Shown here piece after piece: positions 1 to 64,000 of a stretch of DNA of 64,000 bases. A program made the translations under genes and the position numbers. Every line of letters begins with the position of its first letter. Within the stretch, counting starts at the first letter, position 1. Location of the stretch: positions 22,932 through 86,931 of the IMG/VR virus record IMGVR_UViG_3300048861_000079. One strand, 5' to 3'. The notes below the pieces were generated by a model, which did no database searches, had not been told where the DNA came from, and worked only from the letters and a program-made list of their open reading frames with translations. The DNA comes from a virus. Its lineage: Duplodnaviria; Caudoviricetes.

Positions 1-2
1 AG

Positions 3-140
3 GAGACGATGCTCAAGGCCAAGGTCTCTCCGGGTGCTCAGTCGAAGACGACGCCTGCCGCGGCCGCCGAGCGCAAGCCCGCAACGCAGGGTCTCTCCGG
101 CGTAGATCGCATCCGGGCCTCCTTCGAAAAGAGCGCATAA
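3..140 (+). CDS. 3' end of a gene entering from the left, probably capsid scaffold/assembly protein
   Basis: Frame open from the window edge (ETMLKAKVSPG...RIRASFEKSA*), directly upstream of the capsid gene. Confidence 0.5.
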   Translation, partial: ETMLKAKVSPGAQSKTTPAAAAERKPATQGLSGVDRIRASFEKSA

Positions 141-160
141 GAAACCCTTATAGCAAAAAT

Positions 161-180
161 GTAAGCGGATGCTTACTTTT
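161..180. promoter_or_regulatory. degenerate 20-bp palindromic operator (upstream member of a pair)
   Basis: GTAAGCGGATGCTTACTTTT, partial match to RTAAGTAA-N4-TTACTTAY. Confidence 0.55.
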
Positions 181-184
181 TTAC

Positions 185-214
185 TTGCAAATTCGCCTGC
201 CGTTGGACTATTGT
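185..214 (+). promoter_or_regulatory. sigma70-like promoter of capsid gene
   Basis: TTGCAA-N18-TATTGT; same layout as 5085-5114. Confidence 0.55.
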
Positions 215-232
215 AAGTAAGTGCTTACTTAC
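213..232. promoter_or_regulatory. 20-bp palindromic operator
   Basis: GTAAGTAAGTGCTTACTTAC (perfect 9-bp inverted arms). Confidence 0.8.
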
Positions 233-281
233 GTGGTCCATGGCGGGCTACGTGCATTTCTAAACCAAGGAGACTACACGT

Positions 282-1181
282 ATGCCGCTTCTGATGACCG
301 AAGCCGCAAAGCTGGCTGAAGACGATCGCCAGCGCGGCATTATCGAGGAGCTCCTCGACAAGGACGAATTTTTCGCCCTCGTGCCTTTCGTAAAGGCCAA
401 GGACGACACGTTCAGCTACACCCGCGAGCTCACCCTGCCGTCTGCTGGCTGGATCGATCCTTACGATGATATCGAAGAATCGACTGGCGAGGTCGAGAAC
501 GTCTCGACCAAGATCAAGATCATGGCTGGTCAGTTCGATATCGCCAACTTCATCTCCGAAGTTAAGTCGGACATGTATGATCAGATCGCCGTCCAGGCGA
601 AGTTCAAGATCAAGGCTGTCGGCCGCGACTTCAAGAACGTCCTGATCAACGGTGACGCTGACGCCAACCCGAAGACTTTCGACGGCCTGCGCAAGCTTGT
701 TGTTGCTGAACGGACCCTGTCCGCTGGCGCAAACGGCGCTGCTCTGTCCTACTCCATGCTCGATGAGCTCAAGGATGCTGTTCCGCTCGGCGCAGACTTC
801 CTGATGATGCGTTCCGAGACCTGGCGCGTTATCCGCGAACTGAACCGTCTCCATGGCGGCAACACCGCGGAAATGATGATGGTTGAGAACTTCGGCGCCC
901 CGATGCGTTTCTACGACGGCACGCCGGTTATCATCAACGACTACATCGAAAAGACCGAAACCCAGGGCACGAACGTCGAGACGACCTCGATCTACGCTGT
1001 TCGCGCCAACGAAGTCGACGGCTTCCACGGCCTCTGGGCTGGCGATGCTGCCGGTGTCCGTCTGGAAGAAGTCGGCCTGAACTACAACAAGGACTCCAAG
1101 CGCTGGCGCGTCAAGTGGTATACGGGCGCTGCCCTTCGTGCCACCCATGCCGTTGCCCGCCTCAAGGGTATTCAGATCTAA
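282..1181 (+). CDS. major capsid protein (HK97-fold type)
   Basis: 299 aa, AGGAG RBS, strong codon bias, capsid-like motifs (FDGLRK, YDGTPVIINDYI, WRVKWYTG); heads the virion cluster. Confidence 0.85.
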   Translation: MPLLMTEAAKLAEDDRQRGIIEELLDKDEFFALVPFVKAKDDTFSYTRELTLPSAGWIDPYDDIEESTGEVENVSTKIKIMAGQFDIANFISEVKSDMYDQIAVQAKFKIKAVGRDFKNVLINGDADANPKTFDGLRKLVVAERTLSAGANGAALSYSMLDELKDAVPLGADFLMMRSETWRVIRELNRLHGGNTAEMMMVENFGAPMRFYDGTPVIINDYIEKTETQGTNVETTSIYAVRANEVDGFHGLWAGDAAGVRLEEVGLNYNKDSKRWRVKWYTGAALRATHAVARLKGIQI

Positions 1182-1183
1182 TC

Positions 1184-1212
1184 TTGTAAGTAAACACTTA
1201 CTTACGTATAGT
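1184..1212 (+). promoter_or_regulatory. sigma70-like promoter whose spacer is the operator
   Basis: TTGTAA-N17-TATAGT. Confidence 0.6.
1186..1205. promoter_or_regulatory. 20-bp palindromic operator
   Basis: GTAAGTAAACACTTACTTAC. Confidence 0.8.
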
Positions 1213-1237
1213 GGGCGGGAGCAATCCCGCCCATTTT
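1212..1237 (+). terminator. intrinsic terminator after capsid gene
   Basis: TGGGCGGGA-GCAA-TCCCGCCCA then TTTT. Confidence 0.75.
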
Positions 1238-1254
1238 GCATTTCGGAGCTATCG

Positions 1255-1503
1255 ATGACCAATCTCAAGCTTACCAAGTCCTCCCTCGTAGGGTTTACCG
1301 GCCGTCTTCTCGACGCGGAATTTGTCGATGGCGTCAGCCAGGGCATTTCCCAGGCGAACGCCGACACGATCGCGGCCGCCGTCGGTGGTGTGCTGGTTGA
1401 CGACGAAGGCAAGGAGATCGGCCCTGCCGGCATCTTCTACCGCCGCCCGGACAAGTCTGAGCCTGCCCCTGCTGTAACGGAAGAAACCCCTGCCGCCGAG
1501 TAA
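1255..1503 (+). CDS. hypothetical virion-cluster protein (82 aa)
   Basis: GGAG RBS before ATG 1255; paralogous to the N-terminus of the next gene. Confidence 0.7.
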   Translation: MTNLKLTKSSLVGFTGRLLDAEFVDGVSQGISQANADTIAAAVGGVLVDDEGKEIGPAGIFYRRPDKSEPAPAVTEETPAAE

Positions 1504-1515
1504 GGAGCAGTCCAT

Positions 1516-2235
1516 ATGGAACTCATGTATCTGAAGGTCGCGACGTCGCGGATGGCCGGCTACACCGGCGTCCTCGGCCCCGTTCGCTTCAAGGATGGTG
1601 TCTCGGAAGAGATGCTGCCTCGCCATATCCGCGACCGTATGGCCGCCTCGATGGAATTCCTCGAGATCGATGAGGATGGCAACGAACAGCATGCCGGCGC
1701 CCAGCACCGCCTGATCCGCGAATACAAGGAGCGCGCCCCGAAGGTCGCCTCCCTCGCGCGCCAGACCGACACCGAGAAGGCAGCTGAAATCGCATCCAAC
1801 GTGGTCATCTCCGCCAAGGATCCTGTCCTTGTTACCCGCGACGGTCTCGAAAAGATCGCCGAGGAGAAGGGCATCAAGGGTCTGCGCGAGGTCGGCAACA
1901 AGTGGGGCGTCAAGCACAGGGCGATCCCCACGCTGATCGAGATGATCCTCGATGCGCAGGAAAAGTCTGTCGCAGCCCGCGACAAGAAGCGCACCGAGAA
2001 GGCCCAGGCGGAGGCAGACAAGCTCAGCCGCAAGTCTCCGGCCGCAACGATCCAGCTGGAAGGCGATGTCGATCCGGAAGACGAGCCGAAGATCGTCCGG
2101 GCTGTCGTCAAGCAGGTGGAGCCGGAAGACGTGGCGGTCTCCGAAAAGACCTCGACCGCGGCTGCCGCCCTCAATGCCAAGCTCAAGGCCGCGGCCGCCA
2201 CCGGCAACCTCGCAGCCGCGATCACCCAGGAGTAA
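1516..2235 (+). CDS. hypothetical protein with a Rho-N/HeH-like helical motif
   Basis: AGGAG RBS; LEKIAEEKGIKGLREVGNKWGVK...LIEMIL. Confidence 0.7.
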   Translation: MELMYLKVATSRMAGYTGVLGPVRFKDGVSEEMLPRHIRDRMAASMEFLEIDEDGNEQHAGAQHRLIREYKERAPKVASLARQTDTEKAAEIASNVVISAKDPVLVTRDGLEKIAEEKGIKGLREVGNKWGVKHRAIPTLIEMILDAQEKSVAARDKKRTEKAQAEADKLSRKSPAATIQLEGDVDPEDEPKIVRAVVKQVEPEDVAVSEKTSTAAAALNAKLKAAAATGNLAAAITQE

Positions 2236-2238
2236 TCC

Positions 2239-3057
2239 ATGAACTTCTATCCCGAGGGCTATACCGTCGAGCTCGTCGTCGCCTTTACCGATCTGAATGG
2301 AGCGGCCGTCACCCCGACGGTTGTCAACGCCACTCTGACCGATGGCGAAGACGCCGTGCTTGCCAATTTCGACAACATCGTGATCGAAGACGGCGCAGCG
2401 TCGGCGACGGTCACTGTGCCCTCGGGATATAATCTGCTGGACGATGGCGAGCTGCGCGCCGCGAGGATCCTGCATGTCGAGCTGGTCACGGCCGCCGGCT
2501 CCATCAAGCGCTCGCTGTCCTATGTGGTCGAGTCCGAGCAGCGCCTCGAGATCATGACCAACACCTTTCAGACCTACGAGGCCGCCGAGATCCAGGCGCT
2601 CGATATTCCGAACATCTCCGGCTGGAGCAGCGCATCCGAGGATCAGCGCAAGGCTGCTCTGGTCGAGGCCTACCGCCGGCTGACCAATATTCCGATGAAG
2701 TTTCCGACCTATGGCGCCCAGAGGAATTGGGACGGTTTCAACAAGCTGATCGACCGCGACCTCGAATGCGAAACCATCATCACGCGCGAAGGCTGGAATG
2801 AGGTGACGCCGGACCTCTATTCCTCCTTCCCGAGCGGCTTCAAGAAGGCGCTGCGCCGGGCTCAGTTTCTCGAGGCAAACGAACTGCTGCAGGGCGATAG
2901 CGTCGGCGCCAAGCACCGCGCCGGCATCGTCACGGAAACGATCGGCGAAAGCTCGGTTACCCTGCGCGCCGGTCGCATCGACTTTGGTGTCGCCTCGCAG
3001 ACCCTCCAGGCGCTCACCGGCTACATCTATTTCAACATGAGGATCAAGCGCGCGTGA
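2239..3057 (+). CDS. putative head-tail adaptor/connector
   Basis: Position; C-terminal ALVEAYRRL...KKALRRAQFLEA...ETIGESS pattern typical of adaptors. Confidence 0.55.
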   Translation: MNFYPEGYTVELVVAFTDLNGAAVTPTVVNATLTDGEDAVLANFDNIVIEDGAASATVTVPSGYNLLDDGELRAARILHVELVTAAGSIKRSLSYVVESEQRLEIMTNTFQTYEAAEIQALDIPNISGWSSASEDQRKAALVEAYRRLTNIPMKFPTYGAQRNWDGFNKLIDRDLECETIITREGWNEVTPDLYSSFPSGFKKALRRAQFLEANELLQGDSVGAKHRAGIVTETIGESSVTLRAGRIDFGVASQTLQALTGYIYFNMRIKRA

Positions 3058-3803
3058 TTCCTCGCAATCTCGACATTAAGGCGCAGGGCGGGGCTCTGCG
3101 CTATTCGCTTCTGACCGATAGCTGGCAGGCTCTCTTCGGCCGCGCCCTGTCGTCTCCGGACTTCGGTCACGGCAGCCAGGCGTCCAACGTCATCCGCGAG
3201 GCCTATGAGACGGCCCAGATGTATCTCGACCGCGAGACGGATCTGATTGCCGAACTAACGCATCAAGTCGCTATAGAAGCTCAAGGGCTCGCGTCTCGCA
3301 AGATCGCGAACATCGACGCAGATTTGCTCGCGGTCGAAGCCCAGACGCACCTGAGCGAGACACAGCAGTATCTTCGCGATGAGATCGTCGCGCAAATTCA
3401 TCGCGACATCGCAAACGTGCGTCAGTCGCTTCAGCGGGCGGTGCTGGACGTGTCCATGATCGCGCGCACCCGAAAGCTGAAGGATCGGGCGGCCGTCGTC
3501 GCATGGCGCCTGTCGAACGACGAGACGCTCTCCTTCAACTTCACCGATCGCCGCGCGCACCGCACGCCCTCTGCCAAGTTCGTTCGTGGGCTCTGGCGCC
3601 AGACGATGCTGTCGATCCACAACGAGACCACTCTCTTTACGATCGCCGATCACGGCCTCACCTCGGCCGGCGTCTTCAAGACGATCGAAGGTGTTGAGGA
3701 GCAGGTCGCAACGATCCATCTCGACGGCGACGGCCCGACCTATGGCGAGATTCGCTCGACGCTTTTCCACCCGAACTCCAACGCCTATCTGGGAGCCATC
3801 TGA
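3054..3803 (+). CDS. hypothetical head morphogenesis/neck protein
   Basis: 249 aa, GTGA-coupled, in the neck cluster. Confidence 0.55.
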   Translation: MIPRNLDIKAQGGALRYSLLTDSWQALFGRALSSPDFGHGSQASNVIREAYETAQMYLDRETDLIAELTHQVAIEAQGLASRKIANIDADLLAVEAQTHLSETQQYLRDEIVAQIHRDIANVRQSLQRAVLDVSMIARTRKLKDRAAVVAWRLSNDETLSFNFTDRRAHRTPSAKFVRGLWRQTMLSIHNETTLFTIADHGLTSAGVFKTIEGVEEQVATIHLDGDGPTYGEIRSTLFHPNSNAYLGAI

Positions 3804-4150
3804 TGTTTCAGCCCAATCTGGTCGGCACGCTGAAGCGACTCACCGGCCGCGACGTCCATTCCCGCGAAACCTGGTCGGATCCGATCGACTGCCCGTTTGG
3901 TCCGGTCAACCTTGACGTCGGCTCGCAGAAGACGTCCGTGCGTTCTGACAGCTCCGCCTCGCGCGGCGCCGCCGATGAGATCGCGACAATGAATGCCAAG
4001 ATCCTGATCGCGCCGTTCGTTCAGGTCGCGATCGGCGACCGGTTCGAATTCGATGGCATGATCTTCAAGATCACCACCAAGCACACGCGCCGCTCCGTCA
4101 CTGGCGTCGTAGACCATTTCGAGTGCGCGATGGAGATCGTGCCGGCATGA
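3803..4150 (+). CDS. putative head closure/stopper protein
   Basis: 115 aa beta-rich (GDRFEFDGMIFKI), TGATG-coupled. Confidence 0.55.
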   Translation: MFQPNLVGTLKRLTGRDVHSRETWSDPIDCPFGPVNLDVGSQKTSVRSDSSASRGAADEIATMNAKILIAPFVQVAIGDRFEFDGMIFKITTKHTRRSVTGVVDHFECAMEIVPA

Positions 4151-4623
4151 GGGGCTCGCTGCGCATCCAGGGCATGGACAGGGTCCGGATCTCGCTTCGC
4201 AACATCGCGGAGAAGGTGCCTGATGGTGCGCGTAAGGTCATGCACAGGGCAGCCGACGACATCGTCAAGACCGCCAAGATCATGACGCCGGTCGACCTCG
4301 GCAACCTGGAGAACTCGATCAAGATCCTGAAGAGCTACGGCTACCGCGGCCGCCTGCAGATCGACATCGGCGTCGAACCCTCCGGAGGCGAGGTCAACTA
4401 CAACGGCAAGCCGATCAACGTGAACGACTATGCCGCGATCATCCATGAGAACTACGAGCAGTATAAGCCCGGCAAGCGCACACTCGCCAAGCGCGCTCAG
4501 TATCCCGGCTACTACATCGGCTCCGGCTTCATGACCCGCGCCGCCGCGCGCGAGGAGCCGCTGCTTAACAAGCAGATGATCGACACCATCGAACGCATAA
4601 TCCTGGAGGAAGACGTCAAGTGA
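4147..4623 (+). CDS. HK97 gp10-like tail completion protein
   Basis: AKIMTPVDLGNLENSI...YAAIIHE...FMTRA motifs; ATGA-coupled start. Confidence 0.7.
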   Translation: MRGSLRIQGMDRVRISLRNIAEKVPDGARKVMHRAADDIVKTAKIMTPVDLGNLENSIKILKSYGYRGRLQIDIGVEPSGGEVNYNGKPINVNDYAAIIHENYEQYKPGKRTLAKRAQYPGYYIGSGFMTRAAAREEPLLNKQMIDTIERIILEEDVK

Positions 4624-5036
4624 TCTTCGACATTCTCACCGACAAGCTTGTGACGGCAGGCCTGGTCGTGGCCGGCCAGTCCCTCTTCTACGAAACCATG
4701 CCCGCAGACTGCCAGGTCGGTGTCATGTTCCGCACGCCGCTGACGGGCATCGCGGTCGACCCTTTCATCGAAGGCTGGCACAAGGTCGATCTTCAGGTCA
4801 TCACCCGTCACACCGATCCCGTCGAGGGCGAGGCGCTGGCGAACCTGGTCTGCAAGACGCTCCTGGTCGAAGGCCCGGAATACTACGACGCCACCGCCGA
4901 GCGTGGCCCGATCCATATCAACGTCTTCTACCCGCAGACCTATCCGATCCGCTTCCCGCGCCTAGAGGGCAACGGACTCGAATTCTCGCAGCACTTCAAG
5001 GCAGCCTTCGGCATCGTGCCGCCGTGGAAGCAGTAA
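4620..5036 (+). CDS. putative tail terminator/minor capsid protein
   Basis: 138 aa immediately before the tail tube gene. Confidence 0.55.
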   Translation: MIFDILTDKLVTAGLVVAGQSLFYETMPADCQVGVMFRTPLTGIAVDPFIEGWHKVDLQVITRHTDPVEGEALANLVCKTLLVEGPEYYDATAERGPIHINVFYPQTYPIRFPRLEGNGLEFSQHFKAAFGIVPPWKQ

Positions 5037-5061
5037 ATCCTGAATTCCTGAAATCCGTGTT

Positions 5062-5081
5062 GTAAGCATCTGCTTACTTTT
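5062..5081. promoter_or_regulatory. degenerate operator (upstream member of a pair)
   Basis: GTAAGCATCTGCTTACTTTT. Confidence 0.55.
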
Positions 5082-5084
5082 TGG

Positions 5085-5114
5085 TTGTCAAGGGGATTCC
5101 TTTTGCGGTATTGT
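5085..5114 (+). promoter_or_regulatory. sigma70-like promoter of tail tube gene
   Basis: TTGTCA-N18-TATTGT. Confidence 0.55.
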
Positions 5115-5132
5115 AAGTAAGTGCTTACTTAC
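5113..5132. promoter_or_regulatory. 20-bp palindromic operator
   Basis: GTAAGTAAGTGCTTACTTAC, identical to 213-232. Confidence 0.8.
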
Positions 5133-5176
5133 TTCGTCCGTGGTGGACGAAGATGCCATGAAGGAGAAATTCAGGA

Positions 5177-6004
5177 ATGTCGTCCACCGAGAACGTCAAG
5201 CTCGGCGTGTGCAGCGTCCTTTTCGACGGCGTAGACCTTGGCTTCACCAAGGGCGGCGTCAGCGTTGAGGTTGCCACGTCCACAAAGGAAATTACCGTCG
5301 ACCAGCTGGGTGAAACCCCGATCGGCGAAATCGTCATGGGCCGCACGGTCCAGGCAACGGTTCCGCTCGCCGAAACCACGCTCGACAACCTGGTCGCCAT
5401 CATGCCGGGCTCTGAGCTGATCTCCGACGGCGCCAAGGCTACCGGTTCTGTCACGTTCTCGAGCGCTGCTCCGGTTGACGGTGACAGCATTACGATCGCT
5501 GGCACCAAGTTCACGTTCAAGGCTGCTCCTGTCAGCGCAAACGACATCGCTGTCCCGGCAACGATCGCTGCTGCTGCCACGGCGCTTGCCGCTGCCATCA
5601 ACGCCTCTTCGATCGGCTTCGTCGCCTCCGCTGCTGGTGCTGTCACCAACATCACCGCCAAGAGCCGTGGCACCGCCGGCAACGTCGCGATCGCCAAGAC
5701 GGCCGCGACTGCTGCCAACGTCACCACGACCAACATGACGGGCGGCGTCGATGTTACCAAGGCCAAGGTCGCTGTCTCGACCGGCGTCAACATCAACCTG
5801 CTGTCGCTCGCAAAGACCCTGGTCCTGCGTCCGAAGGGCACGAACGGCGAAGACGACTTCACGATCCTCCAGGCCATGTGCCCCGGTGCTCTGAACTTCG
5901 CCTACCAGTTCGACAACGAGCGCGTCTTCCAGTCGGTCTTCAAGGGCTACGCCCGCGCCGACGGTCAGCTCTTTGCGGTCGGCGACGTAACCGCAACCGC
6001 CTAA
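5177..6004 (+). CDS. major tail tube protein with an inserted domain
   Basis: LGFTKGGVSVEV...VDQLG...VPLAETTLDNL tube motifs; precedes chaperones and tape measure. Confidence 0.8.
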   Translation: MSSTENVKLGVCSVLFDGVDLGFTKGGVSVEVATSTKEITVDQLGETPIGEIVMGRTVQATVPLAETTLDNLVAIMPGSELISDGAKATGSVTFSSAAPVDGDSITIAGTKFTFKAAPVSANDIAVPATIAAAATALAAAINASSIGFVASAAGAVTNITAKSRGTAGNVAIAKTAATAANVTTTNMTGGVDVTKAKVAVSTGVNINLLSLAKTLVLRPKGTNGEDDFTILQAMCPGALNFAYQFDNERVFQSVFKGYARADGQLFAVGDVTATA

Positions 6005-6030
6005 TCGGCGGTCAAAGTTCCCTCCAGCTG

Positions 6031-6068
6031 GCCGGCGTCCCTCCCTCGGGCGTCGGTCTTCTTTTTTT
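6031..6068 (+). terminator. intrinsic terminator after tail tube gene
   Basis: GCCGGCGTCC/GGGCGTCGGT stem followed by a T run. Confidence 0.65.
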
Positions 6069-6099
6069 CCTCACAACTCTCTGACACGAAAGAGAACCC

Positions 6100-6441
6100 A
6101 TGACGAAGATCATCAATTTCGACAGCCTGAAGAAGGAACCGGTCGTCACCATCATCATCGACGGCGAGAAGCATCCGATGGTCGAGGCAACGGTGGAAAC
6201 CTTCCTCGAAAACATGAAGGCGATCGAAGATCTCGGGATCAATGCCAGCCCGCGCGCCGAAATCGAAGTCGGCATCGGCATTATCACCCGCGCCTTCCCT
6301 TCGCTGAAGGAAGAGCAGATCCGCCAGTGGACGCTGTCGCAGATCCAGCAGCTCTCGGAAATCGCCCGCGGCGCCAACGGCGAAGTCGTCACGACCGATG
6401 AGAAGGAAGCAGCCTCGGGAAACGCCCCGGCGGCGAGCTAG
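6100..6441 (+). CDS. tail assembly chaperone (gpG-like)
   Basis: Between tube and tape measure; carries the GGGAAAC slippery site near its end. Confidence 0.75.
   Translation: MTKIINFDSLKKEPVVTIIIDGEKHPMVEATVETFLENMKAIEDLGINASPRAEIEVGIGIITRAFPSLKEEQIRQWTLSQIQQLSEIARGANGEVVTTDEKEAASGNAPAAS
6417..6423 (+). other. -1 programmed ribosomal frameshift site
   Basis: G GGA AAC (X XXY YYZ); the -1 frame is open from 6423 into ORF 6474-6785. Confidence 0.8.
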
Positions 6442-6785
6442 TCGAACTCGATTTCGGGTTCCTGTTCGCCAAGGTGATGCAGACCTACGGCCTCTCCTTT
6501 GAGGAGCTCTACGGTCTGACCATCAAGCGTTTCTGGTTCCTCGTGAACCAGGTCGACAGGATCGAGGCGAATGATCGCCTCAATCAGCTTGAAGTGCTCG
6601 CTTCGGCGACTTCCGGTGAGACCTACAAGGCCGCCAGGGAGCGCTACACGCAAACGGTCGGGCAGGTCTACGTCTGGAAGCCTGTGGCTCCCGCAGAGAT
6701 CACGTTCGATCCCAACACCATCGACCCTGAATTCGACAGGGCGGGTCTCCGGGCGCTCAAGGCAAAGTTGTCCGGCGGCCTCTGA
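6423..6785 (+). CDS. gpT-like C-terminal part of the G-T chaperone fusion
   Basis: -1 frame reads RPGGELVELDFGFLFAKVMQTYGLSFEELYGLTIKRFWFL... Confidence 0.7.
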   Translation, partial: RPGGELVELDFGFLFAKVMQTYGLSFEELYGLTIKRFWFLVNQVDRIEANDRLNQLEVLASATSGETYKAARERYTQTVGQVYVWKPVAPAEITFDPNTIDPEFDRAGLRALKAKLSGGL

Positions 6786-6786
6786 C

Positions 6787-6806
6787 GTAAGTAAGTGCTT
6801 ATTTAG
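6787..6806. promoter_or_regulatory. 20-bp operator
   Basis: GTAAGTAAGTGCTTATTTAG. Confidence 0.7.
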
Positions 6807-6817
6807 GAAAAGGACGT

Positions 6818-9800
6818 ATGAGCAATATCAGGGTTGAACTTCAGCTTGCCGACGGCTCCTTCACGAGCGGTATGCTTCGTGCTGGGCAGTCGCTCAACGA
6901 GTTCAACCAGCAGCTCATCCGCACCAATCCGCGCCTGGCTGCCCTGGCGGCAGGCTCGGGTTCCATTGTCACCTCGATCAACCGTGCCGATGGGGCTACC
7001 AAGGGCTTCCTCGGCACGCTTCGCGATGTCTCCATCGTCACCGGCCTGGTGTCGATGGGCCTCTCGACCATGTCGGGTGTCGCAAACGGCTTCGTCGGCG
7101 AGATCGTCAAGGTCAACGCCGAAATGGAACGCCTGCGCTTCATGATGCAGGCGATGAGCACGGCGAAGGATCCTTTTGCCGATGCGAACCGCTCTGTCGC
7201 GTATCTGCGCGATCAGGCCAAGAACATGCCCTTTGCGATGGGCACGATCACCAATGCATTCGTCAAGCTGAAGACGACGGGCATGGATCCGATGAACGGA
7301 TCGCTCACGGCGCTCGCTGACGGTATCTCCGCTTTCGGTGGCGACGATCAGGCTTTCAACCGCGTCACGGTCGCAATCACTCAGATGGCGGGTAAGTCCG
7401 TCATTCAGATGGAAGAACTGCGCCAGCAGCTCGGCGAGCAGATGCCGGCGGCCTTTCAGGTCATGGCGCGTTCGGCCGGTGTCTCCGTCGCAGAACTGAC
7501 CAAGGCGATCTCCACCGGCCGCGTCGAGGCAAAGCCGGCGCTGGAAGGCTTCTTCCAGGAGCTTGAGCGCTCCTATGGCGGCGAAGCCCAGCGCATGATG
7601 CAGACCTTCTCCGGCCAGGTCTCGCAGCTTGCCACGAACCTGCAGAACCTTGCGACCAACGAAGGCGGCCGCGGCTTCTTCGACCAGGTGAAGGCGCAGC
7701 TGGTCGACATCAACCAGTTCCTTTCCAGCAATGCCGCCCAGATGTTTGCGACCAGGCTCGGCCAGGGTCTTTCCCAGGCTGTCGGCTGGATCCGCACGGC
7801 GGCTGAGAATGTCTTTGAATTTCGCAACGAGATCCTGAATGTCGGCTCGGCGATCGCGGCTGCATTTGGCGGTCTGGCGATCATCCGCGGCATTGGATCT
7901 TTCGTCAGCGCAGTCGGCTCGCTGCGTGCAGCCCTTGTCGGTGTTGGCGCTCAGTTCCAGGTCGCCGGCAACGCGCAGGCCTACTACAACCTCGTCACCA
8001 ATTCGGGCGCACCGGCGCTCGTGCGACTGCGCGCTGCGATGCTGGTCACGACCGAGGCCGCGGCCGGTCTGACGATGACCCTGACGGCTGTCGCGCCCTG
8101 GGTCGCCGCGGTCGGTATCGCCGTCTACACGGCCGGCAACTATTTCGGTTGGTTCACCGACAAGGTCAAGGAGAACTACGAGACCCTCGAGCAGTATGGC
8201 GCACAGACGCGCAAGCAGGCTGCAGACACCATTGCCGCGCGCAAGGCAGAGCTCGAGGCCAATCTTGAAGTCTTCGAAGCTCAGAAGAAGCAGCAGGAAG
8301 ACCTTGCCAAGTGGGGCGTCACGACCGCTGACAGCACCGACGTCGAGGAAAACATCAAGAAGGCCAAGGCTGCCCTCGATGACCTGAACAAGAAGCAGGA
8401 AGACATTCTGAACCAGGCTGCGTCCAATGAGGACCAGTCCGAGCTCGCCAAGCTTGATCGCCGGTTGCAGACCGAAATCGGCATGATCGAGAACAACTAC
8501 CGCCAGCAGCAGGAAAAGGCGGAGGTTCACTACAACGAGCTCGCCAAGCAGGATGCTGACGCCGGCAAGGTTGCCGTCAAGACGGAGCAGGATCGCAAGG
8601 CGGCCATTCTCGCCATCCAGCAGGAACGCTCCAAGGCGATCCTCGACATCTACCAGAAGGAAGAGGATGAGCTGAAGAAGCGCCAGCAGACGGCGCTCGG
8701 CGACGAACTCACGCGGATCAACACGCTGCTTGGAAACGTGCGGGCGCGCTGGCTGCAGGAAAACGACAACCTCAAGAACCTGAAGATGCCGGCCGGCATC
8801 CAGTTCGCCAACAAGCCGATCAACGACGCTCAGAACATCAAGCAGGGTCAGACGACCCTCAAGAGCCTCACCGACGACATCGCCAAGGTCCAGGCGCAGC
8901 TTGGCGGCGCCTCGGGCGCTGCTGCCGAGATGTGGCAGAAGATCAAGAACGGCGATTACGGTCAGATCGAGGGCGCGACCGAAGAGACCAAGAAGCTCCA
9001 CGAAGAGCTGATGGCCGCGACGACGCAGAAGGAAGCGCTAGACAAGCTGATGGCCGGCCAGAAGAAGGCCGAGCAGGATCTCGCCAGCGTCAAGGAAAAG
9101 GTTCTCGCCAAGGAATTCGAACTTCGCAAGAAGATGTCCGGCGGCGACAACATGACCGACAGCGAGGAGTTCCTCCTCAAGCTGCAGGACGGCTTCTACC
9201 AGGGCCTCGGCCCGATCGACAACATCCGCGAAGCAATCAGCGGTGTGACGTCCGCGCTCGACCTGACGGGCACGACGCTGAACACGATCGGCAACGTCAC
9301 CCGCAACAACACCTTCGGTGATCAGACCGCTCAGAAGATCCAGACGGTCACCGACAAGCTGCGCGAAATGTCTGGCGTTCTTGCCGATATCTCTCGCGGC
9401 GTCTCGGGCATCGACATGTCGAACATTGGCAAGGGCCTGCCCACCTCGACCGCAGGCTTCTCCGGCGGCGCCCTGATGGGCATGGCAGGCTTCTCGGGCG
9501 TGCCGACCTCCGGCGCCAACCTGATGTCGAAGCACATGGATATCTTCGGGGATCCGCGCACGCCTGGCTGGGCTGCGCAGAACCTCACCGACGTCGGCAT
9601 CGACAACGGCATGAAGGTCCAGGTCAACAAGCTCGCCGCGGACGCCTTCAAGGGCTTCCTGAACGAGCTCCTCGGCCAGGGCTACAACATCAAGTCCCTC
9701 GGCGGCTACGCGCTGCGCGACAAGGTCTCGGGCAACGGGATCTCCGAGCATGCCTTTGGCAACGCCATCGACATCAATCCGGACCAGAACCCTTACGGCA

Positions 9801-11512
9801 AGGGCTTCAAGACCGACCTGCCGGCGAACATTCGCGAGCTGGCAGCAAAGTATGGCCTGTCCTGGGGCGGCGACTGGAAGTCCGTCAAGGACACGATGCA
9901 CTTCGAATGGCGCGGCGGCAACGCTCCGCAGGGCAGGGTGCCGGCCGCCGACTCCGCGCCTGGCGCCGGCCAGATGCCGCAGGTTCCCGAGATCCCGCAG
10001 TATGACAGCACGGCGACCCAGGAGCGACAGAACCAGCTGCTTCAGGATCGCGTGGCGATGACCGAGAAGCTGCAGGAGGAGGGCAAGAAGCTCGCCGAGC
10101 GCGAAGCCGCGGCTGATGAGGGCATGGATGAGGTCAAGCGCAAGGAAGCGCTCGATACGATCCTGAAGAAGACCCAGGAGCTCACGACCCAGACCGACAA
10201 GCTCGGCAAGACCGAGGAGCGCTACGTCAACGCCATCACGCATGGCGAGCTCGGCCGCTCCAAGGATCCGAAGGCGAAGGAATACCAGGACATCCTGGCG
10301 GCCGCGCGCGAGCAGGACAAGATCGAAGGCCAGCTTAACGACAAGGCCAAGGCTGGCACCGAAGCCGCGCGCGACCGCAAGAAGCTCGATGAGCAGCGCG
10401 CCGAGCTGGTCAAGGAAATCGCCGAGCAGGAGAAGCTTGCCAAGAACCCGGACTACAAGCCGGAAAGCTCGCAGCTCGCCAACACCCGCAAGCAGCTCGA
10501 TGACTACGTCCAGTCGATCAAGGATTCGGAAGGCGAGGCAAGCCAGGCCTACAAGGATGCTGTCGACTATCGCTCGGCCTATCTCGCACAGACCCAGCAG
10601 CGCGATCTCCTGACGCAGCGCGCAGCGATGAACAGCAACACGCGCGACCTGCAGACGAACCTGCTTTCGCAGTCGCAGATCCGTGCTGTGTCGATGCAGC
10701 GCGAACTGGATGAGCTGAACCGCCGCGAAGCGCAGGAACTCGCCGTCACCGGCCAGACCGAAGCGCAGAAGGCCCAGATCACCGAGGACTACGAGAAGGC
10801 CAAGGCTGCGATCCGCGCCAAGTATAACGCCGAAGCCTCGCCGCTGCAGAAGCAGATGACCGAATGGCGCGATGTTCAGACGGAGCTTGCCCAGGCCTCC
10901 ACGAAGTGGATGGACTCGCTTGCCGGCGGCATCACCGACCTCATCACCGGCACCGGCGACCTGCGTTCGGCCATTCAGGGGATCCTGAAGGACATCGTGA
11001 ACATGGGCGTCAAGTATATGATGGGCTCGTTGATGCAGGGCAAGCAGGGCGGTGCAGGCCGTGCCGGCGCCAAGGCATCGAAGGGTGGTCAGTCCAAGAT
11101 TGCAGCCAGCGGCAAGTCGGCCGGCCTCTATCACACCGGCGGCATCGTCGGCATGGGCACTGGCGCGTCCAAGATCGCCTCGGCCGCTGCCTGGATGAAC
11201 GCTCCGAAGTTCCACACCGGCGGCATCGTCGGCTCGAGCCTGCTTCCGAACGAAGTGCCGATCATCGCCAAGAAGGGCGAGGGCGTCTTCACCGAAGACC
11301 AGATGAGCGCGATGGGCGGCTTCAGCCAGCAGCAGAACGTCCAGATCAATGCGCCTGTCACGGTCAACGCCTCCGGCGGCACGCCCGAGCAGAACAACGA
11401 TCTCGCCCAGAAGATGAGCAAGCAGATGGAAACGACCATGCGCTCTGTCGTCGCCGATGAGCTGCGCAAGCAGACCCGTCCGGGCAACTACCTGAACCAG
11501 AGGAGCCGCTAA
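6818..11512 (+). CDS. tape measure protein with an internal peptidase M15 domain
   Basis: 1564 aa helical; tape-measure N-domain (QMAGKSVIQMEELRQQLGE); SEHAFGNAID...WGGDW..KDTMHFE; C-terminal FHTGG motifs. Confidence 0.9.
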   Translation: MSNIRVELQLADGSFTSGMLRAGQSLNEFNQQLIRTNPRLAALAAGSGSIVTSINRADGATKGFLGTLRDVSIVTGLVSMGLSTMSGVANGFVGEIVKVNAEMERLRFMMQAMSTAKDPFADANRSVAYLRDQAKNMPFAMGTITNAFVKLKTTGMDPMNGSLTALADGISAFGGDDQAFNRVTVAITQMAGKSVIQMEELRQQLGEQMPAAFQVMARSAGVSVAELTKAISTGRVEAKPALEGFFQELERSYGGEAQRMMQTFSGQVSQLATNLQNLATNEGGRGFFDQVKAQLVDINQFLSSNAAQMFATRLGQGLSQAVGWIRTAAENVFEFRNEILNVGSAIAAAFGGLAIIRGIGSFVSAVGSLRAALVGVGAQFQVAGNAQAYYNLVTNSGAPALVRLRAAMLVTTEAAAGLTMTLTAVAPWVAAVGIAVYTAGNYFGWFTDKVKENYETLEQYGAQTRKQAADTIAARKAELEANLEVFEAQKKQQEDLAKWGVTTADSTDVEENIKKAKAALDDLNKKQEDILNQAASNEDQSELAKLDRRLQTEIGMIENNYRQQQEKAEVHYNELAKQDADAGKVAVKTEQDRKAAILAIQQERSKAILDIYQKEEDELKKRQQTALGDELTRINTLLGNVRARWLQENDNLKNLKMPAGIQFANKPINDAQNIKQGQTTLKSLTDDIAKVQAQLGGASGAAAEMWQKIKNGDYGQIEGATEETKKLHEELMAATTQKEALDKLMAGQKKAEQDLASVKEKVLAKEFELRKKMSGGDNMTDSEEFLLKLQDGFYQGLGPIDNIREAISGVTSALDLTGTTLNTIGNVTRNNTFGDQTAQKIQTVTDKLREMSGVLADISRGVSGIDMSNIGKGLPTSTAGFSGGALMGMAGFSGVPTSGANLMSKHMDIFGDPRTPGWAAQNLTDVGIDNGMKVQVNKLAADAFKGFLNELLGQGYNIKSLGGYALRDKVSGNGISEHAFGNAIDINPDQNPYGKGFKTDLPANIRELAAKYGLSWGGDWKSVKDTMHFEWRGGNAPQGRVPAADSAPGAGQMPQVPEIPQYDSTATQERQNQLLQDRVAMTEKLQEEGKKLAEREAAADEGMDEVKRKEALDTILKKTQELTTQTDKLGKTEERYVNAITHGELGRSKDPKAKEYQDILAAAREQDKIEGQLNDKAKAGTEAARDRKKLDEQRAELVKEIAEQEKLAKNPDYKPESSQLANTRKQLDDYVQSIKDSEGEASQAYKDAVDYRSAYLAQTQQRDLLTQRAAMNSNTRDLQTNLLSQSQIRAVSMQRELDELNRREAQELAVTGQTEAQKAQITEDYEKAKAAIRAKYNAEASPLQKQMTEWRDVQTELAQASTKWMDSLAGGITDLITGTGDLRSAIQGILKDIVNMGVKYMMGSLMQGKQGGAGRAGAKASKGGQSKIAASGKSAGLYHTGGIVGMGTGASKIASAAAWMNAPKFHTGGIVGSSLLPNEVPIIAKKGEGVFTEDQMSAMGGFSQQQNVQINAPVTVNASGGTPEQNNDLAQKMSKQMETTMRSVVADELRKQTRPGNYLNQRSR

Positions 11513-11865
11513 TGTCCGTCCCGACTTTCGAGCCGCCGGTCGGTCCCTCTCCCGGCACCGCGCACAAGCCGACCATCAGCCTGAACGAGACCGAGTTCGG
11601 CGACGGCTATTCGCAGATCTCGCCGAAGGGGCTGAACCACATCAAGAAGTCCACCACGCTGAAGTGGGAAGTGCTGACGCTCGACCAGATGCACGAGATC
11701 ATGGATTTCTTCGAAGAGATGGGCGGCTATCTGCCCTTCTACTATCGACCGTTCGGCGAGCGCCTGGCGATCAAGTGGACCTGCAAGGACTTCTCGGCAG
11801 ATACCCAGGGCGGCATCTGGAGCGTGAGCGCGACCTTCATCCAGTCGTTCTCGAATGCAGAGTAA
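11512..11865 (+). CDS. lambda gpM-like minor tail protein
   Basis: ETEFGDGYSQ...GLN; follows the tape measure gene. Confidence 0.8.
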   Translation: MSVPTFEPPVGPSPGTAHKPTISLNETEFGDGYSQISPKGLNHIKKSTTLKWEVLTLDQMHEIMDFFEEMGGYLPFYYRPFGERLAIKWTCKDFSADTQGGIWSVSATFIQSFSNAE

Positions 11866-11881
11866 GCATTTACTTACTTTT
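11862..11881. promoter_or_regulatory. degenerate operator (upstream member of a pair)
   Basis: GTAAGCATTTACTTACTTTT. Confidence 0.55.
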
Positions 11882-11886
11882 TCCTC

Positions 11887-11915
11887 TTGCTGATAAGTAA
11901 GCACTTACTTACAAT
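11887..11915 (+). promoter_or_regulatory. sigma70-like promoter whose spacer is the operator
   Basis: TTGCTG-N17-TACAAT. Confidence 0.55.
11893..11912. promoter_or_regulatory. 20-bp palindromic operator
   Basis: ATAAGTAAGCACTTACTTAC. Confidence 0.8.
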
Positions 11916-11939
11916 GCGGACTCCAACCAAGGGGTCTCG

Positions 11940-12650
11940 ATGTCCAATTTGCAAGCTGAAGGCCAGAGCCTCTCTCCTTCAGGAATCGTTTCGCTGTTCA
12001 CCCTCGACGCGACGTCGATGGGTGGGCCGCTGATGCATTTCGTCCAGGGCACGGAGCTTGACCAGGCGGTCAGCTTCGCAGGGGTCGTCTACAACGCAAT
12101 CGACGTCCAGTTCGACGGGCTCGAGACCACGGGCACCGGCGCGCTGCCGACGCCGCAGATCCGCATCTCCAATACTGACGGCCTGGCCCAGGCGCTTATT
12201 TCGACCTACGGCGAGCTGCTTGGCTGCACGCTCTTTCGCGTGCGCACCTACACGCGCTTCCTCGACGGCCAGCCGGACGCGGATCCGGAAGCCTTCTATG
12301 GCCCGGACATCTTCCGCTTTGAGCGCAAGACCTCCGAGAACGACGTCTACATCGAGTGGGAGCTCTCCGCTTCGATCGACCAGGAAGGCAAGCAGCTTCC
12401 CGGCCGCACCGTCATCCGCAACACCTGCCTGTGGCGCTACCGCTACTACAACGGCTCCACCGGCCACTACGACTATTCCAAGGCGCAGTGCCCTTACACG
12501 GGCGCGCAGGCCTACGACATCAACGACCTTCCTGTCTCTGACCCGGCCAAGGACGTGCCCTCGCGCCGCCTGTCGTGCTGCCGCACGCGCTTTGGCCGCG
12601 CCAATCCGCTGCCCTTCGGCGGCTTTCCCGGCGTCCAAAGGATTTCCTGA
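11940..12650 (+). CDS. lambda gpL-like minor tail protein
   Basis: RVRTYTRFLD, WELSASID...LPGR, and C-terminal Cys cluster (C..C..C..RFG..LPFGGFPG). Confidence 0.85.
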   Translation: MSNLQAEGQSLSPSGIVSLFTLDATSMGGPLMHFVQGTELDQAVSFAGVVYNAIDVQFDGLETTGTGALPTPQIRISNTDGLAQALISTYGELLGCTLFRVRTYTRFLDGQPDADPEAFYGPDIFRFERKTSENDVYIEWELSASIDQEGKQLPGRTVIRNTCLWRYRYYNGSTGHYDYSKAQCPYTGAQAYDINDLPVSDPAKDVPSRRLSCCRTRFGRANPLPFGGFPGVQRIS

Positions 12651-13447
12651 TGACCTATCCGTTCTTTGAGGCGTTCGAAGACGCCAAGGCACACGCGCGC
12701 AGGCAGTTCCCGGAAGAGAGTTGCGGCGTCATCGTCAAGGGCAAGTATATCGCCTGCGACAACGTCGCCGACGATCCGGCCAACCACATCGATCATGCGG
12801 ACTGCGACTGCCGGCTTTGCGCCTTCGCTATCGGTTCGAAGGAATACGACAAGCACGCGATCGCCGGCATCGACATGGTGATCCATAGCCATCCGAACGG
12901 CCCGTTCTATCCCTCGCTCGCCGACATGGAATACCAGGCGCGCACCGGCCGCCCGTGGGCAATCATCGTCCTGGACGAAGAGCGCATCTCCACCAAGCCC
13001 ACCATCTGGGGCGCTGAGACCGAGATCCCGGCGATCCTCGGCCGCGAATTCATGCACGGCGTGACCGACTGCTACCAGCTCATCAAGGACGTCTACGCGC
13101 TCGGCCGCGAGAAGCTCGAGGCGCAGGGCATCGTCGGGTGGCCGTTTGAGCCGATCACGCTGATGCACAAGCCGCGCGAGGATGCCTGGTGGGAAGGCGA
13201 TGCCGATCTCTACGAGGAGAACTTCGCGGCTGCCGGCTTTGTCGAGGTCACCGACGCACCGAAGCCCGGCGACGTCTTCCTGATGAAGATCCGCTCTTCG
13301 AAGAACAATCACGGCGGCGTCCTTCTCGACAACGCACTCATCCTTCATCACCTGCCGCAGCGCCTCTCCAGGCGTGAGCCGGCCGGCATCTGGGGCCGCC
13401 AGGCGACGAAGTGGCTTCGCTACGTAGGCGAGGGCACCCATGCGTAA
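12650..13447 (+). CDS. lambda gpK-like tail assembly protein (JAB + NlpC/P60)
   Basis: ESCG, HSHP..PSLAD, HGVTDCY, NHGG; TGATG-coupled start. Confidence 0.85.
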   Translation: MTYPFFEAFEDAKAHARRQFPEESCGVIVKGKYIACDNVADDPANHIDHADCDCRLCAFAIGSKEYDKHAIAGIDMVIHSHPNGPFYPSLADMEYQARTGRPWAIIVLDEERISTKPTIWGAETEIPAILGREFMHGVTDCYQLIKDVYALGREKLEAQGIVGWPFEPITLMHKPREDAWWEGDADLYEENFAAAGFVEVTDAPKPGDVFLMKIRSSKNNHGGVLLDNALILHHLPQRLSRREPAGIWGRQATKWLRYVGEGTHA

Positions 13448-14099
13448 GATCTTTCTCCACGGCTCTCTGGGCGACCGCTACGGCCACGAATTCGAACTGG
13501 AAGTGTCGACGGCCGGCGAGGCCTTTCGCGCGCTGGCTGCCAACTTCTCGGGCTTCATGAAGCAGGTCCGCGAGGGCGCCTGGCATATCGTGCGCGCTCA
13601 TAAGGGCGACATCGACGGCGGCATTTCCCTCGATGAGACCCAGATCAAGGGCTTCCATCTAGGCCGTAAGGGCGACCTTCACATCCTGCCTTACGTCGCC
13701 GGCTCCAAGCGCGGCGGCCTGCTTAAGGTCGTTCTCGGCGTCGTCCTTGTCGGAGCAGCCTTTGCTTTGACTGGCGGCGCGCTTGCATCGCCGATCCTCG
13801 GCGCCGGTGGCCTGCTCGGCGGCGTAACGGGCAGCCATGTTGCGCTCATTGGTGCGGCTGTCGCACTGGCCGGCGTCTCTTCGATGCTGACGCCCGAGCA
13901 GAAGGCCTCCGACGAAGACGGCTCGAGCTCCTTCACCATGTCCGGCCCCGGCAACACCAGCAACCAGGGCGGCCCTGTGCCTCTCGCTTACGGCGAGATC
14001 ATCACCGGCGGCACGCTGATCTCCGGCGGCGTCGACATCGAGCAGATCGCGGTTACCGGCGACGGTGGCGGGTCGGTTGGATCGGGAGGCAAGAAGTGA
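13440..14099 (+). CDS. lambda gpI-like tail assembly protein
   Basis: LHGSLGDRYG...QGGPVPLAYGE...GGTLISGG. Confidence 0.85.
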   Translation: MRKIFLHGSLGDRYGHEFELEVSTAGEAFRALAANFSGFMKQVREGAWHIVRAHKGDIDGGISLDETQIKGFHLGRKGDLHILPYVAGSKRGGLLKVVLGVVLVGAAFALTGGALASPILGAGGLLGGVTGSHVALIGAAVALAGVSSMLTPEQKASDEDGSSSFTMSGPGNTSNQGGPVPLAYGEIITGGTLISGGVDIEQIAVTGDGGGSVGSGGKK

Positions 14100-17000
14100 T
14101 CACGATCGAACGGCACACCCTGACGTCGTCTACGACGATGGGCCTTCCTCCTGTCCGCGGACGGCGCGTCTTTGGTCGCGGTGGCGGTGGCGGCAAGAGC
14201 GGAGGCAGCGCCTCCAACGACAAGAACACCATGCGCTCGCGCGCGGACTTCCGCCTGATCGACGCCATCTCCGAAGGCGAGATCGAGGGCCTGGTCAATG
14301 GCGCGCAGTCGATCTTCTTCGACCAGACCCCGCTGCAGAACGCCGACGGCACCTTCAATTTCAAGGACGTCGCCTGGTCGGCGCACCGCGGCCTGGCTGA
14401 CGAAGGCTACTTCAACGGCCATGACGCCGTCGAGACACCTGTCGAGGTCGAGACCCAGGTCAAGAACGCTCTTGGCCCGACCACCCGCACCATCGTTGAC
14501 GAGAACGTCGATGCAGTCCGCGTCATCATGCGCATTCCGGCGCTGGTCAAGCAGGACAGCAAGGGCGGCCTGAAGAAGACTTCGGTCTCCTACACGATCT
14601 CCTACCGCGCCAACAACGGCTCCTGGGTCGACGCGATCCAGAACGACATCAGCAATCAGAAGGCGCTTTCGCCTTTCCAGATCGCTCATGTCGTCAATCT
14701 CCCGGCCGGCGGCTCGCCCTGGGATATCCGCGTCACCCGCAACACCGCCGACAGTGACGACGACAAGCTCCAGAACGACACCTATTGGGAAGGTTACGTC
14801 GAGCTCGTCTACGGCAAGTTCATCTACCCGCACACCGCGGGCGTGGCGCTCTCCGGCAATGCCGAGGAGATGGGCAGCTCCGTTCCGCCGCGCAGCTACC
14901 ACATCAAGGGCATGAAGATCGCGGTTCCGTCGAACTACGATCCGATCGCGCGCACCTATTCCGGGATCTGGAACGGATCCTTCAAGATCGCCTGGACCAA
15001 CAATCCGGCCTGGATCTTTTACGACCTCATCACCAACGACCGCTACGGCCTGGGCGAATTCGTCAGCCCCGAGATCGTTGACAAGTGGTCGCTCTACACC
15101 ATCGCGCAGTATTGCGATCAGCAGGTGAAGTCCGGCTTCAAGAACGGCGACACGGGTGCGGATCTCTACGAGCCGCGCTTTACCTTCAATGGCGTCATCA
15201 ACACCAAGGATGAAGCCTACAACGTCCTGCAGAACATCACCCAGGCCTGGCGCGGCATGGCCTATTGGGCGATGGGCCAGGTCTTTGCGACCGCCGACAT
15301 GCCGGCAGACCCGGTCAAGCTGGTCTCGCCCGCCAACGTCGTCGGTGGCGACTTCGACTATGCCGGCACTGCGATCAAGGCCCGGCACTCCGTCGTCATG
15401 GTCAAGTGGAACAATCCGGACGACTTCTATCGTGCCGACACCGAAGTCGTCATCGATAGCGACCTTCTGCACAAGTATGGATGGCGCGACAAGACGGTGC
15501 AGCTGAACGGCTGCACGTCGCGCGGCCTGGCGCATCGCTACGGCAAGTGGATCATCGACACCGAACAGCACGAGACCGACACGCTGACCTACTCGGCGTC
15601 CTGGGACCATGCCGAAGTGCGCCCTGGTGAAATCGTCGCCGTCTCGCATCCGCGCAAGGCGCAGATCCGCGCGTCCGGCCGTGTCGTCAAGCATGACGAA
15701 CTGACCATCACCCTCGATGATGATTTCGACTGGAACGAAGGCCAGACCTATCAGCTGATGCTGACCATGCCGTCGGGCCAGCTCGAGACGAAGCCGATCC
15801 TCGCCTTCCTCGACAATCATACGGTTCGCGTTTCCTCTGCCTATTCGGCCGAGGCGCTCGCTGACGCCATGTGGACGATCACGGGCTCCGACATCACGCC
15901 GCGGCTCTTCCGCGTCATCAATGTCGAGGAGTCGGAGCCGAACATCTTCAAGGTCACGGCGCTGTTCCATGACCCGCAGAAGTATGCCCGCGTCGAGCAG
16001 GATATCTATTTCGACCCGCTTCCCTACGAGCGCCCGCCGACCGGCTCCGTGCCGCCGACGAACCTGCTGGTAAAGGAAAGCGGCTACGTCTCCAACAATG
16101 TCCAGACGCTCCAGCTGACCGTCTCCTGGACGCCGCCGACCAATGTCCTTGCCCGCGGCTTCCTGGTCTCGGTCGACACGCCGGATGACGGCCACATCGT
16201 TCTCGGCTCGACCGATAACGCCTACATGGACATGTATAACACCACGTCGGGCGAATACACGTTCTACGTCCAGACGATCTCCATGACGGGTATCGCCTCG
16301 GCGCCTGCGCAGATCACCTTTGATGCCGCAGGTCCGGAAGGCTTCATGCGGCCGACGGTCTCCGACCTGGTGCTGGTCCAGAACCCCGGTTCGACGCAGT
16401 TCACCGGCAGGGATCTGATCGTCACCTGGAAGAACAACTTCGCGCTCTCGGCTGACCCGTCCTCGCCCTATTACGAGCCGAGCGACGTCCAGAGCCCGCA
16501 CTACGCCTTCAACACCGTCAAGATCTACAACGGCAACACGGGCGAGCTGCTGCGCCAGTCGATCGTCGGCACGAACAATTTCGACTACGATTTCCTGACC
16601 AACCAGGCCGACAACGCCGCTAAGGGTCATCCGGCCTGCCGCGTGCTGCGCGTGGCTGTCACTGTCACGGATATCTACGGCCGCGAGTCGGCTGAAGCCA
16701 CGGTGGTCTTCTCCAATCCGCCTATTCCCGAGATGGCGATCCAGACCTCGGTCAACGGCCATACGATCTATATCTCCTACGACTTGCCCGCCCAACCTGA
16801 CTTCCAGGGCGTCGATCTCTGGATCGAGGAGGCATCGGGCTACAATCCGCTGACGACGGCGCCTTTTTACGAGGGCGGCAACAACCAGATCACGTTCTCG
16901 GGCAAGGACGCGACCGACTATTTCATCCGGGTCGGCGGCTTCGACGTCTTCGGCAAGGATGGAATGCTGATCGCGCCTGAGGTTCAGGTCCACACCCTGC

Positions 17001-18919
17001 GCCTGCTCGACATCGATCCGCCCGCGGTGCCGGCGAACCTCCAGATTACGACCGGTATCGACATTGCGCCCGATGGCACGGTGCGTGCGCTGCTGCATGC
17101 AACGGTCGATGCCAACACGGAAGCAGACTTCGCGCGCTACGAGTTCGAGATCAAGGAAGGCAACGGCAATTGGGTCTCCTACTCGACCGGCTCGCCTAAC
17201 TTTGACTGGACTGTCACGCCTGGCCGGACCTACACGGTTCGTGTCCGTGGTCTCGACAGCCTGAGCAATGCGTCCGCTTTCGGCGCCGAGGTCCAGATCG
17301 TTGCCGCCAAGGACAGCGTTGCGCCGGCTATCCCGCAGAACGTCCATGCGACCGGGCTCTTCCGCTCCATCTGGGTCGACTGCGACAAGGTCGCCGACGC
17401 GGATCTCGCCTATTATGAGGTCGAGGCATCCAAGAACGGCCTGGCGACGATCTACCAGGTCACGGCTCCGCCCTTCATCCATTCCAACCTTGTCGTCGGT
17501 GACCAGTGGAGCTTCCGTATCCGTGCGGTCGACACCTCTGAAAACCGCTCTGGCTGGTCTGGCGTGGCAACCGCGACCGTCGGCGCCATCAATCCCGGCG
17601 ACCTGCCGCCCGACGCGCTGATCTCGACCTTCGCACTGATCGACACCGCTTTCATCGAAAGCGCCCAAATTATCGAGATCGATGCTAGCAAGATCAAGGC
17701 TGGCTCGGTCCTGGCAGGCACGGTCAAGGTCTCGACCTTGGCCGGCAATGTCAATCTCGGCGACGGCGGCGCGCTCGTCAACAACGGTTCGACGCAGATC
17801 GATCCCGGCAAGATCGTCATTTCCGGCGGCACGACGCTCGCTGACTGGCGCTCGGGTGGCGACAACACGCTGATCGACGGTGGCGCGCTCTCGGCCAACT
17901 CCGTTGCAGCCGAATCCCTGACGATCGGTCAGCGCGGTATCACGGTCGAGGGCATCGAGTTCAGCTCCAACAGCCCGGCGGTCAACAGCGCCTCCTGGTC
18001 TGCCGGCACGATCCGCTACACCGGCGACGACGGCAACATTGCTTCGCGCAATATCGTCGCCGGCAATGCCGCGTGGACGACTGGTGTCACCTACCTCTAC
18101 TGGACGAAGGGCGGCACGACGATCCAGGCGACCACGAATGCCGTCACGGCCTTTGGTCCGAACACCGTTGTTCTGGCTGCCTATCGCGGCGCGACTGACC
18201 TGGTTGTCGACTATGGCCGCACGATCATCGACGGTTCGAAGATCAAGACCGGCACGATCCAGGCCGATCAGCTCTCGGCGAACTCTGTCGGTGCAAGCCA
18301 GATCCAGGCACTCGCGATCCAGACGACGCACCTGGCTGCAAGCATCATCACGGCCGACAAGATTGGCGCTCGCCAGATCACGGCTGACAAGATCGCGGTC
18401 GGCGCGCTCGACGCAACGACGATCAAGGCGCATTCGATTTCGACCGACCAGCTCGTCGTCGGTGGCGTCGACTTCAGCGCGCTTGCAGTTGGTGCCTGCA
18501 CGGCCGCTGGCGCTGCCCGCTCTTCGGATGGACTGAACGCCGGTCTTGGCACGACGCAGTTACAGGCTGTGGGTGTCAACGCCGTCGCCGGCTCCTTCTG
18601 CGTGATTGAAGGCTCGGCAGCTATCTCGCAGACCGGCGTAAATAACGGAACGACGGTTGGTATTGCGATCTATCTCTATCGCAACGGCAATCTGATCTAC
18701 TCGGTTCAGGATTGGGCGCCGAACGTGAACTTCACGACGACCACCGACCGAAATGGTCAGGTGGTCATCAACGGCACGGTGGGCGGCATGATCAGTTTCG
18801 CGTTCATGGACACCGGCGTGAATGCAGGCGGGAACACCTACCAGTTTCTTGTCAACTGCACCGGCACGCCCTTGACCTTTACCGAACGCAACCTAATCGC
18901 AACGGTCTACAAGAGGTAA
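14096..18919 (+). CDS. gpJ-like tail tip/central fibre (host specificity) protein
   Basis: ISEGEIEGL, WTNNPAW, RYGLG, EPRFTFNG, FN3-like repeats, ADKI-type repeats; start could instead be ATG 14138. Confidence 0.9.
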   Translation: MITIERHTLTSSTTMGLPPVRGRRVFGRGGGGGKSGGSASNDKNTMRSRADFRLIDAISEGEIEGLVNGAQSIFFDQTPLQNADGTFNFKDVAWSAHRGLADEGYFNGHDAVETPVEVETQVKNALGPTTRTIVDENVDAVRVIMRIPALVKQDSKGGLKKTSVSYTISYRANNGSWVDAIQNDISNQKALSPFQIAHVVNLPAGGSPWDIRVTRNTADSDDDKLQNDTYWEGYVELVYGKFIYPHTAGVALSGNAEEMGSSVPPRSYHIKGMKIAVPSNYDPIARTYSGIWNGSFKIAWTNNPAWIFYDLITNDRYGLGEFVSPEIVDKWSLYTIAQYCDQQVKSGFKNGDTGADLYEPRFTFNGVINTKDEAYNVLQNITQAWRGMAYWAMGQVFATADMPADPVKLVSPANVVGGDFDYAGTAIKARHSVVMVKWNNPDDFYRADTEVVIDSDLLHKYGWRDKTVQLNGCTSRGLAHRYGKWIIDTEQHETDTLTYSASWDHAEVRPGEIVAVSHPRKAQIRASGRVVKHDELTITLDDDFDWNEGQTYQLMLTMPSGQLETKPILAFLDNHTVRVSSAYSAEALADAMWTITGSDITPRLFRVINVEESEPNIFKVTALFHDPQKYARVEQDIYFDPLPYERPPTGSVPPTNLLVKESGYVSNNVQTLQLTVSWTPPTNVLARGFLVSVDTPDDGHIVLGSTDNAYMDMYNTTSGEYTFYVQTISMTGIASAPAQITFDAAGPEGFMRPTVSDLVLVQNPGSTQFTGRDLIVTWKNNFALSADPSSPYYEPSDVQSPHYAFNTVKIYNGNTGELLRQSIVGTNNFDYDFLTNQADNAAKGHPACRVLRVAVTVTDIYGRESAEATVVFSNPPIPEMAIQTSVNGHTIYISYDLPAQPDFQGVDLWIEEASGYNPLTTAPFYEGGNNQITFSGKDATDYFIRVGGFDVFGKDGMLIAPEVQVHTLRLLDIDPPAVPANLQITTGIDIAPDGTVRALLHATVDANTEADFARYEFEIKEGNGNWVSYSTGSPNFDWTVTPGRTYTVRVRGLDSLSNASAFGAEVQIVAAKDSVAPAIPQNVHATGLFRSIWVDCDKVADADLAYYEVEASKNGLATIYQVTAPPFIHSNLVVGDQWSFRIRAVDTSENRSGWSGVATATVGAINPGDLPPDALISTFALIDTAFIESAQIIEIDASKIKAGSVLAGTVKVSTLAGNVNLGDGGALVNNGSTQIDPGKIVISGGTTLADWRSGGDNTLIDGGALSANSVAAESLTIGQRGITVEGIEFSSNSPAVNSASWSAGTIRYTGDDGNIASRNIVAGNAAWTTGVTYLYWTKGGTTIQATTNAVTAFGPNTVVLAAYRGATDLVVDYGRTIIDGSKIKTGTIQADQLSANSVGASQIQALAIQTTHLAASIITADKIGARQITADKIAVGALDATTIKAHSISTDQLVVGGVDFSALAVGACTAAGAARSSDGLNAGLGTTQLQAVGVNAVAGSFCVIEGSAAISQTGVNNGTTVGIAIYLYRNGNLIYSVQDWAPNVNFTTTTDRNGQVVINGTVGGMISFAFMDTGVNAGGNTYQFLVNCTGTPLTFTERNLIATVYKR

Positions 18920-18921
18920 CG

Positions 18922-19371
18922 ATGACGGACGAAACGGAAACGACGGGAGAGAGCGCTCTCCCGTTTGACGACGGCAGGGCCTATTTCGTGGTCCACGATA
19001 CGGCCGGCAAGATCCTGCGCCATGGCATCTGCACCGTTGACAGCCTGACGCTGCAGGGCGCGGGTGACACTGTGCTCGTGATCAACCAGGCTGATGCAAC
19101 GAACGACCTCGACAGCACCCACTATGTAGATGGCGAGCAGCTCATCGCGCGCGCGCCGCTCGAATGTGAGGACAGCTATACGGTTGCTGCCGATGGCGTT
19201 GCAACGGTTAGCTTTGCCCTTCCGGCCGGCACAAAGATCGATTTCCAGGGTGTGACCCATGATGGCGACACCACTTTCGAATTCCTCACCGATACGCCCG
19301 GCGACTACGAATTCTTCTTCTGGGCGCCGGTGACCTATCGCAACAGGAAGGTGACGATCCATGCAGTTTAA
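18922..19371 (+). CDS. hypothetical tail-associated protein (149 aa)
   Basis: GAGG RBS before ATG 18922, directly after J. Confidence 0.65.
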   Translation: MTDETETTGESALPFDDGRAYFVVHDTAGKILRHGICTVDSLTLQGAGDTVLVINQADATNDLDSTHYVDGEQLIARAPLECEDSYTVAADGVATVSFALPAGTKIDFQGVTHDGDTTFEFLTDTPGDYEFFFWAPVTYRNRKVTIHAV

Positions 19372-19774
19372 GATCGAGATCGGACTCGACGCCATAAAGG
19401 CAAACCTTTCCGCCCAGGTCGACGCCGAGGCGGGCTTCGTGCGCCAGCGCTTCATCTCCGTCGGCGCCGGCCAGGAGATGGTCTACCAGGCGAAGTTCGA
19501 GGAGGCGCAGCTTATCGTCGCCGACCCGCAGCAGGGCGCGAGCGTTCCGGAATCGGAGACGCCGCACCTGAGCAAGGAGGCCGCGACGAATGGCGTGAGC
19601 CGCTACGACATGGCTGTCGTGGTGCTCACGATCCGTCAGCAGTGGGCGACTGTCTCGCCTCTGATCGAGGACCGCCGGCTGACCACCAAGGCAGCGATCG
19701 ACGCTGCGACGACTGTAGCGGCCGCGCGATTGGCAAAGAACATCGACTGGAGCGACATCGAGGCGCTGGTCTGA
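19361..19774 (+). CDS. tail fibre assembly-like protein
   Basis: VDAEAGFVRQRFI..GQEMVYQAK..EA pattern typical of fibre-associated proteins. Confidence 0.6.
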   Translation: MQFKIEIGLDAIKANLSAQVDAEAGFVRQRFISVGAGQEMVYQAKFEEAQLIVADPQQGASVPESETPHLSKEAATNGVSRYDMAVVVLTIRQQWATVSPLIEDRRLTTKAAIDAATTVAAARLAKNIDWSDIEALV

Positions 19775-19805
19775 CGGTTTTTCTTGCTTGATCTCTCCAT
19801 ATGTA

Positions 19806-19825
19806 GTAAGTAAACACTTACTTAC
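19806..19825. promoter_or_regulatory. 20-bp palindromic operator at the lysis cassette
   Basis: GTAAGTAAACACTTACTTAC. Confidence 0.8.
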
Positions 19826-19845
19826 ATACAACTTCGGAGAGACCT

Positions 19846-20247
19846 ATGGCCTCGCTTCCTGAAATCAAGCTGAATAAGGAGACCATCGGTTTCCTGACTG
19901 GCGCGATCGGCCTGTGTGTCACGATCTTTACTGGTTATAACTACTACCAGTCTGGCCGCGCCGAGAACTCGCCCGTCGTTCAGCAGATCGCCAGCTCCAT
20001 CGCTGAGGTCAGTCGTAACCAGGCGCTCAAGAACCAGGAGCAGGATTCGCGTCTCGATCGCAACGACCGGGACCGCGAGCGCTTCAACACCAATATCAAG
20101 GAGCTGACCGACAAGACGGGTGATCTGACGATCGCCGTCGTCAAGCTCACGACGATCCTGGAAAACTCGCCGACCCGCAAGGCCGATCTGGTTACCCCGA
20201 TCCCGCTGCCCTCGATGCCGCTCGTATCGGTCGAGGCCAAGCGATGA
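19846..20247 (+). CDS. membrane-anchored coiled-coil protein (holin/antiholin-like)
   Basis: One N-terminal TM segment (IGFLTGAIGLCVTIFTGY); first gene of the lysis cassette. Confidence 0.5.
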   Translation: MASLPEIKLNKETIGFLTGAIGLCVTIFTGYNYYQSGRAENSPVVQQIASSIAEVSRNQALKNQEQDSRLDRNDRDRERFNTNIKELTDKTGDLTIAVVKLTTILENSPTRKADLVTPIPLPSMPLVSVEAKR

Positions 20248-20483
20248 TCCGCAACGTTCACCCCGACTGGAAGAAGATCCTGACCCATTCCTACGTGGTC
20301 TGGGCCGGCTACGGTCTCTTCGTTCTCAACGCGCTCGACGCATCCTACTGGTTCTTCCTCGGCTATGCGCCGATCCCGCAGTGGGCCATGGGCCTCGCGT
20401 CCGGCCTGATCGGTCTCGCGATCCCTTACCTGCGCGTGAAGCTCCAGAAGTCCATCTCAGGAGACACGCATGCCGGTGAATAA
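20244..20483 (+). CDS. putative holin
   Basis: 79 aa, two hydrophobic segments, W++...S motif; precedes the endolysin. Confidence 0.65.
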   Translation: MIRNVHPDWKKILTHSYVVWAGYGLFVLNALDASYWFFLGYAPIPQWAMGLASGLIGLAIPYLRVKLQKSISGDTHAGE

Positions 20484-21108
20484 GATCGTCGCAACCAGGC
20501 GCGGCAAGGCAGTGGTCGTTGCTGGCCTTCTGGCCGCGGCCGCATCCGGTTGGCAGGGCTGGATTCAGTCCCACACCGTCACTCCGCAGTCCATTCACCA
20601 GGCAATCGACAAGGGCATCACGCCTCCTGCCGTCGAGATCGCCATTGCTCTTGCCAGCAAGTGGGAAGGCGTGCGCCTGACCGCCTATCTCGACCCGATC
20701 GGCAAGCCGACGGTCTGCAAGGGCGAGACCATGGTCAATGGCAAGCCCGTAAAGCTCGGCATGCACTTCACGCTCGATGAGTGCAACGCCATGCTCAAGA
20801 AGCGGCTGATCCACGATTACTACCTGCCGCTGGTCGACAACGTGAAGGACTTCGTCACGGCGCCGGACAGTGTCCAGGGTGCCGCTCTCGACGTCGCCTA
20901 CAACGTCGGCACGGGTGTCATCACCAGCAAGACCTCGACCGCAGGCAAGGCCATTTCCGCTCACGATTACCAGAAGGCATGCGCCGGCCTCACGCTCTTC
21001 AACCGCGCGGGCGGCAAGGTTCTCCCTGGCCTCGATAACCGCCGGAAGATGGGCGACAAGACCCGCGAGGGCGAAGCCGAGGTCTGCCTCAATACGGAGG
21101 TCAAGTGA
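20470..21108 (+). CDS. GH24 lysozyme endolysin, possible SAR N-terminus
   Basis: EGVRLTAYLDPIGKPT (E-x8-D-x5-T); FNRAGGKVLPGL..RR..E. Confidence 0.9.
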   Translation: MPVNKIVATRRGKAVVVAGLLAAAASGWQGWIQSHTVTPQSIHQAIDKGITPPAVEIAIALASKWEGVRLTAYLDPIGKPTVCKGETMVNGKPVKLGMHFTLDECNAMLKKRLIHDYYLPLVDNVKDFVTAPDSVQGAALDVAYNVGTGVITSKTSTAGKAISAHDYQKACAGLTLFNRAGGKVLPGLDNRRKMGDKTREGEAEVCLNTEVK

Positions 21109-21452
21109 TGCTCAACTTCTTCCCGCCAGGCGTGAAGCTCGCCTTTGCCGTTGGCGCCCTGATCCTGATCGGTCTGGCACTCAACTGGACCTACGACCGG
21201 ATCTACGACCACGGCTACCAGGCCGCGGCCGTCGTCTACGAACAGAAGGCCATCGACCAGAAGGCCGCAAACGATCGGGCTATCACTGCTGCAGACAAGG
21301 GTCTGCGCGAAGACATGGCCGCACTTGCCCTCGACAAGGAGAAGCTCGAAAATGACGTCGCTCGCCTCAACGCTGAAGCCGCTAAGGATCCTGACGCTGC
21401 TTCTGGCGGTGTCAAGCGTAGCAGCGTGCAGCGCCTTAACGCCGTCCGCTAG
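21108..21452 (+). CDS. i-spanin (Rz-like)
   Basis: N-terminal TM plus coiled coil, after the endolysin. Confidence 0.7.
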   Translation: MLNFFPPGVKLAFAVGALILIGLALNWTYDRIYDHGYQAAAVVYEQKAIDQKAANDRAITAADKGLREDMAALALDKEKLENDVARLNAEAAKDPDAASGGVKRSSVQRLNAVR

Positions 21453-21705
21453 GGCGCCGATTGAGCTGCCGGCTCTTCCGGTAGAGCTGACCTGCAAGGC
21501 TGACGGTAAGGACGTCAACGGCAAGCCGTGCGATCCGCCGTGCCCCTATGGCGTGCTGATCCCGGAACGTGACCTTAACCAGGCCGAGACCGAGACCTAC
21601 TGGCTCCGCGACCGCGCAAGCCTGCGCAAGTGCCGGAACGCCCAGACCGCAACCGTGAACTTCTACAAGGCGCTCAGCGACAATCTCCGTTCCCCGGAGA
21701 AGTAA
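21352..21705 (+). CDS. o-spanin lipoprotein (Rz1-like)
   Basis: Signal peptide and lipobox SVAA-C; Pro-rich; overlaps the i-spanin. Confidence 0.7.
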   Translation: MTSLASTLKPLRILTLLLAVSSVAACSALTPSARAPIELPALPVELTCKADGKDVNGKPCDPPCPYGVLIPERDLNQAETETYWLRDRASLRKCRNAQTATVNFYKALSDNLRSPEK

Positions 21706-21773
21706 AGTCCGTCTGTCGTCTAATATAATACAGATATAAGTCTATAATATAGACTACGAAAGGCAGGGAATAC

Positions 21774-23612
21774 GTGCAGGTAAACGTCGAAGAAAGCCGC
21801 TTTGTCGAAGCTTATAACGACCGGGAAACGTATCCCAACCTCACCGATGTCGCCGTCGCACTCGGTCTTTCATATCAGACCGTCCGGAACAGGAGCTCGG
21901 TGCTTCGCGCCAGGCTTCGTGCCGGCGAAGATGTTCCGGTCCTGATCTCTCGCGTAGTCGAGGCAAAGGCCAAGGATCCGGAAGCGCCGAAGAACCACGC
22001 TAACGCGCGCGCCGACATGCTGCGCTATGAGATCGACAAGCTGCTCACCTCGAGCCGCTACCCGGTAACGAACCCGGAAGCCGTCGTCATCGATGCGACC
22101 GTTACCTCCAAGTATGACCGGCTGTCCGGCACCAAGAAGAACGTCGAGGGCACGCCGCGCACCTGGCTTACCGATACGCTGATGGCTGAAGCTGTCGAGG
22201 ATCCGCGCGGCCGCGTCTTCATCCTTTCCGGCGCCCAGAACGACGCCGAGGTTCACGAAGGCTTCTGGGAGAACCTGAAGGCTTACGCGCACTTCCGCGA
22301 TGCGGACATCATCATCGGGCCCGGCACCTATGAAACGCAGTGGTGGTCGGAAAACAATTCAGTTGTTCGCAAGTATGCCGAGGAGATCGAGGAATATCTC
22401 TGCTTCGGTCAGATGAAGATCGGTGAGAACTTTGTCTTCTGCGCCGAGATGAACATGCTGCCGACCGCTAACCGGCCGATCTCGGATCTGACCACCTATA
22501 CGCAGGGCCGCTGGGGCGTCTTTCCGCATTCCAAGATTCAGCTGAAGTCCGTGCCGTCGACCGATCCCGCTCGCCAGGCGCACCAGGTCATGACGACTGG
22601 CCTCGTTACCAAGCCGAAGATCATTCCGCGCAAGGCTGGAATCAAGTCGATCTTCCATCATCAGCTCGCAGCTGTGATCCTGGAATTTGACCATGATGGC
22701 GATCTTTTCTGTCGCCACCTGGTCGCCGACAAGGACGGTTCCTTCTGTGATCTGGAATTCTTCGTTAAGGATGGGGAGGTCGAGATCGATGATGAGCAGG
22801 TCGAGCTCCTGGTTATGGCTGACTTCCACACCGACAAGGAAAGCGCCTCGAGCTTCAATGCCACGTTCCGGGCGCCGAACTCGATTACCCGCTCGCTGAA
22901 GATCCGTCGGGCGATCGCGCACGACATCTTTGACAACTACCGCCGCAATCATCACCACGTCCACGACAACTCCTATTCCTACGAGGTTGCCTATCGCGGC
23001 CGCGAAAGCGTGCTCGAGGAGGTGAGGGGAGTGGCCCGCATTCTTCAGGAGCTCCAGGAGACGGTCGCTATCACGGTGGTCGAGTCCAATCACGATATCG
23101 CCCTGGAGCGCTATATCCGCGAGGGTCGCTATCGCAACGACGGCATCAACATTCGGCTCGGCCTGCAGCTCGAGGATGCCTATCTCGAATACCGCGAGCG
23201 CGCTGCTGATGCGATTGACGCCGGCCGCCCGAGCGAAAGCTTCTCGCTGCTCGAATACGCGGTCAACATGGTCGCGGACAAGGACGGCATCAACGTCAGC
23301 GACGTGGAATGGGTGCATGACGGCTATAGCTACGTCGTGAACGGCGTGGAATGCGGCAACCACGGCTTCCGTGGCGCAAATGGTGCTCGGGGCACGGTCG
23401 CTGGCTTCGCGCAGCTGGGGCGCAAGATGAACATCGGCGACAAGCACTCGCCCGAGATCTGCGATGGCGTCTATGTGTCCGGCGTCATGAACCTCCGCCA
23501 GGGCTACAACAAGGGTCCGAGCGGCTGGGCTGTGACGCACACGATCCAGTATAACAACGGCAAGCGCACCTTGGTTACGATGCAGAACGGAAAGTGGCGT
23601 GCATTTATTTAG
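21774..23612 (+). CDS. N-terminal HTH fused to a calcineurin-like metallophosphoesterase
   Basis: LTDVAVALGLSYQTVRNR; MADFH, HDIFD, ESNHD, NHG, DKHS metal motifs. Confidence 0.7.
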   Translation: MQVNVEESRFVEAYNDRETYPNLTDVAVALGLSYQTVRNRSSVLRARLRAGEDVPVLISRVVEAKAKDPEAPKNHANARADMLRYEIDKLLTSSRYPVTNPEAVVIDATVTSKYDRLSGTKKNVEGTPRTWLTDTLMAEAVEDPRGRVFILSGAQNDAEVHEGFWENLKAYAHFRDADIIIGPGTYETQWWSENNSVVRKYAEEIEEYLCFGQMKIGENFVFCAEMNMLPTANRPISDLTTYTQGRWGVFPHSKIQLKSVPSTDPARQAHQVMTTGLVTKPKIIPRKAGIKSIFHHQLAAVILEFDHDGDLFCRHLVADKDGSFCDLEFFVKDGEVEIDDEQVELLVMADFHTDKESASSFNATFRAPNSITRSLKIRRAIAHDIFDNYRRNHHHVHDNSYSYEVAYRGRESVLEEVRGVARILQELQETVAITVVESNHDIALERYIREGRYRNDGINIRLGLQLEDAYLEYRERAADAIDAGRPSESFSLLEYAVNMVADKDGINVSDVEWVHDGYSYVVNGVECGNHGFRGANGARGTVAGFAQLGRKMNIGDKHSPEICDGVYVSGVMNLRQGYNKGPSGWAVTHTIQYNNGKRTLVTMQNGKWRAFI

Positions 23613-23620
23613 CGGTTGTG

Positions 23621-23640
23621 ATAAGTAAACACTTACTTAT
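23621..23640. promoter_or_regulatory. 20-bp palindromic operator
   Basis: ATAAGTAAACACTTACTTAT. Confidence 0.8.
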
Positions 23641-23657
23641 GTTTTCTGAGGATCGTT

Positions 23658-24017
23658 ATGGCTCCCTACACTTCGTATCTTCGCGGCCGGGCTATCCAGA
23701 CCGGCGCCGACTGGCGCGTCCGCATCAAGGTTGTTTCGCCTGATCTCGAGGCATTCCCGGAGAGCGCCCGCTTCCTGGCGCAAATGCGCGAGACGAATGC
23801 CGATGGTCCGGTCAAGATCGAGATGACGACTGAAAACACCCGCATCACTCGCGTTGACGGACAGACCCTCGATCTGTCGTTGAAGGGCGTGGACTCGGTG
23901 GATTGGCAGGAAGGCGTAGTCGTTCTCGATGTGCTGCGCGTCGACCTGACGAGCCCTGTCCATCTCGGCTTCGACATGAAGATCCCGGTCAAGCGCTCGA
24001 TCACGAGGGTCGCATAA
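23658..24017 (+). CDS. hypothetical fibre-associated protein (119 aa)
   Basis: GAGG RBS; TAATG-coupled to the fibre gene. Confidence 0.6.
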   Translation: MAPYTSYLRGRAIQTGADWRVRIKVVSPDLEAFPESARFLAQMRETNADGPVKIEMTTENTRITRVDGQTLDLSLKGVDSVDWQEGVVVLDVLRVDLTSPVHLGFDMKIPVKRSITRVA

Positions 24018-26266
24018 TGGCCGCCGCTGATATCGTCGTCAACACCTCCACCCTGGATGAGGTCGAGCTGAACTACTCGAATGATTTCGAGGTCACGGTG
24101 CGAAACAACACTGGCGTCGAAGTTTCGCTTTCTTCACAGGGTCCAGCTGGTCCGCAGGGTGAGATCGGCGACGTCACGCCGGCAGCCCTGCAGGCGCTTG
24201 CCGATGCACAGGCTGCGGAGGCCGCCGCCAAGACGGCGCAGACCGCCGCAGAGACCGCTGAGACTGGCGCTGCCGGTTCTGCTTCTGCCGCGGCGACCTC
24301 AGAATCGAACGCGGCGGGCTCGGCGACCACTGCGGGCAACAAGGCGGCGAATGCACTGGCAAGCCAGAATGCTGCCAAGACCTCCGAAACCAATGCAAAG
24401 ACGTCCGAGACGAACGCCAAGACCTCCGAGACGAATGCGGCAAACTCCGCATCTGCTGCAGCTACGTCAAAGACCGGCGCTGACACGGCTAAGTCGGGCG
24501 CCGACGCGGCAAAGGCCGCGGCTGAAACCGCGCGTGACGCCGCGCAGACCGCGCAGACCGACGCAGAAGCCGCTCGCGACGACGCCGAAGGATCCGCGAA
24601 CGCAGCGTCCACCTCAGAAACGAATGCCAGGGCATCCGAGTCCAACGCCGCAACCTCTGAAGACAACGCAAAGACCTCAGAAACGAATGCGGGGACGGCC
24701 AAGACCGCGGCTGAAACTGCTCGCGATGTGGCTCTCCAGGCAAAGATTGGCGCCCTGGCAGCACAGACGGACGCTGAGACGGCGCGAGACGATGCGGTCA
24801 CGCAGAAGACCGCGGCCACGGACGCGGCGACCGAGGCTGGTAGCGCGCGGGATGCCGCCCAGGCAGCTCAGAGCGCCGCTGAGAGCGCGCAGACGGCTGC
24901 TGAGACTGCACAGGGCCTTGCTGAGCAGTCCGCCACGAATGCAGCGGCTTCCGAGGCGGCCGCAGCCGCGAGTGCTGAAGCCGCCGCGTCGATCGGCCCG
25001 GAGAACTATATCCGGCGCGAAAACAACGGCTCTGATTTCACCGACGCGAATGCGACCCGTCAGAACCTTGGCGCAGCACCGCTTGAGCACACCCATCCGG
25101 TGACCGACATCGTTGGTCTGGAAGGCGCGCTGGAGAATATGTTTGCGTCTCCGACGTTCACTGGCACGCCGACCGCACCGACAGCAGCTCCGGGCACCAA
25201 CGATACGCAGATCGCGACGACGGGTTTCGTGCGTGGCGAGCTAAATAGCCTTGTCAACGGCGCTCCTGCTGCGCTCGACACGCTGAAGGAAATCTCCGAC
25301 AAGCTGGCAAACGATGAGAGCGCGGTTACCGCCCTCACGTCTGTCGTCTCCGGCAAGCAGGCAAACCTCGGCTTCACGCCCGTTCAGCAGGGCACTGGTC
25401 CGAGCCAGACGACGAACACGATCGCGATCGGCTACTCCACGGCTCATACGCTGCGGGTAGCCGTTGGGGCGACCGACTTTGCCGATGTCTGGCCGATCAA
25501 CATCAACGGCAATGCGGCAACTGCCACGGCGGCTACCGACTCGAATTCGGTTGGTGGCAAGACGCTCGCGGATATTCAGGCGATGATTGCCGCCGCTACG
25601 CCGACGAACGTAATGCCGAAGTCGGGCGGCCAGTTCTCGGGCGGTATTAGCTTCGTCAATAATGTCGCGTCCTCGCCCACTGACCTGACCAAGCATATTG
25701 CGTTGTGGGGAACGAACTTCGGCTTCAGCATCACGTCGGGCACACTGAATTACGTTTCCAATAGCAATCACGACTTCTACTCCGGCTCAACGAAGGTCGT
25801 GAGTGTCACGGCCACCGGCATGGCGATCGCCGGCACCCTTGCCACCTCTGGCAATATCCAAATCACTGGCACCTCGCCACAGGTTTTGCTCACGAACAGC
25901 AATAACAGCAAGACCCGCTACCTCTATCACGACGGAACGAATATCGGCTTTCTCGGTAGCACGGGAAGTTGGCTTTTCCGAACGGATGATACCGGCGCTC
26001 TTTGGTGTTCCCAGCTCGGTGACATTAATGGTCGCATCGAGAACCGCGCTATTGCCTGGGCGAACGACCGCGTCTCCCAGATCTCTTTCCGGCGCACTGG
26101 TCTAAGCAGCACGGGCGGGACGACGGATACTTCTCTCAGTGGACCCTATGTCGTGTGCGGATATTCACGCGAGAGTGGTAACGCTGGTCAGGTTGCCAGC
26201 CTCTATTACACGATCCTGCAGGGCTACGACCCTGTTCGCGGCTGGTGGAACATCGGAGTATCATAA
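24017..26266 (+). CDS. side tail fibre (lambda Stf-like)
   Basis: A/S/T-rich AKTSETN repeats; SPTFTGTPTAPT...GAPAALDTLKEI motif. Confidence 0.85.
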   Translation: MAAADIVVNTSTLDEVELNYSNDFEVTVRNNTGVEVSLSSQGPAGPQGEIGDVTPAALQALADAQAAEAAAKTAQTAAETAETGAAGSASAAATSESNAAGSATTAGNKAANALASQNAAKTSETNAKTSETNAKTSETNAANSASAAATSKTGADTAKSGADAAKAAAETARDAAQTAQTDAEAARDDAEGSANAASTSETNARASESNAATSEDNAKTSETNAGTAKTAAETARDVALQAKIGALAAQTDAETARDDAVTQKTAATDAATEAGSARDAAQAAQSAAESAQTAAETAQGLAEQSATNAAASEAAAAASAEAAASIGPENYIRRENNGSDFTDANATRQNLGAAPLEHTHPVTDIVGLEGALENMFASPTFTGTPTAPTAAPGTNDTQIATTGFVRGELNSLVNGAPAALDTLKEISDKLANDESAVTALTSVVSGKQANLGFTPVQQGTGPSQTTNTIAIGYSTAHTLRVAVGATDFADVWPININGNAATATAATDSNSVGGKTLADIQAMIAAATPTNVMPKSGGQFSGGISFVNNVASSPTDLTKHIALWGTNFGFSITSGTLNYVSNSNHDFYSGSTKVVSVTATGMAIAGTLATSGNIQITGTSPQVLLTNSNNSKTRYLYHDGTNIGFLGSTGSWLFRTDDTGALWCSQLGDINGRIENRAIAWANDRVSQISFRRTGLSSTGGTTDTSLSGPYVVCGYSRESGNAGQVASLYYTILQGYDPVRGWWNIGVS
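24373..24440 (+). repeat. 21-bp coding tandem repeat (AKTSETN x3)
   Basis: GCCAAGACCTCCGAAACCAAT-like units. Confidence 0.7.
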
Positions 26267-26892
26267 TGGAAAATGTGACGATTGTTGATTTCGGCTACTT
26301 CACCGGCGAGACCGTCGGTGGAGTCTGCTACATGAAGGACGAATCCGGCAATGACTGGTATGAAATGCTCAAGGCGTTAACGACCTGGGACATTCCGACC
26401 GGTGCCTACATCAATGCCGTCTACGGCACGTTCATGACTTACAATAAGGACACCGGCGAGATAGCCCAGATCGAGTTCGACCCGACGCGCATCGTGCCGT
26501 GGTTCCTGGGTCTGATCGCTGTAGACGCCGCATACACCGACTATCCGAAGGATAAGCGCTGGTGCTACCAGAATGGCGTAATCGCTGAATATGTGCCGCC
26601 CGTGGTCATTCCGGTGAAGATCTCCGATCGGCAGTTCTTCCAGCAGCTCGCAAAGATGGCGCTGATTACCCAGCAGGAAGCACTCTCCGCGGTGAAGACT
26701 GGCGACGTGCCGGCAGCCATGATGACCTTTATCAACGCCTTGCCGGCTGATGAACAGTGGGATGCCCAAATGGTTCTCTGTGGCGCGACAGAGTTCGAAC
26801 GCGCCCACCCTCTTGTCGCTGCTTTCGCCGCTGCGCAGGGCATGACCAGTGATCAGACCGACCAGTTGTGGATCAATGCCTCAAAGCTGTAG
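26266..26892 (+). CDS. tail fibre assembly chaperone
   Basis: DESGNDWYE motif; C-terminal ISDRQFFQQL...FER.HPLV...DQLWI.AS. Confidence 0.65.
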   Translation: MENVTIVDFGYFTGETVGGVCYMKDESGNDWYEMLKALTTWDIPTGAYINAVYGTFMTYNKDTGEIAQIEFDPTRIVPWFLGLIAVDAAYTDYPKDKRWCYQNGVIAEYVPPVVIPVKISDRQFFQQLAKMALITQQEALSAVKTGDVPAAMMTFINALPADEQWDAQMVLCGATEFERAHPLVAAFAAAQGMTSDQTDQLWINASKL

Positions 26893-26900
26893 CTTATTTT

Positions 26901-26920
26901 GTAAGTAACCACTTACTTAC
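26901..26920. promoter_or_regulatory. 20-bp palindromic operator
   Basis: GTAAGTAACCACTTACTTAC. Confidence 0.8.
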
Positions 26921-26981
26921 ATTGATGCTTTCAGCTAAAGTGCAGGGGTAAATCGATACCCCTTCACTGGAGTTCCCCGAA

Positions 26982-27737
26982 ATGCCCAAGCCCAAGAGGT
27001 CCGTCGCTCGTGAAACTCGCCGCGACGGCCGTTCGCGTGCGCGCAACGATGCCAAGCTCATTGCTTCCGTCGATCGCTCCCTTCCTGCCGCGCCGCAGCT
27101 CGCCCGCCGCGAGCCTGTCAAGCCGCTCACTCCCGGTCAGAAGCGCTATGACGCCGGCTTCAAGTCGTCTGCGATCATCTTCGGCCTTGGACCGGCCGGC
27201 ACGGGTAAGACCTGGTTTGCCATTCAGCGTGCCGTCGAGGCCTACAAGGCTGGCGAGATCAAGAAGATCTACGTCACGCGGCCGGCGATCGAGGTAGGCG
27301 AGGGCATGGGCTTCCTGCCGGGCGAGCTCGAGGAGAAGTTTGCGCCCTACCTGATTCCGCTCAAGGAAGCCTTTGTCGAGGCGATGGGCTCTGGATCCTA
27401 CGAATATGCGCTGAAGGCTGAGATCATCGAACCTGTGCCGCTCGCCTTCATCCGTGGCCGCACGCTGAAGGATGCCTGGGTCATCGCCGACGAAATGCAG
27501 AACGCTACCAAGGCCGAGTTCAAGGCGTTCCTGACCCGTATCGGCGAGAACGCCAAGTTCGTCGTCAACGGCGACACCTCGCAGATCGATGAGAAGATCG
27601 GAGCAAAGTCCGGCCTGGAGGATGCGGTCAAGCGCATTGGCAACCACAGCCAGGTCTCGGTTGTCCGCTTCACGCGCGCCGAGGTCGTTCGTTCCGGGCT
27701 CTGCCAGGACATGGTCGAGGCATACGAGGGCGCTTAG
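26982..27737 (+). CDS. phoH: PhoH-family ATPase
   Basis: GPAGTGKT, RPAIE, GFLPG, RGRT, DEMQN, GD..Q.D. Confidence 0.95.
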   Translation: MPKPKRSVARETRRDGRSRARNDAKLIASVDRSLPAAPQLARREPVKPLTPGQKRYDAGFKSSAIIFGLGPAGTGKTWFAIQRAVEAYKAGEIKKIYVTRPAIEVGEGMGFLPGELEEKFAPYLIPLKEAFVEAMGSGSYEYALKAEIIEPVPLAFIRGRTLKDAWVIADEMQNATKAEFKAFLTRIGENAKFVVNGDTSQIDEKIGAKSGLEDAVKRIGNHSQVSVVRFTRAEVVRSGLCQDMVEAYEGA

Positions 27738-27768
27738 GCGCCCTTTTTAACCCAATCCTGAAATGCGC

Positions 27769-27793
27769 TTTGCCATGCACGCTGACGCTATAA
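27769..27793 (+). promoter_or_regulatory. class-II promoter (variant)
   Basis: TTTGCC-N12-GCTATAA. Confidence 0.5.
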
Positions 27794-27807
27794 CGCAAGT
27801 AACAGCA

Positions 27808-28554
27808 ATGAATGAAGATCAGGACATGCACATTAACGCCGCCTTTTCGACCGAGCTAGACGCTCCGCGCGTGGACACGCTGGAGAACGACTTCTACGCT
27901 TCGTCGGTCATCCCGAAGAAGTATGCCGATTGGGATCTGGAGCTCTTCCAGACCAAGTGGTTCGACTACCGGATGATGACTCCGCTGCAGGCGACAAAGG
28001 CTTACATCGATGCGTATGTCGGCGTCTATCGCCGGATCTTTGCCCGCGAGTTCGATCATGAGCGGGCGCAATATATCACCCCGCTCAACTTCGACAGCCT
28101 GCGCGCCGGCATCCTGCAGGGCAGAACCAGGGACAAGACCAAGTTCGTCGGCGCCTGGCACGGCCGCCAGATCGCTGATGCGCTTGGAATGCCCTATGCC
28201 GAATATATCGACGCGGTCATGACCCAGCGGATGCGCCGTTGGAAGCAGAATTATATGCCGCAGCCGCAGCACCTCTATCACGAATACGATGTCGAGAAGG
28301 CGCAGGAGAAGTGGGAGGAGATGAAGCTCGGCCGGCTCTATGTGGCCGAGCATCACGCCTACCTGGTCCAGAACTACGAGGGCGCAGCTCACCAGGACCA
28401 GTATCACGAATACCTATTCATGATGGCGGAGAAGCGCAACAACCCGGCGATGGTGCTTGCGCAGTGCATCGACAACGACCAGCTCCCGCCGGAAAAGGTC
28501 TTCCATCGGGTCGGCTCCGAGCAATACGAGCGCGTCGAGCGTCACCTGAGCTAA
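27808..28554 (+). CDS. hypothetical replication-cluster protein upstream of helicase
   Basis: KWFDYRMMTP; start chosen downstream of the promoter motif. Confidence 0.65.
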   Translation: MNEDQDMHINAAFSTELDAPRVDTLENDFYASSVIPKKYADWDLELFQTKWFDYRMMTPLQATKAYIDAYVGVYRRIFAREFDHERAQYITPLNFDSLRAGILQGRTRDKTKFVGAWHGRQIADALGMPYAEYIDAVMTQRMRRWKQNYMPQPQHLYHEYDVEKAQEKWEEMKLGRLYVAEHHAYLVQNYEGAAHQDQYHEYLFMMAEKRNNPAMVLAQCIDNDQLPPEKVFHRVGSEQYERVERHLS

Positions 28555-28576
28555 TCCAAGTCGCTTCGCGCTATAA
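28554..28576 (+). promoter_or_regulatory. class-II promoter
   Basis: ATCC-N12-GCTATAA. Confidence 0.55.
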
Positions 28577-28611
28577 CGACAAACGAGAGCGCAAATTATT
28601 TGCACAAACTT

Positions 28612-28631
28612 GTAAGTAAATGCTTACTTAC
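28612..28631. promoter_or_regulatory. 20-bp palindromic operator
   Basis: GTAAGTAAATGCTTACTTAC. Confidence 0.8.
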
Positions 28632-28653
28632 CTTTGAGTGAGAAGGAGCTACT

Positions 28654-30018
28654 GTGTCCGTAGCCGTCGCAGCACCCGAGACCTATGAGGAAGCCGAGTT
28701 CGAGCCCGGCAAGTATGAATTTGACGACGACATGCAGCGCAAGATCGCCAGCATGTTCATGCGCGACACCACGTTCGCGATGCAGACCAAGGATCTGATC
28801 AAGCCGGAATATTTCACCGACACGTCGGTCGGCGCGTTGATCCGGATCGTCCAGGAGCATGTGAAGGTCTACCGATCGGTTCCGGACATGAAGATCCTGC
28901 CGACGATCCTGAAGGATGAGATCGCCGCCAAGCGCATCCGTCCCGACATGATCGACGGCGTGAAGGATATGGTTCGTGACGCCCTGACGGCGGATCTTTC
29001 CAATCCCGAGTTTGTGACCAGCCGCGTAGCCTCTTTCGCCAAGCACCAGGCGATCGAGCAGGCAATCATGAAGTCGGTCGATCTTCTGGAGAAGGGGAAG
29101 TTTGACGAGATCGCCCAGCTTATGAAGGAGGCGAGTTCCGTCGGAGCCGTCTCCGATGGCGGCGACTATAACTATTTCGAAGAGATCGCGAACCGCACCC
29201 AGCAGCGCCACGATATCCTCGCCGGTAAGATCGTCCGCGACGGCATCACGACGGGATATCCCGGAATGGATGCGTTGCTATACCACTATGGCTGGGGCCG
29301 GCGCGAGCTGTCGTGTCTCCTCGGCGCTGCCAAGGCCGGTAAGTCGATGGCGCTTGGCGACTTCGGCAAGAATGCTTCGCTCGCCGGCTACAACGTCTTT
29401 TACGACAGTCTGGAAGTCCACAAGGAGATCATCGCCGCCCGTCTCGACGCGGCACTCGCCGACACCCTGATCAGGGATCTGCACAAGGATCCCGACAAGG
29501 TCCAGGCCGAGATCCTCAAGATGCAGGCGAAGGCCGGGCAGTTCCGGATGCGCGACCATCCTTCCGGCACGCTCAAGCCGTCACAGCTTCACCGTCTCCT
29601 CGAGCAGTATCGCGGCGATGGGCTGATCTTCGATCTCGTGATTGTCGACTATGCCGACATCATGGCTTCCGAATATCGTTCTGACAGCCTGATCGAAAAC
29701 CTGCGCACCATTTATATCGACCTGCGCGCGCTCGCCCACGAGATGAACTGCGCCGTGCTCACTGCAACGCAGACGAACCGTGACGGTGCCAAGGCTCACA
29801 CTGCCAAGGCAACCGACGTCGGCGACGACTGGAATAAGGCGCGAACCGTCGACATTCTGATCGGTATCAATGCCACCGACGCCGAGAAGGCTGCCGGCGA
29901 GGCGCGTCTGACCTGGCTGCTTTCGCGTAACACGGCCGACGGGTTCAGCCTGCGCATCAAGCAGGATCGCGAGAAGATGCAGTTCCTCACCAAGATCATC
30001 GCCAAGGAAGGTCTGTAA
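28654..30018 (+). CDS. dnaB: replicative SF4 helicase (DnaB/gp41-like)
   Basis: GAAKAGKS, SLE, IVDYAD, TATQTNR. Confidence 0.9.
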   Translation: MSVAVAAPETYEEAEFEPGKYEFDDDMQRKIASMFMRDTTFAMQTKDLIKPEYFTDTSVGALIRIVQEHVKVYRSVPDMKILPTILKDEIAAKRIRPDMIDGVKDMVRDALTADLSNPEFVTSRVASFAKHQAIEQAIMKSVDLLEKGKFDEIAQLMKEASSVGAVSDGGDYNYFEEIANRTQQRHDILAGKIVRDGITTGYPGMDALLYHYGWGRRELSCLLGAAKAGKSMALGDFGKNASLAGYNVFYDSLEVHKEIIAARLDAALADTLIRDLHKDPDKVQAEILKMQAKAGQFRMRDHPSGTLKPSQLHRLLEQYRGDGLIFDLVIVDYADIMASEYRSDSLIENLRTIYIDLRALAHEMNCAVLTATQTNRDGAKAHTAKATDVGDDWNKARTVDILIGINATDAEKAAGEARLTWLLSRNTADGFSLRIKQDREKMQFLTKIIAKEGL

Positions 30019-31187
30019 TGAGCCGCTTGTCGATCGCCGATATCAACGCCGAGCTGGATATCGAATATTTCCTCCAGCGTGAGAGCCTGGCCTACCGTGA
30101 GACGCGCGGCGTCTCCGGCACCCAGCTCAACATCAAGTCGTGTCCGAATCCTGTCTGTCGTGACGGCCGCTGGCGCACGTATTTCGGGATCGAGACGGGC
30201 AGGGGAAACTGCTTCGTCTGCTCCAAGAGCTACAACGCCGTCGGCTTTATCCATGACTACTTCGATCACGGCGACAACGATTGGGGTCAGACCTTCCGCG
30301 AATGCGAGGAGATCATGCGTGAGCAGGGCTGGCGGCCCAAGCGCCAGGCGGTCGCGGCGGTAGACCACGGCGACGTCAAGCTCCCTGTATCCGAACCCTT
30401 GCCGCTCGAGACGGGCGAGAATCTCGCCTATCTGGAGACCCGCGGCTTCGGACCCGACATCTGCAAATACTTTAACCTGCGCTGGTGCGAATACGGCTGG
30501 TGGATGTTCAAGACGCCCGAGGGCGAGACAAAGATGCAGAACTTCGGCGACCGCATCATCATCCCGGTTTTCGACCTCGACGGATCCCTAAAGACCTTTC
30601 AGGGACGCGACCTGTTGCCTGGCCTGAGCGAAGAGCAGAAGGCGCTCGGAATGCAGGAGCGCCAGAAGTATCTGTTCCCGATGGAGCTGCCCGGCACGGG
30701 CCGATACCTGCTGAACGGCCAGAACGTGCTGGCGACCGATCATGTGGTCATGGGCGAAGGTGTCTTCGACGTCGCGGCGACCAAGCTCGCCTATGACGAG
30801 GATCCGGCGCTACGTCACATCGTGCCGATCGGATCCTTCGGCAAGCACCTATCCTACGGCAATGCTCAGGGCGATGACCAGCTCGGCCGCTTCATCATCC
30901 TGAGGACGCGCGGCGTGAAGATCATCACCATCATGTGGGATGGCGGCGAGAAGGAGCTGATTGCGGCCCTGAATGCCGCCAAGATGTTGACCGGGATCGG
31001 CTTCACGGTGCGGATCGCGCTTCTGCCGTTTGAGAAGGATCCGAACGAAGTCACGGGTGACGTTGTTCGCAAGGCTCATTACGAGGCGAAGGTCTGGACG
31101 CCAAAGCTCGACATCATGTGGCGCATGAAGAATCCCTACACGCCGGCGCGAAAGGCCAAGGAAGCTGCGCTCGCCGCGGCTGCGTAG
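30018..31187 (+). CDS. dnaG: DNA primase (Zn finger + TOPRIM)
   Basis: CPNPVC...CFVC; GEGVFD; WDGGE. Confidence 0.85.
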   Translation: MSRLSIADINAELDIEYFLQRESLAYRETRGVSGTQLNIKSCPNPVCRDGRWRTYFGIETGRGNCFVCSKSYNAVGFIHDYFDHGDNDWGQTFRECEEIMREQGWRPKRQAVAAVDHGDVKLPVSEPLPLETGENLAYLETRGFGPDICKYFNLRWCEYGWWMFKTPEGETKMQNFGDRIIIPVFDLDGSLKTFQGRDLLPGLSEEQKALGMQERQKYLFPMELPGTGRYLLNGQNVLATDHVVMGEGVFDVAATKLAYDEDPALRHIVPIGSFGKHLSYGNAQGDDQLGRFIILRTRGVKIITIMWDGGEKELIAALNAAKMLTGIGFTVRIALLPFEKDPNEVTGDVVRKAHYEAKVWTPKLDIMWRMKNPYTPARKAKEAALAAAA

Positions 31188-31189
31188 GT

Positions 31190-31209
31190 TTCAGTAAACG
31201 CTGACTTAT
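31190..31209. promoter_or_regulatory. degenerate operator
   Basis: TTCAGTAAACGCTGACTTAT. Confidence 0.45.
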
Positions 31210-31219
31210 CACCTGCGCG

Positions 31220-31243
31220 TTTCCATCGATGATCACGCTATAA
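31220..31243 (+). promoter_or_regulatory. class-II promoter
   Basis: TTTCC-N12-GCTATAA. Confidence 0.55.
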
Positions 31244-31291
31244 CGTAATCAACAGCAATCGAGACGTGAAAGCGCTTCGAAGGAGAATTCA

Positions 31292-31816
31292 ATGTCATAC
31301 CCGATCAAGGTGACGCAGCAGTCCTACGACCATAAGGGCGGCACCAAGTCCTACCATTTCACGATGATCGAAGCTGCCGATGGCCGCTGCGTTGTCGTGT
31401 TTCGCTATGGCAAGAAGGGTCAGTTCGGTCAGCTCATCACTGCGACGTTTGAGACCGCCAAGGCTGCCTGGAAGCATTACGAGGCGAAAGAAAACGAGAA
31501 GCAGAAGGGCGGCTATACGCCCATCGGAACCCAGAGCACGAAGGTCGCAGGGAATCCGACTGAATTGCCCACGACCGTCGGGATCGCGCTTTTCAACAAG
31601 ATCGGCGGCAAGGCCGTCAATCACATCGATACCGGCTACGACACTTCAAAGATGCGCCAGGAAGTCGACGTGCCGACGCTTGATGAGGAAGGCCGCAAGG
31701 TCGGCGACACCAGTCGCAAGGCCGACATCAAGGATCTGCTTGCACAGCAGAAGGCTGCCGAGGAAGAACTCGCCGCCCGCGCTTATGACGACAACGAAGA
31801 ATATGGAATCTTCTGA
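31292..31816 (+). CDS. WGR-like domain protein
   Basis: KSYHF...FRYGKKGQFGQ...A..YEAK.NEK.KGGY matches the WGR layout. Confidence 0.65.
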   Translation: MSYPIKVTQQSYDHKGGTKSYHFTMIEAADGRCVVVFRYGKKGQFGQLITATFETAKAAWKHYEAKENEKQKGGYTPIGTQSTKVAGNPTELPTTVGIALFNKIGGKAVNHIDTGYDTSKMRQEVDVPTLDEEGRKVGDTSRKADIKDLLAQQKAAEEELAARAYDDNEEYGIF

Positions 31817-32337
31817 TGCCCAACCATATGCTGACCCTCGATGACAAGGCGAACCAGTTCGAGTTCGTCTGCCCGATCTTCAATGTCCAGACCAAGATGC
31901 GGCTCTGTATGACGCTGCGCGAATTGTTCTGGATGGGCAAGAAGCCTGACGTTCGCAAAGGCTGCCAGGCGTGCATGCGATCCAGCAAGTGCCCGGCCGC
32001 GGCGATCGTGAACAAGATCAGCTATTCCAGCCAGCGCCCGGCGCCCGACGAATACGGCTCAACTCAGCCTGTCGTCGGCAAGCTGCGCAAGGATATCCTC
32101 GAGCGCATCCTTCTCCCGATCGTGCTCGAGCGAACGATGGATGAATTCGGCGTGCCCGAGCCCGAACGCCAGATGATCCGCACCTCTTCCGACCGCATCG
32201 CAAAGATGGTCGGCGCAGCGCCCATCGACGGCGAAGATCGTCCGGCCACTCGTGCGGCGCCTGCAAAGAAGACCAAGTCCACCGTCAATCGCGCAGCTGC
32301 CGCTTCCGGCGACCTGGCTGCAGCTGTCAACGCCTAA
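31816..32337 (+). CDS. Cys-rich putative Zn-binding protein
   Basis: CPIF...C...CQAC...KC. Confidence 0.65.
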   Translation: MPNHMLTLDDKANQFEFVCPIFNVQTKMRLCMTLRELFWMGKKPDVRKGCQACMRSSKCPAAAIVNKISYSSQRPAPDEYGSTQPVVGKLRKDILERILLPIVLERTMDEFGVPEPERQMIRTSSDRIAKMVGAAPIDGEDRPATRAAPAKKTKSTVNRAAAASGDLAAAVNA

Positions 32338-32348
32338 AGGAGCGAACT

Positions 32349-33866
32349 ATGAACGCATACGATGTCGCGCGCCTCATCGAGGATATCGCCGACACCTCAT
32401 CCCGAACGGAGAAGGAGCGCCTGGTCGGACACTTGGCAGCATCCGATCTCGGTCTCTTCGTCATCAAGTGGGCCTATGATCCGTTCATCACCTATGGCGT
32501 GACGGCAGCCCCGACCGAAAGCGCTGAAGGCCGCTTCGAATTCCGTGCCTCGCTTGTCGAGCCGCTGCTCAGGAAGCTGGCGTCCCGCGAACTGACCGGC
32601 ATGGCGGCTGAGCGCGAGATCGGCGAAGTCATGCAGGTGCTCAACAAGGACGGCGCCCGTCTGCTCTTCCTGATCCTGTCGAAGGATCTGAAGTGCGGCA
32701 TTGCCGAGTCCACGATCAACTCTGCAGCACCCGGCACGATCCCGACCTTTGCTGTCCAGCGCGCCATCCCCTATGAGCCGAAGCGCCTCAAGTCCGGCAA
32801 GACCTACAAGGCAGAGTTCAAGCTCGATGGCAATCGCAACACCTTCCTGGCGAAGGATGGCAATGGTGGTTTCTTCACTCGCTCGGGCAAGCGTGTGCCG
32901 GCGCTCGACTTTCTGGTGCCGTCAGTCATCAAGGCTGCAGCCTACGCAGCCCAGGCGGGCTCAGATGCGCTGAAGAAGGTGCTGATCGGCGATCGCCCCG
33001 GTAGTATCTCGAGCCTCAACTTCATGCTCGACGGCGAAGCGATGATGGGTCTGTTCGAAGATACCGGCGCTCTGCGCCGCAAGGATACCGACGCGATCGG
33101 CGCCGAGCTCCATCTCTACGACTTCATGGACTTTCACGATTTCGACGCTCCCGGCGCTGTCGGCGATCCGCTCGCAGCGCGGCGACTTCTGCTCTCCGAG
33201 TTCGTTCAGCTCGCCAAGAAGGCTCTCGCGGACACGCCGTCTCCGAACACGATCCAGATCGTTCCGCAGTTCTTCGTCAACAATGACGACGAGGTCCAGC
33301 AGCTCTTCCAGCGCGCCCGCAGCATGACGCTTGCTGCCTACCTGGCCCGCGGTGACGCCGAAAAGGAAGCGGCCCTGCTCAAGACCACGATCGACAAGGC
33401 GACCGGCAAGCCGAAGGTGCTGGAAGGCATCGTCATCAAGGACATGGACGCGCTTTACGAAAAGCGCAAGTCTGCCGCCTGGATGAAGCTGAAGAACGAG
33501 GAGACCAAGGATCTGCGCGTCACTGGCGCCTATCCGGGCGAGCCCCACACCAAGTATGAAAATGCGATGGGTGGCGCGAACGTCGACCATGAAGGCGTGA
33601 CCGTCAACGTCGGCGGTGGCTGGTCGGACGCGGAGCGCGAGGCACTCTGGGCGATGTATCAGCGCGATCTCGCCCGCGTTGCCGGCTACGATAGCGTGGA
33701 CCTCACGCCGAGCGATTACAAGAGCCTGGGCTGTGAGCTTCTCGGCCGGCTGATCGAGGTCGAATACATGGAAGTCACGCCCGACGGCTCGCTCCGCCAC
33801 CCGCGCTTCGTTCGCTTCCGCGACGACAAGGACGGCGAAGTCGACAACATGGGTCTCGCAGCATGA
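32349..33866 (+). CDS. ATP-dependent DNA ligase
   Basis: EFKLDGNR (KxDG), EGIVIK, WMKLK, SLRHPRF. Confidence 0.9.
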   Translation: MNAYDVARLIEDIADTSSRTEKERLVGHLAASDLGLFVIKWAYDPFITYGVTAAPTESAEGRFEFRASLVEPLLRKLASRELTGMAAEREIGEVMQVLNKDGARLLFLILSKDLKCGIAESTINSAAPGTIPTFAVQRAIPYEPKRLKSGKTYKAEFKLDGNRNTFLAKDGNGGFFTRSGKRVPALDFLVPSVIKAAAYAAQAGSDALKKVLIGDRPGSISSLNFMLDGEAMMGLFEDTGALRRKDTDAIGAELHLYDFMDFHDFDAPGAVGDPLAARRLLLSEFVQLAKKALADTPSPNTIQIVPQFFVNNDDEVQQLFQRARSMTLAAYLARGDAEKEAALLKTTIDKATGKPKVLEGIVIKDMDALYEKRKSAAWMKLKNEETKDLRVTGAYPGEPHTKYENAMGGANVDHEGVTVNVGGGWSDAEREALWAMYQRDLARVAGYDSVDLTPSDYKSLGCELLGRLIEVEYMEVTPDGSLRHPRFVRFRDDKDGEVDNMGLAA

Positions 33867-34426
33867 AGTTCTATATCCCCGAAATTGGAGACCAGATCCG
33901 TCTGGTCTCTGACTGGAGTTTTCAGCTCTACAGCGAATACCGCAATCGCAAGCTCTGGGATATGGCGAAGGCCGACAAGCATCCCGACATTGCGCAGTGG
34001 GAAAAGGAGCGCGACTTTCAGCACTCCGAGTTGGAGCGGCTTAAGAGTTACCAGGTCATCAAGCATGTTCAGGAGCGCAATTGGCGTCATGGCTATGGCT
34101 ACATGCGCGACTCTGCGAACCCCGAGTTCGTCACTGTCGAGCGCAAGGTTTGGAAGAATCCTGATCACGAGAAGGAATACGAGGAGATCCGCTCCAATCT
34201 TTGGAAGAACAACACCCCGCGCGTGCCGTTCTCCCTGCCCGCAGGCTCGCTCATGTCGGTCGACCGGATTTATATCCGCAAGGGCGTCAGCGAATATTCC
34301 TCGATCACCTTTTACCTGAAGGAATCGACCTGGAAGCCGTTCGCGGCCAAGAAGAAGGGCGCAATGCGGTTCTGGGCGAAGCTCGCCGATGTCAACACCA
34401 TCGAGTTCGAGCATGTCGCGCGCTGA
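33863..34426 (+). CDS. hypothetical phage protein
   Basis: 187 aa, ATGA-coupled to the ligase. Confidence 0.7.
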   Translation: MKFYIPEIGDQIRLVSDWSFQLYSEYRNRKLWDMAKADKHPDIAQWEKERDFQHSELERLKSYQVIKHVQERNWRHGYGYMRDSANPEFVTVERKVWKNPDHEKEYEEIRSNLWKNNTPRVPFSLPAGSLMSVDRIYIRKGVSEYSSITFYLKESTWKPFAAKKKGAMRFWAKLADVNTIEFEHVAR

Positions 34427-34649
34427 ACTGACCGATGAGGCCGTGGTGAGGGTCAAGAAGGCCCTCATCGACGCGCAGTCCGACAATCCCCGAGTGCGTC
34501 AGGCCGCCATGCTCGAGGTCAAGAAGCTGACCGTTCTCTACGGATCTGACGCGCTTTCCGGAGTGGAAGACGTTCTTGCCGAGGAAGCTTACGAGCGCGG
34601 ACAAGAAGAAGCCTGGGCGATGGGCGGCCCTGGTGTCGTCTGGGACTAG
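34413..34649 (+). CDS. hypothetical protein (78 aa)
   Basis: Coupled to the upstream gene; its stop overlaps the repC stop in CTAG. Confidence 0.55.
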   Translation: MSRAELTDEAVVRVKKALIDAQSDNPRVRQAAMLEVKKLTVLYGSDALSGVEDVLAEEAYERGQEEAWAMGGPGVVWD

Positions 34650-35743
34650 CGCCGCATTCGTTGGATCTCCCCGTCGAGCGTCACACGGCCCTCCTTGATT
34701 AAGCGGCACATGACGCGATAGTATCCGCCGAAGTTCTTGATACTTTCAGATCCACTTGGCGTCCCGGCCTGCATCTGAAGGACAAGAACGAGGGTCGCTG
34801 CCGCTGGTAGCGGCCCAATTTCACGTCTGGCCTCCTCCCAGGCCGACGACGAAACCCCGAGCTGACCGCGCCACCGCGCTGCCACGCTGATCAGCTCCAT
34901 ATCCGAGCGAATTTCACCCAGGAATTCCATCGCATCAGGGCAGGCGGCAATCAGGTCGCGCAGATTGGCCCTCGGCTTCGCCTCCTCAACATTCTCATTG
35001 CCGTTGTTACAAGGATTCTCAGGGGCATATTTGTTGTTGTCTTTGTGACGGTCGTTATTGCCGCCAGAGGCGGAATAATATCTTGCCTCAGCCTCGATCC
35101 TGAGCTGCTCCCAGGCGTTCAGCGGGCCGTCCGTCGATCCCTTTGACGACCGGCGCGGCGTGACTCTCACGAGCTCGACAGCGCGGGCTACGAGATCGCG
35201 GGTGTCTACTTCCGGAAACTGCTCTGCAAGCGTCCTGAGCGCTTCCTGGGCCGATCTGCGCGCGATCGTCATTGCATCGTGGGCAGCCAGGCGCAACCGC
35301 TCCTGTTCTTTCTGCTCGGTGACGATATCCGTAAACTCAGACAGCCGGTTGAGGAGAGGGGAGAGATCGAAGCCATAAGCCTCGACGACCACGCCCGCGG
35401 CATTCTGGCGGGAATACCTTTTGCCATTCGGACTGTCGTGGGCCGCAATGACGCCGAGCTCGAGGAGCCGCGCCAGTGCAAACCGGATCGTCCGCTCCGA
35501 TATTTGGGTGCGCTCCTCGAGGAAACGGTTGGACGGCCAGACCATCATTCGGCCGGCGATCAGCTTGCCGCCATAGACGCCGACCAGGTGCTCCAGCACA
35601 TAGCGGCAGGCGGTGGGAAGGCGTAACGCTCGCATGGCGAGCCTGGACGCCTCGAACAGGTCATTCTTGTCGCTGGTATACGGCTCAGCCGCCCGTGGAA
35701 TCACAGGCTTGAGCGCGCGCCAGCCGGACGACTGCGCAGACAT
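34646..35743 (-). CDS. repC: RepC plasmid replication initiator (repABC family)
   Basis: VWPSN...R..LA.L.ELG.I...DSPNGKRY...AYGFDLSPL; C-domain ACPD...LGVS.SAW.EA...GGY; probable start ATG 35743. Confidence 0.9.
   Translation of the reverse strand: MSAQSSGWRALKPVIPRAAEPYTSDKNDLFEASRLAMRALRLPTACRYVLEHLVGVYGGKLIAGRMMVWPSNRFLEERTQISERTIRFALARLLELGVIAAHDSPNGKRYSRQNAAGVVVEAYGFDLSPLLNRLSEFTDIVTEQKEQERLRLAAHDAMTIARRSAQEALRTLAEQFPEVDTRDLVARAVELVRVTPRRSSKGSTDGPLNAWEQLRIEAEARYYSASGGNNDRHKDNNKYAPENPCNNGNENVEEAKPRANLRDLIAACPDAMEFLGEIRSDMELISVAARWRGQLGVSSSAWEEARREIGPLPAAATLVLVLQMQAGTPSGSESIKNFGGYYRVMCRLIKEGRVTLDGEIQRMRR
34990..35085. other. AT-rich patch inside repC, candidate oriV
   Basis: Local AT-rich tract with a GANTC site; repABC origins are known to lie within repC. 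Confidence 0.45.
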
Positions 35744-35795
35744 GGTATCCCTCTTGTCCGAGGGCAAAGCTTCGCCATTCACCTCAAGAGAAGTG

Positions 35796-35824
35796 TTGAC
35801 AAATCAGCGCTGATTCGGGATAAC
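35796..35824 (+). promoter_or_regulatory. ctRNA promoter
   Basis: TTGACA-N17-GATAAC; the spacer contains palindrome AATCAGCGCTGATT and a GANTC site. Confidence 0.75.
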
Positions 35825-35829
35825 CATCT

Positions 35830-35899
35830 TGCAACGAGGCGATCCGAAGTCGCTGAGATTTACAAAGGCTCCTGATTTGGCGATCAGGGGCCTTTTGCT
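35830..35899 (+). ncRNA. counter-transcribed RNA of the repC replicon
   Basis: Antisense to the repC leader; ends in AAAGGCTCCTGAT-TTGGCG-ATCAGGGGCCTTTT terminator. Confidence 0.75.
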
Positions 35900-35908
35900 T
35901 TGCCGCGT

Positions 35909-36106
35909 TTAGTTTCCTTCAAATACTGCGACCGCGTGCGCGATCAGATCCGAACGGTTCTTGTATTTCCCGGTTGAAACCAGGGCATCGAGCTTTTCTT
36001 GCAATATCCGGTCGAGCCAAACCGTCACCTGGCTCTCACCGGCGGCCTCGCGCTTCTTCCGATAGGTAGCTGCGCGACGTGCATTTCCGTTTTCTTCAAC
36101 ATTCAT
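35909..36106 (-). CDS. ribbon-helix-helix DNA-binding protein
   Basis: QVTVWLD...KLDALV..GKYKNRSDLI..AV. Confidence 0.7.
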   Translation of the reverse strand: MNVEENGNARRAATYRKKREAAGESQVTVWLDRILQEKLDALVSTGKYKNRSDLIAHAVAVFEGN

Positions 36107-36224
36107 GGGCTAGAGACTCACTCCGAACCAAATCACGTTACCAGTGATGGCACGATTCGGCTTACGGTTAAACCCTCACTCAAATCTTAACGCTAAAGTT
36201 ACACTGGTTAACAAATTCCCGCAG

Positions 36225-36252
36225 AAGTCGCATAAGCTCGATTATGGAACAA
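36225..36252. other. dif-like XerCD recombination site
   Basis: AAGTCGCATAA-GCTCGA-TTATGGAACAA (11-6-11; CATAA-N6-TTATG core). Confidence 0.75.
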
Positions 36253-36366
36253 TCGGAGTCTAATGTAGCCATTACGGATGATAGCGTGTAGCCCTTTAGG
36301 AGCACGCGTTTCAATCTGAGGCACTCCTGAAAATAATAATATATACAAACTGTTGCGTTCGCAAAA

Positions 36367-36386
36367 ATAAGTATGTGTTGACTTAT
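36367..36386. promoter_or_regulatory. degenerate operator upstream of the HTH gene
   Basis: ATAAGTATGTGTTGACTTAT, overlapping TTGACT. Confidence 0.55.
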
Positions 36387-36418
36387 TTTTTAAGCGGGGT
36401 TACGAGTCGCCTCGCTCA

Positions 36419-36441
36419 ATCCCAAGAAAGACGCGCTATAA
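36419..36441 (+). promoter_or_regulatory. class-II promoter
   Basis: ATCCC-N11-GCTATAA. Confidence 0.6.
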
Positions 36442-36492
36442 AGCAAACAACTGCTTAAAACAAAATATGCGAGCTAATCGAAGGGGCGTAAC

Positions 36493-36954
36493 ATGCATAT
36501 GGAAACAAACGAAGACAGAAGGTTCACAGTGGCACCTGCAGACACCAAATCCAAGAAACTTGGTCGCAAGAATGTGACTGAACTGTCGCGGCTGGCTATC
36601 CTGCTGGAGAAGCACACTGCAAGCAGCGGGAAAACACAGCGTCAGATAGCCGACGCAGTCGGTTTCAATAACCAGAACATGATCACCATGATCAAACAAG
36701 GTGATGCGAAGTTGCCGCTCGATCGCGTTCCGGCTATGGCCCACGTGCTCGGCGTTGATCCGCTGATGCTGTTCAACATGGCAATTGAGCAGTTCTACAC
36801 ACCAGACGCGGTTAAAGCTCTTCAGGACATTATTCCACCAGCACTGTCGGTCGCCGAGCGGGCGCTGATAGACGTGGTGCGTGAAGCCGGCAAGAAGGGC
36901 AAGCAACTGACTGCCGAACGTATCGACAAAATCCGCGAGCTCCTCGAGGGCTAG
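36493..36954 (+). CDS. XRE-type HTH regulator, candidate master repressor
   Basis: KTQRQIADAVGFNNQNMITMIKQG..KLPLDRV..MAHVLGVDP. Confidence 0.8.
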   Translation: MHMETNEDRRFTVAPADTKSKKLGRKNVTELSRLAILLEKHTASSGKTQRQIADAVGFNNQNMITMIKQGDAKLPLDRVPAMAHVLGVDPLMLFNMAIEQFYTPDAVKALQDIIPPALSVAERALIDVVREAGKKGKQLTAERIDKIRELLEG

Positions 36955-37031
36955 GAGCTCGCTCACGAATTACGCCTCGGCGTTTTGGATCCCGCTATAT
37001 GACGTGGCGGGGTTTATTTTTGTCCAGCGAC

Positions 37032-37051
37032 TTAAATAAGCGCTTACTCAA
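37032..37051. promoter_or_regulatory. degenerate operator
   Basis: TTAAATAAGCGCTTACTCAA. Confidence 0.45.
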
Positions 37052-37067
37052 CAGGGAAAGAAATACA

Positions 37068-37280
37068 ATGACCGGCAGCAACAATTCTCTCCGCAATATC
37101 ATGGTATCGTTTGAAGCAGCCTACGAGGCAGCGGCTCTCCTTGAAGACAAGCAGGTTCTCGAGCTGGAAGGCGTGACTGTCTATTCTGGCAAGCACCCGG
37201 AACACGGCAATGTCCACATTACGATCCCGGCGATCGGCGACGGGTTGTTGCTTCTCCCTTTTGCTCTCCACGCATTTTAA
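37068..37280 (+). CDS. hypothetical protein (70 aa)
   Basis: GGGA RBS, ATG 37068. Confidence 0.55.
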   Translation: MTGSNNSLRNIMVSFEAAYEAAALLEDKQVLELEGVTVYSGKHPEHGNVHITIPAIGDGLLLLPFALHAF

Positions 37281-37323
37281 GCTTAAAAATAAATAAATAG
37301 ATACTTATGTCAGGAGAGAGTGA

Positions 37324-39651
37324 ATGAACCGCGACATTATCGAGCTGCGTGAAGTCGTCCAGAAGCTCGTGCCGCTCCTTGCCGGCAAGGGCTTGGTCGT
37401 AACGCAGCGCGGCAGCCAGGCTTATGTCTCCACCAATCCGAAGACGCGCAAGCCGGAGCGGGTCAACATTCCGAACATCTCCGACAACGCCACTCAGGAG
37501 TTCATCGAGGCAATCCAGGGCTTTATCGACCATGAGGTCGGTCACGTCCTGCACACCGATTGGGACTATTACGGTCGCGCACCAAGCGCGGCCGAACTGC
37601 GCAAGACCTCGGTCCAGCAGTTTCTCAACACCCACAACATTGTGGAAGACGTGATGATTGAGCGGGAAATGGGCAAGACGTTCCCCGGCTCCAAGAAGAA
37701 CATCTCGCGGACGCGCAAATACTTCCTCGCCAAGATCACCGATCCGGCTGTCAAGGCGGCTGCGGATGAGCGTGAAGCCTTCATCTACCTCTGCGTTCCG
37801 ACCATGCGCGCGCTCGGCGGGCATGAAGAGATGCAGGAATACATGGACGCAGGCGGCTACTGGTCGAACAAGTATGTCAAGGAAGTGGTCGACAAGCTGA
37901 AGCCCGAGACCATCGAGCTTCTCAAGACCTGCTCGCACACCAAGGAAACCTTGGCGATCGCTGAAGAGCTGCACCTGATCCTCTATCCGCCTCCGCCGCC
38001 CGCGCCGATGCCGATGACGCCGCCACCGACGCATGTGCCTGATGAGGACGAAGAGGAAGATACGCCTCCGCCGTCGAAGTCGTCCAGCTCGACGCCGTCC
38101 AAGCCCAAGGATCCTGAACCCGAAGAGGATGAAGACGATGAGCCGACTACGGCGGGTAGCGACCCGAGCGCAGGTGACGGAGAAGAGAACGAAGACGAAG
38201 ATGTTCCTGGCGCGCCTTCCACCATCGAGCCGGAGGCAGATGCAGACGGCGACGATGATGAGGAGATTCCCGATACCGCCGGCGAGGACGATGGTGACGA
38301 CACTGATGCCGATGATGGCGGTGCCGACGGCGCTGGTGATGATGACGATGAACCTGCAGGTGCAGGCGAGGAAGACGAAGATATTCCGGACGATGACGGT
38401 GGTTTTGAAAGCACCGCTTCCTCAGGCATCGTTTCGCATGGTCTGGATGACGACCGTGAGGACGAAGATGATGACGCCGCTGGTAGTGGTGGCGACGGAG
38501 CCGATGAGTCTGGCGACGATGACGATGGAGAGGAAGGACCGACGGGTAAGTCGGGTTTCCGCACCGAAGGTGCTGAAGGTGGTGGCGTAGGCTCGGTCGA
38601 TACCGAGCGCAACGAGAACCCTGGCGGTGGCGGCGGTGGTGTTGGCAACGAAGCCGGAAAGCCGATCTTCGATTTCGAGGAGGATGCATTCGACAAGGCC
38701 GACATGTCGAGCCAGATCGGCATTCTGATCTCGGACGAAGCCGTCATGGCGATGGATCCGGGCCAGTATCTCGTCTTCAGCCGCGAGATGGACCGCATCG
38801 AGCCGATCGAGCCGCCGGAGCGCATGAATGAGCAGTGGGTGCCGGAAATGGAGAACCGGGTCCGTCAGATGACGGCGAAGATGCGCAAGGACATCGAGCG
38901 TATCATGGCGTCGGATAGCTATGTGATCCGCACGCCTGGTCACAAGCGCGGCAAGCTGCACTCCCCTTCCCTGTTCCGCGTTCTCCAGGGCGATCCGCGT
39001 GTCTTCTCGGTTCGCGAGGAGCACAAGTCCAAGGACACGGCCGTCATGCTGCTCGCCGACAACTCCGGCTCCATGCATGGTGAAAAGTGCGAGCTTGCCA
39101 TGATCGCGAGTTACGCGCTCGCAGCCACCTTGGAAGCGGTCAAGATCCCGTATGAAGTGCTCGGCTTCACCTCCGGCGACTTCTACGATCTGCCGATCTC
39201 CATGCGCGAAGCGATCGAGAAGGATATCGCCGCATCCGAGATCCAGTATGATCGTGTCGAGCCGATCATGATTCCGATCTATAAGTCGTTCGCCGAGCGG
39301 CTGGATGCGACGGTCAAGAAGCGGTTTGCCTATGTGATGAACGCCCAGAACGGTCTGCAGGGCAACATCGACGGCGAATCCCTCGAGTATGCGGCAGAGC
39401 GCCTGCTGAAGCGTCAGGAAAAGCGCAAGGTGATGATGGTGCTGTCCGATGGGCAGCCGGCCGGCTCGCACAAGAGCGGCCCTCACCTGTCCTACGTGAC
39501 GCGCCAGCTCGAAAAGATGGGCATCGAATGCATTGGTATCGGCATCCTCGATAGCTCGGTGAAGAAGTATTATCCGAAGTGGACGGTCCTCAAGGACGTC
39601 AACGACCTGCCGAACCAGGTCATGAAGGAGATCCAGGCGATCCTGCGTTGA
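37324..39651 (+). CDS. CobT-like protein: HExxH domain, acidic linker, vWA domain
   Basis: DHEVGH; about 200-aa D/E/G/P tract; DNSGSM MIDAS, LSDGQP. Confidence 0.85.
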   Translation: MNRDIIELREVVQKLVPLLAGKGLVVTQRGSQAYVSTNPKTRKPERVNIPNISDNATQEFIEAIQGFIDHEVGHVLHTDWDYYGRAPSAAELRKTSVQQFLNTHNIVEDVMIEREMGKTFPGSKKNISRTRKYFLAKITDPAVKAAADEREAFIYLCVPTMRALGGHEEMQEYMDAGGYWSNKYVKEVVDKLKPETIELLKTCSHTKETLAIAEELHLILYPPPPPAPMPMTPPPTHVPDEDEEEDTPPPSKSSSSTPSKPKDPEPEEDEDDEPTTAGSDPSAGDGEENEDEDVPGAPSTIEPEADADGDDDEEIPDTAGEDDGDDTDADDGGADGAGDDDDEPAGAGEEDEDIPDDDGGFESTASSGIVSHGLDDDREDEDDDAAGSGGDGADESGDDDDGEEGPTGKSGFRTEGAEGGGVGSVDTERNENPGGGGGGVGNEAGKPIFDFEEDAFDKADMSSQIGILISDEAVMAMDPGQYLVFSREMDRIEPIEPPERMNEQWVPEMENRVRQMTAKMRKDIERIMASDSYVIRTPGHKRGKLHSPSLFRVLQGDPRVFSVREEHKSKDTAVMLLADNSGSMHGEKCELAMIASYALAATLEAVKIPYEVLGFTSGDFYDLPISMREAIEKDIAASEIQYDRVEPIMIPIYKSFAERLDATVKKRFAYVMNAQNGLQGNIDGESLEYAAERLLKRQEKRKVMMVLSDGQPAGSHKSGPHLSYVTRQLEKMGIECIGIGILDSSVKKYYPKWTVLKDVNDLPNQVMKEIQAILR

Positions 39652-39674
39652 ATCGCCTGATTTTATCCCCGAAA

Positions 39675-39694
39675 ATAAGTAAACACCTACTTAT
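39675..39694. promoter_or_regulatory. 20-bp operator
   Basis: ATAAGTAAACACCTACTTAT. Confidence 0.75.
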
Positions 39695-39720
39695 TTTCCA
39701 TCTTGCGTCCCAAGTGAGAA

Positions 39721-39740
39721 GTAAGTAAACACGTATTTAT
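39721..39740. promoter_or_regulatory. 20-bp operator
   Basis: GTAAGTAAACACGTATTTAT. Confidence 0.7.
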
Positions 39741-39779
39741 AGCGCAACGCGAAAGCGCTTAAAGATCAGAGGGAATTCA

Positions 39780-41039
39780 ATGAGCGAAGCAGCTGAAATG
39801 GCCGTCGCATCCGCGACGGACAACAGGATCGTCTGTCAGATCGACAATGTTCGCGTCCACTTCATCCAGACGCACATCACCAAAAACCATCCCGACTGGA
39901 CCATCGAGCGCTATCAGGCAGAGTTTCCTGGCGCGCCGCTGATGTCCGAGCACGGCAAGTTCCTCTACGAGCGCGAGAAGGCAAGGAAAGCGGCTGCCGC
40001 AAAGACGGCCGAGGCTTCCACGCCCGCGCTTCCGGTTACGACCGCAGCAGCGTCGGCTCCGGCTGTCACCGCAGGCTATATCGGCGGCACGAAGTTCACG
40101 ACCCGCAAGGTTCCGATGTTCGAGCTGTTCGAGCTCGGCGTCACGCCGCCGCCTGCAGCGCTCAACAAGAAGGGCGCACCGATCGCAGTCGACGTGTTCT
40201 CCGGTCACGACGCCGAAAGCCTCAACTACGTGCCCGAGATCGATGACCGCTATGTGTGGAATATCGACCTTCTGAAGAAGGTCATCACCGGCCTGGCGCT
40301 CAACAAGAACGTCCTGCTCTGGGGCTATCACGGCACCGGCAAGACGTCGGTCATCAAGCAGATTTGCGCACGCACCAAGCGTCCGTTCATCCGCAAGCAG
40401 CACACCATCAACATGCAGGAGTCCGATGTCCTGGGACAGTGGACGGTCAAGGATGGCAACACTGTCTTTCAGCTTGGTCCGCTGGCGATGGCGATGATCC
40501 ACGGCTGGGTCTATTGCGCCGACGAATACGACTTCGCAATGCCGTCGGTGCTGGCAGTCTATCAGCCGGTCATGGAAGGCGAGTCGCTGATGATCGCCGA
40601 CGCGCCGCCCGAGTTCCGCAAGATCACGCCGCATCCGGACTTCCGCTTCGTCGCAACCGGCAACACCAACGGCACCGGCGATGAAAGCGGTCTTTACCAG
40701 GGCACGATGATCCAGAACTCGGCCAACTATTCGCGCTTCGGCATCACCGTCGAGGTCGAATATATGGACGCTGCGATCGAGGAGCAGATCCTCATCAGCC
40801 AGACGAAGGTCGACAAGATCTCCGCCGGCAAGATCGTCAAGCTCGCCAACAAGATCCGCGACATGTTCAAGGAAGGCAAGATCTCCACGACGATCTCGCC
40901 GCGTGAAATGATCACGGCCTGCCAGCTCGGCATCGCTTACGGCGCCGAATGGAAGCTCGGCATGGAGCTCGCTTTCTCGAACCGTCTGTCGCGCGTCGAT
41001 AAGAAGGTGTTGGAAGAATACATGGGACGGGCATTCTGA
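39780..41039 (+). CDS. CobS/MoxR-like AAA+ ATPase
   Basis: GYHGTGKT, YCADEYD, VATGN, NYSRF. Confidence 0.9.
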   Translation: MSEAAEMAVASATDNRIVCQIDNVRVHFIQTHITKNHPDWTIERYQAEFPGAPLMSEHGKFLYEREKARKAAAAKTAEASTPALPVTTAAASAPAVTAGYIGGTKFTTRKVPMFELFELGVTPPPAALNKKGAPIAVDVFSGHDAESLNYVPEIDDRYVWNIDLLKKVITGLALNKNVLLWGYHGTGKTSVIKQICARTKRPFIRKQHTINMQESDVLGQWTVKDGNTVFQLGPLAMAMIHGWVYCADEYDFAMPSVLAVYQPVMEGESLMIADAPPEFRKITPHPDFRFVATGNTNGTGDESGLYQGTMIQNSANYSRFGITVEVEYMDAAIEEQILISQTKVDKISAGKIVKLANKIRDMFKEGKISTTISPREMITACQLGIAYGAEWKLGMELAFSNRLSRVDKKVLEEYMGRAF

Positions 41040-41707
41040 TGCAGCAGATCCAGTATCGCAACTACCAGGACTCTGTGAAGCAGATCCATTCCTTCGCCGT
41101 CAAGGTTTTGCGCCGCCTGCACGGGCTCGGCGCAAAGACGCACTCGCTGGACGATGTGAAGCAGGAGCTCGCGATCGCCTGGTGCAAGGCCTGCGAAGCC
41201 TACCGTCCGGAAGGCGGCGCGTCGTTCGAGACGTTCCTCACCAACGGCATGCGCCTGCACATCAACCGCTACATCGAAAAGAATTTCGAGCGGTTCCATG
41301 ACGAGACGATCGCCCTTTCGCTGGAAGGCGGCAGCCGCTCCGACGAGTCCGGCGGCGCAAACATTTCCGGCTCCCTGAGTGAGGTCGTTGCAGATACGGC
41401 GCCGCTGCAGAACGTCGAGGTCGAAAACGAAAACTGCTTTGCCTACGCGCTGACCAGGCTGTCGCCGCGTGCTGCGCAGTTCGTCACGATCCTCAAGGAT
41501 CAGCCGAAGGAGCTCATCGAAGAGGTCCGTCGCCTGGAGGACAAGTCCGAATACGCCAGGGAGCGCGGCATCACTTATGCCACCGCGCACCGTCTCACCA
41601 CGCCCATGATCTTCGATTTCATGGGCGCCTCGCGCAATGAGCGCAAGCAGATCATGGACGAGGTCCAGCAGATCGGCGCGCTCATCCAGAACCAGGTTGC
41701 AGCATGA
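41039..41707 (+). CDS. sigma70 region-2-like transcription factor
   Basis: DDVKQEL..AW.KA.EAYRPE.GASFETFL...MR..I. Confidence 0.7.
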   Translation: MQQIQYRNYQDSVKQIHSFAVKVLRRLHGLGAKTHSLDDVKQELAIAWCKACEAYRPEGGASFETFLTNGMRLHINRYIEKNFERFHDETIALSLEGGSRSDESGGANISGSLSEVVADTAPLQNVEVENENCFAYALTRLSPRAAQFVTILKDQPKELIEEVRRLEDKSEYARERGITYATAHRLTTPMIFDFMGASRNERKQIMDEVQQIGALIQNQVAA

Positions 41708-42231
41708 CCACCATTCCTCCGTTCTCTCCCGGCTGCTTTGGCTCCGCACTCGCGTTCAAGAAGGGCGACGTAGCCTGTGGTGGCTGCAAGTTCGCCGAGC
41801 AGTGCGAGCCGGCCCATCTGGCGGCTAAGAAGGCGCTCAGGGAGCGTTTCAACGTCCAGACGACTGCGGAGGCCAGTGCCGAGAAGAAGGCCGCCAGAGC
41901 CACGCCGGCCGATCCCACCGCGCTCACCCTGCCCAAGAAGACGCAGGAGCTTATCGCGCGTCTCGACAAGGGCAACTACGACATCGTGGGTTCTCTCCAG
42001 CGTGGGGAGAACCCTTTCGGGGCAGCTATCCCGTTCATGAAGCTCGCCTGCCATCTTCTGCTTCGCCTGCAGCAGCCTTTCTCCACGAAGGGTCTCTCCA
42101 CGGCCTATGCAACGAAGTTCGGCTGGCAGCAGGGCACGGCTGACGCGCACGCCCGGATGGCTGTCCAGGCGCTCACTCATATCGGAGCCGTCCGCAACAA
42201 TGACGGCATGATCTCTATTCGCAGGGGCTAA
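41704..42231 (+). CDS. Cys4 Zn-finger hypothetical protein
   Basis: PGCFG...CGGCKF..QC. Confidence 0.65.
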   Translation: MTTIPPFSPGCFGSALAFKKGDVACGGCKFAEQCEPAHLAAKKALRERFNVQTTAEASAEKKAARATPADPTALTLPKKTQELIARLDKGNYDIVGSLQRGENPFGAAIPFMKLACHLLLRLQQPFSTKGLSTAYATKFGWQQGTADAHARMAVQALTHIGAVRNNDGMISIRRG

Positions 42232-42232
42232 A

Positions 42233-45200
42233 ATGCACTCGATCCTCGCAGCGCGCACCGATTTCTCGGTCGGCGAAAGCATTCTCACGACCGAATTCCT
42301 GATCAAGAACGCTGTCGAGGCAGGCGCCAAGGCTGTCGCGATGACCGACACCATGAGCGTGACCGGCATGATCGACTTCACGAACCGCGCCAAGAAGGCC
42401 GAGTTGAAGCCGGTCATCGGATGCCGGCTGTGCCTGACCGACGCACCGGAATGGCGTCCTGACACGGGTCAGAAGAAGAAGGACATGCCGCGCTACTATT
42501 ACCTGACGGTCTACGCGCTGACCGAGGCAGGCATGAAGGCGATCTTCCGGCTGCTGACGCTCGCCAATTCCGAAAAGCGCTTCTACTATGAGGCTAAGCT
42601 TGGCTTTGATGACCTTTACGATGAGCTCCGTGCGATTGGACCTGACCAGCTTGCAGTGGTCCTTGGTGACGCGCATTCGGTTCTCGAGCATCCGGACGCC
42701 GAGAACATCGTCGTTACGATCGGCGGCTTCTGCCGTCACGCATATGCGCCGCTGGTCCCGGTCGACACGCCCTATTACGGGCGTCTCAACGAGCTGGCGC
42801 TGAATGCAATCGGCACCGGCTATGTGCAGCCGATCGTCGTTCGTCCCGCCTTCTACGGCCAGGGCGAGGCAGACGCGCAGGAGATCATGACGGCCGTTAC
42901 CGACAACCACAAGATCACCGATGGCTGGTTTAAGTCGCGGCACAATCGCGACATGCATGTTATGGGCACGCCCGAACTGGTTGGGGAAATGAAGAAGGCG
43001 ATCGCGCACCTCGGCAAGCGCGGTCTCGATGTCAGCACGGTCACGGCGAAGTTCAAGGAAGGCTTGCTCAACACCGGCGTCCTGGTCGACGCCGTCGAAT
43101 ACGAATGGAAGAAGGCCGACGTCTCCTTGCCGATCATGTCCGACAACGAGTTCGGCGCGGTCATCGATGAATGCAAGAAGGGCTGGAAGATCCGGTTCGA
43201 GCAGGTGATCTTCGGCCATCGGCCTTCGCAGGAAGACCTGATCAACATCTACAAGCCGCGTCTGGCCTACGAGCTCGAGACCCTCAAGCGCTTGAACTTC
43301 TCCGGCTACTTCCTGCTCGTGCAGGACGTCGTCCAGTTCGCCAAGTCGTCGGGTATCATGGTCGGACCTGGTCGTGGATCCGTGGGCGGATCCCTTGTCG
43401 CTTATCTGATGGGGATTACCGACTGCGATCCGATCCGCTTCGGACTGCTTTTCGAGCGCTTCATCAACCCCGAACGTATCGACTTGCCCGACGCCGACCT
43501 GGATTTCATGTCGACGCGCCGGCACGAGGTTTTCGAATACCTGACCAAGAAGTATGGCGAAGCCCGCACGGCTGGCGTCAACAACTTCGGCACGCTCGCG
43601 GCCGCTTCCGCCATGCGCGACGTCGGTCGCGTGACAGGGATCCCGGAGAAGGACTATTCCGTCTCCAAGTTCGTTCCCAAGCTGCACGGCGCCAACGTGC
43701 CGCTGCCGGAATGCCGCGTCCAGGTGCCTGAGATCGACACCTTTGCGAACAACTATCCGGAGTTCTGGCCGATTATGACCAGGCTCGAGGGCACGATCCG
43801 CAACTTCGGCCAGCATGCCGGCGGCTTCATCGTCGGTGGCGTGGATCTGACTGATCGCGCCGTGGTCGAGCGCCGCAAGGAAGGCAACGTCGTCTGCTGG
43901 GACAAGCGCATCGTTGAAGATCAGGGCTTGGTCAAGATGGATATTCTGGGTCTCGTGACCCTCGACCTCATCAAGCTTACCCTGGACTACGTGAAGGAAC
44001 GGACGGGCAAGCGCGTCGATATCATGAGCATTCCCCTCGATGATCCCGAGGTGCTCGAGAACTTCGCCAAGGCCAACACGACGGCGATCTTCCAGTTCGA
44101 GTCCGGCGGTATGCGCCGGCTGCTGAAGGATCTCGGCGCCGATGGCACCATCACCTTTGACGACATCACGGCTGCCACCGCTCTCTACCGCCCCGGCCCG
44201 ATGGAGTCCGGGATGATGGATTCGTTCGCCAAGCGTAAGCAGGGCTACGAGCCGGTCGAATATGATCATCCGCTGATGGAAGACGTGCTGAAGGAAACCT
44301 TCGGCGTCATCGTCTACCAGGAGCAGGTCATGAAGATCTCCCAGGTGATCGCCGGCTACTCGGGTGCTGCAGCTGACAAGCTCCGCAAGATCATGGGCAA
44401 GAAGCTGCCTGAGGAGATGAAGAAGGAGCGCCAGAAGTTCGTGGACGGCTGTGTCGAGACGATCGGCTGCGCGGAAGAATGGGCAGGGCATCTCTTCGAC
44501 AAGATCGAAGGCTTCGCTGGCTACGGCTTCAACAAGAGCCACTCGGTCGAATACACCCTCCTCTCCTACCAGTCGATGTATCTCAAGGTCCACTACGGCG
44601 TCGAGTTCTACGCCGCGGCGCTGACCGTGCTGAAGGAAGAAAAGCTGCCTGGCATCATCCGCGACGCAAAGCAGATGGGTATCGACGTCGGCTTCCCGGA
44701 CATCAACATCTCGACCGACAAGTTTGAGATCGCGACCGACGTGCGCCTGGTCATGCCGTTTCAGCGCATCAAGGGTATTTCCGAGCGCGCAACGACCGCG
44801 ATCCTCGCAGCGCGCCAGGCTGGCCCGTTCAAGGACAAGGCAGACTTCATCGGCCGCGTCGAGCGGCGGGTCTGCAACATCAAGGTTCAGGGTGCGCTCG
44901 ATGCTGTCGGCGCGTTCGCACGCATCGAACCCGGTCAGTTGCCGGCCAACGATCCGAGCCGCATCAAGGACCAGATTGAGCTCCTGCCTGGTCTGGTCGC
45001 CGCCCACGTTCCGGTTGATCGCGAGATGTATACCGACAAGGAGACCAAGGAGGCGATCGGCGAGCTGGTGGCGACCTACCGCGCCAATCATGGGCCTGGA
45101 TCTTCGGCGGTCGACGGAATGCCGATCAAGCCTTCGTTCGGCCGCTCGGCTGACTTTATGTTGATCCAGGACGCGCCAAACGGCGAAGATGATGGCAACG

Positions 45201-45598
45201 GCATGATGGGTCATGGCAAGGCGATCATTCCGATCATCGAAGCGATGGACCAGGTCGGGCTCGCACGTGAGAACGCCTATTGGACGGCGCTCATTAAGCG
45301 GCCGAAGCGAGGCAAGCAGGTCTCGCCGGAAGAGATCGCGACCTACTGGCCCTATCTCGAACAGGAGATCGATATTCTCAAGCCGTCGATCATCGTCCTG
45401 ATGGGCTCGCAGACGGTTCGCCACTTCATGCCCGACTTCAAGGGCAAGGCGTCCGACATGGCCGGCAAGGTGGTCTACTCCAAGACCTACGACGCCAATT
45501 TTGTGATCGGCTTCGCACCCGGTGAAATCTATCACGATCCGGACAAGCAGATGAACATGAACGAAGTCCTCGGCTCGGTCGCGGATCTGCTCGCATGA
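42233..45598 (+). CDS. dnaE: DNA polymerase III alpha (family C) with a C-terminal UDG-like domain
   Basis: GRGSVGGSL, FERFINPER..PDADLDF, KMDILGL, YGFNKSH; C-terminal ~160 aa UDG family-4-like. Confidence 0.95.
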   Translation: MHSILAARTDFSVGESILTTEFLIKNAVEAGAKAVAMTDTMSVTGMIDFTNRAKKAELKPVIGCRLCLTDAPEWRPDTGQKKKDMPRYYYLTVYALTEAGMKAIFRLLTLANSEKRFYYEAKLGFDDLYDELRAIGPDQLAVVLGDAHSVLEHPDAENIVVTIGGFCRHAYAPLVPVDTPYYGRLNELALNAIGTGYVQPIVVRPAFYGQGEADAQEIMTAVTDNHKITDGWFKSRHNRDMHVMGTPELVGEMKKAIAHLGKRGLDVSTVTAKFKEGLLNTGVLVDAVEYEWKKADVSLPIMSDNEFGAVIDECKKGWKIRFEQVIFGHRPSQEDLINIYKPRLAYELETLKRLNFSGYFLLVQDVVQFAKSSGIMVGPGRGSVGGSLVAYLMGITDCDPIRFGLLFERFINPERIDLPDADLDFMSTRRHEVFEYLTKKYGEARTAGVNNFGTLAAASAMRDVGRVTGIPEKDYSVSKFVPKLHGANVPLPECRVQVPEIDTFANNYPEFWPIMTRLEGTIRNFGQHAGGFIVGGVDLTDRAVVERRKEGNVVCWDKRIVEDQGLVKMDILGLVTLDLIKLTLDYVKERTGKRVDIMSIPLDDPEVLENFAKANTTAIFQFESGGMRRLLKDLGADGTITFDDITAATALYRPGPMESGMMDSFAKRKQGYEPVEYDHPLMEDVLKETFGVIVYQEQVMKISQVIAGYSGAAADKLRKIMGKKLPEEMKKERQKFVDGCVETIGCAEEWAGHLFDKIEGFAGYGFNKSHSVEYTLLSYQSMYLKVHYGVEFYAAALTVLKEEKLPGIIRDAKQMGIDVGFPDINISTDKFEIATDVRLVMPFQRIKGISERATTAILAARQAGPFKDKADFIGRVERRVCNIKVQGALDAVGAFARIEPGQLPANDPSRIKDQIELLPGLVAAHVPVDREMYTDKETKEAIGELVATYRANHGPGSSAVDGMPIKPSFGRSADFMLIQDAPNGEDDGNGMMGHGKAIIPIIEAMDQVGLARENAYWTALIKRPKRGKQVSPEEIATYWPYLEQEIDILKPSIIVLMGSQTVRHFMPDFKGKASDMAGKVVYSKTYDANFVIGFAPGEIYHDPDKQMNMNEVLGSVADLLA

Positions 45599-45653
45599 GC
45601 ATCCCGCACCTACGATGACAATGACGAATACGGGCAGTTTTAAGGAGCACACA

Positions 45654-46250
45654 ATGACGAACCCGACTACCGCGGATCCCGCGAATACCCCGCAGACCGT
45701 CTTCCAGGTCCGCGATTTTATCGATGCTCACCAGCTGAAGCGCGACCTCGCCTTCTCCAACAATGATCTGACCTCGGCGATGATGGAACAGGCGTCGATG
45801 TTCTCCTATTACGGCGTGCTGGCGGCGGATGCCTCCAAGCAGGTCGATGTGGTGAAGATGCTGCTCGAAAACACGGAAGCGGCTGTCTACCAGCTGGAGC
45901 GCGCCGCGGCGAACCAGGCGGCGGCAGAAGCGGCCGCCACCAAGACGCCGATCGAGAAGGTCACGGAAACGATGCTGGAAAAGCGTGTCGCCCGTCACCC
46001 GCGTGTCATCGCCATGAAGAAGGCGCTCAACGATGCCAAGCGCATCGAGGCGACCGGAAAGATCGCCGTGGAGTCATTCCGGCATCGCCGCGACATGCTT
46101 GTCCAGATGGGCCTGATCTCGCGCGAGGAGCTCAAGGGTGAGCTGCGCATCGGCGAAAAGAACGCCCGTGAGGAAGCTGCCGGCGCCCAGCGTGATCGCG
46201 CGCTCGCCGCCCTTGGACGTCGCCAGGCTGGCGGATCCGATACCGAATAA
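45654..46250 (+). CDS. UvsY-like recombination mediator (putative)
   Basis: All-helical; ASMFSYYG...KVTETML..RV...ESFRHRRDML; AGGAG RBS. Confidence 0.55.
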   Translation: MTNPTTADPANTPQTVFQVRDFIDAHQLKRDLAFSNNDLTSAMMEQASMFSYYGVLAADASKQVDVVKMLLENTEAAVYQLERAAANQAAAEAAATKTPIEKVTETMLEKRVARHPRVIAMKKALNDAKRIEATGKIAVESFRHRRDMLVQMGLISREELKGELRIGEKNAREEAAGAQRDRALAALGRRQAGGSDTE

Positions 46251-46259
46251 AAATGTGCA

Positions 46260-46282
46260 ATCCCGCATATTTTGGGCTATAA
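46260..46282 (+). promoter_or_regulatory. class-II promoter
   Basis: ATCCC-N11-GCTATAA. Confidence 0.6.
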
Positions 46283-46283
46283 A

Positions 46284-46303
46284 GTAAGTAAGCAGTTACT
46301 TAG
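46284..46303. promoter_or_regulatory. 20-bp operator
   Basis: GTAAGTAAGCAGTTACTTAG. Confidence 0.75.
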
Positions 46304-46333
46304 TAGTGTGAAACGTCCTGAGAGGGTAAATTC

Positions 46334-46600
46334 ATGGACAAGATCATCGCATACCTCCGCAAGGTTCTGGGCCTCGAACTGACGATCGACCGCGTTGTCG
46401 CCCGCCAGTCCAAGGTTGTTCGCGACCTCGACAAGCTCGAAACCCTGCACAATGACAAGGCCGACAAGGCTGAAGCAAAGGCCGCCAAGGCCAGCGCGAA
46501 GGCAGAAGCCGCTCGCCTGGAAGCAGCCGACGCCGCTGAGCTCTCCACCAACTGGAAGAATTCTGGACTGGTTCGTCCGCTCCGGAACAACGCGGCTTAA
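46334..46600 (+). CDS. hypothetical coiled-coil protein (88 aa)
   Basis: GAGG RBS, own promoter and operator. Confidence 0.65.
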   Translation: MDKIIAYLRKVLGLELTIDRVVARQSKVVRDLDKLETLHNDKADKAEAKAAKASAKAEAARLEAADAAELSTNWKNSGLVRPLRNNAA

Positions 46601-46622
46601 TCAGCCGCAAGAAAAGTGAGCG

Positions 46623-46646
46623 ATCCCATGATCGGGATCGCTATAC
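46623..46646 (+). promoter_or_regulatory. class-II promoter
   Basis: ATCCC-N12-GCTATAC. Confidence 0.55.
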
Positions 46647-46736
46647 ATGAATAGCTCACATACTGAAATACTAAAATCAGTATTTACAGTCAGGGCAGCA
46701 CAAAGACTAAAGCACAAAGCAGAAAGGCACTAAGCA

Positions 46737-47870
46737 ATGGCTCTCAATCCCGCAATCCGCAAGATGGTCTCCACCGCCAAGGCAAAGTATGCCGGTAACA
46801 CCGGCAACGCCGCCAAGCCGAAGGAAGGCCGCAACGTCTACCGCATTCTGGCACCGACCGCCGCTCAGGCTCCCTGGGTAGGTGATAGCGGCCAGTTCTG
46901 GGCAGACCTCGGCGTCCACTGGATCAAGCCTGGTAAGAACGACAAGCCGGTGGCTGTCGTTGGTGACTGCGACACTGTTTATCAGCAGCCGTCGGTCATC
47001 AATACCGCGATCGAAATGGCGATCAACGCCGCCTATGACGAAGACTCCAAGAAGCTCTACGAAGAGTGGAAGGCCCGCAAGTCGGTGCTCATCAACGTCA
47101 TCAATCGCGAGAAGGACGAAGCAGAAGTCCTCGAACTGACCCCGACCACGTTTGGCAAGGTGCTTGACCTCATCACGCTTTATGCGGATGCCGGCCAGGA
47201 CATCACCGACCCGAACGATGGTGCTGACATCGTCATCACCCGCACGGGCAAGGGTCTCAACACCAACTACGACGTGGCGATCGCTCCGGTCATCCCGACG
47301 GCACCTTTCAAGAAGGTTCCGGCCGATATGCTGACGCGCTCGACCGACCTCCACCAGTTCATCGCATCGAACTTCTTCCGCGGTGAAGAGCAGAAGGCCC
47401 TCAACTTCATCGCGTCCATCGCTGGTGTTGCTGTGCCGCGTCTGGGTGGTCCGGCTGGTGCCGCTGCTGGCGTGAAGACGCCGACGGCCGCTCTGACCAG
47501 CTCGGCTGCGTCTGTGGAAGGTGCGAAGGTAGAGGATAACTCCGCCGCTGAAGCCGAAGCTGCTGCCGCAGCCGCCGCTGAAGCTCGCCTGGCGGCTGCC
47601 CGCAAGGCTGCTGCCGAGAAGGCTGCAACTGAAGCCGCCGCTGCCGCTGCCTCCGCAGCTCCGGCTGTCGATCCTGTCGCTGCAAAGCGCGCCGAAGTCC
47701 TCGCCCGCCAGAAGGCCGCCGAGGAAGAACTCGCCGCACTTGAAGCTGCCGAAGCGGCTGCCGCTGCTCCGGAAGTCGATGCTGCATCTGCAGCGCCCTC
47801 GACCGGGATCTCCTCGCTGCCTGCTTCCGAGCAGGACGCGATCCTCGCTGAGCTTGATAACCTCATGTGA
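46737..47870 (+). CDS. single-stranded DNA-binding protein (gp32-like), Ala-rich tail
   Basis: KPKEGRNVYRIL...VHW...INV...D.TDP..G.DIVITRTG.G..T.YDV. Confidence 0.7.
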   Translation: MALNPAIRKMVSTAKAKYAGNTGNAAKPKEGRNVYRILAPTAAQAPWVGDSGQFWADLGVHWIKPGKNDKPVAVVGDCDTVYQQPSVINTAIEMAINAAYDEDSKKLYEEWKARKSVLINVINREKDEAEVLELTPTTFGKVLDLITLYADAGQDITDPNDGADIVITRTGKGLNTNYDVAIAPVIPTAPFKKVPADMLTRSTDLHQFIASNFFRGEEQKALNFIASIAGVAVPRLGGPAGAAAGVKTPTAALTSSAASVEGAKVEDNSAAEAEAAAAAAAEARLAAARKAAAEKAATEAAAAAASAAPAVDPVAAKRAEVLARQKAAEEELAALEAAEAAAAAPEVDAASAAPSTGISSLPASEQDAILAELDNLM

Positions 47871-47903
47871 TCTGCCGATCGCGGTCCCTCCCGCGATTTG
47901 GTC

Positions 47904-47936
47904 GAGACCTCAGAAGTCGCGTTCTGAGGTCTCTTT
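47904..47936 (+). terminator. intrinsic terminator after SSB gene
   Basis: GAGACCTCAGAA-GTCGCG-TTCTGAGGTCTC then TTT. Confidence 0.7.
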
Positions 47937-48000
47937 ATCGGCACTTGCGTTGGTCTCTCACCTCCATCGCAAGTGCCTCTCTATCTGATTTGAGGCTTCC

Positions 48001-48990
48001 ATGTCAAAGAACTACCTCCTGATCGACGGTAATAGCCTCGGTCACTATTACAACAATGGCGCCAAGCTGCACGTTGGCGAGACCCAGGTTCAAGCCATCT
48101 ACGGCTTCCTGCGCGGTTTCCGGCAGCAGGTCGCGCTCTATCAGACCTATTCCCCAATCGTCCTGTGGGACGGCGTCTCGTGGCGCAAGCTGATGTTCCC
48201 GACTTACAAGGAGATCCGCGACCGCGAGGAAACCAAGGCTGAGATCAAGCTTAAGGAAACGAAGGACGCCTACAAGAAGCAGGCGCCGTATATCCGCAAG
48301 GCTCTCGGCTTCCTCGGCATTCCGCAGGTCTCGGCGACGAACATGGAGGCGGACGATCTCGGCGCGATCCTGGTCGACCGCTATTCAGCCCAGGGCGGCA
48401 AGATCGTCATGATCACCGGCGACAAGGACTGGCTGCAGCTGGTTGGCCCGAACGTCGTCTGGAAGGATCCGATCCAGGACCGCCTGGTCAACCTGACCAA
48501 GATGAACAAGGAAGGCACTCGGACGATGTTCGAGGATCTGACCGGCGTCGATGACGTCAAGAAGTTTGTCGAGGTCAAGGCGCTGTGTGGCGACACTGGC
48601 GATAGCGTGCCCGGCGTCGGCGGTGTCGGCCAGAAGGGCGCGGTTGAATTCATCAACCAGTATGGCTCCTTCGCCAACTTCCTGAACATGGCGATCCTCG
48701 AGAAGTCGATCGACCTGAAGAAGCTTCCCAAGAAGCTTCGCAACCTCGTGGAAGATGAGGAAAAGGGAATCATCTTCAAGCGCAACATCGACCTGATGGA
48801 TCTGCGCACGCCGGTTCGGCCGGCACCCCTCAACCTGGTCGTGGACAAGGGCAACCCGTCCTACGAGAAGTTCCACCAGTTCTGCGAACTCCTCCTCTTC
48901 AAGTCCATCACCCAAGAGCTTGCGGATTGGCTCCGCGTGTTCCCCGCTTTCCGCGAACTCGAAACCATCGGCGAGTCCCTCGCCGCGTAA
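48001..48990 (+). CDS. 5'-3' exonuclease/flap endonuclease (T5 D15/T4 RNase H-like)
   Basis: LIDGNS, EADD, GDKD, GDTGDSVPGVGGVG. Confidence 0.9.
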   Translation: MSKNYLLIDGNSLGHYYNNGAKLHVGETQVQAIYGFLRGFRQQVALYQTYSPIVLWDGVSWRKLMFPTYKEIRDREETKAEIKLKETKDAYKKQAPYIRKALGFLGIPQVSATNMEADDLGAILVDRYSAQGGKIVMITGDKDWLQLVGPNVVWKDPIQDRLVNLTKMNKEGTRTMFEDLTGVDDVKKFVEVKALCGDTGDSVPGVGGVGQKGAVEFINQYGSFANFLNMAILEKSIDLKKLPKKLRNLVEDEEKGIIFKRNIDLMDLRTPVRPAPLNLVVDKGNPSYEKFHQFCELLLFKSITQELADWLRVFPAFRELETIGESLAA

Positions 48991-49000
48991 AGGAGACTAT

Positions 49001-50089
49001 ATGAGCAGCGCAGCAGATATCATGAAGGCGCTTGTCGGCGTCATCGGCGACAACGACGAAGAGGCAACGGTTAAGGACTGGCTCGATAGCGGCTTCCCGC
49101 CGTTGAACAACGCCTCGAGCGCCGACTGGAATGGCGCGATCCCTGTCGGTCGCGTGATTGAAGTCGCCGGCCCGCCGTCTGCCGGCAAGACCGCGATCGC
49201 CACCAATGCCGGTGCCATGGCGCAGGCGATGGGCGGCGTGTTCGGCTTCATGGACCATGAACGGTCGTTCTCGTTCCATCTGGCAGAAAAGCTCGGCGTA
49301 GATACGACGCCTGGCCGATTTATCTACAAGAAGCCGAGGACGTTCGAAGAGTCCGTCGCTATCTTCCACCTGACGGTCAAGACGATCCGTGAAAAGAAGC
49401 TGATCGCTCCGGACGCGCCGATTGTGTGGGTCTTCGACAGTCTCGCCGCGATGGTGCCGCAGTCGATCCTGACCGACAGCAAGGGCAAGGAGCGTGAAGC
49501 AACCGATCGCAACATGAACGACAACACGGCGCTTGCCCGCGCGACGTCGGCCCACTTCCCGGCTATCGCCATGATCGCCGAGGAATATAACGTCGCGGTC
49601 ATCTTCTTGAACCAGATCCGCACCAAGATCGGCGTCATGTTCGGCGACCCGCGCAAGACCACCGGAGGCGATAGCCCTGCCTTCTACTTCTCCCAGCGCC
49701 TCTGGCTCTCGGCGTCGAAGATCAACGACAAGAAGACGGGCGAGACGATCGGCATGGAAGTCACCGGCACCTACGTTAAGAATAAGTGTGCCCGTCCGTT
49801 CGCCAAGGCGAAGTGGCGCTTCATGTTCCAGGCTGACGGCACTGGTCGTTTCGACGCCGAGCGCTCGACGGTCGAGTTCCTGAAGGAGCTCAAGCTGCTG
49901 ACCGAGGCCAAGCGCTCCGGCTATTATGTCTTCGAAGGCAAGGAATACACGCTGGAGCAGCTCGCTCGCCACGTCGAGGCGGAAGGCCCCGCTGGCTTTG
50001 CCAAGCTGAAGGCGCTCCTGCCGTCCAAGTATGAGCCGCCGGTTACGGAAGAGTTTCCGATTGACGACGACCTGGCGGATGCTGCCTAG
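49001..50089 (+). CDS. recA: RecA/UvsX recombinase
   Basis: GPPSAGKT, FDSLAA, FLNQIR.KIGVMFGDP..TTGG. Confidence 0.92.
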   Translation: MSSAADIMKALVGVIGDNDEEATVKDWLDSGFPPLNNASSADWNGAIPVGRVIEVAGPPSAGKTAIATNAGAMAQAMGGVFGFMDHERSFSFHLAEKLGVDTTPGRFIYKKPRTFEESVAIFHLTVKTIREKKLIAPDAPIVWVFDSLAAMVPQSILTDSKGKEREATDRNMNDNTALARATSAHFPAIAMIAEEYNVAVIFLNQIRTKIGVMFGDPRKTTGGDSPAFYFSQRLWLSASKINDKKTGETIGMEVTGTYVKNKCARPFAKAKWRFMFQADGTGRFDAERSTVEFLKELKLLTEAKRSGYYVFEGKEYTLEQLARHVEAEGPAGFAKLKALLPSKYEPPVTEEFPIDDDLADAA

Positions 50090-50148
50090 CGTTGAAATGT
50101 GTTACCAGATTGGCGGGGTTACGCCCGCCAATCAAAACAGGAGTAATT

Positions 50149-50622
50149 ATGGAAATCGCTAATCTAGTAATCGCGAATGATACGTATGTCGGCTCGCCTG
50201 ACCTGTATCGGAAGATCCAGCTCCCAACGAAGTATCTCTTCGCTGCATCTGACATGAATACCATTAATGAGTGTGCGCTCTCCCATCTCGGCAAGATGGC
50301 CTCCACAAATTTCAGCTTCCTCGGCGAAACCTGGGAAATTGAAAACCTCCTTGCTCACAACAAGGAGAGAGCTAAGGGCATCTTATTGCCCGAAGAGACG
50401 CAGTGGTTGAGGCTCTTGGAACGGGTGAAGCGCGATCTAGGGTCTATTAATATCGACTCTGCCATTGCCGAAGTTTCGCAAGAAGGAAAGGTTTTGATGC
50501 TTATTCGCATTGAGGCCAGCGAGGGAAATCGTCGCCGCGTAGTTAAACTCGGCGAACAGAGCGGCCCTATTGATACGGTCGCGCCGCATATCCTAATCGA
50601 TGCGATTGAGGCGAAATTCTAA
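50149..50622 (+). CDS. orphan low-GC hypothetical protein (157 aa)
   Basis: CAGGAG RBS; AT-rich codon usage unlike its neighbours. Confidence 0.6.
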   Translation: MEIANLVIANDTYVGSPDLYRKIQLPTKYLFAASDMNTINECALSHLGKMASTNFSFLGETWEIENLLAHNKERAKGILLPEETQWLRLLERVKRDLGSINIDSAIAEVSQEGKVLMLIRIEASEGNRRRVVKLGEQSGPIDTVAPHILIDAIEAKF

Positions 50623-50632
50623 TCCCGAAGCT

Positions 50633-50657
50633 GCATCCCGAGCCCGATTTGCTATAA
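50633..50657 (+). promoter_or_regulatory. class-II promoter
   Basis: GCATCCC-N11-GCTATAA. Confidence 0.65.
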
Positions 50658-50691
50658 CTGAAACAGCAGACAACACAGATCGGGCTCGGAC

Positions 50692-51201
50692 ATGAAGGTA
50701 ATATCAATCTCGCAGCCCTTCGCCACTCTCAAGGTGAAGGGCTTTAAGATTTTCGAAACACGCACCTGGCCTGCGCCGCAAGCCTATATCGGCAAGCCGA
50801 TGGGCATTGCGTCCACCAAGACAGTCAAGCCTGTCGGTCATGAATACTACGCTGACGAACGCTTCCAGCACTATTACGTCAGGACTGGAATGCCGCCGCT
50901 CGAGGAACTGCCCAATGGCTTCCTGCTCGGGCATGGCATCCTCGATTCCGTCGAGCTCATGACTGAAGAATTCATGGATGACGTGTCGGAAGAGGAAAAG
51001 GCATACGGGTTCTGGCAGGAAGGCTTTTACGCCTGGCGCTTCACCAACATGGTTGAGCTGGAGCATCCGATCCCGATCCGCGGCGCCCAAGGTGTCTATG
51101 ACTGGCACGGAGACCTCAATGCCCCGCGTGAAGAAGGTTCGACCCCTCCTCAAGGTGAAGAAGGGGCGCAGACATTACGGCAACATCTACGAGTTGTCTG
51201 A
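50692..51201 (+). CDS. ASCH domain protein
   Basis: ISISQPFA....GFK.FETR.W...IAS. Confidence 0.85.
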   Translation: MKVISISQPFATLKVKGFKIFETRTWPAPQAYIGKPMGIASTKTVKPVGHEYYADERFQHYYVRTGMPPLEELPNGFLLGHGILDSVELMTEEFMDDVSEEEKAYGFWQEGFYAWRFTNMVELEHPIPIRGAQGVYDWHGDLNAPREEGSTPPQGEEGAQTLRQHLRVV

Positions 51202-51523
51202 CGGCACTGAAATCTACATTGCTCTCCGCTACGAGCACCACTTCTTCCGTGGCGGAGAGAAGACCCTCTCGGACGCAGCGCTCGCCGGCAAGCTCGAATG
51301 GGCGCTGGACGATGACACGCTCCGGATGCTGCGCAAGCGCGGTGTCGAAACGGTCGGTGTTCGGGTGAAGGACACCCGAGACCATTACATGACCAGCATC
51401 GAGAATTTCTTCAACCCGCTCATGGTGCGCTTCCATGACTATCGCTCCCGCGGTGGCGAGCTGCAGCGCTACCTAAACGTCCGGCATTTCCTCGTGAAAT
51501 ACGCCCCGATGAAGATTCGCTAA
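51119..51523 (+). CDS. hypothetical basic protein
   Basis: MPRVKKV... with GGAG RBS; overlaps the ASCH gene 3' end. Confidence 0.6.
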   Translation: MPRVKKVRPLLKVKKGRRHYGNIYELSDGTEIYIALRYEHHFFRGGEKTLSDAALAGKLEWALDDDTLRMLRKRGVETVGVRVKDTRDHYMTSIENFFNPLMVRFHDYRSRGGELQRYLNVRHFLVKYAPMKIR

Positions 51524-51532
51524 CAACCGTCT

Positions 51533-51558
51533 GCATCCCACGTTCGCCTTCGCTATAA
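51533..51558 (+). promoter_or_regulatory. class-II promoter
   Basis: GCATCCC-N12-GCTATAA. Confidence 0.65.
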
Positions 51559-51565
51559 CGAAATC

Positions 51566-51585
51566 ATCAGTAAACACTTACTTAG
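51566..51585. promoter_or_regulatory. 20-bp operator
   Basis: ATCAGTAAACACTTACTTAG. Confidence 0.7.
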
Positions 51586-51597
51586 CAGCGAGGCAGA

Positions 51598-52683
51598 ATG
51601 AACTACGGCGTCGTCTCCGACATTCACGCGAATAACTGGAGCGTGTTCTCCTCGATCAACAGCGACGGCGTCAATTCGCGCCTTCGCATCATCCTCAATG
51701 AGCTGCTGCGCGCCGCTGATACGGTCCTGGCTGCAGGCGGCCGGACGTTGATCGTCGCCGGCGACATTCTGCATACCCGCGGCTCGATCGACCCGGAAGT
51801 GCTGAACCCGGTTCGCGACACCTTCAAGCAGATCCTCGCAATGGGCGTCAGCGTCCATGCGATCCCCGGCAATCACGATCTCAAGTCGAAGGATAGCCGC
51901 GAGCTGTCATCGGCGATCCAGAACCTCGAGGAGATCTCGCTCGAGGGCACTGAGTTCCGTGTCTTCAACCAGCCGACGACGATCGTGGTCGATGGGCAGC
52001 TGTTCGGCTTCATTCCCTGGCGCCACACGCGCGACGAGCTCCTCGCCGACCTGACGAACCTGTCGAAGAAGCCTGGCGCGGATCAGATGGATGTGTTCAT
52101 CCACGCCGGCATCGATGGCGTGCTTTCCGGAATGCCGGCGCATGGCCTGACGGCAGACATGCTTGCGAGTTTCGGCTTCCGGAACGTCTTTGCCGGGCAC
52201 TACCACAATCATTGCGCCTTCGGGAACGGCGTCTTCTCGATTGGCGCGACCACGCATCAGGTCTGGGGTGACGTCAATACCAGGGCGGGCTTCCTGATCG
52301 TCAACGATGGCGACGTGACCTGGCATGACACGATGGCGCCGAAGTTCGTTGACGTTTCGGCGATGGATGAGCTGGAGATGGAGGCTGAGTGCCTCAACAG
52401 CTACGTTCGCTTCCGTGGCCCGGCAATGCCGCAGTCAGCAATCACGGATCTCCGGAACGCCTTCAAGACCTGGGGCGCGCTTGGCACGTCCATCGAGGTT
52501 CCGAAGGCCGCTGCCGCCGTCCGTGCGACCGCGAGTCCCTCGACCAAGCGTTCGTTGGCGGAGTCCGTCGATGCCTATGTCACTGAGAGCAAGACGATCC
52601 CGGACCATGTTGACCGGGCGAAGGTTGCAGCGCGCGCCGCTGAAACGCTCAAGCTTTCCCAGGAAGTGTTCGAAGAAGCCTGA
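51598..52683 (+). CDS. sbcD: SbcD/Mre11 nuclease
   Basis: SDIH, GD, GNHD, H, GHYH. Confidence 0.88.
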   Translation: MNYGVVSDIHANNWSVFSSINSDGVNSRLRIILNELLRAADTVLAAGGRTLIVAGDILHTRGSIDPEVLNPVRDTFKQILAMGVSVHAIPGNHDLKSKDSRELSSAIQNLEEISLEGTEFRVFNQPTTIVVDGQLFGFIPWRHTRDELLADLTNLSKKPGADQMDVFIHAGIDGVLSGMPAHGLTADMLASFGFRNVFAGHYHNHCAFGNGVFSIGATTHQVWGDVNTRAGFLIVNDGDVTWHDTMAPKFVDVSAMDELEMEAECLNSYVRFRGPAMPQSAITDLRNAFKTWGALGTSIEVPKAAAAVRATASPSTKRSLAESVDAYVTESKTIPDHVDRAKVAARAAETLKLSQEVFEEA

Positions 52684-52745
52684 CGCTTCCCAAGCGTTGA
52701 CATGCGACTGTGTGTCAACGCTTTGAAATGAATGAGGAAATTATC

Positions 52746-53090
52746 ATGCAGCTCGTGACCGTTCGTTTCACGACCAAGAAACTGTCGTCCGTTTTCGAGA
52801 ACGACGTGAAGGTCCGCGACATTGTGGAAGAGGTTCCGCAGGTAATCGCCGGCATCCCACCATCGACGGCGCAGAGCTACCGGAAGTTCGGCAATTGGTC
52901 GATCGAGCCGTATGTGTCCGAGCCTGATCGAGGCTCTCGCCGCGGCCGTGCCAATCCCAAGGCTTTCGCCAAGAAGGTCATGCGTGAGCATCCGGACCTT
53001 ATGGACCACCTGCACAAGGCAGAGCTGAAGGAGGCGGCTGCGTCCGGCGACCTATCCGCAGCGATCAACGCAGGGCTAATCGATGGCTAA
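52746..53090 (+). CDS. hypothetical protein (114 aa)
   Basis: GAGG RBS before ATG 52746. Confidence 0.65.
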   Translation: MQLVTVRFTTKKLSSVFENDVKVRDIVEEVPQVIAGIPPSTAQSYRKFGNWSIEPYVSEPDRGSRRGRANPKAFAKKVMREHPDLMDHLHKAELKEAAASGDLSAAINAGLIDG

Positions 53091-53310
53091 GGACTGGCGC
53101 GCACGCGATGAACGGCGCCGGCTGGCCGAAGAGGAACGCGAGCGCCAGAACCAGATCGAGGCGGAAGCGATCGCCGCGAAGGACAGAATGGATCTCGATT
53201 ACCTGATCGACCGCGAATGCAACGACATGGAGGATGTTCGCTACATCCTCCGCCGGCTCGCCAAGGCACAAGCTTTGCAGCTGGATCTCATCAAGAGGAA
53301 TTTGAAGTGA
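53083..53310 (+). CDS. hypothetical protein (75 aa)
   Basis: Translationally coupled on both sides. Confidence 0.6.
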   Translation: MAKDWRARDERRRLAEEERERQNQIEAEAIAAKDRMDLDYLIDRECNDMEDVRYILRRLAKAQALQLDLIKRNLK

Positions 53311-55244
53311 AGTTTCCCGAACTCGAAATTGAAAACTTCCTCGCCTTGACTGAGGCGAAGATCAGCCTGTCCGACCGCGGCCTGGTCCTGATCCAGGGCG
53401 AGAACAACGCCAACACGTCCGCGACGTCGAATGGATCCGGCAAGTCCTCGATCGCCGACGCGCTGTGTTGGTGCTGGTTTGGCACGACGGCGCGCGGTGT
53501 CTCGGGCGACGACGTTGTCAACAATGTCGCCAAGAAGAACACCCGCGTCTCCTCGACGGTCGTTGATGGCGCGATCTCCTACACGGCGACCCGCTACCGG
53601 AAGCACAAGACGGGCAAGAACTCCCTGCAGATCGTCATGAACGACGGCTTCAAGGAAACCGACCTGACCAAGGGCACCGACAAGCTGACCCAGGAGGTTG
53701 CGAACCAGATCATCGGCTGCTCGCTCGAGGTGTTCGCTGGCTCGATCTACGCCGGCCAGGAGAAGATGCCGGACCTGCCGGCGCTGACCGACAAGAACCT
53801 CAAGCTGCTGATCGAGGAAGCTGCCGGCACGACCGTTCTGGAAGGCGCCTATAAGAAGGCGCGCGAGCAGATGACGGCGGCCCAGGCGAAGCTCACCGCT
53901 GCGACGGATATGGTCGAGCGTGCGAAGATCCGGATCGATCACACCCGCAACCAGCGGCTCGCTCTGACCGAACAGATCGACAATTGGGACAAGGCGCGTG
54001 ACGCACGGCGCGAAGCGGTAAAGACGCAGATCGGCGCGATGATCCCTGCCCTCAAGAAGTTGCAGGAAGACATCTCCTTGTTCGACGTGCCGGCGATCGA
54101 AGCCGAGATCGCCGAATGCGATGCCAAGATCGCCGCGGTGGATGCAGAACAGAAGAAGCTCCGCGTGCTGGACATGAAGACGGTCGAGGCGAGCGGTTTT
54201 GTCAACTCCGCGGCGCATCGAATGGCGCTGGTCGAGAAGGAGAAGTCGATCATTGAGAGCGAGCTGGCGCGCATCGATCACAAGGTCGGTTGCCCTTGCT
54301 CCGAGTGCGGCCGGCCGATGACCGAAGCCGAGCTCGGCACTGCCCGTGCCAACGCCCAGGCGCGTTTGGACCTGAAGGCAGAGGAAGTGATGGGTGTTCG
54401 GGCGGACTACGACGCGCTGGTTGACGCACAGAAGCTCGCACAGAGCGTCCGCGATGAATTTGCTGCAACGATGGCTGACATCAGTGCGGTCGCAGCCCAG
54501 CGCGCTGCTCGTGAACGTGAGCTTGCAGGTGTCAACGCTCTGATCTCGCGTCAGGAGTTGACGAAGACGCAGGCGAAGAATCTCCGCGACCAGATCACGA
54601 CGATCACGGCCGAGGTGAACCCGTTCGAAGCGCAGGTGTCGACCGTCGAAGAGCAGCTCCGCACCTTCGAAGACGAGTGCGCCGAGCTGGAGGCGAAGGC
54701 TCTGGCAGCCGAGGGCGAGCTTGCGATCGAACAGGAGGTGGTCAAGGTATTCGCGCCGTCCGGCGTGCGCGCCCACATTCTCGACGAGGTCACGCCGTTC
54801 CTCAATGAGCAGACGGCGAAGTATCTGACGACGCTCTCCGACGGCAACATGGAAGCCACTTGGTCGACGCTGACGCCGGATAGCAAGGGCGTCCTGAAGG
54901 AGAAGTTCACCATCGATGTGACCGACGTCACTGGCGGCGACAAGTTCGAGGCCCTGTCCGGCGGCGAGAAGCGCAAGGCTCGTATCGCAACGGCTCTGGC
55001 GCTGCAGGATCTTGTGGCGACCCGAGCATCGAAGCCGATCGACCTTTTCATCGGTGACGAAATTGACGATGCCCTGGATCCCGCTGGTCTTGAGCGTCTC
55101 ATGCTGATCCTCGAGGACAAGGCGCGCGAGCGCGGCTCCGTCTTCATCATCAGCCATAACGAGCTGCGCGACCATATCCGCCAGGTGATGGTGGTCGAGA
55201 AGCAGGCTGACAAGACGACTCGCATCATGGAGACCACCGCATGA
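53307..55244 (+). CDS. sbcC: SbcC/Rad50 ATPase
   Basis: NGSGKSS, zinc hook CSEC, LSGGEK, FIGDE; GTGA-coupled start. Confidence 0.9.
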   Translation: MKFPELEIENFLALTEAKISLSDRGLVLIQGENNANTSATSNGSGKSSIADALCWCWFGTTARGVSGDDVVNNVAKKNTRVSSTVVDGAISYTATRYRKHKTGKNSLQIVMNDGFKETDLTKGTDKLTQEVANQIIGCSLEVFAGSIYAGQEKMPDLPALTDKNLKLLIEEAAGTTVLEGAYKKAREQMTAAQAKLTAATDMVERAKIRIDHTRNQRLALTEQIDNWDKARDARREAVKTQIGAMIPALKKLQEDISLFDVPAIEAEIAECDAKIAAVDAEQKKLRVLDMKTVEASGFVNSAAHRMALVEKEKSIIESELARIDHKVGCPCSECGRPMTEAELGTARANAQARLDLKAEEVMGVRADYDALVDAQKLAQSVRDEFAATMADISAVAAQRAARERELAGVNALISRQELTKTQAKNLRDQITTITAEVNPFEAQVSTVEEQLRTFEDECAELEAKALAAEGELAIEQEVVKVFAPSGVRAHILDEVTPFLNEQTAKYLTTLSDGNMEATWSTLTPDSKGVLKEKFTIDVTDVTGGDKFEALSGGEKRKARIATALALQDLVATRASKPIDLFIGDEIDDALDPAGLERLMLILEDKARERGSVFIISHNELRDHIRQVMVVEKQADKTTRIMETTA

Positions 55245-55483
55245 ACGAGATCAAGCTCACCCGGAAGGAACGATCGGCGATCGTGAAGATCCTCGAAAAG
55301 CACAACACCTATCCGGCCAACACCTATGGCTTTTGGGCTGGAGCAATCGGCGCCAGCAATGCCGCGGCCGCCCGCAGGATGGAGCACACCGGTCTGATCT
55401 TCATCAATCGCATAGCGGACAATTGTTTCCGCTATGGCCTTACGGACGCTGGCAAGGAACGGGCACGAAAGGAAGCGGCATGA
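55241..55483 (+). CDS. hypothetical winged-helix-like protein (80 aa)
   Basis: ATGA-coupled; ARRMEHTGLI...YGLTDAG. Confidence 0.55.
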   Translation: MNEIKLTRKERSAIVKILEKHNTYPANTYGFWAGAIGASNAAAARRMEHTGLIFINRIADNCFRYGLTDAGKERARKEAA

Positions 55484-55779
55484 ACCGGGCAGAACATATT
55501 CTGACCATTCTAGGCGAAGAGGGCGTCGAGGTCGCGCAGCGCTGCTCAAAGGCGCTTCGGTTCGGCCTCAAGGAGCGCCAGCCGAGACATCAGAGCAACA
55601 ACGCCATGCAGATCTACGAGGAATACCTCGACATGATCGCGGTGATGGAAATGGCGATCGAGGAAGGCCTGATGCCGGAGCCTTTCGAGCCGTTCGCGGA
55701 ACAGTGGAAGAAGGAGAAGAAGGCGAAGGTCGAGAAGTTTCTCGAATACTCGCGCCAGATAGGGACGCTCAATGACTAG
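55480..55779 (+). CDS. MazG-like NTP pyrophosphatase-domain protein
   Basis: EEGVEV...SKALRFG...EEYLD. Confidence 0.65.
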   Translation: MNRAEHILTILGEEGVEVAQRCSKALRFGLKERQPRHQSNNAMQIYEEYLDMIAVMEMAIEEGLMPEPFEPFAEQWKKEKKAKVEKFLEYSRQIGTLND

Positions 55780-56101
55780 AACGATCAAGGAAGAAGTCCA
55801 TAACGTCCTCGACGGATATTTCGGCGAGAGCCTCGAGAATTCCGAGAATGAAGAAGTGCTGCGCCAGCACCTTTACGATCCGCTGGTCGAGGTTGCATAT
55901 GAAGCGTTCAAGCGCGGTCAGCAGCATTCCGACGCCCGGCTGCACCGACAGATGAAGCTCGCCCAGCGCCGCGCGGCCGCTGCCAACAAGAACGCTGCGC
56001 GGCTATTCGCGGACTCTGTCGAATGGCGCAACAAGATCCTGGCGCTGAATACCAAGTTCATTGCGATCGCTCCCCATATCCGCGCAATGTTCGGCATCTG
56101 A
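55772..56101 (+). CDS. hypothetical protein (109 aa)
   Basis: Coupled ORF with phage-like codon bias. Confidence 0.6.
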   Translation: MTRTIKEEVHNVLDGYFGESLENSENEEVLRQHLYDPLVEVAYEAFKRGQQHSDARLHRQMKLAQRRAAAANKNAARLFADSVEWRNKILALNTKFIAIAPHIRAMFGI

Positions 56102-56121
56102 CCACCACAACATCTTGTGCT

Positions 56122-56145
56122 TTCCCAGCGATCGACGCGCTATAA
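56122..56145 (+). promoter_or_regulatory. class-II promoter
   Basis: TTCCC-N12-GCTATAA. Confidence 0.6.
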
Positions 56146-56146
56146 T

Positions 56147-56166
56147 GTAAGTAAGCACTTATTAGA
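56147..56166. promoter_or_regulatory. 20-bp operator
   Basis: GTAAGTAAGCACTTATTAGA. Confidence 0.7.
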
Positions 56167-56180
56167 GAAAGGAAACAGCA

Positions 56181-56660
56181 GTGGTTGTAAAGGGAAAGCG
56201 CCCGATCGTAATCTCGACCGACACCAAGGCGTTCATCGAGGAGTGCGGCAAGGAGATCATCGCAAAGCTGGGCGACCAGTGGTTCGAAGTCGATGGCACG
56301 CCTACCGCGACCGTGAAATACAAGGACGGCACCTTCAAGAAGAAGCCGCTGATCGCCGGCTGGAACTTCAAGCTGGAATATTGCTACGTCGGCCAGCGCG
56401 GCGCTCTGATCTTCGGCCTGACGCCGGAAGACTCCCAGGAATATGAGTTCATCGAAATGGACGCGAAGCAGATGGACACGACCTTTCCGATGGTCGGCCC
56501 CGCGGTGGCTCCCTTGTTCGCCTTGGAAGGCGAGAAGATGCACGTCATCCTCGAAGAGGTCATCGCCAAGCGCATGTCCGAGGAAGCCGAGCGCAAGAAG
56601 GTCGAGAAGGTCCAGGCTGAGACCAACTACGACGACAACGAAGAATATGGAATGTTCTGA
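56181..56660 (+). CDS. hypothetical protein (159 aa)
   Basis: AAGGA RBS, GTG start; ends YDDNEEYGMF. Confidence 0.65.
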   Translation: MVVKGKRPIVISTDTKAFIEECGKEIIAKLGDQWFEVDGTPTATVKYKDGTFKKKPLIAGWNFKLEYCYVGQRGALIFGLTPEDSQEYEFIEMDAKQMDTTFPMVGPAVAPLFALEGEKMHVILEEVIAKRMSEEAERKKVEKVQAETNYDDNEEYGMF

Positions 56661-57238
56661 TGGGTAGAATTCTGATTGCGGGCCTCGACGGCTCGCTGCG
56701 TAACTTCGGCATCGCCACCGCGTGGCTGGATCTGGAGAGCCTCGAGCTGGAGATCAGGGAGCTGACGATTATCAAGACCGCGCCGTCCAAGGACAAGCAG
56801 GTCCGCGCCTCCTCCGACAATCTGGCGCGCGCTATGGAGATCAAGACCGGCGCGCACAATGCGCTGAAGGGCGTCACGACGGCGTTCTACGAAGTGCCGT
56901 CCGGTGGTCAGGACTATCACTCGGTCCTCGGCTTCGGTATCGTCATTGGCACCTATGCCGCCCTGCCGGTGCCGGGCATGGAAGTCTCGCCCTATGAGAC
57001 GAAGTTGGCGGCTCTCGGCACCAAGACGGCGTCGAAGGAAGAGATGATCGAGTGGGCATTTGAGAAGTATCCGAACGCGCCATGGCGCACGAAGAAGCTG
57101 AAGGGTCAGATCCTTCCGACCAAGGATAACGAGCACGTCGCCGATGGCGTGGCGATTATGGAGGCCGGGATCAAGACGCCCTCATTCCAGCAGACGCTTG
57201 CGATCCTCCGGGCAAATACGATGGCTCTCGCAGCCTAA
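56660..57238 (+). CDS. ruvC: RuvC-like Holliday junction resolvase
   Basis: IAGLDGSLRNFG, YEVP, HVADGVAI. Confidence 0.75.
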   Translation: MGRILIAGLDGSLRNFGIATAWLDLESLELEIRELTIIKTAPSKDKQVRASSDNLARAMEIKTGAHNALKGVTTAFYEVPSGGQDYHSVLGFGIVIGTYAALPVPGMEVSPYETKLAALGTKTASKEEMIEWAFEKYPNAPWRTKKLKGQILPTKDNEHVADGVAIMEAGIKTPSFQQTLAILRANTMALAA

Positions 57239-57255
57239 TTTATTTGTCAAGTCTA

Positions 57256-57275
57256 GTAAGTAAATACTTACTTAT
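57256..57275. promoter_or_regulatory. 20-bp palindromic operator
   Basis: GTAAGTAAATACTTACTTAT. Confidence 0.8.
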
Positions 57276-57336
57276 TTATAGTGCGAACCCATCCTCGTGA
57301 TGGGTTCCTTCAACTCCCGAACCTACGAGTTTCGCC

Positions 57337-58329
57337 ATGCTTTTTGAACGCCAGGTCGAGCGTCTGCCCGATCACTACCCTTGGGCACAAGACTTTATCG
57401 AAGCCATGCAGGAAGGCTTCTGGACCGCCAAGAAGTTCACCTTCGACAGCGATGTCACCGACTACGAGCTCCGCCTGACCGAGGAAGAGCGCCAGGTCGT
57501 CAAGCGCTGTCTTGCGGCGATCGCTCAGATCGAGGTCGCGGTGAAGAAGTTCTGGGCGCGCCTCGGCGACAACCTTCCCCATCCGTCCATCACCGATCTC
57601 GGGATCACGATGGGCTACATCGAGGTCATCCACAACAACGCCTACGAGAAGCTCCTGAAGCGCCTCGGCCTGGTCAACGTGTTCAAGGAGAACATGACCG
57701 TTCCGGCGATCGCCGGTCGCGTCGGCTATCTCAACAAGCACAATGAAAAGGTCTATGGCAACGACCGCAAGCAGTATGTCTACAGCCTGATCCTGTTCAC
57801 GCTGTTTGTGGAGAACGTAAGCCTTTTCAGCCAGTTCTACGTGATCCTGTGGCTGAACCGCTACCACAACGTCTTCAAGGACGCTGCCCAGCAGGTTAAG
57901 TATACCCGCAACGAGGAGCTCCTCCACGCGCAGGCCGGCATCCGCATCATCAACACGCTCCGGAAGGAATATCCGGACCTGTTCGACGCCGAGCTCGAGG
58001 AAAAGATCGTCTCTGAAACCCGTGAGGCTTTCATTGCTGAATGCGCCCTCATCGATTGGATGATCGGTGACTTCGAAAAGATGGGCCACGACGAACAGGG
58101 TAACGAGCGTCCGCTGAACAAGCGGATCCTCAAGACCTACCTCGCCGACCGCTTCAACCAGAGCCTCGAGGCTATCGGCTACGAGCGGCAGTTCCCCGTC
58201 TCCAAGGACGATCTCGCGAAGACCTTCTGGATGACCGAGGGCCTCTACGCCCCGTCCAAGGTCGACTTCTTCCATGGCGAACCGACCGAATACTCGCAGG
58301 CGGATCAGCCTGACGACGACGACTTCTAA
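57337..58329 (+). CDS. nrdB: class I ribonucleotide reductase beta subunit
   Basis: FW, E..H..AY, ENVSLFSQF, RNEELLH, DFF. Confidence 0.9.
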   Translation: MLFERQVERLPDHYPWAQDFIEAMQEGFWTAKKFTFDSDVTDYELRLTEEERQVVKRCLAAIAQIEVAVKKFWARLGDNLPHPSITDLGITMGYIEVIHNNAYEKLLKRLGLVNVFKENMTVPAIAGRVGYLNKHNEKVYGNDRKQYVYSLILFTLFVENVSLFSQFYVILWLNRYHNVFKDAAQQVKYTRNEELLHAQAGIRIINTLRKEYPDLFDAELEEKIVSETREAFIAECALIDWMIGDFEKMGHDEQGNERPLNKRILKTYLADRFNQSLEAIGYERQFPVSKDDLAKTFWMTEGLYAPSKVDFFHGEPTEYSQADQPDDDDF

Positions 58330-58345
58330 GAAAGGAAAAGACGAA

Positions 58346-60028
58346 ATGCGTCCTGATTACGCACACCTGAACCAGGTGTCGCTCAAGACGCTTTCGCGTG
58401 GATATCTGCGCGAAGGCATTGAGCCTGAAAACCTGAAGAGCGAGGCGATCGCCCGCTCAGAAGCCATGGTCGATGCGGCTGAGAAGATCCTCGGCCGCAA
58501 GCTTCCGATGCTGCGCAAGGGCATGCGCCGTGGCTGGGTCTCGCCCGCCTCCCCGGTCTGGTCGAACTTCGGCGTCAGCCGCGGTCTGCCCATCAGCTGC
58601 AACGGCAGCTTCATGGATGACGACATGGACTCCATCCTCTTCAAGAATGCCGAGATCGGCATGATGACGAAGGAAGGCGCCGGCACGTCGGTCTATGTCG
58701 GCAAGCTTCGCCCGTTCGGGTCGCCGATCTCCGGCGGTGGTCACTCGGAAGGCCCGGTCCATTTCCTGCGCCTGCCCCAGGAACAGGTCACTGTCGTCTC
58801 GCAGTCGAATGTGCGCCGCGGCAACTGCGCCGCCTACATCGACATCGAACACGAAGACATCGACCGGATGATGGATATCCGCTCGATCGCCGGCGGCGTC
58901 CATCACCCGATCCAGCATCTCTCCTTCGGCGTCGTCATCGGCGACGACTGGATGAACGAGATGCTGGCCGAGCCGAAGGGCGGCCCGAAGCGCAAGCTGA
59001 TGGCGAAGATCCGTAACAAGCGGCGTGAGACGGGCTTCCCCTACATCATGTTCCGCGACAATGCGAACAACGCGCGTCCGGATATCCTTAAGCGGCTCAA
59101 GCTGCTGATCTATGCGTCCAACCTCTGCACCGAGGTCATGCTGCCGTCTGGTCCGGATGAGTCCTTCGTCTGCGACCTGTCGTCTGCCAACCTGCTCTAT
59201 TACCACGAGTGGAAGGGCACGACCTTCATTCGGGAGATGATCTACTTCCTCGATGCGATCATGTCCGAATACATCAACAAGACCCGTGGAAAGCGGCTGC
59301 TTGCCGATGCACATCGGTTCGCCGTTCGCTGGCGCGCTGTCGGCCTCGGCACGCTCGGCTGGCACTCCCTGCTGCAGTCACGGATGATTGCGATTGAGAG
59401 CCAGGAAGCCCGCAACCTCAACATCGAGGTTCACGAGCATGTGGCCCGCGAGTCCCACGCGGCTTCGCGTGAGATGGCGGTCATCTATGGCGAGCCGGAA
59501 GGATTGAAGGGCACGGGCTACCGTAACCTGACGGTCAACGCGATCGCGCCTACCACGAGCTCCTCGATCATCTGCGGCCAGGTCTCGCAGTCGATTGAGC
59601 CGTGGGCTGCCAACATCTTCGAAAACGACAATGCCAAGGGTGTCTTCACCCAGCGCAATGTCCACCTCGAGGCGCTGCTGGAAGCCAAGGGTCAGAACAC
59701 GCCGGAAGTCTGGCTGTCGATCCTGCAGGCAGCCGGCTCGGTCCAGCATCTCGATATCCTGACGGATCACGAGAAGGCCGTCTTCAAGACCTTCGTGGAA
59801 ATCGACCAGGCGGAGCTCATTCGTCAGACCGGCGATCGCCAGAAGTTCATCGACCAGGGCATCAGCCACAACATCATCCTGCCGCCCGAGGCATCGATGA
59901 AGGAGGACATCGACCTGATCGTGCTCGCCTGGAGGTCCGGTTTGAAGTCCCTCTACTACCGCAAGGGGCTCAATAAGGCACAGGAGCTCGCCCGCGCGAA
60001 TGCGTCCTGCGTGGCGTGTGAAGCATAA
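58346..60028 (+). CDS. nrdA: class I ribonucleotide reductase alpha subunit (no ATP cone)
   Basis: PISC, RRG, SNLCTE, CDLSS, IAPTTSSS, KSLYY, C-terminal CxxC. Confidence 0.93.
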   Translation: MRPDYAHLNQVSLKTLSRGYLREGIEPENLKSEAIARSEAMVDAAEKILGRKLPMLRKGMRRGWVSPASPVWSNFGVSRGLPISCNGSFMDDDMDSILFKNAEIGMMTKEGAGTSVYVGKLRPFGSPISGGGHSEGPVHFLRLPQEQVTVVSQSNVRRGNCAAYIDIEHEDIDRMMDIRSIAGGVHHPIQHLSFGVVIGDDWMNEMLAEPKGGPKRKLMAKIRNKRRETGFPYIMFRDNANNARPDILKRLKLLIYASNLCTEVMLPSGPDESFVCDLSSANLLYYHEWKGTTFIREMIYFLDAIMSEYINKTRGKRLLADAHRFAVRWRAVGLGTLGWHSLLQSRMIAIESQEARNLNIEVHEHVARESHAASREMAVIYGEPEGLKGTGYRNLTVNAIAPTTSSSIICGQVSQSIEPWAANIFENDNAKGVFTQRNVHLEALLEAKGQNTPEVWLSILQAAGSVQHLDILTDHEKAVFKTFVEIDQAELIRQTGDRQKFIDQGISHNIILPPEASMKEDIDLIVLAWRSGLKSLYYRKGLNKAQELARANASCVACEA

Positions 60029-60044
60029 TGGGGATCGATACCTG

Positions 60045-60263
60045 ATGAGCTACCTGATCATGACCAAGCCGGGCTGCAACTACTGCACCCGCGCCAAGGC
60101 TCTTCTCAAGAGCCAGAATATCCCGTTCTCGGTTGTCGACCATGACACGCCGGAGAAGATCGAGCGGTTCAAGGCGAACGGCTACACGTCCTTCCCGCAG
60201 ATCTTCCATGACGGAGTTCTGGTAGGCGGCCACGACGACCTGGTCGACTATCTCGAATACTGA
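60045..60263 (+). CDS. glutaredoxin (NrdH-like)
   Basis: CNYC, SFPQIF, VGG. Confidence 0.85.
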   Translation: MSYLIMTKPGCNYCTRAKALLKSQNIPFSVVDHDTPEKIERFKANGYTSFPQIFHDGVLVGGHDDLVDYLEY

Positions 60264-60278
60264 CGATCAAAAGCGCGC

Positions 60279-60304
60279 GCATCCCAGCTTTGCGCGCGCT
60301 ATAA
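60279..60304 (+). promoter_or_regulatory. class-II promoter
   Basis: GCATCCC-N12-GCTATAA. Confidence 0.65.
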
Positions 60305-60305
60305 A

Positions 60306-60325
60306 GTAAGTAAACACTTATTTAA
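60306..60325. promoter_or_regulatory. 20-bp operator
   Basis: GTAAGTAAACACTTATTTAA. Confidence 0.75.
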
Positions 60326-60335
60326 TGAGGGAAGC

Positions 60336-61211
60336 ATGTCTGGTAAGGAACGCATGTTCGTCAACGTGATCAAGGCGTCGAAGTCGGCCCTTGGCGGTTC
60401 GACGCTGTTCACCGTCCACGCGCGATATCCGCGCATCTTTCATTCGGAGCTGATGACGCACCGCGACTTCAGCCGTAACGCCGGCTCCTCGCGCGCCAAG
60501 CCGATCGCCAAGGTTATCGCCGAGGTCTGGCGCACCCCGTTCGTGCCGTGGCATTGGGGTAAGAACCAGAAGGGAATGCAGGCTGGCGAGGAGATCGGCG
60601 GCTGGAAGCTTAAGGTCGCCCGAGGCGTCTGGGTCGGAATGTCCAAGGTCGCCTGTGTCGCAGCTTACACGCTCGACAAGCTCGGCTTCCATAAGCAGAT
60701 CCCGAATCGCCTTCTTGAGCCCTTCACCTACATCGACGTCCTGATCTCCTCGACCAAGTGGGATAACTTCCTCTGGCTGCGCGATCACAAGGACGCTGAG
60801 CCGCATTTCCAGGATTTGGCGGCGATGTTCCGGGAGGCGCTCGAAAACGCGTCTGTGGAGATCTTGCAGCCCGGCGAGTGGCACCTGCCCTACGTGACGG
60901 TATTCGAGAAGAAGCTTCCGCTGGCGACCCAGCAGATGCTCTCGGTCGCTCGCTGCGCCCGCATCTCCTATCAGCCGTTCGATGGTGACGCTTCGATCGA
61001 AAAGGAGATCCAGCGCTACAACCTGCTGGTCGGATCTACGCCGCTCCATGCCTCGCCGGCCGAGCACCAGGCCACGCCGGATGGCAAGGCTCCTATCGGC
61101 CTCACCGACGTCTGGGATTGGGAGCACCCCGAGCTTTCCGGCAACTTCGACGCTGGCTGGATCCAGTATCGCAAGACGCTTCCCGGCGAAGTCTATCGCC
61201 AGGCCGCATGA
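60336..61211 (+). CDS. thyX: flavin-dependent thymidylate synthase
   Basis: HSELMTHRDFSRNAGSSRA; phage-type HKQIPNRLLEP and LHASPAEHQA. Confidence 0.8.
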   Translation: MSGKERMFVNVIKASKSALGGSTLFTVHARYPRIFHSELMTHRDFSRNAGSSRAKPIAKVIAEVWRTPFVPWHWGKNQKGMQAGEEIGGWKLKVARGVWVGMSKVACVAAYTLDKLGFHKQIPNRLLEPFTYIDVLISSTKWDNFLWLRDHKDAEPHFQDLAAMFREALENASVEILQPGEWHLPYVTVFEKKLPLATQQMLSVARCARISYQPFDGDASIEKEIQRYNLLVGSTPLHASPAEHQATPDGKAPIGLTDVWDWEHPELSGNFDAGWIQYRKTLPGEVYRQAA

Positions 61212-61423
61212 TGGAAGCGGAGATCTCCACCAAGTCAATCAACCTCGATGTTGATGTCGAGGAGTTCAGCACCGGCTGGTGCTACCGCTTCCCTGGAAAC
61301 GATCCGACCGCGCAGTGGCGCGGTCCATACCTCAACGAGCAAGCCGCTACCGATGCCGGCATCGCTGCGATCGAGGAATTCATGACCTATCACGTCGCCG
61401 ACATGCTCGGCCTTAGCAACTGA
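61208..61423 (+). CDS. hypothetical protein (71 aa)
   Basis: ATGA-coupled to thyX. Confidence 0.55.
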   Translation: MMEAEISTKSINLDVDVEEFSTGWCYRFPGNDPTAQWRGPYLNEQAATDAGIAAIEEFMTYHVADMLGLSN

Positions 61424-61433
61424 GGAAACTACA

Positions 61434-61931
61434 ATGGGCGCATCCGTTCCCGCAAACATTCTCTCCATCCCGACCAAGCGCCTGACGCCTGCGGCAAAGC
61501 TTCCGACTTACGGTTCGGCTGAAGCCGCCGGCATGGATCTCTATGTCGACCTGTCCGGTATGGTCGGCTATGACGCTGAGCAGGATCCTGCCGAAGGCGT
61601 CGTCTTCACGCTCTACGCTGGTCAGCGGGCGCTGCTGGAGACCAACATCGCAATGGAGATCCCGACGGGCTATTACGGCCAGATCAAGCCGCGCTCCGGT
61701 CTCGCCTACAAGAACGGCATTGTCGTCCTCGGCGGCGTGATCGACAGCGACTATCGCGACGGCATCGGCGTGATCCTGCTCAACTCGGGCAAGGAGAACG
61801 TCCAGTTCAAGCACAATGACCGCATCGCCCAGATGGTGCTCCTCGAGCACTACACCGGCCATCTCTTCGAAGTGGATGAGCTCGGCGACACTGTTCGCGG
61901 CACCGGCGGCTTCGGCTCGACGGGCGCCTGA
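61434..61931 (+). CDS. dut: trimeric dUTPase
   Basis: AGMDL, PRSG, GVIDSDYR, RIAQ, RGTGGFGSTG. Confidence 0.95.
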   Translation: MGASVPANILSIPTKRLTPAAKLPTYGSAEAAGMDLYVDLSGMVGYDAEQDPAEGVVFTLYAGQRALLETNIAMEIPTGYYGQIKPRSGLAYKNGIVVLGGVIDSDYRDGIGVILLNSGKENVQFKHNDRIAQMVLLEHYTGHLFEVDELGDTVRGTGGFGSTGA

Positions 61932-62551
61932 TGCTTTACGGGCTCACTGGATCTTCTGGGACTGGCAAGACCACTCTTGCCAGGACCGTCGCCGAGTCCC
62001 TATCGGCTGAGTTCGTCGCGACGTCGATCACGGCGAGCGGCAGGCGCCACGGTTATGATCCCGTGGGGCTTATGTCGCTCCAGGACCGTATCAAGCTTCA
62101 GCACCATCTCCTCGATGACCTGGTGGAGCTCATCAAGAACGCCAAGCGCCCGGCCATCATGGACCGGACGCCCATCGACCTGATCGGTTACATGTATGCG
62201 GAGATCGATATGCACTCGCATCTTCGGCTCTCGCAGGTTGATATCGCTCGGATCGAAGCCTACCGGCAGCGCTGCCTCGATGAGACGGTGCGGTGGTTTG
62301 ACCACGTTTTCGTGACGACGCCCCTGCCCGTCTACGAGACTGCGGAGACCCGGCCCGTGGCGAATGCTGCCTACCAGCAGCACTCCCAGATGATCATGGA
62401 GGCATCCATTTACTCGCTCACCGGGAGGGTGAATTTCTCCATCTTGCGGCCGCCTGGCCTCGAGACCCGCGTTGAGCACGTCCACGACACCATCGTCGCC
62501 AGGATGAACATCATCGATCGGCAGCGGCGCGGCGCAACGGGACTTCACTAA
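61931..62551 (+). CDS. P-loop nucleotide kinase (AAA_28/dNMP kinase-like)
   Basis: GSSGTGKTT, DRTPID. Confidence 0.7.
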   Translation: MLYGLTGSSGTGKTTLARTVAESLSAEFVATSITASGRRHGYDPVGLMSLQDRIKLQHHLLDDLVELIKNAKRPAIMDRTPIDLIGYMYAEIDMHSHLRLSQVDIARIEAYRQRCLDETVRWFDHVFVTTPLPVYETAETRPVANAAYQQHSQMIMEASIYSLTGRVNFSILRPPGLETRVEHVHDTIVARMNIIDRQRRGATGLH

Positions 62552-62569
62552 ATTCGCGAATGAATTTGT

Positions 62570-62595
62570 GCATCCCAAGTCAAGCGCTGCTATAA
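62570..62595 (+). promoter_or_regulatory. class-II promoter
   Basis: GCATCCC-N12-GCTATAA. Confidence 0.65.
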
Positions 62596-62602
62596 AGAAA
62601 CT

Positions 62603-62622
62603 ATAAGTAAGCACATACTGAC
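62603..62622. promoter_or_regulatory. 20-bp operator
   Basis: ATAAGTAAGCACATACTGAC. Confidence 0.65.
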
Positions 62623-62633
62623 AGCGAGGCGAC

Positions 62634-62717
62634 ATGAAGAATTGTTTCGGACACTTCATCGTCGCCTCCGCCTACCTCTTTGTCATCGCTATGTGCCTCT
62701 ACCCGTTTTCAAAGTGA
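62634..62717 (+). CDS. small hydrophobic peptide (27 aa), not in the ORF track
   Basis: MKNCFGHFIVASAYLFVIAMCLYPFSK; GAGG RBS; first ORF after a promoter. Confidence 0.45.
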   Translation: MKNCFGHFIVASAYLFVIAMCLYPFSK

Positions 62718-62724
62718 GGAAAGA

Positions 62725-63123
62725 ATGAAGACCGAGACCGCCCATCAGGAAGAGACCATCGCATCGGTGCGCGCTGATCTGCAGCTGCGCCAGGATGCCG
62801 CCGTCGAGGCCAGTCGCATTGCTTGCAAGCGCAAGCTTTTGGAAGCTCTTGTCCACGCCGGCCGTGAGGCTGAGACCCACTTTCAGGCCGCCAAGGCCCG
62901 CAAGAAGCTTCTCAAGGGCGTGCTGAACGACCTGGAGCAACTCGACGGCGAAGACGATCTCGAGATCAAGGAACTTCAGGATCTTTTGGTTAAGACGCGC
63001 GATGCGATCGACGGCACTGTTTCGACCGCTGTTCTCGCCTTCGCCGCTACGCCGGCAGAAACGCCGGCAGAAACGCCGGCAGAACCGCCGTTCGCTCTGT
63101 CGCCGGCCCGGTTCGCCGCCTAA
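62725..63123 (+). CDS. hypothetical coiled-coil protein (132 aa) with TPAE x3 repeat
   Basis: GAGGA RBS; 12-bp tandem repeat near 63049-63084. Confidence 0.65.
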   Translation: MKTETAHQEETIASVRADLQLRQDAAVEASRIACKRKLLEALVHAGREAETHFQAAKARKKLLKGVLNDLEQLDGEDDLEIKELQDLLVKTRDAIDGTVSTAVLAFAATPAETPAETPAEPPFALSPARFAA

Positions 63124-63129
63124 CACGAA

Positions 63130-64000
63130 CAGGCCGGTGCTTCGGACCCGGCCAGTGCGGCCACCGCGTCCTTCGGGTGTCAGTCGGGGTAATAGGCTCA
63201 GCGTATGCGAGCCGGCTGCGAAGCATCCAGGGGTCGCGCCCTTGGCGACGAGTGAAATCGTGACAAGCGGAGAGAGAGCCGCACAAGTTTCGCCCGAATG
63301 GGCAATGAATGACCAGTGCGTGACGTGCGGTTCGAGTCCGCGTAGAGGGTCGCACTGGTGGTAGTCGATGACGAAGCTGGTCGTCGGCCTGTGTGAAGGT
63401 AGCGCTCCTTCACACCAGTTTCGCCCGAATGGGCAGTAGTTTGAGGAAGTGGGGAGGTAGCAACCCTGCTGGTCGGATCCTTATCGCTTTGGATCCCCGC
63501 GAACAGCGGCCAGCCCTCAATTCAGGTGAAAACACGGTAGACCTCAGTCTCTACAAGACGCCGTGGGACGCAGTGGAAGCCTGCAACTTTCAGATCGGTC
63601 GTTTGAGGCGACCGTAGGGGCGGCGCCCGAAGGCCAAGGGCGCAGCCGGAGAATGAGACGGACGTAGGTAGCTCAGTTGGTAGAGCGGCTCTCGGGTAGA
63701 GAGCGCGTCGTCGGTTCGAGTCCGACCCTGGTCGAGATGGACCAGTCCGAGAATTCGCCCCGCCCCGCCTTTTGATGAAGGGTGCTCCGCATGTCTCTAC
63801 GAGTGCTTGAAGCGTAGAGGTTCCCCGCATTCCCCGTAAGACTACCCGAAAGGGGCGGTTGGGGTTACGCAAGTGCCGACAAGGACGGCTTAGGCCGTCG
63901 ACTCATAAACTCTGACACCAGATCCTTGCGGCGACGAGTTTGACAGCTGCGAGATAATTTTCCGGGCGCTTGTCGTAGCGAGTGGCGATACCTCGAAACT
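63130..64000 (+). ncRNA. large, highly structured non-coding RNA (GOLLD-like candidate), truncated by the window end
   Basis: More than 15 GC-rich hairpins, two T-loops, duplicated 19-nt module, nested long-range stems, no ORF with phage codon bias. Confidence 0.65.
63661..63733 (+). tRNA. degenerate tRNA-like element (anticodon GGT at canonical spacing)
   Basis: D arm GCTC-AGTTGGTA-GAGC and T arm GTCGG-TTCGAGT-CCGAC; G at position 33, bulged acceptor stem, no CCA. Confidence 0.55.

Follow-up and report, generated by a model that had tools for sequence, protein, structure and literature searches.

The window, the whole 64,000-nucleotide stretch of DNA analysed here, ends in a gene-free stretch of a Rhizobium-type soil phage, of which an RNA locus of ~765 nt is left at 63125-63890. 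The contig is viral and its end is the end of the window, so the RNA locus here is ~765 nt long and truncated. An earlier note had described a single RNA of more than 850 nt at 63130-64000. A structured RNA locus of ~765 nt stands, but the final 110 nt are the end of an IS5-family insertion sequence. This segment (63891-64000) has 97% identity with an Agrobacterium plasmid copy of an IS5-family element and 88-97% identity to copies on 83 plasmids (Rhizobiaceae and others) annotated as IS5 family transposase. It encodes the transposase C-terminus on the minus strand, and the depth of the source metagenome rises over it from 13.7 to 586-830 (40- to 60-fold). What is left forms the 5' portion of a non-coding RNA island that measures 0.75-1.35 kb in Rhizobiaceae phages and phage-plasmids. 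It splits into units that fold separately: modules A1, A2, B, F, E and G, a tRNA look-alike with no anticodon, and module C (Table 1). The absence of an open reading frame with coding signal, also noted before, was confirmed: the codon-position GC spread is at most 0.18 over 63050-63900 compared with 0.4-0.68 in the upstream genes, and the ORFs of this interval have no Pfam match.

The promoter that the earlier note had placed upstream of the island corresponds to a promoter/operator motif of the phage family at ~62602, with no predicted terminator between the two. The sequence TATAAGTAAGCA occurs in 3 copies in the window, all on the plus strand, where 0.03 are expected, and the palindromic TAAGTAAGCAnTTAC motif is repeated. 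The same promoter/operator motif lies before or after three related islands (L005, L006 and L010). The 21 nt at 62548-62568, upstream of the promoter, have no second copy in the window, and a search of 62300-64000 found no terminator-like site. We infer a transcription unit in which transcription would start near 62602 and run through ORFs of 27 and 132 codons into the island; this read-through is proposed because no terminator intervenes. Contigs of a relative in a root-metagenome RNA-seq library give a weak hint of transcription. They link the upstream ORF to A2, and also C to D. One contig spans 63464-63521 (module F), and another spans 63770-63894 and goes on into ...GAAUUGACGAG..., which is module D. 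The library was analysed as contigs, not reads, and the parts of the stretch that it leaves uncovered are not evidence of absence. Small shares in the sequencing runs X3, X5 and X6 carry no information on habitat. These contigs are possibly derived from contaminating DNA, and the one that bridges the ORF and A2 would represent a precursor at most.

Table 1. Positions of the features at the 3' end of the window.
Feature	Position	Strand	Description
Promoter/operator-like motif	62591-62620	+	CTATAA ... TATAAGTAAGCAC; likely start of the transcription unit; 2 short ORFs, then the RNA island
UUCG-loop hairpin	63132-63154	+	just 3' of the stop of the 132-codon ORF; no U-tract; not called an intrinsic terminator
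Module A1	63166-63218	+	conserved single-stranded stretch GGUGUCAGUCGGGGUAAUAGGC and hairpin; matches Rhizobium phage B1VFA 136-181
Module A2	63219-63286	+	65-nt three-hairpin motif, ~35 invariant bases; third hairpin weakened in the window copy
Linker hairpin M, copy 1	63286-63304	+	AGUUUC GCCC GAAU GGGC A; exact repeat
Module B	63309-63418	+	tRNA elbow mimic 63309-63362, then hairpins 63364-63388 and 63389-63418
Linker hairpin M, copy 2	63417-63435	+	preceded by ...ACCA
Module F	63436-63521	+	multi-branch, closed by UUGAGG/CCUCAA; inner hairpins GGAUCC/GGAUCC and CCGCG/CGCGG; from sequence and local fold
Module E	63522-63595	+	CAGGUG ... GGUAGACCUCAGUC ...; homologue L006 9831-9889
Module G	63596-63660	+	hairpins CGGUCG/CGACCG and GGCGCCC/GGGCGC; from sequence and local fold
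Anticodon-less tRNA look-alike	63661-63734	+	derived from a tRNA-Thr-type gene; D and T arms intact
Spacer with short hairpin GGUCGAGAUGGACC	63735-63786	+	partly common to L010, 3' of the L010 tRNA-Pro
Module C	63787-63890	+	invariant core GUUACGCAAGUGCCGACAAGG; 3' side cut off; in relatives continues into module D
IS5-family insertion sequence end	63891-64000	-	outside the RNA locus; cuts the locus off

Helices kept by compensatory changes

The description of the region as a heavily structured, conserved phage non-coding locus with tRNA-like parts is upheld by helices that are kept via compensatory changes in relatives. All stems quoted in the earlier note are present in the sequence. GGCCGG..UUCG..CCGGCC occupies 63133-63154, and CCAGTGCG at 63313-63320 pairs with CGCACTGG at 63351-63358 and encloses the GGUUCGAGUCC T-loop hairpin. 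The arms of TTGAGG/CCTCAA lie ~70 nt apart, and GTGTGAAGG/CCTTCACAC, CGGTCG/CGACCG and GCGCCC/GGGCGC are further stems. The folding energy is below that of shuffled sequences (z = -4.3 on the plus strand and -3.8 on the minus strand). Compensatory change in relatives is stronger evidence for structure than folding energy, and local helices are kept by such changes in every testable module. A relative of ~90% identity, here called X2 after its sequencing run, shows 5 paired double substitutions across A1, F and E; the plant metagenome of the X2 type contains a relative 1.4 kb long. The substitutions comprise 63198 T>G / 63210 A>C and 63201 G>C / 63208 C>G in A1, 63498 C>G / 63508 G>C and 63500 C>U / 63506 G>A in F, and 63541 A>G / 63548 U>C in E. 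Module E also has 6 compensatory pairs out of 21 when compared with L006; a 14-mer of this module gave 117 matches, which are chance for the most part. Module B is 77% identical to Rhizobium phage RHph_N1_10 87698-87827 and keeps 6 of its 40 pairs via changes on both sides, and a degenerate pattern of this module had no matches in IMG/VR. Module C matches Agrobacterium phage JP1 and the islands L010, L154 and L156, with 7/17 pairs compensatory; the match of window 63759-63894 to L010 1832-1704 is 71.5%. Module G is kept in X2 with indels in its loops. No distant homologues of modules F and G were found.

The covariation of module A2 was assessed in an alignment of 22 sequences. Both sides have changed in 9 of the 16 pairs, 95.5% of the cells are paired, and none of 500 shuffles equalled this. 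The covariance model scores 89.6 bits on the window. The predicted helices are P1-P3, and loop 1 may form a pseudoknot with P2. Of the 352 helix cells of A2, ~20 hold a G-U pair on the plus strand, and the other strand would have A-C mismatches. The motif occurs in at least 21 phage contigs with one copy per genome, is single copy in each of 5 near-complete genomes (110-165 kb), and holds its ~35 invariant bases across phages of widely differing G+C content. It heads the island in the window, in B1VFA, in L006 and in a Shinella phage-plasmid, and it stands alone in ~20 other viral contigs, where it mostly occupies a short gap that precedes an unrelated ORF or lies among tRNAs. A2 has no match in Rfam. 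Its 18-mer core has 14 exact matches in 185,579 bacterial and archaeal species genomes, none of which has the A2 flanks. Occurrence of A2 in bacteria was rejected, as these matches lack the flanking A2 helices and ~17 are expected by chance. On its own, A2 is a candidate for a new RNA class specific to phages, and a well-supported one. We consider it unlikely that A2 represents a new catalytic or machinery-binding RNA class (self-processing, or a put/nut-like antiterminator that would help RNA polymerase past the hairpin-dense array) and that the island behind it is one functional unit of a new kind.

The tRNA-like elements and the linker hairpin

The embedded tRNA-like domain reported by the earlier note was recovered at 63661-63734 by both the Rfam tRNA model and ARAGORN. 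The Rfam model (RF00005), whose gathering score is 29, gives 36.3 bits with a match confined to model positions 5-66, and ARAGORN calls the element 'Thr GGT' with a G at position 33. Its D and T arms stand at canonical cloverleaf spacing. Acceptor pairs 4-6 are mismatched, GAG is in place of CCA, and the anticodon arm can be read as 6 bp of stem with a loop of 5 nt, or else with G at position 33. A 7-bp acceptor stem, a CCA or processable end and a 7-nt U33 anticodon loop were not found in this element, and the canonical tRNA-Met and tRNA-Asn of the contig are located elsewhere. In X2 a covarying stem with a GAGA tetraloop takes the place of the anticodon arm. Covariation of a stem that carries a tetraloop in the relative points to selection for shape. 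Module B contains the second tRNA-like part, an elbow mimic in which an 11-bp acceptor-like stem surrounds the T-loop hairpin and a GG-containing internal loop.

The locus could be read as a decaying tRNA cluster that has no function of its own and is composed of tRNA pseudogenes, duplicated attachment sites and terminator hairpins. The tRNA-Thr-like element with a broken acceptor stem and no CCA or 7-nt anticodon loop, the isolated T-arm in module B and the IS insertion in the locus are consistent with decay. However, compensatory double substitutions maintain the helices in each testable module, the anticodon stem of the look-alike covaries around a tetraloop in the relative, and ~35 bases of A2 are invariant despite the differing G+C of the phages. 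No terminator-like site was found either. We regard this explanation as highly improbable. The earlier note had named resolution into independent tRNA remnants and terminators as an outcome that would refute it; the units are indeed independent, but they are mostly conserved structured RNAs under selection, not remnants.

The 19-nt module AGTTTCGCCCGAATGGGCA, which we call linker hairpin M, is exactly duplicated as had been noted, with two occurrences at 63286 and 63417 that bracket module B. The 19-mer is present in 11 IMG/VR and 11 metagenome contigs, and 19/19 bases are invariant in unrelated contigs; its stem shows no covariation because M was collected by exact match. The 11 contigs of the metagenome scan based on M have nothing but M in common. 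M lies directly 3' of the CCA of a tRNA-Cys in L010 and of a tRNA-like RNA in L006, and the element preceding M ends in CCA in ~6 of 14 unique viral and phage contexts. In X2, insertions of 91 nt (63276/63288) and 108 nt (63435/63438) fall at the outer edges of the M copies, the latter immediately 3' of copy 2. M marks cassette borders and tRNA 3' ends.

M could be a DNA-level site. A broader explanation is that both the hairpins and the invariant M work at the level of DNA, where they would serve for recombination during cassette exchange, as an origin or as a packaging signal. The invariance of all 19 bases of M in unrelated contigs and its position at insertion points fit this explanation, as do the single copy of A2 per genome and its location 270 nt from the deposited left end of B1VFA. 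In contrast, the G-U pairs in the covarying helices are on one strand only, the tRNA and T-loop features are RNA features, M adjoins CCA ends, and the island of a relative is partly covered by RNA-library contigs. We regard action of these elements in DNA as very unlikely.

Related islands and known RNA families

Three segments of the window match three different cultured phages, in unannotated gaps. A1 and A2 match B1VFA just 5' of a tRNA-Cys, B and M match RHph_N1_10, and C matches JP1. The modules carried are A1-H-A2-tRNA-Cys in B1VFA (host R. leguminosarum VF39SM), B-M-D in RHph_N1_10 (host Rhizobium phaseoli N1_10) and C-D in JP1 (host Agrobacterium tumefaciens 15955). In L010 the two upstream genes are the same, and the 1.3-kb island after them has a tRNA-Ser-like element, tRNA-Cys, M, module H, tRNA-Pro, C, D and an odd tRNA. 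The island of L006 consists of A2, a tRNA-like RNA with a CCA end, M, D, E and tRNA-Cys, and the Shinella plasmid has A2, a 126-nt tRNA-like RNA and tRNA-Cys. Among the homologous islands the order of modules varies and no module is in all of them; single modules also occur alone. No relatives were recovered when the search was anchored on the protein of the upstream AAA-type gene. Several RNA units that fold and are conserved independently share one ORF-free stretch with tRNA genes or tRNA-like elements. These modules are real, they are conserved and covary, and they are swapped as cassettes.

These comparisons speak against the one giant RNA of the earlier note, since modules that occur singly or reordered, and X2 insertions at module borders, oppose a single conserved fold. 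Its assignment to GOLLD did not hold either. Using cmscan on the window at the gathering score and on 62500-64000 at E up to 10, we found only Rfam tRNA, and no GOLLD, ROOL, tmRNA, Y RNA, intron or ribozyme in 62500-64000 at E up to 10. GOLLD had no match in the L006 island, and six A2-bearing loci contained no self-splicing introns or small self-cleaving ribozymes at E up to 1. The same note gave a new class as the alternative. No module matches any Rfam family except tRNA, and the island does not behave like one conserved giant RNA. The GOLLD model has a conserved 3' region, multistem junctions and pseudoknots, and the RNA forms a homo-oligomeric nanocage (14-mer). The ROOL model is ~580 nt long with multiple pseudoknots. 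Like the island, GOLLD and ROOL are phage- or prophage-borne, near tRNA islands, long, ORF-free and helix-dense (Weinberg et al. 2009, 2017; Kretsch et al., bioRxiv 10.1101/2024.12.08.627333). The phage location near tRNAs is shared, with a tRNA-like element inside the island and tRNAs in the islands of relatives. Unlike GOLLD and ROOL, the island has no universal core, and its modules are separate and reordered. The host groups also differ, being Rhizobiaceae for the island and Lactobacillales or rumen and lake bacteria for GOLLD and ROOL.

One large multi-domain RNA of a new class, with embedded tRNA-shaped elbows and a GOLLD/ROOL-like lifestyle, might self-assemble. Structure is continuous over more than 760 nt with no ORF or terminator, and the phage location next to tRNA-like elements is as in GOLLD and ROOL (bioRxiv 10.1101/2024.12.08.627333). 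The 5' half of GOLLD is likewise variable and its linker can hold tRNAs (bioRxiv 10.1101/2024.12.08.627333), so embedded tRNAs and variability are compatible with one large RNA. The unconstrained fold gains 26 kcal/mol from its long-range pairs, in favour of a large RNA; that pairs spanning at most 150 nt suffice for 92% of the minimum free energy favours separate small RNAs. Pair probabilities over 766 nt place 31% of their mass in spans above 150 nt, with no clean domain minima, but this measure is non-discriminating for G+C-rich RNA. On the other hand, the homologous islands have no conserved core and differ in order, and lone modules occur in other phages. In a close relative, cassette-sized insertions lie at the M borders. 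None of the large-RNA families in Rfam matches, and no long-range helix has comparative support. We regard a single large RNA as rather unlikely.

Other known RNAs were compared with the island. Modules D, E and C show, by eye, CR-like words that resemble parts of the conserved regions (CR-I to CR-V) of RNase P RNA, and this RNA was considered and rejected. RF00010 matched nowhere in the contig up to an E of 10, although the control genomes were detected, and no match below E ~1 resulted when the islands were compared by blastn with alphaproteobacterial rnpB; these two null results mean that the CR-like words are not evidence. A tmRNA tag frame ANSGQPSIQVKTR read by eye at ~63499-63540 was discarded because it is not conserved in L006. 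Neither ARAGORN nor Rfam found a tmRNA in the window. ARAGORN detected permuted tmRNA genes in the related islands L154 and L182, which indicates that the method works on such islands. Mimicry of host rRNA was also rejected: compared by blastn with an alphaproteobacterial rrn operon, the islands showed matches of tRNA to spacer tRNA and otherwise one 66-nt match. This match, of module C in L010 to 16S (E 0.015), rests on the variable hairpin of that copy and was judged to be chance. The tRNA-like domains of tmRNA and of the bacterial Y RNA YrlA (Chen et al., RNA 2014, PMC4201824) resemble module B in the acceptor-like stem, the GGUUCGAGUCC T-loop hairpin and a GG loop that possibly imitates the D-loop contact. 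Module B differs from both in that its T-arm is on the 5' side of the stem and that it lacks a CCA end, a G3-U70 pair and a tag frame conserved in L006. The IMG/VR csRNA catalogue lists 10,006 candidates, short covarying viral motifs of which many are tRNA-like or just 5' of genes (PMC10690425). A2 or M may be among them, but none is described as a cassette island.

A proposed array of small RNA cassettes

Our data favour a co-transcribed array of small RNA cassettes that is processed into small stable RNAs, with a probability of about 0.6. We infer the processing, the cleavage sites, the enzymes and any function entirely. The precursor would be cut into stable pieces by the host tRNA-processing enzymes RNase P and RNase Z, which might recognise the tRNA-shaped elements, namely the elbow mimic of module B and the look-alike that lacks an anticodon. 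A cut of the RNase E type could fall in the single-stranded AG|UUUC of the repeated M, and the hairpin GCCC-GAAU-GGGC would then cap the 5' end of the following piece. The products would be several RNAs of 50-130 nt. By analogy with other phage tRNA islands, they would most likely function in translation, tRNA-directed host takeover or counter-defence.

In phage T4, the tRNA cluster ends with the genes of the species 1 and 2 RNAs (rnaC, rnaD). Like these small RNAs, the island is a polycistronic non-coding phage array, from which host enzymes would release the pieces. It differs from them in that its families are unrelated, its units are mostly non-tRNA, and a conserved linker hairpin punctuates the array. 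In eukaryotes, the TMERs of MHV68 and the mascRNA of MALAT1 use tRNA-like elements as processing handles, with Pol III or nuclear processing. In these RNAs, as in the island, a tRNA shape is fused to hairpins, and RNase P or Z could release neighbouring small RNAs. They have no sequence relation to the island, and the likeness is one of workings, not of membership.

Phage tRNA islands are usually annotated as tRNAs and empty space. Here, at least 7 RNA structures that are under selection belong to no catalogued family. The cassettes are exchanged among Rhizobium, Agrobacterium and Shinella phages and separated by a shared linker, and they include tRNA shapes that are no longer able to decode. 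The modules are present in three cultured phages (JP1, RHph_N1_10 and B1VFA), which makes them testable. The phages that carry them infect agriculturally important bacteria. If the pieces are released as small RNAs, the island would be a tool-kit with host translation, tRNA-processing or defence systems that target tRNA as its objects.

Extent and setting of the non-coding locus

The RNA locus in the window spans about 63125-63890 and is truncated, as indicated by a jump in read depth, identity to IS5-family elements and a transposase C-terminus. Its parent is a linear IMG/VR viral contig of 86,931 bp, estimated to be 74% complete; the window is its last 64 kb and the two end together. The earlier note had extended the RNA to 64000, but this limit is wrong, since the end of an IS5-family element begins at 63888-63891. 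Depth in the source soil metagenome rises there from 13.7 to 586-830 (40-60 times the phage depth). IS5-family elements on 83 plasmids (from Agrobacterium, Rhizobium, Sinorhizobium and others) match the sequence beyond at 88-97% identity (97% for an Agrobacterium tumefaciens plasmid copy), and the transposase C-terminus is read from the minus strand of this sequence. The contig stops at 64000 because of this element, which points to a Rhizobiaceae host.

The stems quoted in that note were all found in place, and two exact copies of the 19-mer AGTTTCGCCCGAATGGGCA lie at 63286 and 63417. One embedded tRNA-like element was confirmed by Rfam and ARAGORN. The proposed lack of coding also held: the G+C spread between codon positions was at most 0.18 over 63050-63900 versus 0.4-0.68 in neighbouring genes, and the four longest ORFs of the region had no Pfam match. 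Folding energy was below that of shuffles by 4.3 (plus strand) and 3.8 (minus strand) standard deviations. The locus is a real feature.

Upstream lie a dUTPase-like and an AAA_28-type ORF. The latter is followed by a promoter/operator-like motif, a 27-codon hydrophobic ORF and a 132-codon ORF ending at 63123; in other phages, small hydrophobic ORFs are often found 3' of module A2. The motif, TATAAGTAAGCA, occurs three times in the window against 0.03 expected. Its extended form, CTATAA-N(4-9)-TAAGTAAGCAnTTAC, is partly palindromic and flanks (before or after) homologous non-coding islands of three relatives. Its presence in related phages makes it a probable phage-family promoter with operator. 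Neither a sigma-70-type promoter nor an intrinsic terminator was predicted in 62300-64000.

Coordinates of features of the locus and its relatives (L numbers, retrieved loci or contigs; L003, phage RHph_N1_10; L005, phage B1VFA; L157, Shinella plasmid; X2, sequencing run with a relative of the island)
Feature	Location	Strand	Remark
dUTPase-like ORF			upstream of RNA island
AAA_28-type NTPase or kinase ORF	window 61931-62551		upstream of RNA island
TATAAGTAAGCA-type motif copies	window 11892, 56146, 62602	+	before genes
Extended CTATAA/TAAGTAAGCAnTTAC motif	L005 474-505; L006 10470-10500; L010 1385-1415
Hydrophobic peptide MKNCFGHFIVASAYLFVIAMCLYPFSK	window 62635-62717	+	between promoter motif and 132-codon ORF
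Match to Rhizobium phage B1VFA	window 63176-63286		blastn; directly 5' of phage tRNA-Cys
Match to Rhizobium phage RHph_N1_10	window 63304-63435		blastn; 526-nt gap after glutaredoxin
Match to Agrobacterium phage JP1	window 63787-63894		blastn; 452-nt gap
A2 copies	window 63219-63286; L005, L006, L017-L037, L157
Module B	window 63309-63418
tRNA-like element	window 63661-63734
IS5-family insertion sequence end	window 63891-64000	-	plasmid identity, depth jump, transposase C-terminus
X2 double substitution	63198 T>G + 63210 A>C
X2 double substitution	63201 G>C + 63208 C>G
X2 double substitution	63498 C>G + 63508 G>C
X2 double substitution	63500 C>T + 63506 G>A
X2 double substitution	63541 A>G + 63548 T>C
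L010 island	1.3 kb		tRNA-Ser-like gene, tRNA-Cys, M, H, tRNA-Pro, C, D, odd tRNA
L006 island	116-kb contig		promoter motif, A2, tRNA-like RNA with CCA end, M, D, E, tRNA-Cys
Shinella zoogloeoides plasmid island	117-kb plasmid		A2, 126-nt tRNA-like RNA (GUCCGGC ... GCCGGAC-G-CCA), tRNA-Cys
Inverted repeat	L003 2915-3000		directly 5' of module B copy
Module H	L005 182-275; L010 1915-2000 (-)
Long-arm tRNA-Cys(GCA)	L005 344-430; L006 9649-9735; L010 2151-2238; L157 4003-4089
tRNA-like RNAs	L157 3574-3699; L006 about 10047-10178 (-)		directly 3' of A2
Permuted tmRNA genes	L154 7067-7440; L182 151-465	-	ARAGORN

Modules and their linker

In blastn against cultured phages, three window segments each matched an unannotated gap of a different phage. 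Related islands were found by IMG/VR pattern searches. When the loci were compared, the segments proved to be modules of "RNA islands", non-coding stretches 0.75-1.35 kb long. The islands compared have no module that all of them share, and the order varies. The viral contig L010 (69.6 kb) comes from an isolate genome. Its island is preceded by the two genes that also lie upstream in the window, and at the other end its odd tRNA precedes the promoter motif, after which the next gene follows. The Shinella plasmid is probably a phage-plasmid related to the window's contig, because of its size and matching island. It is plasmid unnamed3 of a clinical isolate (NZ_CP132310.1; 117,457 bp, circular, non-mobilizable), and its island lies among many short hypothetical genes.

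A 1,411-nt contig from the plant metagenome X2 spans 63137-63675 with at least ~90% identity except for two insertions, one of 91 nt in place of 63277-63287 and one of 108 nt between 63435 and 63438. Both insertions lie where the two copies of M, the 19-nt linker hairpin, have their outer borders. The contig carries five pair-restoring double substitutions, two of them in module F.

Copies of M were present in RHph_N1_10, in 11 contigs of IMG/VR and in 11 from metagenomes, and each starts 0-4 nt after the 3' strand of a helix. The final A of a CCA end doubles as the first base of M in L010 and L006, and a CCA end was seen in several further contexts. Two copies, 74-180 nt apart, occur in L008, L013 and L180. 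Exact matching was used to collect M, so its stem is without covariation. We infer that M is punctuation. RNase E prefers RN|WUU; AG|UUUC of M fits this preference and would be a candidate cut, with the M hairpin capping the downstream fragment. Because identical 19-mers stand at cassette borders, M may also provide the microhomology by which co-infecting phages make exchanges.

The best-defined module of the island is A2, with 65 nt, three hairpins and about 35 invariant bases. The exact 18-mer GACGAGTGAAATCGTGAC gathered 22 viral stretches, and the A2 flanking helices were present in all but L032. An alignment of 22 sequences, including the window, B1VFA and the Shinella plasmid, has 33 invariant columns, and in hairpins P1 and P3 both sides have changed in 9 of 16 pairs. 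Its cells are paired in 95.5% of cases, which none of 500 shuffles and no slid register came near. Covariation of P2 cannot be judged because P2 falls inside the search word, and P3 is weakened in the window copy and in L006. About 20 cells are G-U on the plus strand, an argument in favour of plus-strand RNA; that the locus is a DNA-level element is improbable.

The A2 covariance model found one copy per genome in five near-complete genomes of 110-165 kb and, beyond those, only two weak variants. The 18-mer occurred 14 times in 185,579 species genomes of bacteria and archaea, about the chance expectation, and no hit had A2 flanks. No Rfam family matched A2. Its carriers range from G+C-rich to A+T-rich contigs, and it usually sits among tRNAs or in a short gap ahead of an ORF. 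Its 3' neighbours are tRNAs, a TerC-like gene, small hydrophobic ORFs or ORFs that are unrelated. As judged from these searches, A2 is a phage-specific motif.

Module B consists of an 11-bp stem around the T-loop hairpin GGUUCGAGUCC with a GG-bearing internal loop, and two hairpins 3' of this unit. It is 77% identical to RHph_N1_10, with six pairs kept via two-sided changes. The inverted repeat beside the RHph_N1_10 copy is a perfect 20 bp, CCUUAUGAGAGGCGCCGCUC ... GAGCGGCGCCUCUCAUAAGG. In module C three helices are retained, with seven pairs compensatory across five sequences, and module E has six such pairs. Modules F and G were found only in the window and close relatives. That the modules are non-functional remnants is very improbable. 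Module H (~90 nt), absent from the window, has a conserved core, GGAGCCCUGGCC ... GGAUAUCACUGGC ... GCCAGAGGGGUAU, and a closing 12-bp stem that is wholly different in B1VFA and L010 and complementary in both.

tRNA-like and tmRNA elements

The tRNA-like element of the window is similar to tRNA-Thr genes on related contigs. Its D arm and T arm are both intact, three central acceptor pairs are mismatched and no CCA comes after it. Its anticodon arm has a stem of 6 bp and a loop of 5 nt; in the X2 relative this arm is another stem, again complementary, closed by GAGA. These arms indicate that the shape was kept and that decoding is impossible. The canonical tRNA-Met and tRNA-Asn of the contig lie away from the island.

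A tRNA-Cys(GCA) of 84-88 nt recurs in related islands and is missing from the part kept in the window; its long extra arm is unusual for tRNA-Cys. The Shinella plasmid and L006 hold tRNA-like RNAs of ~126-130 nt with a 7-bp acceptor stem (plasmid copy), T-arm, discriminator and CCA, and ~100 nt in between, which neither ARAGORN nor Rfam called. No tmRNA was found in the window locus; ARAGORN does call permuted (two-piece, alphaproteobacterial-type) tmRNAs, with tags VNDNDESVPVLRLAA and ANDNSPLAAQALAA, in the related L154 and L182. These viral and metagenome islands also hold module C-D or M.

One RNA or an array of cassettes

Our preferred reading, with a probability of about 0.6, is a co-transcribed array of separate RNA cassettes. 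In an RNA library, contigs of a relative connect the ORF with A2 and C with D, which is compatible with a common precursor; because such libraries can contain DNA, these contigs fall short of proving transcription. A single large RNA would fit the uninterrupted structure without terminators, and in GOLLD, too, one half is variable and tRNAs lie in a linker (bioRxiv 10.1101/2024.12.08.627333). An unconstrained fold has long-range pairs as well, which are uninformative for G+C-rich sequence. However, the modules are found independently and in varying order, cassette-sized insertions are located at M, and true CCA-ended tRNAs inside related islands need excision. Helices between modules are without comparative support, and pairs spanning at most 150 nt give 92% of the folding energy. 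A single large RNA is therefore unlikely.

The locus shares a genomic lifestyle with GOLLD and ROOL but failed the Rfam covariance models of both. On present evidence it is not the GOLLD-like giant RNA that the earlier note had suggested. RNase P RNA gave no match, and no likeness to rRNA was significant.

Phage T4 has a tRNA cluster with accompanying small stable RNAs. Such a cluster is the nearest description of the locus, from which the window island differs in its new RNA families, non-decoding tRNA shapes and shared linker. The locus is of interest mainly for the A2 motif, for an architecture of cassettes punctuated by a linker, and for tRNA look-alikes that lack an anticodon.
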